Source of the DNA: Eledone cirrhosa
Lineage: Eukaryota
Length of the DNA: 64,000 nucleotides
Reading direction: 5' to 3'
Assembly: GCA_964016885.1 (NCBI GenBank)
Contig: OZ024743.1
Location: 199,082,001 to 199,146,000, forward strand
In this document: positions 1 to 64,000 of the stretch, piece after piece
How positions within the stretch are numbered: the first letter of the stretch is position 1
Layout of the letters: the number at the start of each line of letters is the position of its first letter
Translations under genes and position numbers: made by a program
Notes under the pieces: generated by a model
What the model was told of the DNA's origin: nothing
Databases searched by the model: none
What the model saw: only the letters and a program-made list of their open reading frames with translations

Positions 1-185
1 TCTATTTTTCTAATTGCAAACATCAATATCTGTTTAATGATTTAAACAAAACAGAAGAATTATTAATAATCTCATATGGTAGTATGTATATATATATATA
101 TATATGCATGTATACAAACATAGGTACATTCATATTAACACATACATATTTATATATACAAACATACGTACATACATATATACAC

Positions 186-252
<67 letters not shown>

Positions 253-564
253 TACATATATGCATGCACACATATACATATTGTGTTTTTTCTTTGTTCA
301 ATTTAGAATAAACCCTTACTAGGGACATATTTAGCATAAATAATCAGTTTGTTAAGGACATATTTAGCCGACAAATGCAAAATTTTAAATTATTTGCAGA
401 AATAAATAAAATTATTTTAAAAGATTTGTTTCAAAATTAATTAGATACGTATTTTAACAAGAAAATATTTCTTCTGGTAAAACAAGGAATAAATATATTT
501 ATATATAAATGTGTATGTACATACACTCACAAACAAACTCATACGCTCATACACATGCACACAT

Positions 565-657
<93 letters not shown>

Positions 658-1113
658 ATCATAAATAACTCATATATAAGTATAAATAATATTATAAGCA
701 TATATATATATATATATATAAGCATATATAAGCATATATATATATATATATATATTTGTCTGTGTGCATCTGTGAGTTTTGTGTGTTATCAAAATGTTTT
801 CTTTTACTCAAAATTCCCACTGTACACCCTATACACCCTACAACAGCCAGCCACATGTACAAAGTCTTTCATCAGGCATTCAGCAAACACATGCATAAGT
901 TAACGTGTTTTATCCTTGTCATTAAGGTAAACAGATTGAACTTCCATCTCCAGACGTGCCATGCAGTGCACCAAACGTAAGATATGAGAAATTTAAGCAC
1001 AGACATTACAAACACTTTATTGTTACGTTGGATGTATATATATTTGTTTTAATATGAGATGAGATGATGATGTTTGTATGTGTATATACATATATGTATA
1101 TATATATATATAT

Positions 1114-1473
<360 letters not shown>

Positions 1474-1477
1474 TTTG

Positions 1478-2022
1478 TTTTGCCCATAAAACCTGTCCGG
1501 CGATTCTTTTCTGAGACATTCTAGCAGTTGTCCATAGTATCGGAGCTGTGATCGCTCAATTCAGAGAAGTTGCTGCTCTACCTCGAGTGACTCTCTCATG
1601 TCCGAGCTACGCACTGGATCGAGAAACGTTACTCTAAAGACTCTTCGGAGGAACCCCATTTCGGCCACTTGTATTCGCGATCGTATTCTTTCGGTCGTTA
1701 CCCACAAATTTCACTCACAAGTCTTGGATCGACACAAATCAAAAGTGACAGTGACTTCTTATTCTTCTTGAACTCCTACCAGAGTGTCCTACCAGAAACA
1801 ACTGTCTCCAAATGATCTGGATTGATCTTTAAGCAGAACCAACCGAGTTTATGGATGTTATCCAACCATCTCGCTTGTAGTCTTCCTTTGGGTCTCCTGT
1901 TGGTTGGCTTTGGCAATGAATTTTGTCTGGTGATTCTTGCTTAGACATTCGAACCCTATATCCGTAGTACCAGAGCCATGATCACTCAATACCGAGAAGT
2001 GGCTGCTCTACCTGGTGCAACT
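1478..2022 (-). mobile_element. RTE-clade LINE 3' ORF fragments (rearranged)
   Basis: Minus strand encodes RIAGQVLWAK and is homologous to 7171-7578; the segment is partly repeated at ~1860-2022. Confidence 0.65.
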
Positions 2023-5000
2023 CAATTTTCTATACAATAAAATCAAACACAAAACCATATGATTGGGAAGTGTACTTATTAACCACACAGATATTCATAT
2101 ACATTTAAGTGCTGCGTCCTTTAAATAGATTTAGTGTTCTACGTTCTGAACTAAACCAGGTTGCTAATTGGCTTGGTGAAGTCAATGCATCTTCTGCAGA
2201 CTTTGCACAAGATGCTTTGTTGTATATACAACTTTCTATGTTCCGAGTTCAAATCCTCCCGAGGTCAACTTTGCCTTTTTATTCTTCCGCAGTTGCTACA
2301 ATAAAGTTAAGCAGTACCAGTAATGCACTGTGGTCGATTTAATTGACTTCCCCCTTCCCCCAAAATGTGTTGGCATTTTGCATGAATCGGAAACCATTAC
2401 TTACTTTCCTCATCCCTCAAATTGCTGGCCTTGTGCTAATATTGGAAAGAAATAATTGGTTGGGTATAAGATAATTATAAGGAAGTGCTATCAAAGAACG
2501 GATGGTATTTTTTAACTTACAAAACACGAAAACAGTGAAACATTGCATTTTAAACATGTTTGTCTCTTTTACAGCTAAATACGTGCTATCAATTAAAGAA
2601 GAGAAAAAACTTATCTAAATAATTAATTTTCAACTTTTTCGCTAAAGACAAATAGGATTCAATTATAGTTTTTCCCTTTTAGTGAGAGTGTTGCAGTCTT
2701 TTTATTTGTATATTCATTTATTTTTATTTTATTACATCATCATCATCACAACCACCTAGCTTTTATTTTAACTAAATCAGTGTCTTAAAATAAATAAAAG
2801 TTTCACTGGAGATCCAAATCTATTTTTATTTCAAAAACTAAAGGTGATTGGTTAGTTTAAATATTTGATTGAAATGATTAGCCAACTCAAGTTTTAGCAA
2901 CTGGAATTTCAAGATTCCTTGTTGGATAAAAGGAATGCCTAAAACTGAAATCATTTCATGTACAACGGTTATTTGATTGGTAAAGTACTTCCTCTTGCTT
3001 TATTGAAGAATTATTATATTTGTGGTGTAATCAACAACTACTTCGGTAACAGCTCTTTTATTCATCATCATCGTCGTTAGCATGGGTATAACACTCACAG
3101 ACAAAACTATCATCAGCACATCATCATCATGATCATCATCATCATCATCATCATCACATCATCATCATCATAATCATCATCATCATGATCATCAGCATCA
3201 TGATCATGATCATGATCATCATCATCATCATGCTCATCATCATCATCGTCATCGTCATCGTCGTCACCGTCGTCGACATCGTCATCATAACCATTACCAT
3301 TGTCCTCATCTTTATATCGTCGCTATTAGTACCATCTTTATTAATATTGTCATAATTGCAATTCATCACAATATCTATTTTAATCATTCCCGCTACAAAG
3401 ATTATCACCATCATCATCTTTATCATCATCACTACCACACACAAATTGCCGAGCGAGAATGTCAGACGTTTTGCCGACATTGCTGTTGGGCACAAACAAC
3501 TTTTTGATATAAACAATTTTTAGATATAAATAGAAGGAAGTTTTGCAATGGTGTATCAGAAAAGTGTCTCTTAGCTTGAGACATTTGTCCAAGAACGAGT
3601 ATGGAGAAATATGACATACCACTGTCTTGCACATTGTGGATGTGTGGTCTATGAAACCATCAAACGAGAAACTTAAGGAAGCTCTTGATGGTGTATATAA
3701 AAGTATGTTGTTTATCAAGTGAGGCAAGGCATATGGAGATTTGCAGCAAATGTATGTTTTATACACTGAAAACTAGAGTATATACTCATCAGTATATCTA
3801 TACGAAAGAAATATAAGTAAAACGGAAAAAAATGGGACAAAAAGACGGGGAAAAAGCTGTATATTTAATTCCATGTGTGCGGTAAACTTTGTAGACTTAA
3901 AGTAAGATATGTTTTAGATAAGTTCATTGTTTGATTTATTTTTGTTTTCTTCTACTAGAAATAAATGAAGTCATACTATCTAATTATCTTCCCTTAAAAT
4001 ATATATATATAACCTTTTGTTTAAAGGGCTGATCTGTATTTTTAGTTAAGTGTTTCCTGTTTCTCTACGTTAACTTTATAAACATTCCCTTTACATTCCA
4101 TATCTTCGGTTGATAACGAAAATATCATTAATACAAAAGGTATAAAGTTAGTCTTTCTAGACATCTTTGTGTTGTTTTTTTTGCAAAATTGAAATTTGAT
4201 TATCACCATTATTATTTTTTATTTCATTATATTGTATTATATTTTACTATTATCATTATATATATATTTTTTTTTTTTTTTTTTTTTTATAAAATGCCTG
4301 TGTGTAACCAAAGAGATGACTCATCTTTTCTTTACGTTTAATTTTGGCAACGAAACTGGATAAGACAGCCACATTTTTAAACTAAATAAACATCTGTAAA
4401 ACAGCAGGAAATTTATCATTTATATGATATCCAGGTTAGTTTTTGTTGATTAACTCCAGGACATATCTGATTGTGCAAACCTTTGATCAAATTTATTTTA
4501 TTCACACATAGAATATCTAGGAGTACATTATCCCGTGTGCCCTTTCATTTTAAAGTCAGTAGGGTGTGATTTGAGGGAAATGTGTTGTTGGTGGGTTTTT
4601 TACGAGATGATGCAATCACATAGGTACTCCTTTGTTGGCTCATATCCAAATTAGTTTCTAATATAGATATAACAGAGTATCATATTGGGTAATATGAACT
4701 GAAGAATTGGATCTAGTGTTTTATCTCACACAGGAAGTTAGCAGAGAGAAGTAAACAATGATTGGGGTGAGGTTATGAAATGTGCTTTGAGATAATTGTA
4801 GCACTTTATTTAATGGATGGTTCCGTGTTACATCTATCATATCTTATTCTGTTATTTCTAAACTATTTTTGAATATGAATACATTTGTATACCATAGGGG
4901 AGATTTGCATTCTAAACATTTCAGGCAGGTCTATTCCAAAGAAAGATTTATGTTTTCTTTCTCTGAAGAACAGATGGCCCTTCCCAGATGATTAAGGTTG

Positions 5001-5170
5001 AAGGGGCTTCCTCAATGCATACAGTATAATTCATATTTGTGTATTTGTAAATCACCACTAGTGTTCTCAGACTGTGTTTTAATTTGTTTTAGAATATTAT
5101 AGATTATCAAAGCACCGGGCGTGTTTATAATTTTAAAATATGAGATTCCCAAATATAGACTATAACTGTA

Positions 5171-6187
5171 ATAATTATTTCTACTTTTGGCAAAAGGCCA
5201 GCAATTACCCCAGTGTATTACTGGTACTTTATTTTATCGACGCCATAAGGATGAAAGGCAAAGTTAACCTCGGCGGGATTTGAACTCAGACCGTAAAGGG
5301 CCGTAACTCTATGCTGCAAAGCATAGTATCCGATCCTCTACCAATACAGCCAATCCACCACTATGTAATAATTGTTTCTACTTTTGGCACAAGGCCAGCA
5401 ATTATCACAGTGCATAACTGGTACTTTATTTTATCGACCAAGTAAGGATGAAAGGCAAAGTTAACCTCGGCGGGATTTGAACTCAGATCATAAATGGCTG
5501 TAACTTTATGCTGCAAAGCATGGCGTCCGACCCTCTACCGATACTGCCAATTCACCTAATAATTGTTTCTACTTTTGGCACAAGGCCAGAAATTACCCAG
5601 TGCATAACTGGTACTTTATTTTATCGACCCCGTAAGGATGAAAGGCAAAGTTAACCTCGACGAGATTTGAACTCAGACCATAAAGGGACGTAACTCTTTG
5701 CTGCAAAGCATGGCGTCCAACCCTCTACCGATACTACCAATCCACCGCCCTAATAATGGTTTCTTATATAGGCACAAGGCCAGTAATTTGGGGGGAGGGG
5801 AAAATCGATTAAATCGACCCCAGTGCGTGACTGGTACTTTATTTTATCGACCCCATAAGGATGAAAGGCAAAGTTAACCTCGGCGGGATTTGAGCTCAGA
5901 TCATAGAGCCGTAACTCTATGCTGCAAAGCATGGCGTCCGACCCTCTACCGATACTGCCAATCCACCACCCTAATAATAACAGCTGAACAGTATAGATAA
6001 TTGTTTCTACTTTAGGCACAAGGCCAGAAAATACCCAGTGCATTACTGGTACTTTATTTTATCGACCCCCGTAAGGATGAAAGGCAAAGTTAACCTCGGC
6101 GGGATTTGAACTCAGATCGTAAAGGGACGTAATTATGCTGGAAAGCATGGCGTCTGACCCTCTACCGATACTGCCAATCCACCACCC
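5171..6187 (-). mobile_element. Five head-to-tail copies of a tRNA-derived Nin-domain-type SINE
   Basis: Units of ~190-220 bp start near 5171, 5368, 5558, 5751 and 5997. The minus strand has box A (TGGCAGTATCGG), box B (GAGTTCAAATCCC), core GCCTTTCATCCTTACGGGGTCGATAAAATAAAGTACC and an (ATT)n-like tail. Confidence 0.85.
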
Positions 6188-6989
6188 CGAATAGTATAGA
6201 TAATAGTTGAGGATATTGAGTAATTTACCCATATTTTTATATTTTGGGACATAATTATTGTTAGCTCAAACTTAGAAGTAGAAAAGCAGCAATGATGAAA
6301 TTTTGCACAATCTCCAAGCCAGGTGAGAAAGGTTTCTAGACCACAACTGATGGCATATTATAAAACAAGGAAGTTGGCACAAATAATCCGACAGAGTGGA
6401 ATCTTCTATAAGCACTAAATAATGTTGTGGTGTTAAACCAGTCAATAGGTTATGTCTACAAGAAGAAAGTTAACTAGTGAAACAAAACAAGGTGCTTTTA
6501 GGGAAATGATAAAATATATCTACATTATCACATACTCATCAAGAGATTAATTCATGTTCTACATCACCAACAACCCTTCCATCATCATCATCATCATCAC
6601 CTACTCCATCCCATCATCCCCATCACCATCATAATCACCAACATGATTATCATTCCCACCATCACCAGCACTAGCAACATCATCAACATCATCATCATCA
6701 TCATCATCCATTTTTACACCCGTTTTCCTTGCTGCCATGAGTTGAAAGGGTTGTCACATTCTGAGACAATGCCTATGTCATTCTCATATATTTCATTTTG
6801 GCATTGTTTACACAACTGAATGCTCTTCCAAACATCAACTGCTTTACATTATGTACTGGGTACATTTTACCATGGCACCTGCACTAACACTTTACAGAGT
6901 ACACTGGGTGCATTTTATTATGGCACCAGTACTACCACTTTATTTCCAAAAGATTTTTTATTGGTTCAATATTTGATTTTACCAAAAAA

Positions 6990-6990
<1 letters not shown>

Positions 6991-7020
<30 letters not shown>

Positions 7021-7578
7021 CTTCTTCTTCTTCTTCTTCTTCTTCTTCTTCTTCTTCTTCTTCTTCTTCTTCTTCTTCTTCTTCTTCTTCTTCTTCTTCT
7101 TCTTCTTCTTCTTCTTCTTCTTCTTCTTCTTCTTCTTCTTCTTCTTCTTCTTCTTCTTCTTCTTCTTCTTTGCCCACTTATTCCTGAGAGGTTCATGAAG
7201 GCAGAGATTTCAAATACTCCTTCCAGCATGTCCTGTCAGTAGCAACTGTCTCCACCTGATCTGGCTGGATCCCTGATTGTGACCAGCCAAGCTCAAAGAT
7301 GTTTTCCAACCATCTTGCTCTGGGTCTCTTGCCAGTTGGTTTTGCCCATAAAATCTGTCCAGCGATTCTTTCCTGAAACATTCTAACCACATGCCCACAG
7401 TATCAGAGCTGTGATCACTCAATTAGAAGAAGTAGAGCAGCTCTATCTGGAGTGACTCTCTGATCTCCAAACTACACCCTCTATCGAGTAACGTTACCCA
7501 AAGACTCTTCGGAGAAACACCATTTCAGCCGCTTGTATTCGCGATCATATTTTTTTGGTCATTACCCAAGATTCATGA
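6991..7578 (-). mobile_element. 5'-truncated RTE-clade LINE 3' end with (GAA)n tail
   Basis: ORF 7193-7390 (VRMFQERIAGQILWAKPTGKRPRARWLENI) is a typical RTE C-terminus. (CTT)n at 6991-7170 directly abuts the 3' end. Confidence 0.75.
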
Positions 7579-8597
7579 AACAGTAATATGGTGAGGAAAA
7601 AAAGAAAACAAAAAGAAAAAAACAAGAAACAATACTCTCAATTAAATCAACATCAGCCCAATATCGAGCTCTAATTTTGTTGACCCCTAGTGAGATATAA
7701 AATCAACCCAAACACCTACTGAACATAAAAAAAAACATCAACATCATATAAAGTAACTAGATATAGCTAGGGATTTATTTAGACTGAAAGTTCTGCAAAT
7801 TATTTTTTTTCCCTCTTTTGGCAATTGTTTGCCCTTCAAACTATAAATATTAAAATGTTAAATCAATGTAGTTCAATCTTTTGCACTCAATGAAAGAAAT
7901 GAAAATCGTGTATTTTTTTCAAATTCTAGTTGTACGTTGGAAACTAGCCTGTATATTTAGAAATAATGGACATGTATTTTTTAACTGTCTATAGCCCGAA
8001 ACGGTATATTATTAAAAATATAAAAAAAGCTTGTTTTATTATTTTTGTTTCCTTTTCATCTAATGCAAACCAAATAACATAGCTTTCTCAAGGACACAAC
8101 ATAATGACTTTGGCAGATTATTTTCTCCTTGGCTAAGGCATAGACATAACAGCATATTAATCTTGGTTGATTAATAGATTCTCATGAAAATATTTCAGAA
8201 TAAGTATATAATACATGTGCAATGTGATGAACCACCCTCATACCATACTGTGGATGTGTTACTCCTGATGGAGTTGTAAGGGTACCATAGTGATATGCAG
8301 CAACTCTGGGGTCATTTAAACCTAGCAAATCCAATCCCTTTCTATATCTAAACACAATTAAATGTCTTCCTGAGAGAGAACAAAAGAGAGAGAAAGTAAA
8401 ATGAGTGAGAAAGGGGCATAGAATCAATCCCAGTGCAGGTCTGGTCCTTTTTTAGCAACTTTGAAAGGATGAAATGTGAAATTAACTTCAGTGGAATTAG
8501 TTAGAGCTCATATTGCAGAAAGCTTGAATGAATGCGGCAAACTATTTTATCTGATATTCTAGCAATATTACTAATTCACCATCTATAAACCTCAGTC

Positions 8598-8892
8598 TGA
8601 GTCTATGTCTAAGTTTGTCTTGAGCCCAGAGGCTCATTAGGATGGTGCTTATCCCGGCTTCCATGGCATGAAGCAACTGAGAGTACAAGACTCCCCACTG
8701 GACAGGATGCCAGTCTACCACAGGGTTAAACTTCCAGCTATTGCTGGTACTCATTTGCAACTGAGTTTACTGGAGCAATGTGAAATGAAGTATTTTGCTT
8801 ATGAACACAACACACCACCCAGCCCAGGAATCAAACCCATAAAATTATGATCATAACTCCAACACATTTATCATTAGGCCACACGCCTCCAC
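8598..8892 (-). mobile_element. tRNA-head CORE/Meta-type SINE, tail variant 2
   Basis: Degenerate box A/B head and shared core (ATTTCACATTGCTCCAGT), followed by tail CCCTGTGGTAGACTGGCATCCTGTCCAG...GCTTCATGCCATGGAAGCCGGGATAAGC. Confidence 0.65.
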
Positions 8893-9760
8893 AGAAACCT
8901 CAGTACTGTGTTAAAATGTTGTCCCTATTTACTTAGAACTAATGGGAATTTTAGAGGAGAGATGATGGAGTAGATTAGGCTTTGGTGACTAAAAACACAG
9001 GGTCATTAGTTAAAATTCCACTCAAGCATTTTGTTTTGTTGTGTTTCTAAGGTTCATTACATAACAATGCCTGCTACATAGCCACAATAACACAAATACA
9101 TAATCTCTATACATACCAGAAAAACAAAATCGTACTTCCTCTACAAGATCAGGTACTGAGGTATTTATTACTGACAGATGGGTGTACCTTATGATGTCTT
9201 ATTTGCCTTTCCAGGAGCAGCTTTTCAATTAAAATAACTCTATAGTTGATGTTGCTGTTTGCTTGCAGTTGCTTACTCCCAGGTCCCTGCTGTTTGAGCC
9301 AGCTAATGATCAAACATGAGCTAAGCCTGGATACTCATGTCTATCATTCTTTCAGGCATCATGTAACTAATGCTACCTAAGCCTATTGCCTAATTCATCT
9401 ATATGTTCATCTATATCTTAACCCATTTATCTCTCTCGCAGAAAAACTGAAATGTTTTAGGACCAGATCCATTCCAATCAGCATTGCTTAAATTATTCAA
9501 AAATATCAATCAACTGATAATTTTAGTGTTATCTTCCTTGCTTCATGATTTTTCCAGAATTAAAACAAACCTAGAGACTGCTTTTGTCTCTCAATTTTTG
9601 GATAATCGCAGTTGACTGACGGTCTTCATCACATTATATTACATATGTATTTGAGGTTTATTGTTTTTTCAAGAGTAACACAACACAAATAATTTTCTAA
9701 GAATTGAACTTATGGACATATGGTCAGTAGTCAAGCACTTTAATATCTTCTGATGTGGTA

Positions 9761-10095
9761 GGGGGTAAAGACCCCCTTCAGTCACAAATGAACATGAGAT
9801 TTGCTCCTTGAAAGTTTGCCTCTGATGCACAAGTCCGGGCAAGGTTGTTTGTGGAAGACCTGCTGTCGCCCATGCTTACCAGCTTCTCCTATCCACGTCA
9901 CCTATGTTATCCAAGGAAAAGGCAATAGCTGATACAGTTTGATGATGTTGCAACTCATTTCTACAGCTGGGTAAATTGGAGCAATGTGAAATAAAGTATC
10001 TTGCTCAAGGATACAGCACATCACCCATTCCAAGAATCAAACTGACAACATTTTGCTTGCAAGCCCAATGCTCTAACCACTAAGCCATGCACCTT
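9761..10095 (-). mobile_element. tRNA-head CORE/Meta-type SINE, tail variant 3
   Basis: Head GAAGGTGCATGGCTTAGTGGTTAGAGCATTGGGCTTGCAA matches the 53256 copy; same core but a different tail ending GGGGGTCTTTACCCCTACC. Confidence 0.7.
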
Positions 10096-10820
10096 CTGTT
10101 GTTATACAGTAACAATAAGAACACAAATAAATGTGCTGTTTAGATATTAAACCCAGATAAAACTTGATAGAGTGGTTCTATAATCAGACCTTCTAACCAT
10201 GATCATTCTGTCTTTTCAAACAGTTTATATCAAACAACATAAACGAATAGGATCTCTCATTTTTATTTTACTAGAATGGGATATGACATTGGTTTGGTTG
10301 CTATTTCTAGCTGGTTGAGTGACCATATAGAAATTCTTTCATTAGCTTCAAGCATATTTGTTATAACATATCACATAACATAATTTGGCTTGAATATAAA
10401 TAAAGCTGAATGATTTCAGAAGCTAGAAGTATGAATGAAAATAACACCTTTCTCACCATTAAACATGGTGTGTTGGTGAGTACAAGAGAGGTGATAAATT
10501 TAGATTTCTATAACCATTATTTAAGACTCACCTTTCAGGGTGGTAATCAGTGAACTAAACGACTTTTTTTTAAACTGTACCCCTGGGAATCTAATCGTTA
10601 AGGCTCCCACAAGTCTATCATAGTATTGCATGTCATGAAATAGATTCAACAACTACCATAACATATTTCTAAAATATTCCTTCTGGGATTATATACAGCT
10701 ATCTTTTTACAAGCAATGTCTATATGTGTGAGTATGCATGTGTGTCTATGTACATATGTATATATATATATATATATACATATCACCATCATCATCTTTG
10801 TTTTTATATATAATGTTATA

Positions 10821-10857
<37 letters not shown>

Positions 10858-11612
10858 TAAGTATGTGTGTGTGTATATGTATGTGTATATATATATATAC
10901 ATATGTGTAAGTGTATATATGTATACATATATAAAATGTGGGTATACAAAAAATATATTGAATTGCTGATTAATAACTCCTCAATGTAAAGGAGCTAAGA
11001 TTTCTGAAAAGAGGGAGCTCACAAGCTATTATTATTGTTACAACAATTTAGATATTTTGTACAAAAAACACAGAACATTATAATCAGTTAGAATAATGAA
11101 ATATTACTTTTTATGGGCAGTATACAGTATATATATTTGCACACACACACATGGTGAACTAACTGCTGTGGTACTACTTCTACCAAACTCGTCCCATGGA
11201 CTGAGTGCTCTACCACTACGGATATTACCTTCCAGTGATATATATACATACATATATATATATATACACAAACATATATATATATGTATATGGTATGGTC
11301 CCGTAACTCCTGATCGAATCGTATAGGTGTCATATTGACATACGGCATTTCTTGGGCATCTTAAGCTTGACAGAGCCCATTCCTCTCCACACCTGAGCAC
11401 GGCAGATTTCTTCCAGAGAAGGAGAGAGAGTGACATAGAGGAAATGATAAATAAATATAGAGGAAGAATCGATCCAGTACTAGACTGGTACTTTTTTTCA
11501 ACCTTGAAAATATGAAAGGCAAAGAGAGCAGAGACGAAACAAATATCATAAAGCATTCTATCCGACATTCTAATGACTCTGCCAATTCTATATATATATA
11601 TATATGCTTAGA

Positions 11613-11659
<47 letters not shown>

Positions 11660-11729
11660 CTCTACGGTTCTTATATATTTGATATATATTTATCCTTATC
11701 GAGCCCTCTTTGGATTTTAGTCTTCAAAT

Positions 11730-11775
<46 letters not shown>

Positions 11776-12306
11776 TCTAAGCATGAAACTAATACGTCCT
11801 TATGTTATTGCATCCTCTTGTTTGTTTGGTTTTTCTTTCCTTGATTTTTATATATATCATATTAATTAATTATCACAACTGTATTTTTGCCCCTTTTGCT
11901 AATTTTTTCATTCCAGCTCTAATCTAAACATCTCTTTCCATATGCTACCCACTCACCAAATCCATTAGTTCCCTTCCTTTAAACACCATACACAACCATT
12001 TCTTCCAAATCACTCTGTTACCATTTTTATCTTCATATCTTCCACCCAATGTTTAATCTTCAATAACTTTATTATTCTAACTCCATATCTGTTCTCCATA
12101 AGAATCCGTCTCAGTGCCCTGGGGAGTATATTTTATATGGCTTCCTGTTGTTTCTTTCCAAAAGTCCAAGATTCTTATGGGAAGAATACAATGTTATTCA
12201 GGAATTTTATACCTTTCTACATACACACTGTTTAACTTAGCAATGTAAGTGAAGAAATATATCTACAATTTGATGAAAATCAAATTGAAGAATCAACTAT
12301 CATGGG

Positions 12307-12577
12307 CAGCATTTTCCAATCTGAGTTCTGTAGAAAGCTCTTGGGGTCCATATGGGCAGTGTTGGGGAGCTGTGAGCTAAGTTCAAAATTTCAAGTACTT
12401 TCTTACACAAATATATGAACACATTATTGAGAATCCACTCTTCTCTAATTATAAACATTTCTCTGTTTCATCTGTTATTCTTACCATATGGGAGGGAGAA
12501 ATTTTAGCAAAGGTTCCGTGGGAAAATTCCTTAAAACCAAAAGAGTCCTTAGTAGTGAAAACTTTGGGAAACATTTA
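12307..12577. mobile_element. Degenerate hAT-like MITE
   Basis: Decayed CAG..TTTTCCAA / TTGGGAAACA termini. The right end (GAAAATTCCTT...CTTAGTAGTGAAAA) is shared with 37159-37432. Confidence 0.45.
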
Positions 12578-12815
12578 TCTATGGTTTTGCCTCCTCTGTT
12601 ATAGTTTTTAAGGAGTCAAGAAAGGAACCTCTCCGTGTTCATCTGTCCTGCTAAACATAGCAACACAATCACCCTTAAATTACACTTTACCATATAAATA
12701 AAAGAAAATTTACATTAGTTAATGTAATCCTAGATATAATTTCTCTAAGAAGAAATCAAAAACATCTTTTATCAAAGGTATGTTTGATCAAGGCTAACCA
12801 AGGGCTAAACAGAAA

Positions 12816-13030
12816 TAATGGTTTCTACTATAGGCACAAGGCCCACAATTTGGGGGGAGGGGAAAGTCGATTAAATTGACCCCAGTATGTTATTGGTACG
12901 TTGTTTTATCGATCCAGTAAGGATGAAAGGCAAAGAGCTAACCTCAGCAGGATTTGAACTCAGAATGTAAATGGCTATAGCTCTTTGCCACGAAGCAGGG
13001 TATCCGACACTCTACCGATACTGCCAATCT
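12816..13030 (-). mobile_element. Nin-domain-type SINE
   Basis: Same head, core and tail as the copies at 5171-6187. Confidence 0.8.
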
Positions 13031-14392
13031 AATTTTTGTCATTGTACAAGTGGTCACTTCCATTTATATTAAGTGGAGTATTTTTTTTATTGATATTTGT
13101 ATTATCTACTTTACAAATTTTAGAGACAAAATAGACTTAGGGGGAATTTGATCTCAGAACAACATATTTTGTAAAACAGTCTATCAATTCTGTCTCATAC
13201 CCCACTGCCTAGACATGCTCTATCTAAACATCAACAACAACAATAAAATATAAATGACAATGTTTTAATCTATAATGAGAAAATTTCATAGAGGTGAGTC
13301 ACAGCAATTGAACTTGGCACCTGTATATTTACTGTACTTTTATAGATCTTAGGTGAATGAATCATCAAACTGTTGATTTCAATTTAGAACAGAAAGAAAT
13401 TACACTGAATACTATTATATTCTTTAGATTATCTTTCTTATGTCTGAAGTATTGAAAGAAATTTTCAGTTTATAAATATGTTAATTAGAGGGTAATTAAT
13501 ATGTGACTTATTGCCTCGTTTGTATACTCTTGGAAATGTTAAACCTTTAAGATTTGTTTACAAACCACACAAAAGAAATTACCAGTTTTTTCATGGTTGT
13601 AATTGTCTACAAGAATGCTCACAAACCCCAAAAGATCAACACTTTTCTCGGCTTTCACAATTTTAAGCAGAAAAGAAATAAAGATCCATTAAATAAGATT
13701 TCTGATCCATCTCAAATAATATTCAAAAATACCTGATAACTATTTGCAAGAGCTAGGTAAAAGGAAACTTGATAAAGGATCTACTATTTGTTTTAACTTT
13801 TTTAAACCAAACCACTTGAAAACTATTATAAAAACATATTTATCTAAACACCTTCCATCATAAATTTAGGCTGAAAAGTGAAATGGACCTCTTTTTTGAC
13901 AATAAGTATGCCACTTTTTCAATCAATGGAACGGCCTGCTCCATAAATTTTCATGTAAGGCCCTAACCATTCCACAAATACATGTATGCATAGCATAATA
14001 CACAAGGAGGTTTAGTGTGATACAGTCACATGTACAATCCATCTCACAGACCTCCAAACAGGTTCTGTCCACTCAATTTCACTCACAATGTCTAGTTCAA
14101 CAGAGTGCTATGGAACATGACCCTTACACAAGATGCTAAACAGTGGGATCAGGCCTGTCACCTAATAATTGGGAATAAACTCCTAAACATTTTGGTCATG
14201 CTGTATCCACTAATCTATGTAAAAATGTTTATTAAATAATGTTCCAAACATCAGCTTAATAACAAAAAAGTTAGTTGTTTTACTAAATCTTTACAAATTC
14301 AATGTTATTTTCAAAATCATATGAAAATCATAGACAGTGCCTTTCGTTAAAAGTATAGCAATGAAAGTATTCATTATTTGACACACTAAGAG

Positions 14393-14610
14393 TGGTGGAT
14401 TGGCATTATCGGTAGAGGGTCGGACGCCATGCTTTGCAGCATAAAATTACGGCCCTTTATGATCTGAGTTCAACTCCCGCCGAGGTTAACTTTGCCTTTC
14501 ATCCTTACGAGGTTGATAAAATAAAGTACCAATCACGCACTGGGGTCGAGTCAATCAACTTTCCTCTAACCCAAAATTGCTGGCCTTGTGCCTATATAAC
14601 AAACCATTAT
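14393..14610 (+). mobile_element. Nin-domain-type SINE
   Basis: GGTGGATTGGCATTATCGGTAGAG head, GAGTTCAACTCCC box B, Nin-type core. Confidence 0.8.
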
Positions 14611-15368
14611 TTGACACACTGAACCAGATGCAGTAGATTTGAACTCAAGATCTTTGAGCTGGTAGTCAAATATCTCAACCACTTAGCCAATCAGATTTTA
14701 GCCATTCAGCCCTCAGCCTTTATAGGGAATCAATAGAGAAAAACAGTCATGTAAGACTTTATTTAGTAAACAATAAATTAGGGCAATGAAAACTTGTGTA
14801 ACTAAGATGACATTTATTTCCTTAACCAGAACCAATACAGATTTATTTTGTATTTCATTTTCTTTTGTAGAAGAATTGTTTTTATCTTAATTTTGATTTT
14901 GGTTTTGGTTTTATTTTATCACTTTGCCTAAAGCTCTCAGAAGTGACCTTTTATCATTTACACAACCATTAATATCTATAGCCTGCAGTATAATATCCAA
15001 GTAGCTATTGAATGTTTTTTTTTATAGCTGTAATCAATGTCAAAAAATGTTATTGTTCATATGATCTTTTGTGTGAAAGAAAAACGACAGAACTAATAGA
15101 AGAAAGTTTTCAAGGAATTTTTAGTCGAGTTACCAGAAGGAATACATAAAAACGAAAATGTAACAAACATGAAAAATATATATATATATATATATACATA
15201 TACACACACAAGTGTAAAATTATTAGCAAGCAACAACAGCAGCGACAACATCAATGACAATAAAAATAAAGATAAAAATAACAACAACAATAGCAACAAC
15301 AAAAATAATGCATATTATTATTACTTTTATTATTATCATCATCATTATCATTACCGTCATCTGCAATC

Positions 15369-15403
<35 letters not shown>

Positions 15404-16241
15404 GTTGTTGTTGTTGTTGTTGTTGTTGTTATTATCATCATTTTTGTATGCTAAATTCACTAGAAAAAAATAAAGTTTCTAAGTTAAAACTGTTATATTT
15501 TTTATTCTTTCTTTCTGTCTAAATGTGTAAAATGTGATAATATATCAAAATATTCGAACTGCAAGAATGATATTTGTTTTCAATAATTCTATTCACAGTT
15601 ATTTGTTTTCTTCAATGCACAGAAGCTTTCTATTCACATCATTATCACCAATTCAACTAACAAACTATAGTAAATTTTCCTACAGATTCTTCTAGCTTTT
15701 TTCTCTTTATTTTCGGTTTTGAATTAATTTTCTGAATTAACAGTTTAGAGCATGGAGCTGTTTTTAATGCTGACATAGAAGGAATAAGGCTAGAAAAAAT
15801 TATTAAAAGCGTAAATTATTAAGAATATTGTAGAACAATCAGTTTAATTTTTAACAGATTAGTCAGCATGATGTTGAAATGTTAAAGCACTAAAAGTAGG
15901 TTTAATTCCAGTATATGGTTTGATTTGTTCAATAATATGTATGGGCGCAGTAAATAGTCCTAACCCTAATCCTTCCATTTCTGTGGAGGATTATGACACT
16001 TTTGTTAGAAGACAAAAGTTATGAATAAAAAAACTATACAGTGTGAGGGGAGGAACATTGGTTGTGAGTTATAATATCATTTATAATAATAATAGTAATT
16101 AACATGTGTGGCAATTTGGCAGAGTAATTAGATTGAATGCTTTGGAGTATTCATTGTAGCTCTCTGCACATTCTGAGTTCAAATCCTGTCAAGGTCAACA
16201 TTACCGTTCAGCCTTTCAAAATCGATTTTAAAAAAGTACCA

Positions 16242-16273
<32 letters not shown>

Positions 16274-16412
16274 ATCTCTCACTCTCTCTCAATTTCTCAC
16301 TCTCTTTGGAAGAAATTGCCAGGTTTTAAAAAATGCTCAAAAATGCCACATGTCACTGCATGATGCTTATGACTCCATCAAAAGTTACAGGTCTATACAT
16401 ACAATAGTAACT

Positions 16413-16810
16413 ATAATTGTTTCTACATTTGGCACAAGGCCAGCAATTATCCAGTACATTACTGGTACTTTATTTTATCGACCCCGTAAGGCAAAGTTAA
16501 CCTCGGCGGGATTTGAACTCAGTCTGTAAAGGGACATAACTATGCTGGAAAGCATAGCATCCGACTCTTTACCTATACTGCCAATCCACACAAATATTAT
16601 AATATTTGTTTCTAGTTTAGCCACAAGTCCAGCAATTTGAAGGGAAGAAAGAAATTGATTAAATCGACCCCAGTGTGTTACTGGTACTCTATTTTTTTTA
16701 CCCATAAGGATGAAAGACAAAGCTAACCTCAATGGAATTTAAACTGAGAAAGTAAGAGACCATAAGTATATGACACAAAGCATGTTGTCAGATGTTCTAC
16801 TGATACTAGT
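16413..16810 (-). mobile_element. Two adjacent Nin-domain-type SINE copies
   Basis: 16413-16588 is well preserved; ~16600-16810 is more diverged. Confidence 0.7.
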
Positions 16811-18344
16811 AACTAAAATATGGGGTTTTTTTTTATTGGACACAAGATTGCAAATGTTGGACACAAAAATTAAGGTGCACATTTTGGTTGCTGCTATAAC
16901 TGGAAAGAAGATTTGAGGCAATGGTAATTTTTATGTGAAATATCATTATTCTTCATCTATAAATGGTGAGATGGGTTCAGTTTTGTCTAACAGTATCCAA
17001 AACCCAGCATGTTTCTCTTTATAATGCATCTATTGCTTAATTTGGAGAAACCACTAGGACAGTCTGAGTAGATTCAGGTAAGGGCTACTACACAATTTCC
17101 AAAGTATTTGGTAATTTTACTTGTTTGGAATAAGCTCTGCCAATTTACCAAAGACCCAGATTAAATGTTTTCTTGTTTATATATATCTACGTGTGGTTGG
17201 TGCTAGAAAGGGCAACCAGCCATAGAAATCAAGCCAGAATCAGTTCTGATGAGCAAGTCTTCGTCATCTGACCTCAACTTGCCTCAAATAGGGCAACCCG
17301 TCTAACCCATGTATGTATGCATGAATGCATACATATATACATGCACATACATACGTTCATAAATACATACATATATATACACATGTAGAAGAATGATAAT
17401 TAACACTTTCCTTGCTATATTTGTAATAAAACATACTGTCTATGATTTTCAAATAATTTTTAAATAATCAAAAATGTGAAGACATTTGGCAATATTTTTC
17501 ATTCATCACCTGGTGTTTGGAACACAACTTCACAAATTTCTTACATAAAATTATAATGGAACATTTTTAGATGAAAATAAACATTTTAAAATATATATAT
17601 ATATTTTTTTTTTTGTAGAACCAAGGCAAGTTTCAAGAAGTTTAGATTAAAAGGGTTAAAATTGTCTTTCGATATAAGGCGCATTCATAACATTTTTAAA
17701 TCTTCATCAAACATGTATATACCAGTTGAAAAAAAGGTGAGATGGTCATGGCTAGAATGTCTTTGATCTTAGGTATGTGCAATCAGGACCAACCTGATCA
17801 ATATCAACAACAACTAATTTTCCATGTCCTAAGCATGCAAATATCGAAGTATGGAAAAAAAAATGTACCAAAATGATAACTGGCAGCAAAAATTATTGAT
17901 CTGCTAAGCACAATTATAACTAAATATAGTAAATTATGTAAAAATAAAGAAGAAATAAAGATATTACAACAACATTGCCACACATTCTTCAAAGAAGTGA
18001 ACTCTTCTTTGTATGAAAACAATTAAAATATTTCTACACAAAATTTCAAATTGGTGGATTTGCTGGTTTTTATCAGTTAATTGGCAAATTTGTCAAGCTC
18101 TTCTTCTTCTTCTTCTTCTTCTTCTTCTTCTTCTTCTTCTTCTTCTTCTTCTTCTTTTCTTCTCCCTCTCCCCCTCCTCCTGCCTCTTCTTATTTTCCTT
18201 CACCATCATCATTTTATACATTTATATATATATATATATATATATATACATAAATATATATTCTTGTAATTCTTGTATTTTTTCAATGTAACAGTTTCAT
18301 GTTAATTAATATGAAACAAACCTTTCAGCTATCCACCATTATTC

Positions 18345-18533
18345 GGTGGATTGGCAGTATGGGTAGAGGGTCAGACACCATGCTTTCCAGCATAGTTACG
18401 TCCCTTTACGATCTGAGTTCAAATCCCGCCGAGGTTGACTTTGCCTTTCATCCTTACGGGGTCGATAAAATAAAGTACCAGTAATGCACTGGTTAATTGC
18501 TGGCCTTGTGCCTAAAGTAGAAACAATTATTAT
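18345..18533 (+). mobile_element. Nin-domain-type SINE (left member of inverted pair)
   Basis: Full head-core-tail match to the family. Confidence 0.85.
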
Positions 18534-18556
18534 ACCACTACTACCCATTCCTAACT

Positions 18557-18744
18557 ATAATTGTTTCTACTTTAGGCACAAGGCCAGCAATTAATCCAGT
18601 GCATTACTGGTACTTTATTTTATCGACCCCCATAAGGATGAAAGGCAAAGTCAACCTTGGCGGGATTTGAACTCAGATCGTAAAGGGACGTAACTATGCT
18701 AGAAAGCATGGCGTCCGGCCCTCTACCGATACTGCCAATTCACC
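18557..18744 (-). mobile_element. Nin-domain-type SINE (right member of inverted pair)
   Basis: Reverse complement of the family sequence, about 23 bp from the preceding copy. Confidence 0.85.
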
Positions 18745-18787
18745 AACTATAATATTTATACATCACGCTTATTATTATTAAAGTTAA

Positions 18788-20068
18788 TGGATTGGCAGAG
18801 TTGGTAGAGTGTCGAACAATATGCTTTATGGTATAGGATTACGCACCTTTATGATCGGAGTTAAAATCCTGCCAAGATTAGCTTTACCTTTCATCCATAC
18901 AGGGTCAATAAATAAAGTACCAGTAACACACTGGGGTCGTTTTAATCAACTTCCTCCTCCTGCCAAATTGCTGGCTTTGTGCCTATGTCAGAAATCATTA
19001 TTAATATGATTGGCAGTAACAGTAGAGTGTCGGACACCATGCTTCATGGCATAGGTTTACGCCCCGTTATGATCTGAGTTCAAACCCCACTGAGTTTAGC
19101 GTTGCCTTTCATTCTTACAAAGTCAATAAAATAAAGTACCAGTAACAAACTGGAATTTATTTAATTGACTTTCCCTTCCTCCAAAATTGCTGGCCTTGTG
19201 CCTAAAGTAGAAACAATTATTATTATGGATTGGCAGTTACACCCCTTTACATTCTGAGATCAAATCCCGCCTAAGGTACCTTACGATATCAATAAAATAA
19301 GGTGCCTTACTGGTACCTTATTACTGGGTTCAATTTAATTGACTTTCCTTTCCCATAAAATTGATGGCCTTATGCCCAAATAAGAAACCATTATTATTAT
19401 TTTGCTTTTATCATCTCTAGTTGTTAGTGCCATGTCAAAAGGCATCTAGTCCCCTCTAAAATGGTTGGTGTTAAGAGAGTCCTCTACCTGTCGAAACTAT
19501 GCTACAACTGGAACTTATTTAAGTAGGCTGTGGACTTGGACCTGTCTAGGAGGCAGTTTCAGAAAAATAGGCATCAAATGATGATGGAGATAGTGATGAG
19601 GAGGAGCATTAGTGTGGGAAAGTAGCAGAATTGTAAGAGCATTGATGAAAGTACTTTACTTTGTCTTTTTTGGCTCTTTACATTCTGAGTTTAGACTCTG
19701 AGGACCTCTGCTGGGGTCCGCTTTCCATTTCATCAGTCCATGGTCAATAATATAGAGTATCAGTCAACAACTGGGACAACAACATTCCCCTTCCCCTAAA
19801 ATTGCTGGCTTTGAACCAAAATTAGAAATCATTATTATTGTTGTTGAGATTATAATTGTTATTATTTCCCATTATTATCATCATATCAAGGTGGTGGATT
19901 GGCAGTATCGGTAGAGGGTCGAACGCCATGCTTTGACGCAAAGAGTTATGGCCCTTTCCATTCTCAGTTCAAATCCCTGCCTTTCATCCTTACGGGGTCG
20001 ATAAAATAAAGTACCAGTAATACACTGAGTAATTGGTGGCCTTGTGCCAAAAGTAGAAACAATTATTA
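18788..20068 (+). mobile_element. Cluster of about five further Nin-domain-type SINE copies of varying age
   Basis: Heads near 18788, 19008, 19228, 19615 and 19890, each followed by core and ...GCTGGCCTTGTGCC..AAGTAGAAAC-like tail. Confidence 0.7.
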
Positions 20069-22568
20069 TCATCATCATTTAGATTTAGGAAAACAGCTAA
20101 TTAAAGTTACAACAATAACAACAAAAAAAGCAAGGAAGCTAACACTAACAAAATATTGAAAATAGAAACAGACAAACAAGTAAACAAATAACCCCCCCCC
20201 CCCAAAAAAAAACCGAAAATTAATCCTCCCTCGTGGAGACACAACCCCACCATCATCATCCCCACCACCACACCCATACAAAAAAAAAATAATTGTAATT
20301 TTAAATAAAGTCAAATATTTCTAAGACAACATAACTTTCAGTTATGTCAGAAGCCATACAGAATATAAATCCACAATTCTTACACTAAAAGAAAATCCCA
20401 CGAGAAAACAGCAAAAGAATTAGTAGTCTATAATTCTATATGAGAGAGAACTTAATAACAGCTAAAGATTTATTTTATTTTTCTCTGTGTGCATTGTTTT
20501 CTGTGTGATGTTAGGTTGTATGGTTCTTCTTTTACATTCTTGTATTTGTCTTAAATATTCAGGCCATGGCCATGCTAGGGTTCTGTCATAAAGGTGGTTT
20601 GAATTGATCATATTAAGCCTAGTAACTTATTTTATTCACTTTGTTGAACTGCTAAAACTCAAGAAAAGAAGGACATGTATAGATTGAGAAGGGCTTTCCA
20701 ACAGAAATAAATGAGTGGTTAACAGGAAACTTTCAAATGCAAAGAAGTACAACAGAGTGTGATCACCTTGTAAGAAGGATAAGAAAGAAAGTTTTGATAT
20801 TGGGGCAGACCTAATCCATGAGAAACAATGCAGAGGGAGTGGATAAGAATACATTACATATTCACAAAAGCAATGAATATGTATGTCTCATTACTGTAGA
20901 TAGTTATTTTCAGTTATTTACAGTTACAACTTGTAACTATACAAACAATATCAAACAAGTCTGGCAATGAGGTACAAATTTAAGTGGCAGAATCATTAGA
21001 GCTCGGTATTTATTTTGGTTTCTTGCATTATGAGTTAAATCCACTGGAGGTCAATTGTGCATTTCATGTTTCTCTAGTCAATATGTAAAGCATTCAGTCT
21101 AATATGGTGATCAAGAGGAATTTTAAGAGTGTCAGACAGGATGTCTTGTGGCAGCTCTTCTCTGATTTCAAATCCTGCAATTGTTGATTTGGGTAGTAGA
21201 CTTAATTTGTTGCTCGGTTTAATACTATCTCCCTGCTTTTTTTTTAGCCTTTAACATGACTAAACATGTTGCAAGCATTTGAAGCAGTTCTCCTGATTGA
21301 GGTTATCTCCTTTCATTCATTTCAACATTCTTAGGTGTCATGAAAAAATAAAGACTCCTAAGTGCTGCCCTATTCCCAGGACTAAACAATAAAAGGCAAT
21401 GTCATCAAAACCCAACAATTGAATAATTAACCAGTTGGCAGGTATTATATTAAATAAGCCATGTCTAGTAGATTGACAGAATTGTTAGAGCATCAGACAA
21501 ACTGCTTTACAGCATTTAGGGATGGCTCTTTACATTCAACACTAACTTCATCATAACTTACCATCCACTGTCCCTGCTAGCAAAGGTTGGACAGCTCTTC
21601 ACAGATCTAGTCAGTACTGAATAGCAGTTACTGACCCCTAGACTAGTCATGAGTTTGAATCTCACATATGCTTTCACGTCCTACCGAATGCATATTATTT
21701 TGGTGCCAGCTCTAAAGATATTGTCATGTCTTTGGCACAACTGAAGGGTCCACCCAACCCTTTGTTTAGGAAGTTTTCTATTGCTGGAAATCTCACCAAG
21801 GTTACCATTACCATTCATACTTCCATGGTTGATAACATAATGTGCCAACCACGTAGTGTGTTTAATATAATTGACTTTCCTCTCTGCAAAAGCTATTGGC
21901 CCTGTGCCTAAAGTAGAAGTCATAATATTAACTCAGCCATCTGTATGTTTAAAGGTTTAAGGAAATAATTAAAAATGTTATCTAATTTTAAATTAAATAT
22001 ATCTAATGCTTTTTTTTCAAAATCTGATATTGTTTTTTCCTGTTCTATAATGACTTAGATGAAGATTGAACATTCCTGGCTGTTGCAGACAAATATTTCA
22101 AAAGTTGATATTTCCTTACATTGCTGTTTTCTGTGGCTGCTCACAAGATCTGTAAGTATGTGGAAGGTCATTTTTCATCATCATGAGAGAAAACATTTAC
22201 ATTTAGATTATTTCCAGATTAAAGGAATAATATTCAACAAATTCATACTCCATTTTATTGGCTTCCTCAAGACGGAAAAAATTAAAAACATGGAAAAAAA
22301 AAAAAGAAAATCTGGAGAATTTTGAAATAAAGCTGTTGTTTCCTCTACATGAAGAATGAAATCAACCAATCATTTTGTTAGTATTTTCATTATTGTTAGT
22401 TATAAACTGATGTAATGATATTGTATATATGTATGTGTATGTCTCTGTGTGTATGTATATATGTATGTATGTATATATGTATATATGTATGTATGTGCAT
22501 GTATGTATGTGTATGTATGTGTATGTAAGTATATATGTAATACATGTGCAGTAAATTGGCAAAGTTGT

Positions 22569-22762
22569 TATAATTGTTTCTACTTTTGGCACAAGGCCAG
22601 CAATTATCCCAGAGCATTACTGGTACTTTATTTTATCGATCCCGTAAGGATGAAAGGCAAAGTTAACCTCTGCGGGATTTGAACTCAGAACGTAAAGGGC
22701 CATAACTCTATGTTGTAAAGCATGGTGTCTGACGATCTACCGATGCTGCCAATTCACTGCCC
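22569..22762 (-). mobile_element. Nin-domain-type SINE
   Basis: Family match over the full length. Confidence 0.8.
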
Positions 22763-22930
22763 TTCAAAGTTTTTATAATGTCAGATAGAAAGTTTTGCAA
22801 TATTCAGTCTGGCTATTGACACACACTGAGTTCAAATCCTGCTGATGTGAACATAGGCATTCATCCTTTTGATGTCGATAAAAAAGTATCAGTCCAGTAC
22901 TAGGGTTTATTCTTTATCACTTCCTCCCTA

Positions 22931-23024
<94 letters not shown>

Positions 23025-23117
23025 CCTCTCTCTCCTTTAGAAGAAATCACCAGTGTTCACACAGTTCTCCAACAAATCTATTAGGAGTTATGTATCCATA
23101 CAAACATATGCATAGAT

Positions 23118-23158
<41 letters not shown>

Positions 23159-23162
<4 letters not shown>

Positions 23163-23541
23163 TACTACAGTCAGTAGGCATCTCTAACAAAATACACCCC
23201 CGTCCCACCACCTCCACCCCACCCACACCGCCCCTTTCAATGTAAAGTTATGTTGGTGCCACAAAATCCAGGCCGAAACAAATGAGATCGTGTAGGTGTC
23301 ACGAAAAAAAAAACACACAGTCCACGCTGTAATGTGACCGTGTAGGCAACACGGTAAAAACGTCCCAGCCCCACACTGTAAATGTGGTTGGTGTTAGGAA
23401 GGGCATCCAACTGTAGAAAACCCGCCAGACAGTCCTATGCGAGCAAGACAACCACTCTTGCCTCAAGTGGGAAAACTCCCGTCCAAACCCATGCAAGCAT
23501 GGAACACGGACGTTAAACGATGATGATGATGATGATGATGA
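23159..23541 (+). mobile_element. 5'-truncated RTE copy (3' UTR only) with (GAT)n tail, inside (TA)n
   Basis: Closely matches 49878-50256 of the long RTE; ends GGACGTTAAAC(GAT)n with (TA)n on both sides. Confidence 0.85.
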
Positions 23542-23598
23542 TATATATATATATATATATATATATGTAACCCATTAGCAACCACACACCACGTTTAT

Positions 23599-23681
<83 letters not shown>

Positions 23682-24450
23682 ATATATTAGAAAAGGGAAG
23701 TAAGGTTCTATACAAAACAGTGGATATGGAGAAAAGGTGAAGTTGGAAATAGCATGGAAAATATATTTTAGGGTCTGTGTTGGTGGTTTTGTTTATTCAC
23801 AGAACAAAGTTGTATTTTTGAAAAAAAAAAAACACACACCTGTGTATTGTTATATATATATATACACCCTAAAACCATATTCCAATAACAGAATTTATTT
23901 TACAACCCCACTGCTGCCATAGAATTTGCCTCTAGCTTACAATTCCCCATCTCCTTTTGAACTCTTGACCAATCAGATTTTTTACAGGATGTTTCGTTTG
24001 CCCCCCCCCCCCCCCCCCCCCTAAAAAAGAACAACTTTGTTATGTGTAGAAACACAACCACCACCACTGCTGCTACTATCTTCACTACGACCTCTCTATT
24101 AACAAGAACTCATTCTCCAGCCCACATTTGAGCAAGAAAGATGGGAAAAAACTTACTCCAACAATTAATTTTAATTTTAAATCTTTAATTTTTAGTTTTT
24201 AATTCCTATTAATTTTTTTTAATTGCATTACTCAACATTTGATAAGATGAATTTTAATAATACATCGAAACCAGTAATACTTTATATACTTTATATACAT
24301 TATAAAACTTTTTTTTTTAAGAATTGTCCCTCTCATTTTTTCAATAATGTCATCTTTTCAATAATGTCACTTTGACGAATCAAAGAAAGGATAAAAAAAG
24401 AAAAACAGACCCTAAAATATATTTTCCATTCTATTTCCAACTTCATGTTT

Positions 24451-24523
<73 letters not shown>

Positions 24524-24804
24524 CATCATCACCATCAACACTGAACCAAACAAAAATGCATACTGAAAGGGTTTCAAATAGTTTTCATAAACATCAAACA
24601 TCTCGTATATTATTCAATATACCACACATTACATACATACATACACACAATTATATATATATATATTAATTAAAGGTTAATTACTCCTTACATGACAGGG
24701 AGATCTATATATAAGCAAAGTTAGATTGAAACATTTTTTTCGTCTGTCTTCTTTATACTCCCAGAATTATTTTTTTCTCATTTAATTCTAATATATATAT
24801 AGAT

Positions 24805-25396
24805 ATCATCATCATCATCATCATTTTACGTTTGCTTTTCCCTGCTTGCAAGGGTTGGACGGGTCCTATTCAGCACAGCATCTCTCCACTTGTCACGGTC
24901 CTTCGTCATCTCCTCGGTGAGTTTCAGCGATCTGAGGTCTGCTCTCACCACCTCCACCCATGTTTTTCGTGGTCTACCTCAACTGCGTCTTCCCTCCACT
25001 GGGACTTCCTGGCACTTCTTCACCCATCGGTCATCCTCCATGCGCATCACATGTCCATACCATCTCAGCCTTCTCTCCTGCATACTACAACTTATCCCTC
25101 TTATACCCAGTTTCTTTCTCAACTCGTCTATGCTTGGTCGTTCACGCACATTGACATTGCACATCCAACAGAGCACACTTGCTTCATTTCTCTCCAGCCG
25201 TCACATATCTTCTACAGTTGCTGCCCATGTCTCACTACCATGCAGCATCGCTCATCTCACACAGGCATCATATAACCATCCTTTCATATGCAGGGAGAAA
25301 CCCTTCTTTGTCAACAGAGAAAGCAGCACCCTAAACTTCTTCCAACCCGTCCTTATTCTAGATACTATGGCCTCGGAACACCCCCCTCCCATGCTG
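24805..25396 (-). mobile_element. RTE LINE 3' fragment (related subfamily)
   Basis: ORF 24979-25176 (WMCNVNVRERPSIDELRKKLGIRGISCSMQERRLRWYGHVMRM) is homologous to the end of 48944-49768; (GAT)n tail. Confidence 0.85.
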
Positions 25397-25515
25397 GGAT
25401 ATAAATAACTGACTACTCTACTGGTATGAAATGTAAATAAAATGAAATCATAGTGATATTATTAAATGATTTCTAAAGTAATACATTGACAATTCTTGTA
25501 AGTTTATATATATCA

Positions 25516-25763
25516 TTAACCCTTTAGCATTTACATTACTCTATATATACTATTATATTTTCATGGTAAAGGCTCTACCTCACATAATTATCCCACATAA
25601 TATCGAATCTATGAGATTTTGAAAGTATTTATTTTGAGAACAATACCTTAACATCTATGAGATTTTGAAAGTATTTATTTTGAGAACAATACCTTAACAG
25701 TTTCAACAGAAAGAGGTAGAGAATTCTGGCCGGTTTTGGCCAGTTTGAACACTAAAGTGTTAA
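25516..25763. mobile_element. TTAA-flanked piggyBac-type MITE with internal 46-bp duplication
   Basis: TTAA-CCCTTTAGCATTTA ... TGAACACTAAAGTG-TTAA; same family as 36261 and 38823. Confidence 0.7.
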
Positions 25764-26090
25764 ATGTTCAAATTACTGGCCATATGCTAGCATGTTTCTT
25801 TTTAATCACTAAGCTAATCATAACCCACTCTGTATCTCCATAATTAATATCTGTACTCCATTGTAGCAAGGGTTGGATGGGTCATCGCTACTGTCTGCTC
25901 AGAGGGGTTAGGGATGGAATGAGAACATGTCTTACATTCATTCCTGCACTCTACCTAATGCACCATGTGCATTTTATCAAGAAAACAGTATGAGTGAGTT
26001 TATCATGGCTTTGACATATCTAAAGTGTCCTGCCAATTCTTTGATTGGCAAGTTTTCTATGTTTGGATGTTCTACTTACCACTAACGTGT

Positions 26091-26199
<109 letters not shown>

Positions 26200-29100
26200 C
26201 GTGTGAAGTATGCATGCAAATTTACAGTAGGTTTGAACAAAATGTATCTTAGTTGATAGTCCAGTATTCTATCCCATTTAATGTTACTGCTTCTACAATC
26301 TATATGCAGATAATTTACCTCAGATCTCTCTGGATTATAACATTTCATATAATAACATTGGAATTTCATTTTAGAAATTTAAACTGAGAGTTCAAGCTCA
26401 TCCAAAGTACTAGAATCATTATCATTTAGTGTCTATTTTCTCTACCAACAAATGTTGGATGGGTCAACATAGACTGAGTCAGTGCTCATGCAAAGCTACT
26501 GACCTCTTAGATGGTCCAGAGGCCTGCATTTCACTGCTTATACAAAGCTTCTGATCTCTTAGATGGGCCAGGCGCCTGCATTTCACTTATCAAAGTATAA
26601 GAATATTTATATAAATAAATATATACTGATATAAAAATTGATATAGAAAGATGATGGAAGAATACATAGAACAGAATATAGTATAAGGAAATGAAGATAC
26701 AAAAGATGAAATTAATTGTCTGGAAATACGACTACACTAAGAAACTATATGAAACTTTTTTCATGGCTCCTATATACTTGACATTGGAATTGTCAGTAAG
26801 TATGTAATAATTTATTTGGTGCTATTGATTTTATGAAAAATCACACTTCAACTGTTGATTATGCTGATTAATGACTCATGAATAACACAAATATAATTAC
26901 AATGATAAAATACATTGATAAATATGTGACAATTCTTTTGATAAAATCTGTTGATAGATAAATCTATTGATAAATAATTCGAAGCAGTTTATGTATTTGC
27001 TGGCTATCATAAAAAATTACTGGCTGCTATAATATTTTCATGCTACCATAGACATATCAATTTTAGATAAAACAAAGCCACTGAGATGACTAATGTTAGC
27101 TTGAAACTGTTATTAGCTTATCTTCTAGAAATATTAGTAATAACTACATAATTGACTAAATAATAATGATTTCAACTTAAGGAATAGCAGAAATAATGCC
27201 CTCTGTCAACATTTCTTGTATAAAGTTTATACTTTTTTTTTGTTTTGCTTTTTATATTCTTATTTGTTTGGTGTATCAGAAAATTGGTGATAGTTTATAA
27301 TTTGTTCCGACCAATGATAAAGATTTATGGCTGGGATTGTAATAACTACCTACCTGAAAGAGAATTGAGTTTAAATATCTGGAATAATGCCACTTCTTAC
27401 AATTATGTTTCATAAATAATAAGAATTTTAACCTCCTTTGTTTGTTGGAATCAGGAAAATAGAATCAGAGAGTGGAAACTTCTCTCAAAAATCGAAGTAG
27501 TTTTGTTTTTGTTTTCAATCTGAATCACATGTAGACAATAATATCTTAGAGCCAAGAATAATGAGGTCAATTTTTTTTGTGATGGGTAGGGCTGATTCAA
27601 TTTGTTCTAGTAAAACTGATTTTATTGGCCTTGGAAAATGGTGGTGAAGACAAGAATGATTCATATGGAATTTAAACTCATAAGTAAGATGAAAATAAAA
27701 AACTACGTAGCATTTTTAGTGCCTTTCATACAGAAAGAGCATTGTTTTCTTTTATCCCATGGTGAGATTATTTTAAATTTGAAATGTTTAATAAATTCAA
27801 TCAACCCATTATATTACCGGTAACTACTTTTATTTGACTCTAGAGAGATAATTCCCAAACACAATTCAAAGTATATTTGATGTGTTTGGGCTGTCTGAAT
27901 ATAGTTTAGGATAAGTAAGCAGCAACTAAAAGATTTGCTGTTAGGAAAGGTATCTCGCTCTAAAACATTGCCTTAAAAAATCCCGTCCAACCCATGCCCA
28001 CATCGAAAAGTCAATGTAAAATAACGATGATGATTATAATTATGATGATGACAACGATGATGATGTTATTCTCTACTGGTCATTTCTACAATATCCTTGA
28101 GAAGTAACAAGTGCTCCACCAGCTTCAATGACGAGTGGTTTACTTGTTTGATCAATGGAACAGCCTACTAATTAAATTCATGTAAATGTAGCTGAGTATT
28201 CCATAGATATATACCATTTATGTAATTTACAGAGATTCAGAGCAACATATTCTATGTCAAGGTTGACCATTTGAATTACTGAATTACAGGTGCAGTCCAT
28301 TCAATGGGCTTCCATATATTCTAAATCTACCTAATTTCCTTCACAGTTGTTGGCTTCAACCAACGTTATGGTAAAAGACCCTTGCCTAAGATGCCACACA
28401 TTGAGATGAGACCTAGAACTTTAGTATAAGGCAAAACACTCAGGCACCCAGTCACACTCTTTCTATCTTATGTATCCTTATTTCATAATTAATAAGGAAT
28501 TTATATTGAGATGTAGCATAGAGATGCTGACTTAAAAGTATGATGATGATGATGATGATGATACAATAATGATGATGATGATGATAGTGTTGGTGATGAT
28601 AATGATGATACAATTATGATGATGGTGATGATAATGATGGCAATGCTGATGATGATAGTGATGATGATGATGATGATAATGATGATGACGAAAATGATGA
28701 TGATGATACAATAATAATGATGATAATAATGATGATAATGATGATACAATGATGATGATAGTGATGATGATGATGATGATGGTGATAATGATTTTATTGA
28801 AGGCATTGTTTCTATATCCTGAGTTCAAATCAGGCGAAAGTTGATTTCACATTTTAAGCAACTGAGGCTTGATAAAATATGTGCCAGGTATGTCTTTGCT
28901 CAGGATGAATTAGGTACATCATCTTAACATTAAATGTTTGACATTGTGCCAATGAAAGAAATCAATGCTAGGAAAATGACATTGCCAATTGATTTATATA
29001 TATTAATAAATAAATATAGACATGGTTATGTAGTGAAGAAATTCATTTTGCAGCCATGTCATTTTGGGATTGATCTCATTGGACAAATGTCTTTCATTAT

Positions 29101-29291
29101 AAGCCTTGGGTTGACCAATAACTTGTAACTGAAATTTGTGTTGGGAGATGAAAGTGATGGGATATAACCAGTTAATAAGGTCTAGGATACACCGGTATAA
29201 TGAAATTATAGAAGGTAAAATCAACCCTAACAACATTTGTACTGAGGTATGTAATTATTTTACATCCACTTCTCCATGATGCCATATATAT

Positions 29292-29358
<67 letters not shown>

Positions 29359-30189
29359 TGTTTAATATAGAAATGGCTTCTACAGGATTAGAACTGTTTC
29401 ATTCAACGGAAATCACCTGGAAAGCTTTCCTGATGATTTTTTCCAATGAAATAGTTATAGTCCATTGTTAGCTTGGTTTCTAAAACTGGTTGATCTTCTT
29501 AAAGCCAACCACTTTACAAAGTGTACTGGGTGCATTTTATCATAGCATTAACACTACCGCTTTCTAGAGAGTACTGGATGCATTTTACTGAGGCACCACA
29601 ACTATCACTTTATATGTATATATACATATATGCTAGCATGGAAAATGGATGCTAAACGGTGATGACGATGAAATATATATACATAGATATATAGGAAAAG
29701 AGTCATATATATATATATACCATGTAGGTGTCACAAATCGTGTGTCACAACAAAATGTATCCAGCACACACTGTAAATGTGGTTGGTATTAGGAAGGGCA
29801 TCCAGACATAGAAAACCAGCCCCAAAGCACCAAGCACTCACTGTCTAAGTGGTTGGTGATAGGAAGGGCATCCAGCCATAGAAAACCAGTCAGAAACTCT
29901 CCTATATGAGTGAGACATGGTCATCTGACCCAATTTGCCTCTAATTGGGACAAACCCATCTAGCCTATGCCAGCCTCGAAGATAGACGTTAATCGACAAT
30001 GATGATGATGATATATATATATATATATTGTTACAAAATGTACTGGGTGCATTTTATCATGGCACAAACATTACCTCTTTTCAGAATGCATTGAATGTAT
30101 TTTATTTCGGCACCACAACTACGACTTTATATATATATATATATAAATGTGTGTGGGTGTATATATTTATATATATATATATATACATA

Positions 30190-30802
30190 TCATCATCATC
30201 ATCATCATCATCATCATTGTTTAACGTCCATCTTCCACACTAGCATGGGTTTGGACAGGAATTTTCCCACTTGAAGCAAGATTGGTTGTCTTGCTCGTAT
30301 AGGACTGTCTGGCGGGTTTTCTATGGCTGGATGCCCTTCCTAACACCAACCACGTTTACAGTGTGGACTGGGAGGTTTTTACCGTGTTACCTACGCGGCC
30401 ACATTACGGCGTGGACTGTGTATTTTTTGTCGTGACACCGACACGATCTCATTTGTTTAGGACTGGATGTTGTGGTACCAACATAACTTTACATCAAAAG
30501 TGTATTTTGGTAAGAGGTGCCAACTGACTGTAGGTTTCGCTTTGCACTTAGGTAATTACAGCATAGAGCCAAAGATCTCGGTCCAGTGACATTGTCTTGG
30601 AGAGGTGTAAGTGTGTGAGGTCGGAATTTATCAAGTCGTCCCAGGTTTTTCTGGGTCTGCCTACTCCATGACTACCGTCTATTTTGATCGTCCTGCACTT
30701 TTTTATACAGCTGTCGTCTTTCCCGCGAATCACGTGATCATACCAACGTAGTCTTCTCTCGAGTAACCAGCATCTGATGCCTCTTATACCTAATTTCTCA
30801 CT

Positions 30803-30803
<1 letters not shown>
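30190..30803 (-). mobile_element. 5'-truncated copy of the long RTE family
   Basis: ORF EKLGIRGIRCWLLERRLRWYDHVIRGKDDSCIKKCRTIKIDGSHGVGRPRKTWDD is nearly identical to the end of 48944-49768; includes 3' UTR and (GAT)n tail. Confidence 0.9.
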
Positions 30804-30876
<73 letters not shown>

Positions 30877-31186
30877 GAATAGAATGAAACGAAATTTAAT
30901 TTCTCACTCTTAGTACGGCACTTACTTAAATGTAAGTATGTATGTATGTATACGTACATACATATATGTATACAGACGTACAGTAGTATGTATATATATA
31001 CATACATGCACACATATATATATATGCACGTATCGGTTGAGTGAGAAATGAAATTTCGTTTCATTCTATTCCATTTATCGTTTTCTGTGCGTCCGACCAA
31101 CTGAACTCACTCGATATCCAAATTAGGCTGCTCAGCCGTTAATATGCAAAAGGAAAGTATATAATTTCAGACGTTCAACCATCTGG

Positions 31187-31246
31187 CAGGAAGGTATACG
31201 ATGCTGACGATAGGTTAATAAGCTTGAAACTAGTACATCATTCCTG
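31187..31246 (+). ncRNA. Type I hammerhead ribozyme, array copy 1
   Basis: CAGGAA-ggtata-CGATG CTGACGA taggttaataagctt GAAAC ta GTA^CATCA TTCCTG; predicted cut after 31235. Confidence 0.75.
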
Positions 31247-31635
31247 TGTCAGTGTTGAACAAAAAGGTGACGTGGTTGCCTAAACACTGTACGGCGTAAT
31301 TCGGGCTGTTTGTTTGTTTACAAACAAACAAACCGAGCATTATAATAAATGTTCGGTAAACCGATACGTGCATATATATATGTGTGTGCATGTAGGTATA
31401 TATATATACATACTACTGTACGTCTGTATACATATATGTATGTACGTATAGATACATACATACTTACATTTAAGTAAGTGCCGTATAAGAGTGAGAAATG
31501 AAATTTCGTTTCATTCTATTCCATTTATCGTTTTCAGTCCGACCGACTGAACTCACTCGATATGCAAATTAGGCTGCTCAGCCGTTAATATGCACAAGGA
31601 AAGTATATAATTTCAGACGTTCAACCATCTGTCAA

Positions 31636-31690
31636 GGAAGGTATACGATGCTGACGATAGCTAATAAGCTTTAAACTAGTACATCGATCC
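31636..31690 (+). ncRNA. Hammerhead copy 2, core mutated (GAAA>TAAA), probably inactive
   Basis: CTGACGA at 31651, but TAAAC at 31672 removes the catalytic G12. Confidence 0.65.
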
Positions 31691-32062
31691 TGTGTTAGTG
31701 TTGAACAAAAAGGTGACGTGGTTGCCTAATCACTGCACGGCCTAATTCGGGCTCTTTGTTTGTTTACAAACAAACAAACCGAGCATTATAATAAATGTTC
31801 GGTAAACCGATACGTGCATATATATATGTGTGCATGTATGTCTATATATACATACTACTGTACGTCTGTATACATACATACATACTTACATTTAAGTAAG
31901 TGCCGTACTAAGAGTGAGAAATGAAATTTCGTTTCATTCTATTCCATTTATCGTTTTCGGTGCGCCCGGCCGACTGAACTCATTCGATATGCAAATTAGG
32001 CTGCTCAGCTGTTAATTTTCACAAGGAAAGTATATACTTTCAGACGTTCAACCATCTGGCAA

Positions 32063-32117
32063 GGAAGGTATACGATGCTGACGATAGCTAATAAGCTTGA
32101 AACTAGTACATCGTTCC
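32063..32117 (+). ncRNA. Type I hammerhead ribozyme, array copy 3 (intact)
   Basis: GGAA-ggtata-CGATG CTGACGA t AGCT aata AGCT t GAAAC ta GTA^CATCG TTCC; predicted cut after 32108. Confidence 0.85.
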
Positions 32118-32489
32118 TGTGTCAGTGTTGAACAAAAAGGTGACGTGGTTGCCTAATCACTGCACGGCCTAATTCGGGCTCTTTGTTTGTTTAGAAACAA
32201 ACAAACCGAGCATTATAATAAATGTTCGGTAAACCGATACGTGCATATATATATGTGTGCATGTATGTCTATATATACATACTACTGTACGTCTGTATAC
32301 ATACATACATACTTACATTTAAGTAAGTGCCGTACTAAGAGTGAGAAATGAAATTTCGTTTCATTCTATTCCATTTATCGTTTTCGGTGCGCCCGGGCGA
32401 CTGAACTCACTCTGTATGCAAATTAGGCTGCTCAGCCGTTAATATGCACAAGGAAAGTATATACTTTCAGACGTTCAACCATCTGGCAA

Positions 32490-32544
32490 GGAAGGTATAC
32501 GATGCTGACGATAGCTAATAAGCTTGAAACTAGTACATCGTTCC
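32490..32544 (+). ncRNA. Type I hammerhead ribozyme, array copy 4 (intact)
   Basis: Identical motif to copy 3; predicted cut after 32535. Confidence 0.85.
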
Positions 32545-32918
32545 TGTGTCAGTGTTGAACAAAAAGGTGACGTGGTTGCTTAAACACTGTACGGCGTAAT
32601 TCGGGCTGTTTGTTTGTTTACAAACAAACAAACCGAGCATTATAATAAATGTTCGGTAAACCGATACGTGCATATATATATATGTGTGCATGTATGTCTA
32701 TATATACATACTACTGTACGTCTGTATACATACATACATACTTACATTTAAGTAAGTGCCGTACTAAGAGTGAGAAATGAAATTTCGTTTCATTCTATTC
32801 CATTTATCGTTTTCGGTGCGCCCGGCCGACTGAACTCATTCGATATGCAAATTAGGCTGCTCAGCCGTTAATTTGCACAAGGAAAGTATATACTTTCAGA
32901 CGTTCAACCATCTGGCAA

Positions 32919-32973
32919 GGAAGCTATACGATGCTGACGATAGCTAATAAGCTTGAAACTAGTACATCGTTCC
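32919..32973 (+). ncRNA. Type I hammerhead ribozyme, array copy 5 (intact core)
   Basis: Same motif with bulge GCTATA; predicted cut after 32964. Confidence 0.85.
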
Positions 32974-33365
32974 TGTGTCAGTGTTGAACAAAAAGGTGAC
33001 GTGGTTGCTTAAACACTGTACGGCGTAATTCGGGCTGTTTGTTTGTTTACAAACAAACAAACCGAGCATTATAATAAATGTTCGGTAAACCGATACGTGC
33101 ATATATATATGTGTGCATGTATGTATATATATACATACTACTGTACGTCTGTATACATATATGTATGTACGTATAGATACATACATACTTACATTTAAGT
33201 AAGTGCCGTACTAAGAGTGAGAAATGAAATTTCGTTTCATTCTATTCCATTTATCGTTTTCGGTGCACCCGGGCGACTGAACTCACTCTATATGCAAATT
33301 AGGCTGCTCAGCCGTTAATATGCACAAGGAAAGTATATACTTTCAGACGTTCAATCATCTGGCAA

Positions 33366-33419
33366 GGAAGGTATACGATGCTGACGATAGCTAATAAGCT
33401 TGAAACTAGTATATGTTCC
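33366..33419 (+). ncRNA. Hammerhead copy 6, stem I weakened
   Basis: Core intact, but the 3' strand of stem I reads TATG instead of CATCG. Confidence 0.65.
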
Positions 33420-33637
33420 CGTGTCAGTGTTGAACAAAAAGGTGACGTGGTTGCCTAAACACTGTACGGCGTAATTCGGGCTGTTTGTTTGTTTACAAAC
33501 AAACAAACGGAGCATTATAATAAATGTTCGGTAAACCGATACGTGCATATATATGTGTGCATCTATATATATACATACTACTGTACGTCTGTATACATAT
33601 ATGTATGTACGTATACATACATATATATATATATATT

Positions 33638-33712
<75 letters not shown>

Positions 33713-34378
33713 ACATCATCCTTTTGTTGCTACACTTCAAATGTAATATAAATTGAAGACAGTAAGTGCTGACACTGCATATAAACTTATAAAAATGTCT
33801 ATAATTTTCAGTGAAATTATAGCTTCAAATCAATAGTATGAGCTATTCACCAAAATATAAATGAAGCCACACATTTCTAGCTATAGTTGTTATTGTGGAT
33901 ATGGTTATTGTTGTAGCTATTGTTATATATCTTTTAGACGTGTTTATTATATGCAGGCTTACCTAAGTATAACATATTGCACCAACATTTTATTCTCAGA
34001 AAAAATAAATATACCTAAAGGCATAAAGAATAAAATGTTTTCTTTCTCTATTCATTTTATTTAATATAGTTCATTCTGGTTTCAAAAAATTTCTTTATTT
34101 ATTATTCTTTATTAGTTTTCTAATTTGTTTTGCTTTAAATATTATCATTGTTATTGCAGACTTTCTAATTTACTTACTTTTAAATGATTTCAAAAGAATT
34201 AACGTGACAAAATAGCTTTTTCTTCATGCCAATAGAAAAAATGAAAAATAAAAAAGAATACAGTAAATATATTTTTTTAAATTTGAAACAGCGATACGCA
34301 TACATATGTATGTGTTTGTTTGTGTGAGTGTGTCGGTGTGTTTCAAATGCTTTAAAATATATATTTAGCATATTCTTT

Positions 34379-34444
<66 letters not shown>

Positions 34445-34531
34445 TATATATATATATATATATATAAATATACATATACATATATATATATATAAATATA
34501 CATATACATATATGTTTATATATAAATATAC

Positions 34532-34581
<50 letters not shown>

Positions 34582-34675
34582 GTATGTATACATTTATACA
34601 TGTGTATATAAATATATATACATATATCTTTCTTATATTTATAGATAGATACATATATATACATGTATATATATT

Positions 34676-34741
<66 letters not shown>

Positions 34742-36260
34742 TATATATGTGTGTGTGTAATGGTAAGAAGGAGTTGGAGGAGTAAACTAAGTTTGGCAGA
34801 TCTGTTGTTTGCACTTGTATTAAAGTGAAGTCAAGTACAATATCTTGTAAAACTAGATTTTAACAAGGAACAGAATATGTTTTGTATTGTATTATTTATT
34901 TATTTTACAAATCTGAAAACCTTTGTTTGAAAATTGCAATGTACGATTTCAGGTTTGTAACTGTAGGCTTTCATATTTTCTTTGTTCTCTTTCTAATTCT
35001 CTTTCTGTATCTCCTCCATATAGAGTAATACATATGTATATTATCATTATCATCATCATCATCATTATCCATCTATTTCCCTTGTTATACAAGGTCGGAC
35101 AGGTAATCACAGGCTAAATTAGTACTTAATTAGTGCCAATATAGGTATGCATGTTTTTATCATTAGCATCGATATTATATTGAATTAAAATCCTCTGAGA
35201 TACGTTGGATGTTCGCCTGTCCCTTATATGTCCCATTTATGGCACCATTTCAATAGCTGGATACCCTTCCTAACACCAACCACTTTACTTTAGTGCATTT
35301 CATAATGACCTCAGGACTAGGATGCTGCTCTGTCCTTGATAGACCCAAACAGATGTCTTCGGTTGCATCATATTTTTGTTACAGCCCACATATTTATGTC
35401 AAGTTTAACTTGCCTCCAGTTCTATCATGAAAAGCTTCCCACCTGGACTAAATGCCAGTCCATTACAGAAGCCTTCAACTGCTTGATGGTACTCATTACA
35501 TTTTTCAGTGATGTAGACTGGGGCAACATGAAATGAGACATCTTACTCAAGGACACAACATGCTACTTGGTCCAGAAATCAAACCCATAATTTTATGATC
35601 ATGTGACCAACATGCTAACCACTAATTTTTTTTTCCAGCTGCCTTCCTTTTATGTTTAATGTAAATGATAATTATTCTTATATGTTTTTTTTTCATCAAA
35701 CATTTTTTAAACAAATAATTTCCCAGACATATAATAAGTTGACCACACTTTAATTGATATCTACCTACTAAGTACTTGGTACAACACTATGGATTATGCT
35801 GGTTGTATGATAATCTGTATTCAAGTATAAACTGGAACAAAAATTTAGTCATCAAACATAGCATGTTTTCAGTTGGTGTCATTCAAGCTGTTTTCCCATT
35901 ATTTTTTTAGATTTTAAACAGACATAGAAGTTTTATATAGTAATTACCTGGATAATCTCAGTTGAACAATGATTGTCAACTTAACACTTTCATTGTCATA
36001 TTTCTAATAAGTTACACTCTATTTGAATTAAGTGATGCAAAATTAGAATTTCATTATTAAGATGGATTTGAAATATAACAAAATATTCTTATATAAAATG
36101 ATATCATTTAACTAGAAACCTTTTTATGAGTGATTTTGTTCCATTCACCCCAAGGCAATTTTTTGTGGGTTGGCATTAAAAGGATTAATCTAGACTCTTC
36201 CTTATTTGTGGTATGTGAATTTTCAAGTTTATTCATTGGGTAGGATACAGAATCTAGTTA

Positions 36261-36476
36261 TTAACCCTTTAGCATTTACATTACTCTATATTTACTATTG
36301 TATTTTCATGGTAAAGTTTTTATCTCACATAATATCGAATCTATAAGATTTTTGTGTTATATATTTTGAGAAAAATACCTTAATATAGGTATGAGCAGCC
36401 AGTTACAACCAGTTTGAACAGAAAGAGGTGCGAGAGTTTTGGCCAGATACATCCGGTTTAAATGCTAAAGGATTAA
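36261..36476. mobile_element. TTAA-flanked piggyBac-type MITE
   Basis: TTAA-CCCTTTAGCATTTA ... TAAATGCTAAAGGA-TTAA terminal inverted repeats. Confidence 0.8.
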
Positions 36477-37158
36477 TATGCAGCATAATGTGCAGTCAAT
36501 GCCCACTATTAACATCTCTATCTCTAGATGTTAATTTGAACTAAAAACATTGTTTGATGAAAACCAAGCAATATTTCAGTTCACTGAAAGTGAGACATAA
36601 TAACTTGAAATGGAAGCCAAGTCCTAATCAACATTTTATCTAGTTGAAGTAGGACTTAATGCTATGTTGTAACTCCAAATAGAATAACAGACTTTGAGCG
36701 AATTTGAGTAAAATTCAATAATGTTTGAAAGCTAATATGAATTAGTTTGATTTTTCCATTTGTCTAACAAATTTGAAACTGTTTAGATTTTGTAGTAATT
36801 GAGTGAGACCCTATTGAGACTAAACATAAACATCTGTGACTTTCAGAACAGATCAGATTTCGTATCAGAGTCGCGAGATATTAACACTCTGTTTTAGTTC
36901 CTTCTCCATCTAAGAGGTAAATTTCAATTAACTAATATTTTTTAATAACTACCTGATATCCTACAATCAAAGCATTGCTCAAAATTATTATCACTAAAAC
37001 TATTGGGCTCTTTTCAGACCCCTAATGAACAATAGCTTTCCATTTTTTGTATACCTAGGACTACACTATTCAATGTGTCATTCTTTTTTTATAAATTTAG
37101 TATGGTCTTTAAGGGAGATTTGGATGATATGATTAGCAGATAAAATATCAACATAGAA

Positions 37159-37432
37159 CAGGGGTTCCTAATGTGGGGTCGAGGAATCTCTGGGAGTTCA
37201 CAAAATTAATACGGTGGTTTCATGAACTAAACTAAAATTTCCAAGAGATTTGTTTAAAATATATATATGTGCTATTGGGTTTACATTCTTCTATAAATAT
37301 AATAATTTCTCTGTTTTAATAGTTATTCTCATTGTATAACAATCTGAGGGAGGAGTAATTGGAGCAGGGCATCAATGTGAAAATTCCTTTATATAAAAAG
37401 CGTTCTTAGTTGTGAAAAGATTGAGAACCTCA
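37159..37432. mobile_element. hAT-like MITE
   Basis: CAGGGGTTCCTAA ... TTGAGAACCTC termini; homologous to 12307-12577. Confidence 0.5.
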
Positions 37433-38822
37433 TAAGAGAAGCTCCCTTGAATACACAATATCATTGGATGGGAGGGAAAGAAATAATCTGTTATTTTGCA
37501 TGAATCAGTAAAACATTGGACAATATATTTTTGTGATACCTATTGAGGTACTTTTACATTTGAAGTTCATATTTTATCAAGATCAAATTTACTTCTCATC
37601 GTTCAGAGATGTGGGTTGTCATGAAAATAAAATGTCATAGGGGTGCTATCATGACATATGGCATGTCTTGGTCATTTTAAGCCAGGCAATCTGAACACAG
37701 CCGATGTTTTCTAAATAAGGAAATGAGAAAGAGGTACTGAAGAAATAAAGAAGAATGAACCCCAGTACTGGAGTGGCAATCTATTCATCAACCCTGAAAG
37801 GATGAAATGCAAAGTTGACCTTACTGGAGTTTGAACTCTGAATGTTTGGAGAGCTGGAATGAATACTGCAAAGAATTCTATCAGACATTTAGTGACTCTG
37901 CAAAATTGTCACCATGAAAATTAAATCCCATCTAAGATTAAATGTCATATACTCCTCCCTCTAAATATGTGCCCTTGTGCTATTTTAGAATCCTTTAGTA
38001 TTGTTGCAGTTGTTATTGTCCTTTGTGTTCTACTGTTTTCAACTGTTTTTAATATTTATTGATGTTGTTGTTCTTGTTTTTCTTGTTGTTGTCACTATCA
38101 TTGTCTTTGTTAATCCTCTATTGACAGTGATGTTAATGTAATTCTTGCTATTGCTGTTGTCATTGTTTTTTTCTCCTAATTATAAATTCATTTTAATTCA
38201 TTTATTAATGACTTAGAGCTTTATTTCGCTGACAAACATTTGTTTATAATGTTTATTATCAAATTCAAATTGGGTTTTCATGAAGCCAACCTAAATCAGG
38301 AAACGTCTGGCTGGAGACATCTTAATCCTAGCAATAATGGAAGAAGATTATCATTTATTAAACAATATTTGATATTATCTAAATGTTACTATTTTTATAC
38401 TTTGTGGGCAGGGATATTTATTTATTTATTTTATTTTATTTCATATTTTATTTTTTGTGAGATTGTGTAGGATGGGAGTTGTTTCTTGAGACAAAATCTT
38501 GGAAAAGATCTAGCAGAAATTTCAGTCAGAATTTAATGGATGAATACATAAGATATAGCTTCTCTAACGTGCAAGAAGTCAACTGCAAAATAGCAGGCTG
38601 AATATGTCAAAAGAATGAGATATTATTATGTATTGTGTCCCCTACATAGAAGGTGCTGACAGCAGATGGACTACCTGACCAGTGGATAATGTCTCTACTA
38701 CAAAATACAAAAAGGAAAACTCACTAATACAATCAAACAGACTAGAGCATGGCATGGTGATCAGATGTATTTCTTCAGCCATTATATTTAATTTCAGAAT
38801 GTGAAGGGCTGTAACAAATACT

Positions 38823-39046
38823 TTAACCCTTTAGCATTTAAACCGACTGTATCCGGCCAGAATTCTCTCACCCCTTTTGTTCAAATCGACTGTGCCGATT
38901 CACACTGATGTTAAGGTATTGTTCTCAAAATAAATAACATCAAAATCTCATAGATTTGATGTTATGTGAGATAATGATATGAGGTTAAGACTTTACTAAG
39001 AAAATCTAATAGTAAATATAGAGTAATGTAAATGCTAGAGGGCTAA
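38823..39046. mobile_element. TTAA-flanked piggyBac-type MITE, opposite orientation
   Basis: TTAA-CCCTTTAGCATTTA ... TAAATGCTAGAGGG-CTAA; interior is the reverse complement of the 36261 copy. Confidence 0.75.
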
Positions 39047-39849
39047 GACAAACGAAAGAATCTAATGATTCTGACAATCCAGCATCATTTAATAATTATT
39101 TCTAATTTTGGCACAAGGCCAGGAATTTAGGAGAAGGAAAATGTTATTATATTGACCCCAGTACATGCCTGGTAATTTATTTTATCAAGGATGCAAGATA
39201 AAGTTGATTTAGGCAGGTTTTGACCTCGGAATGTAAAGAACTGAACAAAAAATGAATTATTTGCTTTCCAACATTTGAAAATCCTGTTTTTTTTTTTATT
39301 TTAAAAGGCAAAATAATTTTGGCATTTTGTCAGTTCAGATACGTTTTTGCAGTGAATTTTGTTATTTTAATAATAAGAAAAAATATATAACAAAGACATC
39401 TATTATTGTTCAGGTCTATTTTATTAATATATTTATTTAGTTATTTATGTTGAAAGCAAAAATAAAATTAAAAGTATGTGTACAAGTGTGCATATGATTA
39501 TGTGAAGCTGTTATTGTTGTCATTATTATAGTTTTTTGTTGTTGTCGTTGGTGTTGAATTTATTGTTGTTGTTGTTGTGAACTGAGTTTAGTTTCCCTGT
39601 AATTTCTATATTCAGTTCATTGTCAGAAAACGTTCATCAGCAATAAATACATTAGATTTATATATGTAATAACAATAATACAATTCTGTTACATTGACCT
39701 ATGTATAAGCATTGAATAATATGTTGAGTCTATTTTAGCAAAAAAAATGAATAATATATATTGTAAAAAATAACAACACAGTAATAATAAAAGTCCAATT
39801 TGTTTTTATGAAATTCACTAAGTTTCTTTGTAAATGTGTTTGTGTGTGT

Positions 39850-39926
39850 GTGATGTGTGTATTTGTCTTTGTGTATAGGTCTGTGTGTACATAACCACAC
39901 AGAGACAGACATGTGCATACATATAA

Positions 39927-40007
<81 letters not shown>

Positions 40008-40743
40008 AGGAAGGAACTGAAGAAGATAATACACACAAGCCTTGATAAATAACAATATTTAAGTGTGATTGTGTTTAATGTTTATGTTTGTATATACAAT
40101 TATGCATGTGTATATGTATATATGTATATATATATATTTATATATACATATAAATAATCATATATTTATTTCTATACATATATATGCATACATATTGTAT
40201 ACATATATATATGTGTGTGTGTGTGTGTGTTTGTGTGTATGTGTGCGTGTGTGGACAGAGACACATCTCTACACAGGTTTTTAAACTCTAACACTATATT
40301 TATGCCTATGTGGGAAACAGCTAGTCAATATAACTGTGTTTATTGAACTCGATTCAAAATTAGGATTAACCAAAAGACACAAACACACGCTCACACGCAC
40401 ACACACAAACACAGACACACACACACAAACACAGGCACACACACACAAACACAGACACACACAAACACACACATGTCTAAATGTGCAGATAAATTATATA
40501 TTACTTACATATATATATATATAAATCTCTCTCTGTCGATCTCCCTCTCTCTCTCTCTGTCTATTTCTCTCTTTCTCTCTCATTCTCCTTCGCTCTTTCA
40601 CTCTTTCTCATATTTATATGTGAGTGTGTGCGTGTGTGTGTATATATATATGTATACATATATATATATATACATATTCATTATCTTCATTACCGTCATC
40701 ATCAATATATATAAACATATATATGTGTACGTATATATATGTA

Positions 40744-40791
<48 letters not shown>

Positions 40792-40817
40792 ATATATACA
40801 TACATATACACACACAT

Positions 40818-40890
<73 letters not shown>

Positions 40891-40900
40891 TATATACACA

Positions 40901-40968
<68 letters not shown>

Positions 40969-40990
40969 TATATATATACACATATATGTA

Positions 40991-41027
<37 letters not shown>

Positions 41028-41247
41028 TTATACATGAAAAAACTGTAATGGAAATAAAATTATATAAATAAAAAAACAAAAGCAAAGAAAATAATTACAA
41101 TATTATAAAACACAAAGCACAAAAAACACGAATCTTTCAGCCAGTTTCTGTTTCATTTCCATTTGACTTTTAGTTGTGTTTTGCAATAGTAAATAAAGAC
41201 CATACACATATACATATGTCATACTCACATGCATATAAAGACATACA

Positions 41248-41320
<73 letters not shown>

Positions 41321-41646
41321 ATATACACAAACACAAACATATATAGACACCTACACATACATGTACACATGCATACATACACACAGATATAAAAAGAGTC
41401 TTAAACATATACATGCATACACACACGAAACAAGGTGAAAAAAAAAATGTGAGTCAGAAGAGAAAACCCAAACATACATTATACAATAAATACACTGTGG
41501 TCATATTAACAATAAGCTGGCTGAAAATAATAAATAATAAAGTAGTTTCACTCTTTAGTTGATGTATTCAACTCATTCCAAATTTCACACAAAGCATTTA
41601 TGTTTTATATATATACAAATATATATATGATTATATATATATATAC

Positions 41647-41698
<52 letters not shown>

Positions 41699-42108
41699 AT
41701 ATATTATGCATGTATATATATATATACACTTTTTTACTTTCAGTTTTTGTTGAGAAATGTTTTCCATTTATTTTTTCTCTCTGTGTCTAAAAGATAAAGG
41801 AGATTTTTTATTCTTTATTTTTTATTAAAAAGATAAAATAAAAGTTCAAAGCTGTATGTAATATGCAGTATGTACAATATTATATATTGTTATAAAAATA
41901 AATTGTATATATATTTGAGCGTATGTGTCTACATATACATGTGTGTATACAAATGCACATATATAGATATGTATGTATAATATTTTGTGCTTAGAGAAGT
42001 ATTGTATATTGTGATAAAAATTAATAATTTTATATATTTTATACATTTCTACATATAAATACAATTGTGTTAATATATATATATATATATGTATATATAT
42101 GTATATAC

Positions 42109-42163
<55 letters not shown>

Positions 42164-42218
42164 CATATGTATATATACATATATATATATATACATACAT
42201 ATATCTATATATATATAC

Positions 42219-42308
<90 letters not shown>

Positions 42309-42661
42309 TTATGTATATATATATATGTAGTTATGTATATATACGTATATTCATGTCTACTAATATATAGTGAATGATTGTAAGTGCCAAATTGTTTGTG
42401 CATACATCTATTCTTGCAACTGTTGGAATATTTGTGTTCTTGTAAGAGTGTAAGTATGTGTATGTATGTGTGCCTGTGTGTATGTGCATACCTTCCACCA
42501 TGAATGTAAATAAATCTATCATTCAACATATAATGCATCTAACTACATAGACACAAGTTTTGAATAATCACGTATGTAATGTTGCCAATAATGTTTGCTC
42601 ACACATGCTGATGTAAAAATTAACATACACTCATTAAAATACACATAACTACAAACCGACT

Positions 42662-42702
<41 letters not shown>

Positions 42703-42717
42703 ATGTGTGTGTATTCT

Positions 42718-42793
<76 letters not shown>

Positions 42794-43270
42794 GTGTGTG
42801 TATATATATATACATATATTTATATCTATGTATATATGTGTATATATATATATATATATAAATATATATATATATATTTATATATATATTTATATATATA
42901 TATATATAAACTGACTGAAAAGGATACAAAAGCTCTTTGTTATTCTTTAAACTGTGACGGAATAATCAACAAGAATATTAACAAAAGCAACAGCATATTT
43001 TGACACCCACACACCAAACAATACTATCTTCATCTTCTCCATCACCAACAGTGAGAAACAAACAGAAACAACAGCAACATGAGCAAATGAACAAATAGGC
43101 AAAATAACAGAGTTTCTACTGGCAACAGAAAGTATTAGTTTTTTTTAATATTTTAGATTTTGTTTTGTTTGTTATCTGGGTTTTGTTCTTTTTACTTTGC
43201 TTTTTTACTTATTACCTACAGATTTCCTGGTGTGTATTTAAAAAATTTCTAGTGAGAGAGAAAATTATCA

Positions 43271-43326
<56 letters not shown>

Positions 43327-43378
43327 ATATATATATGGACGTTAAACGAAGATGATGATGATGATGATGATATATATA

Positions 43379-43429
<51 letters not shown>

Positions 43430-43479
43430 TTATATATATTTATATATATGTGTATATATATATGTATATATATATATAC

Positions 43480-43531
<52 letters not shown>

Positions 43532-43534
43532 ATG

Positions 43535-43573
<39 letters not shown>

Positions 43574-43634
43574 ACGTATATATAATCATTATCATCATTT
43601 AACGCCTGTTTTCCTACTCATGCCCACATATATT

Positions 43635-43685
<51 letters not shown>

Positions 43686-44214
43686 TTTTCATAGAACAAA
43701 GCAAGAAAATGCTCTAAGCTGAGGTGTAAAAGGACTAGTTGTATTGGGGAAACTAAAAAAGTAAAAAGAATTGAATTGTGTCATGTTGAAAGTAAGGGAT
43801 ATGAGCTGGAATTAGGGAAGGGTAGGTAAGTGGCAGAAATATACTAAAATATGAAAATTGAAGTCAAAACAAGAACACATAATGTAAAGAGTGTAATAAA
43901 GAAGAATGAAAAAAAAATGGAATATATATAATAATATAATAAATAAAAGAATTGGATGTAATTCTGAGAGAATGGTCCAGAGAAAAATAAAACGTAGAGA
44001 ATGGGAAAATAGGAAAAATAGGAATGAAATACACAAAGTTGTTAATACATTGTAAATTAAAACAGAGTTATGAAATAGCATTTGTATGTTAGATTCTCCA
44101 ATATATATCAATGTGTTTTTCTATATATATAAATATATAAATATATATATATACAGTCATATATATATATACATATACATATATATATATATATACATAT
44201 ACCTATATATATAT

Positions 44215-44279
<65 letters not shown>

Positions 44280-45293
44280 TTTGTATTGATATACAATTCC
44301 ATATATTTATAGACATGCATATGAATTTGCATGAGTATATCTACAAATAAATATATATTTAGTGTGCATAGGCATGAATGTTCAAAACTTTATATATATA
44401 TCATTATGATCATCACCATAATTCCCCTCATCATCATCATATTACATCCCTATTCTCTACTAGTATGGTATGGATGGGTTGTCATAGTCAGAAACCTGAA
44501 AGGTCAGAGTGACCAATCTTGCTTATTACATTCCATATTTGGAATCATTTCTATTGGTGGATGCTCTTCCTAATTCCAACACACTTATGGATGTATTTTT
44601 CATACCATCAGCATGTGTGTGCTTTTTGAGGCACCAACAATACCCCACTTTTCAGAATGATCTAACACTATACAACTTGGCACCATTGGGGTCGATAAAA
44701 TAAAGTACCAGTAAGACACTGGGATAATTGCTGGCCTTGTGCCAAAGGTAGAAACAATTATTACTGCAACTGAACATTTTCAGCTTAGTGTCCTTGGAGA
44801 AACACAAAATAAAGTGACCTTATGCCTGTGACCCTAACACCTTAACCACTATTTCACAAGGCTTCACAGCTGGTAGACATTTTGTTTGGTGTGTGTGTAG
44901 GGGGGAGGGGGGGGGTTAAATTTCAATAGTACTGAATGTAATTTTCATCACACAAACTGTGACTCCTTTTGCTTTTGCTAAAGAAATATACCTTGTTTTA
45001 TCTAATATTTTCTCCTGATAATCTGGAAATGTTATCTTTGAAAGACTAAATCCTTTCCATACAAATATAAATCTCAATACATTTATCATTACTGAAGTCA
45101 GAATCTGGAACTAAAAACTGGCTTATGATTCTTCCTCAATGTTTTTGTGCTATTATTTACAATGTACAAACAAACATATATATATAATTTCTGTCTTATG
45201 CACACAAATAAACAAGTACAAATCTTTGAGTATCTGTGTGTGTGCGTGTAAGTATATATGTAAGTATATTTGTATACACACACACACACATAT

Positions 45294-45344
<51 letters not shown>

Positions 45345-45412
45345 TATGTGTGTGTGTGTGTGTATACAAATATACTTACATATATACTTACACACACACA
45401 CAGATTTATATA

Positions 45413-45478
<66 letters not shown>

Positions 45479-45742
45479 CACATATATAGTCAAAAGAGAC
45501 AAGTTATCCACTTTGACTATTCTCAAATATTCAGATACGCTGCCTCCCTCTTGGACAAATATATCAATTTTCTATCACAGTCAGTGAACAATACCATGGC
45601 TGGTTACAGGGTTTCTACATTCACAATGTCAAGTAAGTAAGGGGTGCATTTGTGTAATCCAGTTCAAATGGACACCATGAGAAATTTTTCTTTGAAAACC
45701 CTTTTTCTCAACAATTATCTCTTGTGCCTATATACGTTGGAA

Positions 45743-45775
<33 letters not shown>
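39850..45775. repeat. Dense field of (TA)n/(CA)n/(TATG)n microsatellites
   Basis: Many long interrupted dinucleotide tracts; these account for the YIYI/VCVC/HTHT pseudo-ORFs. Confidence 0.95.
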
Positions 45776-45781
<6 letters not shown>

Positions 45782-45811
45782 AGATCAAAGGATGATTAAA
45801 AGAGTTCCATG

Positions 45812-45882
45812 TATTTTATTATGCGCATTTCAAAAACAAATATCATCATGGAATGATATCTGCGTTCTCATCAGATAAAATA
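45812..45882 (-). ncRNA. Type I hammerhead ribozyme with palindromic stem III
   Basis: Minus strand: TATTTTAT CTGATGA gaacgcagatatcattccatgatgatatttgttttt GAAA tgcgca TA^ATAAAATA. Perfect 8-bp stem I, long stem II, stem III ATGCGCAT. Confidence 0.8.
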
Positions 45883-46201
45883 GGGAGACATGATATGAAG
45901 CTTAAAAAACACTTGTGAGCAGTGAAGTTTTAAATCAACATATGAAAAATAAATTAAGATGGATGTATGAGATTGGGAAAAGGTGAGGGGGGGTAGGTAA
46001 GGAAGAGGAAGAAATAAGAGTAAAGGATGGTGGGGAGGAGTATAAGAAGGAAGGATGAGAGAGGAGGAGAGATGGGTGATAGAGAGAGAGAGATAGCCTT
46101 TACAACTGGGAGAAAATATTGTCTCACAGAGAGAAATTAAAAAGCCGCCAATATTTGTATTGCTTTATTGTGCTACAATAAAACTCACCTCCTACATATA
46201 T

Positions 46202-46517
46202 TTCATTTCATTTCATTTCATTTTACGTCCACTTTTCCCTGCTTTCAAGGGTGGGACGGGAACTGATTCTGGCTTGATTTCTACAGCTGGATGCCTTTCC
46301 TAACACCAACCTCGTTTACAGTGAGTGCTGGGTGCTTTTTTGCCGTGGCACCTCCACGACCACTTTACAGTGGAATGATAGGGACCCCAGTCCCTATCAT
46401 CTCATTTCTACAGCTGAGTAAACTGGAGCAATGTGAAATAAAGTGTCTTGCTCAAGGAAACAACACATCACCCGGTCTGAGAATTGAACTCGCAACCTTT
46501 CGATTGCAAGGCCAATG
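46202..46517 (-). mobile_element. CORE/Meta-type SINE with RTE-derived tail, head truncated
   Basis: Near-identical to the reverse complement of 59207-59543 but lacks the first ~25 nt of the head. Confidence 0.85.
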
Positions 46518-46529
46518 ACGAATGGACTA

Positions 46530-46591
<62 letters not shown>

Positions 46592-46594
<3 letters not shown>

Positions 46595-49500
46595 CAAAAT
46601 ACGGGGATCTTATTTAAAACTTACATTCTCGCTAACTACCCAATATCCATCCGACCCGCCCAGATGCACCACCCGCCCCACGCACCACCATTATTACGTG
46701 GACCAATCATAAGTCAGAGGCCTATACTATCACTTACCTGGTTGCCTTTCGATATGATGGATGGACTACGGAATCCTGGAGAGTTGAAAAGAAAAATCTG
46801 GAGGCTCAGTGACATTGCCAAAGATAAAGACAAATTCACCTCGTGGACGAGAATGCAAGCACTCCTCCTCTTTGTTTCGGCCGCGGATGGCTAACATAAC
46901 CATATAGCCCCCCCCCCGCGCCCCACCGCTCCCACCATCCAAACTCAATCCAAAACTTCAGAGTTGGTACCATGAATGTAGGTACCTTAAAGGGTCGCTC
47001 TAACGAGGTTGTAGAAATGCTTGAACGTAAGGAGGTCGATGTTTGTTGTATTCAAGAGACCAGGTGGAGGGGTGGGTCTGCTAGATTCATCGTGAGTAAA
47101 GAACGATGCTATAAGCTTTTCTGGGTGGGAAATGACAATGGGCTGGGTGGAGTAGGAATCATGGTAGAAGAAAAGTGGGCAGATAAGATAATAGACGTAA
47201 ATAGAGTGAACGATAGAATAATTAAAATAAGACTTGTCCTCAATAGAACTACGGTGACAGTAATATCTGCGTACGCACCCCAATCCGGACTGCCCAGCAC
47301 TATAAAAGACAGATTCTATGAGACACTGATGCTTACTACCTCCCAAATAACCAACACTGACTATATAATTATTGCAGGCGACCTAAATGGTCACGTTGGA
47401 CAACATTGTGACGGCTATGACGGAATCCATGGAGGCTATGGGTTTGGTATTAGAAATGAGGAAGGCTCCAGAATCCTGGAATTCTGTGACGCAAATAACC
47501 TAACTATCTGTAACACTAACTTCAAAAAACGAGACAATCACCTGATCACCTATAGATCGGGGGAACACACAAGCCAGGTAGATTATATCCTTACCAGGAG
47601 ACGTGACAGAGTGTCTGTTGTAAACACTAAATCCCTTCCCCATGAAGAATGCACGTCTCAACATAGACTCATAATCAGCGACCTCATAGTCAGGACGAGA
47701 CGTATTCGACAACAGAAGAGGACTATCCTCAGGAGAAAAATATGGAAATTAAAGGACCCCACAACCAGTCATAGATTTAAAAGCATATTACTTGATGCTT
47801 TTGATAGTAAGGAAGAGCAATTAGAGTCGTACAATATAGAGGAACAGTGGGAATTCCTGAAAGATAACCTGCTGAAGACGACAGATGAAACCTGTGGCTG
47901 GAGCAGGCCTATAGGCAGGAGGAGAGTAACTTGGTGGTGGAACAGTAAGGTGGAGAGGTCAATCAAGGCCAAAAAGCAGGCTTGGAAAGCATGGCGGGAT
48001 GGGGGAAGTAGAGAAGTCTATCAAGTGGCCAGGAGGGAAGCTAGGAGACAATAGCAGAGGAAAGAAAGTTCAAGCATGTTCTACAACGCGAGGACCAAAA
48101 ACGTGAGGTGTTCAGGATTGCTAGGCAATGTGTCAAGGAAAACAGTGATATTGTCGGGGAGAAGTGTGTCCTAAATGATGATGGTGTACTTGCCATCACT
48201 GACGCTGATAAGAAGGTAGCTTGGAAGTGTCACTACGAAAGGCTACTAAATGAGGAGAATAATTGGGAGAAAGACAGTCTCCCCCGCATCGACCCAATAG
48301 AGGGACCAGCAGTGTAAGTTGAAGGTAGTATAATAAGTAAGGCGATCAAAGACATGAAGACGGGCAAGGCGGCCGGGCCTTCGGAAATAGTTGCCGAAAT
48401 ACTGAAAGCATCTGGAACGGTCGGACACACTATGGTCACCCGGATAGTAAACCAAGTCATACAGAATGGGGTCGTTCCGAAGGACTGGCGCAGCAGCATC
48501 ATCATTAACTGCTACAAGGGTAAAGGTGATGCCCTAGATAGGGAAAACTATAGAGGCATTAAATTAATTGACCAGATCATGAAGGTCACAGAAAAAGCAA
48601 TAGCGCAACTAATCAGAGAGCGAATTGATCTAGACGAAATGCAGTTCGAGTTTGTGTCAGGTAAAAGTACAACAGACGCTCTTTTCATTGTACGACAACT
48701 ACAGGAGAAGTACCTAGCTAAAAGTAAACCCCTATACTTAGCTTTTGTTGACTTGGAGAAAGCCTTTGACAGAGTACCCCATTCGATTATCTGGTGGGCC
48801 CTTAGAAAACTAGGTGTTGATGAATGGCTTGTGAGAGCTATACAAGCCATGTATAAAGAAACAGCCAGCAAGGTTAGAATTAACAACGAATATAGTGAAG
48901 AGTTTAGCGTAAAAGTTGGTGTTTTACGCTAATAGCTGAATCAATGGCTGAACTAGAGAACACATTCCAAACATGGAAGCATGGCCTAGAATCAAAAGGC
49001 CTTAAAGTTAACTTGTCTAAGACTAAAGTTCTAGTTTGTAGGAAGGAAAATAGGGCACCGGTCCCATCTGGGAAATGGCCATGCTCAGTGTGTAAGAAAG
49101 GAGTAGGTATAAACTCCATTTTATGTCCCAAATGCAAAGTATGGGTACATAAAAGATGTAGTGGGATCACAGGTAAACTATCTAAGAATATAGATTTTCT
49201 ATGTGACCGGTGCTCTGGTGCAATAAGTAGCAGCAAGTGCCCACAGAATACTAACTCATTCCATTGCACAGATGGTTCTATAGAAATAGTGGACAGCTTC
49301 CGTTACCTGGGTGATAAAATCAGCAGTGAGGGAGGGTGCTCTGAAAGTACAGTAGCTAGGGTCAGAACGGGATGGAAAAAGTTCAGAGAGCTTATACCAC
49401 TATTGGCCGCTAAAGGGTTCTCTCTAAAAATGAAAGGCAGGCTGTATGATGCCTGCATACGAACAGCAATGTTACATGGCAGTGAGACCTGGGCATTGTG

Positions 49501-50252
49501 TGCAGAGGATATACGCAGACTGGAGAGGAACGAAGCTTGCATGCTTCGCTGGATGTGTAATAGTAACATACGTGAACGGCAAAGCATAAACGTACTAAGG
49601 GAGAAATTAGAAATAAGAGGGATCAGAGGTTGTTTACTCGAGAGAAGACTACGTTGGTATGGTCACGTGATGCGCATGAAAGACGACAGCTGCATAAAAA
49701 AGTGCAGGGCAATAAAAATAGACGGTAGCCACGGAGTAGGCAGACCCAGAAAAATCTGGGATGATTGATAAATTCCGACCTCACACACTTACACCTCTCC
49801 AAGACAATGTCACTGGACCGAGAGCTTTGGCGCTACACAGTAATAGAGAAGACCCGCCTTACCTAAGTACAAAGTGAAACCTACTACAGTCAGTAGGCAC
49901 CTCTAACAAAATACACCCCGTCCCACTACCCCCACCCCATCCACACCACCCCTTCAATGTAAAGTTATGTTGGTGTCACAACATCCAGCCCGAAACAAAT
50001 GAGGTCATGTAGGCGTCACGACAAAAAAATACAGTCCACGCTGTAATGTGGCCGTGTAGGCAACACGGTAAAAACCTCCCAGCCCCTCACTGTAAATGTG
50101 GTTGGTGTTAGGAAGGGCATCCAGCCGTAGAAAACCCGCCAGACAATCCTATGCGAGCAAGACAACCACACTTGCCTCAAGTGGGAAAACCCCCGTCCAA
50201 ACCCATGCTAGCGTGGAATATGGACGTTAAACGATAATGATGATGATGATGA

Positions 50253-50256
<4 letters not shown>
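46592..50256 (+). mobile_element. Near full-length RTE-clade LINE inserted in (TA)n
   Basis: About 300-bp 5' region, a single APE-RT ORF in pieces, ~370-bp 3' UTR and (GAT)n tail, with (TA)n on both sides. Confidence 0.95.
46887..49866 (+). pseudogene. Disrupted RTE polyprotein: APE endonuclease + reverse transcriptase + PHD-type zinc finger
   Basis: APE motifs (TMNVGTL, CCIQETRW, SAYAPQ, AGDLNGHVG, SQVDYIL, SQHRL) and RT motifs (KGKGD..NYRGIKL, AFVDLEKAFDRVP). Lesions: frameshifting deletion ~48050, stop 48315-48317, deletion ~48922 removing QG..LSP and YADD, and a 1-nt deletion ~49765. Confidence 0.93.
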
Positions 50257-50324
<68 letters not shown>

Positions 50325-50326
<2 letters not shown>

Positions 50327-51432
50327 TTATCCTCATCATTTCCAACACACCAACTTTCCACTCATTGCATTTCATTGTCATCTCCACTGTGAGTCTCAGA
50401 GACTTTAGATCAGGTCTCACTACCTTCACCCACGTTTTAGTAGATCTACCTTTACTGAGCTTGCTACTACCCCTGGGATTTCTGGTACATCTTCACCCAA
50501 ACATCATCAGCCAGCATATGTCCGTACCAACACAGTATTCTCAGCAATTTGGATTACTATTAAACCCACTTTTTCCTTCAGTTCATCCAGGCTCTGCCTT
50601 TCTCTCACATTTACATTACACATCTAACGAAGCACGATAGCTTCATTTTTCTCCAGCTTACGAATTTCATCTGTAGCCACTGCCCATGATTTGCTACCAT
50701 GCAGCATTGCACTTTGCACACAGGCATCATACAGCCATCCTTTTGTACATAGGTGGAAACCTTTTGTTTTTAGCTATTATGCTTTTGGAACACCATCCTC
50801 TGCTGCTACTTACATCACCTAGATAGCAGAAGCTATCAATGACTTCTATGGATCCTTCATGTGAATGGAAAAGATTTATATCACTTACACTCTTCCCCTG
50901 GATTACTCCTGTGCATCACTTAAATACAAAGTCTTCCCTTCCTGTTAGTCAATCTGGTATCTCACTACATCTGCTGTATAGTCAAGATTTACATTGTGTA
51001 CATTATATAGAAAGGGCTACATCGCTGAAGCAATGAAGTCCTATCTTCTATCCTATTTACTAGCATTTTAGTTTTGGTTAAATTTGCTCTCAGACCTGTT
51101 GATTCCAAAATTCCGTTTCCATTGCTGGAAGTTATTCTCTAGTTCTTTTATGGTTTCAGCTATGAGGACCAGATCATCTGCATAGAGATGAGCACCCAAT
51201 CTTAAACCTCTCTGTTATGGCCTGAATATAACAGAATGAGGTGCACTGTCTTTTCTAGATCAACAAAAGCTACATATAGTGGCTTATTTTTAGCTAGAAA
51301 CTTCTATTGTAGGTGTCTCACTGAGAAGAAAGCATCTGTAGTACTTTATCCAGACATTAAAGCAAACTGCATCTCATCCAATTTGTTTCTTTTCCTAATT
51401 AGCTGTGCTAGAATTCTTTCCATCACTTTCAT
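50325..51432 (-). mobile_element. Older degenerate RTE fragment
   Basis: Minus strand retains LYADDLV (~51168-51188), LYVAFVDLEK and LYDACVQSAMLHGS-like segments. Confidence 0.8.
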
Positions 51433-51935
51433 ACATATATCATCATCCTCGCCATTTCAACATCTGCTTACCCTGATATCAAGCGTTGGACAATTCTCCA
51501 TACACCAAGTCAGTCCTGAAGCAAGGTTACTGACTTTCCAGATGTCCTATGAGTCTGTTCTATTGCATGCAGATTCTACCAAGCACACAAGAGCAGGTAC
51601 ACATGACTGAAGGCTCCTGTCAATTCTTTGCTGCACAAGCTTTCTATGGTTGGATGTGTTTCTTATCACCAACCTCTTTACAGCTTGTACTGGGAGCATT
51701 TATTATCTAGATTACCAACAATAGAGAGTTTGCCATACCATGACATGACTAGAGAGTCCTTTTGACCATTTTATTTTTTTTATGATTATGGGAACACTGA
51801 AGTGTAGGAGGTGGAACACAACAGTGTTAGAAATAGGGTGGTGTAGGATGAAGGGAATAGAGAGGTCATAGGCGGGGTGCAGAGTGTAGCTACTACAATG
51901 CAATTGTGGGATGTCTAATGTCTTTATATATATAT

Positions 51936-52483
51936 AATAAAAAAGAAAATTTTGCTCTACATGGCTGAATACAATAAATGTAATCTGAGTTTTTCGAATA
52001 TTAATAATGACATTCGATTCGTTTGCAATTATGCAAACAAGCCTCAATTTTTGTATTCAGCCATGTAGAGCGAAATTTTCTTTTTTATTTGAATTTGGCA
52101 AGGCCGGCCATTTATCATTCGTATACAAGAAACTGGCTGGCCAGTCTGCTGATATGCAAATCTGGCTGATCAGTGGATCTGCTAATATGCAGATCTGACT
52201 GATCAGCCAGTCTGCTAGTATGCCAATCAGGCCTATCAGTGACTGTGTATTTTTGAAAATAGCATATACTTTCATTAGCTCTGACAGTTTGGTAGGTGAA
52301 CAGTGAGCTGTACTGATGAAGGGTGATACCCAGAAACATTAGTGTCTGCAGTTCTGTTTACATACCAGCTTAAGAGCAAGAATGAAGTGTTCATTCTACT
52401 GACATGGCTATAAAATTGAGGCTCGTTTGCATAATTGCAAATGAATCAAATGTTTTTATTAATATTCGAAAAACTCAGATTAC

Positions 52484-52489
<6 letters not shown>
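51936..52489 (+). mobile_element. Second hammerhead-bearing element: 438-nt monomer (52051-52489) preceded by an inverted tail+head segment
   Basis: 51936-51974 is the reverse complement of 52051-52089; 51974-52051 is the reverse complement of 52412-52489. Internal ~33-bp repeats at 52133-52240; (TA)n on both sides. Confidence 0.8.
52290..52367 (+). ncRNA. Canonical type I hammerhead ribozyme
   Basis: TGGTAgGTGAACAgtGAGCTGTA CTGATGA a GGGT gat ACCC a GAAAC attagt GTC^TGCAGTTC TGTTTAC a TACCA; predicted cut after C52346. Confidence 0.9.
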
Positions 52490-52542
<53 letters not shown>

Positions 52543-52545
<3 letters not shown>

Positions 52546-52707
52546 TCATCATCATCATCATCGTTTAATGTCTATCTTCCATACTAGCATGGGTTTAGAC
52601 AGGAATTGTCCCACGTGAGGCAAGATTCGTTGTCTTGCTTGTATAGGACTCTCTGGCAGATTTTCTACGGCTGGATGCCCTTCCTAACACCAACCACGTT
52701 TACAATG
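52543..52707 (-). mobile_element. Short RTE 3'-UTR fragment with (GAT)n tail in (TA)n
   Basis: Reverse complement matches ~50090-50250. Confidence 0.8.
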
Positions 52708-52732
52708 TATATATATATATATATATATATAT

Positions 52733-52934
52733 CAAGATGGATTCAGTAAGAAACTGGTTAGACCATTTCTCACCAGATTACTCGATACTAGGGGTAGTAG
52801 AGTGTCGTTATATGAATGAGTCAGGGCCTGGATGGCTGACCACTCGCCAGTTCAACAACAAGTTCTAGACTGTCTGGAACTAGCTGTTGAAACAGCAAGT
52901 GCTCAGCTGTTGGGGTCATGACTTCTTCATATAT
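52733..52934. mobile_element. Diverged copy of the (TA)n-flanked hairpin element
   Basis: Degenerate palindrome 52809-52934 centred ~52871. Minus-strand tail CACTCTACTACCCCTAGTATCGAGTAATCTGGTG matches CACTCTATTACCCTAAGTATTGAGTACTCTGATG at ~1237-1270. Confidence 0.65.
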
Positions 52935-53255
52935 ATATCTATGTATAGGTATGGTCCCAGCCTTGCAAGCAGGAAAAAGCGGATGTAAAATGAAATGATG
53001 ATGATGATGTATCCATTTTATCATTTTTATTATCATTGCCATTTTGCATTTGTTTTCCATGCTGGTAAGGGATTGTGACATTTTTAGTTTAGGTTGCTTA
53101 AATGACCACATCTTGTGCATACATTCCATTTTCGCATGATTTCTACAACAGTAATGACCTTCTTCAGGCCAATGAGGCTCTCTACAGATGAAGTTTGGAG
53201 GTTATTGCTAATGTTTTCTTTGAAAAGTGAAATGTATACTATGTTTTAAAATGTG

Positions 53256-53652
53256 AAGGTGCATGGCTTAGTGGTTAGAGCATTGGGCTTGCAATTGAAA
53301 GGGTGTGAGTTCAATTCTCAGACCGGGTGATGTGTTGTTTCTTTGAGCAAGTTACTTTATTTCACATTGCTCCAGTTTACTCAGCTGTAGAAATGAGATG
53401 ATAGGACTGGGGTCCCTATCATTCCACTGAAAAGTGGACATGTAGGCGCCACAGAAAAAAAGCACTCAGCACTCACTGTAAATGAGGTTGGTGTTAGGAA
53501 GGGCATCCAGTTGTACAAATCAAACCAGAATCAGTTCCCGTATGAGCAACACAAGGTCAGCCGACCGAACACTGCCCACAACAGGACAACCCGTCTAACC
53601 CATGCTAGCGTGGAAGAACGGACGTAAAACGGTGATAATGATAATGATGACG
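53256..53652 (+). mobile_element. CORE/Meta-type SINE with long RTE-derived tail
   Basis: tRNA-like head (TGGCTTAGTGG; GAGTTCAATTCTC), core, and tail ending CCCATGCTAGCGTGGAAGAACGGACGTAAAAC plus GAT-type repeats. Confidence 0.85.
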
Positions 53653-53735
53653 ATTGAGTGCTCATTCATTTAATGTTTGACTGTTTCTATGTATAATCAT
53701 ATATAAAACTCTCTGGTTAAAGTACATATATATAA

Positions 53736-53806
<71 letters not shown>

Positions 53807-53988
53807 AGAGAGAGGGGGAGGGGATGTTTTGGAACGCACTCACAAAATCGTTGTACTGTAAGAGATTTCCTGATAAATATAAATACACAGATTGAGACAT
53901 ATTTGAGGGTTTGTGTAGGTATTTGTATGGTTCTTTACTCAGAACAATTGCAAATACATACTCAAACAAACACACATATATATATATG

Positions 53989-54640
<652 letters not shown>

Positions 54641-55099
54641 AAATATATATATATATATATATAATTTAATACAATAACAGAGATAGTTTAAAGCTAATCT
54701 CTGACTGGTAACCATCTCACTCAACAAACATTAGGTTATATTTTAATATAAACCCAATTTAAGTGTTTGGGGTGCTAACAATATGTATTATGTGGAAAAG
54801 CCAGTTGTATTATTTTATGAGATATAATTAAAGTTAAAATATATCTCTCTTTCCAAACAATTGTTTCATTATAAGTTTTCTACAAATTCGGAGAATATTT
54901 CCAGTTTATGTAGAAGCCTAATATATATATATATATATACATGAGATTATTCACATAAATATAGAGTTATGTGAGTATACATTACTATTTCTGATGTTTG
55001 AACATATATACATACAGACACATCATCATCATCATGAACATCATCATCATCATCATCATCATCAGCATTTAATATTCATTTTCCTTGCTAGCATATGAT

Positions 55100-55154
<55 letters not shown>

Positions 55155-55436
55155 CACTTTCTCTATTTATGTTTATCTATATATTTATCCATTTGTCTCC
55201 CTCTCTCTCACTCTCTCACACTTTCTCTCTTACACTTTCTCTCTCAAATTTATATATATTTATTATTTATATATATATTTATTATTTATATATATATATT
55301 TATATGTATATTTATGTTTGTATATGAATTTATATATGTGTAAATATATATATACAGACATATGTGCATATATATATATATATGTGTGTGTCTGTGTGCA
55401 TATGTACACACACACACACTCGTATATATATACATT

Positions 55437-55476
<40 letters not shown>

Positions 55477-56083
55477 TCATTGTGAAGTAGTGTGGAAAAT
55501 AAAGCTTCACTAATGATGGTTCATATCAGTCATTTAGAAAACATTAAACAAAGTTATTAAACAAAAACAATCTTACAATTCTAGAATATTTCTTTGTTTT
55601 GTGGGTTTTTGTGTTTGTTTTCTTACATTTTTCCTATAAGTTACCGAAGACGACCAGCAGTTGGCAGTATCTTCTAGCCTCTGGCACTCGCAAATGTTTT
55701 TCTGTTTTTATTTGCTATATTGTATGTCTTTACAATGAGACAGAAGATCAGCCAAAAGCATGGCCCCATTGCTTCAAATAATAAATGAAGCTTCCAACAG
55801 AGATCTTCCGACTATAATGGTAATAAGAATGCCTTGAAACTATAATCTGCTTCTGTACGTGAATGATAGCAATGGCAATGTGATCTTTCAACGAATTGCA
55901 GATAAATAATATTTTTAAATATATAAAAAATTGTCTTTTGAAGGAACAACATAGATTAAATAATAGATTTTTTTTATATTCTTTGTTTCATCTTGAAGGG
56001 AGAAGAATGAAAATTATCAGTTACAACTTTTTTAATCAGTTATATTTTATTTGTAATCATTTATATTTCAAATTTTATCATAT

Positions 56084-56130
<47 letters not shown>

Positions 56131-56219
56131 AATATATATACATATAAAAAAATGAGATTTTTTTCCTTATATATATATATATATACAATATATATATATA
56201 TATATATATATATTCATAC

Positions 56220-56260
<41 letters not shown>

Positions 56261-56865
56261 TACATATATACATATATATGTATGTATTTGTCATTACTTC
56301 GTCTTACACAATTAGTCTACTTTTGTAATTCTTACTGAAAATATCTTCTGGTTAAAGACACTATGGAAGCTTAATTGTTGCTATGAAGATATTTCTTGAC
56401 TATTGGCATATATTTAATGTCATCCTTTATATTATTCAACGTTATGTCAATGAATCTCCATTATTTTCTTTCGCTCAATTATTTCTGTTTCATCTCACCC
56501 AAAGCCAACCATATTTTGTAATATCACAGAACAATATTTTATAGCTATATCCCTCTGTTTACTTTTCAATCTTATTTCTTTCTCTTGAAATAATCATAAG
56601 AATAAAGTTTGTTGTTGTTGTTTTTGTTATTGTTGTATTTAGCTTTTATTTTATATTTTATTTATTATTATTTTTTTTTTTTGACCCTTCCTTTTTTGGT
56701 TTTGACATCTGCCAGTAAATATTCAAGTGAAATTTATCAATAAACATTGGATGTCATAAATTATTACCATTTCATTGTTTGGTCATTTCGTAACATTCAT
56801 AGAAAAACAGACATTTTTCTGTATCTGTTATTGATTCTGCTGCTGTTGTTTTGTTATTATATTGG

Positions 56866-57045
56866 ATGATGATGATGGTGATGATGGTGATGATGGTGAT
56901 GATGATGATGATGGTGATGGTGATGATGATGATGATGGTGATGATGATAATGGTGGTGTTGGGGTTGGTGGCAGTGATGATGGTGATGATGATGGTGGTG
57001 GTGGTGGTCATATTGTTGGTGGTGGCAAATGATGATGATGATGAT

Positions 57046-57079
<34 letters not shown>

Positions 57080-57660
57080 GGTGATGGTGGTGATGATGGT
57101 AATGATGATGGTGGTGATGATGGTGATATTGAAGATGATGATGAAGATGATGTTGATGATGATGGTGGTGGTGGTGGTGGTGATATTGTTGGTGGTGGTA
57201 AATGTTGATGATATTGATCAAGATGATGGTGGTCATTGTGAAGATGGTGATGATGATGGTGATGGTGATAATTATGTTGATGATGATGATGGTGATAATT
57301 ATGTTGATGATGATGATGATGTCAGCGTTGGTGAATGATGATGATGATGATGATGAAGATCATTAACTTTAGAATCCCTACAATTACTATTATCATCATC
57401 ATAATTGTCATCACCCACTATCTTCCTCCTCCTCCTCTTCCTTCTCCACATCATCATTAACATTTTCGTTGTTGACATCACTCACTACCATCATCATCAT
57501 CATCATCATCATTATCACCATCATTATCATTGTCATCACCAAACACTATCATCATCATCTTCTTCCACCTCCTCCACATTATCATCATCATTATCATCAT
57601 CACCACCATCACCATCATTATCATCATTGCAATCACCTACCACATTATTGTCCTTATTAT
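56866..57660. repeat. (GAT/GGT)n tract followed by opposite-polarity (CAT/CAC)n tract
   Basis: Direct reading; source of the poly-M/poly-H pseudo-ORFs. Confidence 0.9.
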
Positions 57661-58164
57661 CCTCAGTAGCAGCAACAGAAGCATCAATAGTAGTATTGCT
57701 ATTATATTTTCACTAAACATATATCACCAGTTTGTTTTATATACCTCCAAACCATGTCTCAGATACCTTGTTGTATTCCTACCACACTTTCATATGAAAC
57801 TGCCCCTTTACACAATGGACCTCTATTGGATTAAGATCAACAAATTCCTCTCCAGTACCAAAAGCTAAGTTGTTTTCACACATCAGCTTTTTTGCTCATG
57901 CATTTGATTGAAGATAAAACTGTTTTATAGTCAAAGAATAACATTTCCAGAACTTTCTTCACTCATTCTAGATTTTGCTTTAGTAAACATTCCACACCCT
58001 AGCAATTATTAGATTGTTTAACACATTTGATACCAAACCACCTGAAGCTGCCCATAGTTCTAAGATAGAAAGTTGTTTAATTTTCAAACACAGCTGTCTA
58101 CTAGTTAAAATACTACAAACATTTTAATTAGCAAAACAGATTTTAGATATTTTATGATATATCA

Positions 58165-58652
58165 TCATTTTCATCATCATTTCATTTTACGTCCGCTTTT
58201 CCCTGCTTGCAAGGGTGGGACGGGAACTGATTCTGGCTTGATTTCTACAGCTGGATGCCCTTCCTAACACCAACCTCATTTACAGTGAGTGCTGGGTGCT
58301 TTTTTGCCGTGGCACCTCCACAACCACTTTACAGTGAGTGCTGGGTGCTTTTTTGCTGTGGCACCTCCACGACCACTTTACAGTGAGTGCTGGGTGCCTT
58401 TTTGCCGTGACACCTTCACGACTACTTTACAGTGAGTGCTGGTTTTTTTTTTGCCATGGCACCTCTACGACCACTTTGCAGTGGAATGATATGGACCCCA
58501 GTTCCTGTCATCTCATTTCCACAGCTGAGTAAACTGGAGCAATGTGAAATAAAGTGTCTTGCTCAAGGAAACAACACATCACCCGGTCTGAGAATTGAAC
58601 TCACAACCTTTCGATTGCAAGGCTAATGCTCTAACCACTAAACCATGTGCCT
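58165..58652 (-). mobile_element. CORE/Meta-type SINE with RTE tail and four internal ~50-bp units
   Basis: TTTACAGTGAGTGCTGG recurs at ~58279, 58328, 58377 and 58426. Confidence 0.85.
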
Positions 58653-58899
58653 CCATATAATATTAAATGATAATACAGTAAATTTTCACAAGTTCTCCAC
58701 TAGTAAAGATCTTATAGACATTTAAATCAATAAACCTGTTTTAAATTTTTTTTTCCTTTTTTACAAAATCATTACAGCGATCTGTTCACATGTAAATGTA
58801 CTATAAACATGAGAATTAGTAAATCTAAAGACAATGGAATGGAGAGAAATGATGTTTCCTATCTGTTCCCTTGTCTTTAGATTGGAAATATAACCTTAC

Positions 58900-58995
58900 A
58901 ACATAAGATGCTTTCTGATGATATTGTGTGGCTGGTTGTATGATTGAACGATCATATGGCCATGCCACTTATTGAAATATGTATCCTAGCTTTGT
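58900..58995 (+). ncRNA. Decayed hammerhead-like motif
   Basis: CTGATGA (58915), long stem II (GTGGC TGGTTGTATGATT gaac GATCATATGGCCA t GCCAC), GAAA tatgta TC; stem I mismatched next to the core. Confidence 0.5.
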
Positions 58996-59206
58996 TAATA
59001 AAGGACTTTTTAACATCTACACCGAACTTCACATTTTCCTTATTCTCATATACTCCGTCACTGACTGACAAATCATATTTGGATGAAAATACATGACTTT
59101 GAGTGCTTAAATTGAATTGCATCATTATTCAATGATCAGTGCATTGCATACCCAACCCCAATTAGTCAACATGTTTACCATAATTATATATATATATATA
59201 TATGAA

Positions 59207-59543
59207 GGCACATGGCTTAGTGGTTAGAGCATTGGGCTTGCAATCGAAAGGTTGTGAGTTCAATTCTCAGACCGGGTGATGTGTTGTTTCCTTGAGCAAG
59301 ACACTTTATTTCACATTGCTTCAGTTTACTCAGCTGTAGAAATGAGATGATAGGGACTGGGGTCCCTATCATTCCACTGCAAAGTGGTCGTGGAGGTGCC
59401 ATGGCAAAAAAGCACCCAGCACTCACTGTAAATGAGGTTGGTGTTAGGAAGGGCATCCAGCTGTAGAAATCAAGCCAGAATCAGTTCCCGTCCCACCCTT
59501 GCAAACAGGGAAAAGCAGACGTAAAATGAAATGATGAATGATG
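59207..59543 (+). mobile_element. CORE/Meta-type SINE with RTE-derived tail
   Basis: Full head, core, one internal unit and tail; lies between (TA)n tracts. Confidence 0.85.
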
Positions 59544-59559
59544 AATATATATATATATA

Positions 59560-59598
59560 CATGGCTCTTAGGACTGTTATTAACCACTGTTCCATGCA

Positions 59599-59644
<46 letters not shown>

Positions 59645-60270
59645 TGCATGGAACAGTGGTTAATAACAGTCCTAAGAGCCATGGAAAGGTCAAAACTGGG
59701 AATCTCATTGTGAATTCACATCCAAAACAACCAAATCAGGGAAATAATGAGTGATGCAGAGCATTGAAGAAGCCACCTGTTACCTTCAGAGATGTTCTGT
59801 CATAGGCTTCACTACTATAAGAATTAACAACAACAACAACAACAAAAAAACCAATATCTTTGAGAGACCATGTAGTGTATGAGTTGAACTGCATAAGCAG
59901 AGCCAACTGCATCAGTTTCATGAAATGCCAACTACATAACAGAATTCAAGAACATTTTCAAAAAGTATTTGCTCTGAGTGCAGTATTTCAACACAGAGAA
60001 ATACGTGGAAGGAGCAAAACCACAAAAATACTTGCAGAGCAAAGAGACATGGTAGACCTACGAATAGCGGAGGCACATTTTGTTAGGAAGCGAAAGCCTC
60101 CCTTACACGATCAGAGAGACATGGACCCATGGAAACACCTATATACATACTCTTATGGGTCATGGATTTCCTAAGCCAGGATTGACACAGTCTAATGAAG
60201 GATTTTTAATCTGAAAGCACACACTAGTAAATGACCCATACTGACCCAGCAAAATGTGACTGTTCACCGT
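59560..60270 (+). mobile_element. 5'-truncated, decayed Penelope-like element remnant
   Basis: GIY-YIG-like ORF remnant followed by a decayed hammerhead-like motif (60187-60263); 41-bp inverted duplication at the 5' end. Confidence 0.65.
59860..60174 (+). pseudogene. GIY-YIG endonuclease remnant (Penelope-type C-terminal domain)
   Basis: VVYELNC...CIS(F)MKCQLHNRIQEH...SAVFQH...KILA...DLRIAEAHFVRKRKPPLH fits the pattern VVY.I.C..YIG.T.R.L..R..EH..S....H..E...I...KP.LN, with YIG decayed. Confidence 0.7.
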
Positions 60271-60481
60271 AACTATGCTAACACTAATCCTGATCCTAAT
60301 TCTAATTCTTACTCTAAACTTAATTTTAATTCTAACTTTAACTTTCATACACTCCTCTTTTTACATTTCTACATCACCTAAACAAACAATAAAATAAGTT
60401 TTATCTCATTTATTGTATTTTATATTATTATAACTTTTCCCTCTAGTAAGATTTCTTTTCAAATCTCCTACATGTGTAAAA

Positions 60482-60754
60482 ATATAAGAAAAAAAATTTT
60501 AAAATGCAACTGGAGTCAGTGAAGAATATCTATTTACTTCACCAGTTTCACAGTTCGATGATTATCAAACGTATAATTAAGATGGAGGGTCTGTGTTCTG
60601 TTGTGGTGTGTGAGTCACACCACAGCATAAAAACAAAGCCTCCATCTCAATTTTACTTTTGATAATCACAGAACTGTGAAACAGGTAAAGTAAATAAATA
60701 TTCTTAAAAGACTCCAAGAGTTCTGTTGCATTTTCAAATTCTTTTTCCTTATAT
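60482..60754. repeat. Degenerate ~270-bp foldback palindrome (MITE-like)
   Basis: Arms of ~130 bp pair around TGTGGTGTG-tgagt-CACACCACA, e.g. TTTCACAGTTC/GAACTGTGAAA, ATTATCAAA/TTTGATAAT, AAAATGCAAC/GTTGCATTTT. Confidence 0.75.
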
Positions 60755-60821
60755 ATAAATATATGTGTGGGGGGGGGGACGTGTGCGTGTGTGTGCGTGT
60801 GTGTTTTTATGTGTGCATGTA

Positions 60822-60875
<54 letters not shown>

Positions 60876-61430
60876 AAATAAGTGCTACAATGAAATAAAG
60901 TACTGGTGATAAGTTGATAAGCCCATGAATAAAGCTATATGATTAACACTAATACAACATACACTAACACCACCAGAATTACAACACCATTACACATTCT
61001 CAGTTTTTGACCTCTTTGACTTAATCGTTGGTTATAGTGTTGAATCATATTTCCTGAAATGCCATGAAAGGATGAAGTTCTTCATTTGCTCTAGCCTTGT
61101 ACAATTCTCAACCTCATCACAGACAATCGCATAAAGGTCAAGAAAATAAACATTGATTGCAAAATATTTCTAAGATTTTCTCTTCTAATCTGAATATAAA
61201 TGATCAGAATCATGAATAAATTCATTGTAATGATGTCTTTCCCACAATTCTACAACAGAGTTTAGAGGACAAGTTCAGATAAATGATGCTTAACGTGTCC
61301 CCTGCCAAAGACATACACACAACTGAATAATTCCCTACCTCCTACAGATTGCCAAATTTGTATGTATATCTATGATTGAATGTGTGCACTTATGTAAAAT
61401 GCACACACACACACACACACACATATATAA

Positions 61431-61545
<115 letters not shown>

Positions 61546-62086
61546 GATATATATATATATAGATATGTATATATATATATATATATATATACATATATAT
61601 ATGCATATATATATAGATATATAAATGCATATATATATATACACATATACATATATGTATATATACATATATAAATATATATATACACACACACATATAT
61701 ATATATATATATGAGTCTATGTGTGCATGGTTTTACATATAAATATTTGTGTATGTGCAAGTATTTATTTTAGTGTGTGTTGTTATTGTTGTTGACAAAA
61801 GGTTCTCCACCATCTCTACTCCTCCAGACCACAACAGCTGGTGTTATACACAAAAACTGAAAGATGTATCTCCCTAAGAGGAAAACAACCCAGACAGACT
61901 CTTTGCTTTCCAACTTTATTGTCAGTCAAGCAATTCATTTAAATCTAAGTAATACTATTTATATTGTGTCAGTGCTTACTTCATAGAAAGAAATTGATAT
62001 ACATATATATGAATATATGCACACAAACATATCCAAACATATTCACACACACACACATATATATACATATATATGTGTGTGTGTGT

Positions 62087-62150
<64 letters not shown>

Positions 62151-62246
62151 ATATATATCATCATCATCTCATCATCATCTTTGTTTAATGTCCATTTTCC
62201 ACGCTAGCATATATATATATATAAACATATTATATAAACACATATA

Positions 62247-62283
<37 letters not shown>

Positions 62284-64000
62284 GAGAAAGAAACAGGCAA
62301 AGACAGAGACTGAGAAAGCAAGGAGACAGGAAAGCAAATTATAGTCAGACAGAAAAGGTAGACAAAAAGAGCTATCTGATTGGTTATGAAGCATGCCTCT
62401 GGCTATATAGCAATCATTTGCCTCATTTCGATAGAGTTTTGAAAGTCCTGCCTGAAGACATTTCCAAGGATTTGGCAGGTCATCAGTGGTCCTTATGTGT
62501 CCTTTGACAACATGCTGTCTATAATGTCATCTGAGAAGAATGCTTTCTGCTGATATTCCGCATGAAACGATGATATTGACGAAAGTAATAACTGCCGGCT
62601 TCAGATAACCGCAAAGAGAATTCCGGTTATTTTAAACTGATGCAAACCATTTTGCCTGCTTTAATAGAAGCAACAGGTATTTAGAGGTTAAAGGACCTCA
62701 TAACAAAGCAGAGAAGAGAAAGAAAAGAAATAACGATGGGAAGAAAGAAGAAAAGATAGAAAAGAAGAGAAATAGAAAAATGTAAAACAGACATTATAGA
62801 GCAAAAGAAATATACAGTAAATATACAGATATGTATGAATGTATGTATGTAGGTATGTAGGTCTATATATATATATATATATTTATATGTGTGTGTGTGT
62901 GCGTGTCTGTGAACACACACACACACACATACACATATATATCATATGAATTGGTATATTATCTCCAAGGAAGGAAATAATATATTTTGAATGAACGAAT
63001 TCATTATTTGAATAGATTTTTTTTCTGTGTTCCCTTCAAATATTTCAATGATATAGAGGACAGGAATTTTTATTTTCTTTAATAATAATTTTTCTTTTCT
63101 TATTTTCATTATCAAAGTCTAGATGGAAAAAAAAAGTATGGCCTGATAATTAGGACATTAGTCTCATGAACATACAGTCATGTGTTCAATTCCTGGACCA
63201 GGTTATACTCCATTTATGGACTTGTGCCATTATCATTAAAACACACAGAAAATCCCCAATGCGATATAATATCATAAATGTCCAGCTAAATCTGCATAGG
63301 TGTGGGCTGTACATTTTATTTTTTAACATCTAGATTGTAGTTTTGAAACTAAGGATTTGGTCTTGCATGACTTTACTATTTATTTGTTCATTGTTTAGCA
63401 TTACATTTTAAAGATATTTTGTTCATTGCTGAGAAAGTTTTCTGTTCTAGAGATGGATACCTTTTCGAAATCTAACCATTGACACAAGAAAAAAGTTAGT
63501 TACTTTTAGTTTTCGGAAACACACTGCACATAAAAAAAAATACACCCAGTGACACCTTTGTCAATTGCCTTTCCTACTGTTTATTCACTAAAATTATATC
63601 TATTGTTCATTTAAAATTCTAGCAATACTGGTTAAGAAAATACTTTGTTGAGGAGGCCTAATATGACTGAAACACTTTTAAAGTTCTCACAATGTCTTTA
63701 GCATTACACTATTATTTAGAATTTAGATGATGGTGAGATGTGGTTTCTAGTTTAGCATAGCCATTTTCTGTGTGGTTGAGAAGTTCACTTCAGAATTGTT
63801 TGGTTTGGGGTTTGATCTTACTGAATAGCCATTTAAGCAAGTGTCTTCTACCATAGACTTGAGTTGATGCCATAAAATTTGGAAGATGAGAACTGTGTGG
63901 AATCCTATTGGAAGGATCAACATCGTTCATATTTTTAGGTTGTTACACTTAGTCTATCCCCCAGTTTAACACCACCTCATGACACCTGGTTACATTTATC

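Follow-up and report, generated by a model that had tools for sequence, protein, structure and literature searches.

A dispersed non-coding retrozyme family with hammerhead ribozyme motifs and Penelope-type insertion ends in the genome of Eledone cirrhosa

A 64,000 nt stretch of the Eledone cirrhosa genome (GCA_964016885.1, contig OZ024743.1, forward strand positions 199,082,001 to 199,146,000; hereafter the window, in whose own coordinates positions are given) contains a tandem array of short units with hammerhead ribozyme motifs, and raises the question of what kind of element this is and by which machinery it came to be inserted there. A preliminary description, made from the sequence alone, had reported six copies of about 430–450 nt, and this is borne out: there are six monomers of 423–450 nt (the last about 410 nt), with pairwise identities of 93.0–98.4%, and TRF gives a period of 427 (score 3763). 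The predicted cut sites were recomputed and are spaced as given there, at intervals of 446/427/427/429/447 nt. The feature is, however, larger than described, as an inverted arm and flanking (TA)n tracts to either side had been overlooked (Table 1). The outer end of this arm is the longer of two kinds of 3' end seen in the family, here called the tail end. Length variants of the monomers reflect an indel of about 20 nt. The unit is non-coding (longest ATG ORF 43 aa on the plus strand and 75 aa on the minus strand), with a GC content of 38%; no ORF for a reverse transcriptase (RT) plus GIY-YIG protein occurs between the repeats of the array, and there is no LTR layout (PBS and PPT were not searched for separately).

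Table 1. Features of the retrozyme locus, in window coordinates.
Feature	Position	Strand	Remarks
(AC)n, then (TA)n microsatellite	30806..30876	.	left target flank
Inverted 5'-truncated arm	30877..31038	-	~127 nt of monomer end plus ~35-40 nt from the start of the following one; found by aligning natural monomers to the window with blastn
Monomer m1, 450 nt	31039..31488	+	stem II altered, stem I mismatch; predicted cut after 31235
Monomer m2, 423 nt	31489..31911	+	catalytic core broken, GAAA to TAAA; predicted cut site 31681
Monomer m3, 427 nt	31912..32338	+	
Intact type I hammerhead of m3	32073..32113	+	predicted cut after 32108; stem I continues past a 6-nt bulge (about 32046-32133)
Cut-to-cut unit, 427 nt	32109..32535	+	flanked by two intact hammerheads; predicted linear or circular RNA
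Monomer m4, 429 nt	32339..32767	+	hammerhead intact, 32500-32540; predicted cut after 32535
Monomer m5, 447 nt, long form	32768..33214	+	core 32929-32969 intact, bulge changed; predicted cut after 32964
Monomer m6, ~410 nt	33215..33623	+	terminates at the no-tail (shorter) 3' end; 3' strand of stem I broken; predicted cut site 33411
(TA)n microsatellite	33624..33708	.	right target flank

The hammerhead had been said to be carried in full by every monomer. This is true of the CUGANGA motif, which is present in all six, but the intact 41 nt hammerhead is matched only by m3, m4 and m5 (the last with a changed bulge). Helix II comprises four pairs and a U-U, and helix III is 2 bp with a 2 nt palindromic loop. 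By the definitions given in PMC4209133, the canonical metazoan type I form has a stem III of 1–2 bp with a palindromic loop, whereas the min-HHR has a long helix II, an extra base after position 9, a G10.1-C11.1 pair and no helix III; the window hammerhead is of the canonical form and not a min-HHR, so that of the label 'minimal type I' only the type stands. The same source expects the canonical form to act as a dimer, and reports poor cleavage by the hammerheads of Penelope-like elements (PLEs). The U-U had been entered as a caveat, and it need not be one: axolotl HHR_Amex2 has the same U-U and cleaves, better so as a dimer (PMC7229834), and a further 55,524 motifs of this layout with U-U were counted in the E. 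cirrhosa genome (control, 180). The position is read as the first pair of stem II because it is G-C in the related family C and C-G in one variant of family E. An Rfam search, which had been proposed as a check, returned no hammerhead over positions 28000–37000 at E <= 1, only low-complexity miRNA and snoRNA matches below the gathering score.

Support for the predicted fold comes from compensatory changes seen when related families of the same genome are compared. Such covariation had been named as something to look for among genomic copies, and is present in a gapless alignment of 14 recurring family-level variants, hand-picked from 48 distinct ones: 95.2% of cells are paired, both sides have changed in 8 of 12 pairs, and the score is 0.572, against 0.197 for shuffled alignments (0/500 reach it) and at most 0.114 for slid ones. 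The number of double-changed pairs was matched by 33/500 shuffles and the number of pair types by 438/500; as these are related sequences, the shuffle fractions are not probabilities, and the set was collected with a pattern that demanded the core. The loop AAYA and the stem I bulge GGUAWA are retained across families A, B and C, which is suggestive of a tertiary contact between loop 2 and the bulge. Folding of the cut-to-cut unit gave z = -5.67 (0/100 shuffles as good), and that of the 71 nt hammerhead alone z = -2.16 (3/200). When the unit was folded as a circle, 67% of bases were paired and stems I and II formed, with pair probabilities of 0.46–0.77 and 0.90–1.0, respectively, so the unit is predicted to be highly self-paired with the hammerhead stems left free to form. 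At minimum energy a single hammerhead folds with its core closed in a non-catalytic form, and the cofold of two has a strand-swapped minimum and is thus no probe of a double hammerhead; taken alone, the stem III duplex is -4.8 kcal/mol.

The locus represents a single insertion from a large, dispersed, non-coding family. In the 3.0 Gb genome the exact 41 nt ribozyme occurs 1,723 times (control, 0), a 31 nt core pattern has 24,670 exact matches (control, 0), and a disjoint pattern for sister families has 11,323 (control, 6); three disjoint patterns together mark about 91,000 hammerhead-core motifs genome-wide. Among fetched loci, subfamilies are about 80–87% like the window copy, with units of 420–540 nt, and family C (units of 466–470 nt) resembles it at about 69% over 119 nt. 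The median divergence of the 44 closest copies from the column majority is 1.0%, which indicates a young family, and the view of the preliminary description, that this is a young, PLE-associated family of non-LTR retrozyme type, agrees with this figure, with the number of exact 41-mers and with the PLE-type ends described below. Most loci hold one or two units, and arrays of 6–9 near-identical units also occur. Successive units abut directly, head to tail, and in family C such runs reach 31 units. One such family C array (G000:C1:5738326-5752444; L213, L241) consists of 31 units of about 466 nt plus one inverted unit, and some of its variants recur every few units in the manner of a higher-order repeat. 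Family D (L062:5800-7001; G000:C1:5388706-5392670) is a 310 nt retrozyme in two-armed arrays that has only the ribozyme layout and geometry in common with the window family, its palindromic stem III being different. A pattern for further families with the same loop matched 444 sequences, nearly all of them single mutants of the window family, and the seven odd ones that were fetched proved to be chance matches.

The ends of the insertions point to the machinery that made them. In a first sample of 105 scored insertions (two at locus edges were dropped, and one one-armed locus was counted twice), 56 consist of two arms joined at their 5' ends and 49 are one-armed. Ends were classed as tail (monomer position 20–45) or no-tail (395–437). 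The two-armed insertions comprised 42 with one end of each class, none with two tail ends, four with two no-tail ends and ten others; with a duplicated block removed, 41 of 55 are tail/no-tail. Independent choice of the two ends is rejected (chi-square p = 1.2e-8, on the 46 classed cases). A second sample of 14, from which six edge and two complex rows had been dropped, gave nine tail/no-tail, one tail/tail (L287), no no-tail/no-tail and four others. At the window locus the tail end is on the left and the no-tail end on the right. The two 3' ends lie about 55–65 nt apart (tail ~60 nt), and in PLE families of the same genome the corresponding distance, judged by eye, is about 60–68 nt. A tail end running into (TA)n is also found at 31951 in contigs of the public runs X2 and X3, which come from one sample and are of unknown kind. 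The fetched insertions, like the window locus, show a bias towards (TA)n flanks, an association to be read without a genome-wide background and in a genome where (TA)n is very common, and both insertion ends show TA microhomology with the target. Any target-site duplication (more than 4 bp in retrozymes, when present) is hidden in (TA)n at the window locus; in a copy that lies inside a PLE ORF (L061), about 9 bp are repeated on either side, as judged by eye. The Hydra-like sequence flanking this copy was considered as a co-insertion, and is in fact the ORF into which the copy inserted. Craig et al. (bioRxiv 10.1101/2021.04.23.441226, Fig. 2) present such a layout, with a tail usually at one end, as specific to PLEs, and Frangieh et al. 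(PMC11167929) traced the tail to two internal RT start sites. The insertions studied here bear this 'tail on one end' signature.

Taken together, we consider it probable that the locus is one insertion of a non-LTR retrozyme whose reverse transcription and insertion are likely the work of an autonomous PLE through its RT/GIY-YIG protein. Under this model, arrays would be transcribed, and two hammerheads would associate by way of the palindromic stem III to cleave the transcript into units of about 430 nt, which would then be ligated into circles. The PLE protein would nick both strands of a (TA)n site, and on each strand cDNA synthesis would start from a different internal position in the RNA, so that two arms result which face outward, only one of the ends bearing a tail. 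The RT would read through the ribozyme site, as expected of a circle or an uncleaved multimer, and the six copies of the window array likely arose in part by local unequal exchange or template switching and not in one clean pass around a circle.

Evidence on the template comes from sequences at the predicted cut. Among 15,100 post-cut 25-mers, 14,351 (95.0%) retain the six bases before the cut, and the missing share is about the loss expected from 1% divergence alone. Since copies run through the cut site, and arms copied from cleaved linear monomers would stop there, the template was likely a circle or an uncleaved multimer, two forms that these data do not distinguish; the cleaved linear monomer is ruled out as the usual template. 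Arm 5' ends fall near the cut in 2 of 161 cases (4 expected), a sample that is biased because most loci were picked for an intact ribozyme, and the read-through counts are preferred. In the window array, pairs of monomers (m1/m2, m2/m3, m3/m5, m4/m6, m4/m5) have variants in common at 11 columns; these variants occur in 0–1 of the 44 other copies, and there are 22 singletons besides. One pass around one circle would not give such shared variants, which suggests local unequal exchange or template switching. Near-uniform arrays exist elsewhere (L062, L068, L071 and L243, with 1.4–1.5 differences per 310 nt in L062 and L243), as would be expected from one template copied many times.

PLE-driven spread might also proceed without cutting or circles, the RT copying uncleaved multimeric transcripts of arrays while the hammerhead is slow, protein-dependent or otherwise employed. 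Read-through of the cut site fits this equally well, and the mosaic of units in the window array is what the transcript of a mixed source array would leave. In vitro, hammerhead mutants had no effect on insertion by the PLE PAc, for which cleavage is not required (PMC11167929), and only one of nine Xenopus retrozyme dimers cleaved, eight remaining uncleaved (Li, Clavereau and Pollet, bioRxiv 10.64898/2026.07.22.740005). Nevertheless, maintenance of the core and stems by compensatory changes across families only about 69% alike would need selection on the ribozyme, comparable repeats of coral, mussel and axolotl yield abundant circles (PMC7229834), and arrays of 6–9 near-identical units occur even though most loci hold one or two. 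Spread without cutting is, in our judgement, somewhat unlikely.

Candidate helpers are present in the genome. A search with PLE fragments found near retrozyme copies recovered PLE families with open ORFs of 775, 784 and 821 aa. The first two have weak matches to RVT_1 and GIY-YIG; the third has no Pfam match and carries the DKT and CxCx5C motifs, which mark the Hydra clade (bioRxiv 10.1101/2021.04.23.441226). Autonomous PLEs with open ORFs found in this genome resemble the retrozyme in having two kinds of end and in their use of (TA)n. Three Neptune-like families (775, 784 and a third of ~775 aa) and two Hydra-like families, a sample of the PLEs and not an enumeration, were compared with the monomer, and none has significant homology to it (best E values of 0.11–0.39, or matches to other retrozyme copies). 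The 775 aa family has the most similar ribozyme layout, with U-U and a 4 nt palindromic stem III, which makes it a lead, and only that, to the possible helper. A wider reading would be that a superfamily of at least 36,000 hammerhead copies, with no sequence-related autonomous parent, parasitises PLE proteins by RNA shape alone, and that its insertions record paired priming at two start sites on circular RNA. We think this unlikely as a whole and offer it tentatively; if true, it would amount to genomic proof that ribozyme-made circles serve as PLE templates.

Alternatively, the units could be the pseudo-LTRs (pLTRs) of 5'-truncated autonomous PLE copies bearing the same sequence. PLEs leave many truncated, pLTR-only copies with exactly such ends (Craig et al., bioRxiv 10.1101/2021.04.23.441226), known transposable elements, nearly all of them PLEs, are matched by 24 of 57 retrozyme families in Xenopus (bioRxiv 10.64898/2026.07.22.740005), and the PLE families considered here are a sample. 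An ORF-bearing version would, however, leave one-armed insertions that share a 5' flank with an independent locus, and by eye none do so (0/49 and 0/5), nor would pLTRs account for units joined head to tail with nothing between, up to the 31 of family C. The pLTR origin is accordingly improbable, and a retrozyme mobilised by the PLE machinery remains our reading. Least likely by far, and already largely refuted, is a plain satellite that expanded locally through unequal crossing-over, or an error of assembly, the hammerhead-like motif being due to chance: private variants common to monomer pairs do indicate some local exchange, Rfam gives no match and no contig examined from three public runs spans even one monomer, but against this stand the dispersed copies, which number tens of thousands and have fixed ends, the covariation, monomers 2–7% apart with private changes, and the same tail end in the X2 and X3 contigs of one sample.

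The family is a new addition to the non-LTR retrozymes already known, and its size and ribozyme type are ordinary. The monomer had been placed at or above the long end of reported sizes; it falls inside the ranges of 150–450 bp given for metazoan non-LTR retrozymes (Cervera and de la Pena 2020, PMC7229834), such as those of mussel (~350–390 bp), axolotl (Rtz_331 and Rtz_353) and coral (225/245 bp), and of 51–972 bp given for vertebrate ones. With these metazoan retrozymes the window family shares tandem non-coding units with type I hammerheads, a GC content below 50%, a strongly self-paired unit, indel length variants (as in coral), the U-U at the base of stem II (as in HHR_Amex2) and the presence of PLEs in the genome. 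It differs in sequence, in its unit length of 427–447 nt and in its insertion ends, which the parts of that paper available to us do not describe; the supplement to the same paper presents further invertebrate retrozymes and may bear on novelty. In the literature covered (subscription journals, Dfam and Repbase lay outside its scope), no report of cephalopod retrozymes or of retrozyme tail/inversion ends was found, and the PMC4209133 supplement, in all but one of its files, has no octopus, squid or cephalopod entry.

Li, Clavereau and Pollet describe vertebrate non-LTR retrozymes as PLE derivatives, and define retrozymes by a minimum of two successive units that have complete hammerheads; m3, m4 and m5 are consecutive units with the type I hammerhead, and the dispersed monomers, occasional multimers and unit size of the window family also agree with their account. 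Their case for PLEs comes from co-occurrence and homology, whereas that made here comes from the structure of insertion ends, and no pLTR homologue appears among the five PLE families compared. Like EN+ PLEs of the Neptune and Hydra clades (bioRxiv 10.1101/2021.04.23.441226; PMC11167929), the retrozyme forms partial tandems, has an inverted 5'-truncated arm and a one-ended tail, targets (TA)n and carries its hammerhead upstream of two internal 3' ends; it differs from them in having no RT/GIY-YIG ORF and in its tail length (~60 nt, against a published 30–40 bp). PAc primes without homology in vitro (PMC11167929), whereas both ends of the window family show TA microhomology. Non-autonomous PLEs are known in the Chlamys group, for example MRC1, where the 3' end resembles that of autonomous partners and most elements are without hammerheads (Craig et al.).

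The link between retrozymes and PLEs has thus been argued in print from co-occurrence and homology, and what is new here is the signature at the insertion ends and the read-through of the cut site, which together link the retrozyme mechanistically to the PLE machinery. As the genome also holds young, intact PLEs of two clades, the unit offers a small in vitro substrate for asking which PLE protein copies it, and whether a circle is preferred. For annotation, it matters that such repeats fill megabases of this genome while escaping detection by Rfam.

Several minor observations concern the PLEs themselves. The commonest motif of the layout counted 55,524 times sits just upstream of a Hydra-like ORF start (L189). 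At L073:1800-1990 (minus strand), a single case, a subfamily B arm directly abuts a 5'-truncated Hydra-like RT with no (TA)n in between, a join that may reflect either template switching or subsequent insertion. Two Neptune-like families (L152:2551-6212, minus strand; L168:4299-7948, plus strand), with tandem units of about 4.2 and 4.7 kb, have an upstream ORF of 476 and 455 aa, respectively, measured from stop to stop; it lies in a different frame from the RT and overlaps it, suggestive of a frameshift, and the 476 aa ORF has no Pfam match. Unlike the other sampled PLEs, the 784 aa Neptune-like family has no recognisable hammerhead core between its ORFs (L168:3200-4400). The window itself holds a Hydra-type PLE hammerhead with end sequence at 45790–45900 (minus strand).

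An octamer motif occurs in five of the six monomers (31562, 31989, 32416, 32845 and 33292), about 89 nt upstream of the ribozyme core; it is found in subfamilies A, B and C4 and is absent from the copies of F, E, C and D that were checked. Newt satellite 2 carries an snRNA-type promoter (PMC2220036), and a promoter of this kind was considered for the monomer but is not supported, the host U2 genes having no octamer within 320 nt and a proximal element that did not match family A. Tandem U2 snRNA genes with a period of about 2.2 kb lie at G000:C3:307349256-307453739.

Elsewhere in the window, the upstream flank of the array includes the 3' end of a LINE-like ORF (30400–30790, minus strand), unrelated to the array, which we take to be RTE-like; a LINE-like endonuclease/RT copy of the same kind lies in pieces at 46900–49768 (plus strand). 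Tandem repeats of about 200–218 nt at 5166–6187 and 18804–19241 apparently represent one SINE-like family in both orientations.

What the first reader, a model, noticed from the sequence alone, without database searches (positions are those of the whole stretch)
51936..52489. Second, unrelated 438-nt hammerhead element whose inverted 5' piece preserves a tail-to-head junction
Seen: it resembles a MITE with ~78-bp TIRs, but the layout is B'-A-[B...hammerhead...A']. Read on the minus strand, 51936-52051 joins the END of the monomer directly to its START (...CAGATTACATTTA|TTGTATTCAGCC...). That junction is absent from the single forward copy. The monomer holds a textbook CUGAUGA/GAAAC/GUC hammerhead in a long hairpin (~52268-52389). 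Inference: the copied template was circular or multimeric, so this is a fossil of a ~438-nt circular ribozyme RNA from a second family.
Basis: partly seen in the sequence, partly recalled or inferred. Interest (0 to 1): 0.88.

Follow-up and report, generated by a model that had tools for sequence, protein, structure and literature searches.

The report
Hammerhead passenger of Penelope-like retrotransposons
This is one of thousands of copies of a short non-coding repeat with a predicted self-cutting RNA motif, likely pasted into TA repeats by a Penelope-like retrotransposon; its flipped front piece is a known mark of that machinery, and the copies point to a linear RNA template rather than the circle first proposed.

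Summary
The layout is real: 51936-52051 is an inverted copy of the unit's last 78 nt plus its first 38 nt, and a type I hammerhead core lies at 52307-52352. But the 'tail-to-head junction' is ordinary internal sequence (2,649 exact genomic matches). Copies have two fixed 3' ends about 37 nt apart, running into (TA)n, and variable 5' ends; 96 of 99 classifiable inverted insertions use one end of each kind. That is the published signature of Penelope-like elements (PLEs): an inverted truncated copy plus a 30-40 nt 'tail'. It is not a MITE. It is also distantly homologous to the window's first hammerhead family, not unrelated. A circular template is not supported. No three-core array was found, and 0 of 34 two-hammerhead copies extend past unit position 90 on the second lap, against 52% on the first. 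A small excess of 5' ends at the predicted cut suggests occasional self-cleavage. Best reading: a non-autonomous PLE passenger (animal retrozyme type) likely copied from a linear transcript of 1.5-1.9 units. The partner PLE was not identified, and no RNA data were available.

The parts
51925..51936 (.). left (TA)n target remnant
   Evidence: sequence
51936..51973 (-). 'tail' of the inverted arm: unit m1-m38, ending at fixed 3' end B
   Evidence: end B in 135 of 403 segments
51974..52051 (-). body of the inverted, 5'-truncated arm (unit m361-m438)
   Evidence: 78 nt, 94% complementary to 52412-52489
52045..52052 (.). head-to-head joint of the two arms, about 7 nt of overlap
   Evidence: L001: arms overlap at 1616-1622
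52052..52489 (+). forward arm, about one 438-nt unit, ending at fixed 3' end A
   Evidence: 22 differences from the family majority
52140..52241 (+). three 33-nt repeats forming a long hairpin; octamer ATGCAAAT at 52154-52161, also conserved about 90 nt upstream of the core in the related family (possible promoter element; role recalled, untested)
52268..52389 (+). long hairpin that carries the hammerhead at its tip
52307..52352 (+). type I hammerhead core with short self-complementary helix III; predicted cut after C52346 (m295)
   Evidence: exact core 25-mer 1,524 times in the genome
52355..52370 (+). near-palindrome (m304-m319) where the two arms of other copies often join
52455..52472 (+). 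site (m404-m421) that is a SINE insertion hot spot in other copies; empty here
52486..52543 (.). right (TA)n target remnant
   Evidence: sequence

Best explanation
The element is a non-coding 438-nt repeat family with a hammerhead motif, two fixed 3' ends and inverted, truncated arms in TA repeats, likely copied into the genome by the reverse transcriptase and endonuclease of a Penelope-like element. Inferred cycle: a source copy of 1.5-1.9 units is transcribed as a linear RNA. A PLE protein nicks both strands of a (TA)n target and primes reverse transcription at two internal RNA sites, end A (m438) on one strand and end B (about m37) on the other; the 37 nt between them are the 'tail'. Each cDNA stops at a variable point, and the two cDNA ends join head to head over a few matching bases, giving the flipped front piece. 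The hammerhead likely cuts only a minority of transcripts, so most cDNAs run through it. Shown here: the anatomy, end usage, copy lengths and shared variants. Inferred: the enzyme, the RNA, its linearity and the cleavage.
For: Two fixed 3' ends: 158 A and 135 B among 403 segments, 264 of those 293 running into TA-rich sequence; 117 head-to-head joints and 0 tail-to-tail (loci were found by end-related patterns, so the tallies are partly built in). One A plus one B in 96 of 99 classifiable inverted insertions, P = 3e-25 against 0.5; the partner end flips with the pattern used (38:1 versus 2:31). Shorter arm 22-520 nt in 76 insertions. The same anatomy is described for PLEs (PMC8557442; PMC3846280), and the tail equals the spacing of two RT start sites in vitro with both strands extended (PMC11167929). 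The genome holds abundant PLE-type ORFs whose copies also carry a hammerhead-like core and end at two sites before TA runs. Arms of one insertion share subfamily alleles (71 of 72 typed pairs) and rare variants (0.0032 per site versus 0.0005 shuffled, maximum 0.0010). Finite template: truncation rate 0.017/nt over m261-90 on lap 2 versus 0.0038 on lap 1, while lap 2 below the cut is normal at 0.0058 versus 0.0051; 0 of 34 two-core copies pass m90 versus 66 of 127 on lap 1. Cleavage trace: 5' ends at m296-300 number 12 versus 4.2 expected, and 10 versus 4.0 after removing palindrome joints.
Against: No autonomous partner sharing the unit's sequence was found: 30 PLE loci of one family gave only weak AT-rich hits, and other PLE families were not sampled. 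Pfam and PDB did not name the PLE ORF; its label rests on the Atlas search and recalled motifs. Unlike the anole PLE, whose start sites are not homologous to the target, both ends here are AT-rich and blend into TA. The cleavage excess is small, not significant in arms without a partner (3 versus 1.2), and adjoins a palindrome that also attracts joints. The lap-2 rate in the position-ordered sample rests on 7 events. Shared variants could come from conversion between arms after insertion, and unshared rare variants far outnumber them (931 versus 49). How 1.9-unit sources arise is unexplained. No RNA evidence.
Confidence: 0.68

Rival explanations
1. Same PLE machinery, but the template is a 438-nt circle made by double hammerhead cleavage and ligation. 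The reverse transcriptase laps the circle.
For: 40 of 403 segments exceed one unit; subfamily alleles stay linked across the cut site (m196-m365 r = 0.85) and between laps (m359 r = 0.91); laps share rare variants (0.0022 per site); no long genomic source array was found; mussel, coral and axolotl retrozymes form circles (PMC7229834); the related first family reaches six units.
Against: A circle has no end, yet none of 403 segments reaches two units, 0 of 34 two-core copies pass m90, and truncation rises only upstream of the second hammerhead, not after the first full lap. Linkage and shared variants are equally expected from a homogeneous linear source. Selective later loss of long copies is unlikely because arrays of the related family persist in this assembly.
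Confidence: 0.22
2. A MITE of a TA-targeting DNA transposon with 78-bp terminal inverted repeats.
For: 78-nt inverted arms and TA on both sides of this copy.
Against: Arm length varies from 22 to 520 nt; the two ends differ in 96 of 99 insertions; many copies have one arm only or exceed one unit; 5' truncation is variable.
Confidence: 0.01
3. The inverted arm arises by fold-back: one cDNA primes on itself and is copied back, or the hairpin forms after insertion.
For: Joints often sit on palindromes; arms share variants; self-priming was proposed for Penelope palindromes (PMC3846280).
Against: Fold-back from the tail-bearing arm needs that arm to be the longer one, true in only 31 of 76 insertions and false in this copy. 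Fold-back from the A arm cannot supply the tail.
Confidence: 0.05
4. Copies are mobilised by a LINE or by a rolling-circle DNA transposon (Helentron/HINE-like), not by a PLE.
For: No PLE partner was identified; microsatellite insertion and sub-terminal inverted repeats are recalled traits of such elements.
Against: Two alternative internal 3' ends, strict A+B pairing and overlapping inverted arms are described for PLEs; the genome's SINE shows ordinary LINE-type insertions with target duplications instead; there is no fixed 5' end.
Confidence: 0.04

Closest known systems
Animal non-LTR retrozymes (Cervera and de la Pena 2020, PMC7229834; Li et al. bioRxiv 10.64898/2026.07.22.740005)
   Same: Non-coding unit of a few hundred nt, low GC, type I hammerhead with short palindromic helix III, thousands of copies, PLEs in the same genome.
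   Different: Almost all copies are dispersed and under two units; only 36 exact two-core places and no three-core array. Circles untested here. The inverted-arm-plus-tail insertion signature is not discussed in the passages read ('inverted' occurs 0 times in PMC7229834; once in the preprint). No pLTR homology to a partner was found.
Endonuclease-bearing Penelope-like elements (Penelope/Poseidon, Neptune, Naiad; PMC8557442, PMC3846280, PMC11167929)
   Same: Partial tandems, 5' truncation, inverted 5'-truncated copy, 30-40 nt tail at one end only, (TA)n targets, start sites downstream of the hammerhead.
   Different: No ORF. Both start sites are AT-rich and resemble the target. A small genomic excess of ends at the cut site, whereas the anole element showed no reads at its cut site and used uncut RNA in vitro.
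First hammerhead family of this window (30878-33620)
   Same: Distant homologue with the same order of octamer, hammerhead, hairpins and two 3' ends; inverted arms with one end of each kind.
   Different: 427-nt unit, tail about 70 nt, 11,409 exact cores, arrays of up to six units.

Membership tests
Type I hammerhead ribozyme | Conserved core (CUGAnGA, GAAA, GUH) with helices I-III | tested here: met
   core kept while stems differ completely but still pair in the related family
Type I hammerhead ribozyme | Purine-pyrimidine pair closing helix II; match to curated models | tested here: not met
   A-A mismatch at the base of helix II; no Rfam hammerhead hit
Type I hammerhead ribozyme | Self-cleavage | not testable with these tools
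   only an indirect excess of 5' ends at m296-300
Non-autonomous PLE derivative | Inverted 5'-truncated copy with a 30-40 nt tail at one end | tested here: met
   96 of 99 insertions; tail 37-38 nt
Non-autonomous PLE derivative | Variable 5' truncation, partial tandems, microsatellite targets | tested here: met
Non-autonomous PLE derivative | Sequence shared with the pLTR of an autonomous partner | tested here: inconclusive
   no convincing match in 30 loci of one PLE family; other families not sampled
Animal non-LTR retrozyme | Tandem units each with a hammerhead (dimers to multimers) | tested here: inconclusive
   36 two-core places, none with three cores, longest 823 nt; the preprint allows monomer shares from 0 to 1
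Animal non-LTR retrozyme | Expressed as linear and circular monomer RNA | not testable with these tools
   no RNA run listed
Animal non-LTR retrozyme | Circle serves as the transposition template | tested here: not met
   indirect: copy lengths are capped below two units
MITE | Fixed-length symmetric terminal inverted repeats | tested here: not met

The most novel reading that the evidence does not exclude
This family is a genome-wide natural record of Penelope-type integration: each inverted insertion uses the two start sites once each, copies both arms from one source RNA, and uses a mostly uncut linear template of under two units. That would give direct structural evidence that PLEs mobilise animal retrozymes and show that at least one family spreads without the circular intermediate of the standard model, while its relative in the same genome forms long arrays. 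A conserved octamer-based promoter may set the template's 5' limit.
Probability: 0.4. Interest if true: 0.62.

Novelty: new member of a known kind. Interest (0 to 1): 0.44.

Why it matters
How PLEs make their inverted, tailed insertions, and whether animal retrozymes really transpose through circles, are open questions in the papers read (PMC8557442, PMC7229834, the 2026 preprint). A short family with thousands of copies lets both be tested by counting, and gives a compact RNA substrate for the published in vitro PLE assay. The element itself is a further member of a known class.

Tried and rejected
1) Rfam: no hammerhead hit for either family. 2) Chimeric 'SINE-headed' subfamily: rejected. 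The SINE has 52,282 exact matches elsewhere and sits at m404 with variable target duplications, variable truncation and tandem repeats, in all three subfamilies, so these are independent later insertions; SINE differences between laps or arms say nothing about the template. 3) Random template jumping between unrelated cut monomers: rejected, linkage is unbroken across the cut. 4) First estimate of the 5' end peak (19 versus 5.9) was inflated by joints on a palindrome counted twice; redone. 5) Partner search: L061 was fetched hoping for an ORF between two junction matches 2.5 kb apart; it held two separate copies and an unrelated PLE fragment. 6) Pfam and PDB searches of PLE ORFs were blank. 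7) No RNA holder listed; contigs of 4 of 13 listed runs were laid and show presence only. 8) Target duplications could not be read inside TA runs. 9) Paper searches for cephalopod retrozymes, PLE twin priming, PLE-mobilised SINEs and the newt promoter gave nothing pertinent; this library lacks most subscription papers.

Full report
Setting. The window lies on contig C4 of a 3.0-Gb animal assembly. The AT-rich, (TA)n-rich sequence and the SINEs recall octopus genomes; that label is recalled and untested. Unit coordinates m1-m438 refer to window 52052-52489.

Observation. The minus strand of 51936-52051 is the unit's last 78 nt joined to its first 38 nt, and both ends of the insertion run into (TA)n. 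A type I hammerhead core lies at 52307-52352 with the predicted cut after C52346 = m295. It departs from the textbook: A-A closes helix II, helix III is 3 bp and self-complementary (two copies pair at -8.8 kcal/mol), and the active-like fold is -38.1 against -44.3 kcal/mol for the free fold. Rfam found no hammerhead. A short palindromic helix III that works as a dimer is described for metazoan and PLE hammerheads (PMC4209133, passages).

The family. The element gave 3,523 first-look candidates, of which 40 were scored. Exact counts: junction 25-mer 2,649, hammerhead core 25-mer 1,524, end A followed by TA 857, all with reversed-pattern controls of 0. Long segments among the 30 best hits average 96.6% identity to their majority. 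Contigs from two other coded organism labels hold parts of it at lower identity.

Ends. I mapped 210 loci from contig C1, taken in position order from pattern hits (7 of them picked for paired hits), giving 403 unique segments. 3' ends: 158 at A (m430-m6), 135 at B (m18-m47), 60 interrupted by a SINE, 50 elsewhere. 264 of the 293 A/B ends run into TA-rich sequence. There were 117 head-to-head joints and none tail-to-tail. Because the patterns lay at or near the ends, these tallies are partly built in; the pairing is not. Across 270 loci there were 145 head-to-head insertions; 46 had an unclassifiable end and were dropped; 96 of the other 99 have one A and one B end (P = 3e-25). Loci found by the junction had A+B 38 times and B+B once; loci found by end A had A+B 31 times and A+A twice. 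The shorter arm ranges from 22 to 520 nt in 76 SINE-free A+B insertions, so the 78-nt 'TIR' is peculiar to this copy, and the forward arm being one unit long is a coincidence of truncation.

What is known. [quoted passage not shown] For the anole PLE the tail is the stretch between two internal RT start sites, both target strands are nicked and extended, and uncut RNA is the main substrate (PMC11167929, parts 1-2 of 4). So the one-end rule is qualitatively in print; the count here is new only as a number. Animal retrozymes are expressed as circles and were proposed to use PLEs (PMC7229834, passages and Discussion); a 2026 preprint supports this by co-occurrence and pLTR homology in 35 genomes, none a mollusc (parts 1-3 of 5). 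No supplements were read; they may list similar families.

Autonomous elements. A PLE-like fragment in L061 had 71,396 first-look candidates, 150 scored. One 699-residue frame shows RT and GIY-YIG motifs and a cysteine motif that I recall as Neptune-type; Atlas neighbours score 0.96-0.98 and carry HTH_animal, GIY-YIG or RVT_1 on part of their members; Pfam and PDB were blank. These copies have their own hammerhead-like core and end at two sites before TA runs, but share no convincing sequence with the unit. The partner remains unknown.

One source for both arms. Arms of one insertion agree in subfamily in 71 of 72 and 63 of 65 pairs typed on both sides, out of 145. They share rare variants at 0.0032 per site against 0.0005 for shuffled pairs, though 931 rare variants are unshared against 49 shared. 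Conversion between arms after insertion could contribute. Fold-back from the tail arm fits only 31 of 76 insertions.

Circle or line. For a circle: copies exceed one unit (40 of 403), linkage holds across the cut and between laps, and no long source array was found. Against: none of 403 segments reaches 876 nt; the gapped two-core pattern found 36 places and no run of three cores; all 36 were mapped, two near-identical repeats were dropped, and 0 of 34 pass m90 upstream of the second core, where 66 of 127 first-lap arms do. In 273 position-ordered arms the truncation rate per nt is 0.0051 (lap 1 below the cut), 0.0038 (lap 1, m261-90), 0.0058 (lap 2 below the cut) and 0.017 (lap 2, m261-90; 7 events, 95% interval 0.007-0.035). 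Completing a lap costs nothing, so strand displacement does not explain the rise; the template appears to end. The related family keeps arrays of up to six units in the same assembly, which makes collapse or loss an unlikely cause, though not excluded. 5' ends at m296-300 are 12 against 4.2 expected (10 against 4.0 without palindrome pairs; 3 against 1.2, not significant, in partnerless arms), and the stronger hairpin at m108-158 shows no excess. I read this as occasional cleavage of a mostly uncut linear transcript. Circles may still form as a by-product; nothing here tests that.

Relation to the first family. The array at 30878-33620 aligns with the unit upstream (score 46, shuffle maximum 41) and downstream (47, maximum 40) of the core, 0 of 1000 shuffles each. 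Both keep ATGCAAAT 89-93 nt upstream of the core. Its identity as the snRNA-gene octamer, and a similar promoter in newt satellite 2, are recalled; my search did not retrieve a source.

SINE hot spot. 60 of 403 segments are interrupted by a tRNA-type SINE, mostly at m404-421 (30 of the loci were chosen for it); the exact junction occurs 934 times. These are independent later insertions.

Verdict. A real, high-copy, non-autonomous hammerhead element with the PLE insertion signature: about 0.9 for PLE mobilisation, about 0.68 for that plus a linear sub-dimer template, about 0.22 for a circular template. Known kind, useful mechanistic record.

Noticed in passing
window 30878-33620: First hammerhead family: about six tandem 427-nt units with an inverted, tailed front piece; 11,409 exact cores genome-wide, two fixed 3' ends about 70 nt apart, arrays of 2-5 cores among the first 100 hits. 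Better candidate for a rolling-circle template.
   Followed up: partly
unit m404-421 (window 52455-52472); e.g. L028:1285-1473, L216, L226, L239: A tRNA-type SINE (52,282 exact 26-mer matches) has inserted at the same base of this element at least 934 times, sometimes twice in a row or in both arms; an unusually strong single-site preference beside ATT-rich targets elsewhere. Cause unexplained.
   Followed up: partly
L181-L210, e.g. L190:190-2286: Abundant autonomous PLE-type family with its own hammerhead-like core and two 3' ends about 90-100 nt apart before TA runs.
   Followed up: partly
L187:699 (+) and L193:566 (-): Two further hammerhead-like cores of other families in the flanks.
   Followed up: no
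window 52154-52161 and 31562, 31989, 32416, 32845, 33292: Octamer ATGCAAAT kept at the same distance from the hammerhead in both families; three variants in the 33-nt repeats of the family majority.
   Followed up: partly
unit m25-m48: Second excess of 5' ends (15 versus 5.9 expected) at the position of end B on the previous lap; unexplained.
   Followed up: no
G000:C3:17746487-17756086 (L347-L349): Three near-identical two-core copies about 2-4 kb apart, within a larger local duplication.
   Followed up: no
window 59213-59270 and about 53270-53330: tRNA-like heads of a SINE; the only Rfam hit in the window is the first.
   Followed up: no
window 46000-50000: GC-richer, purine-skewed stretch that may be a LINE ORF; not examined.
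   Followed up: no
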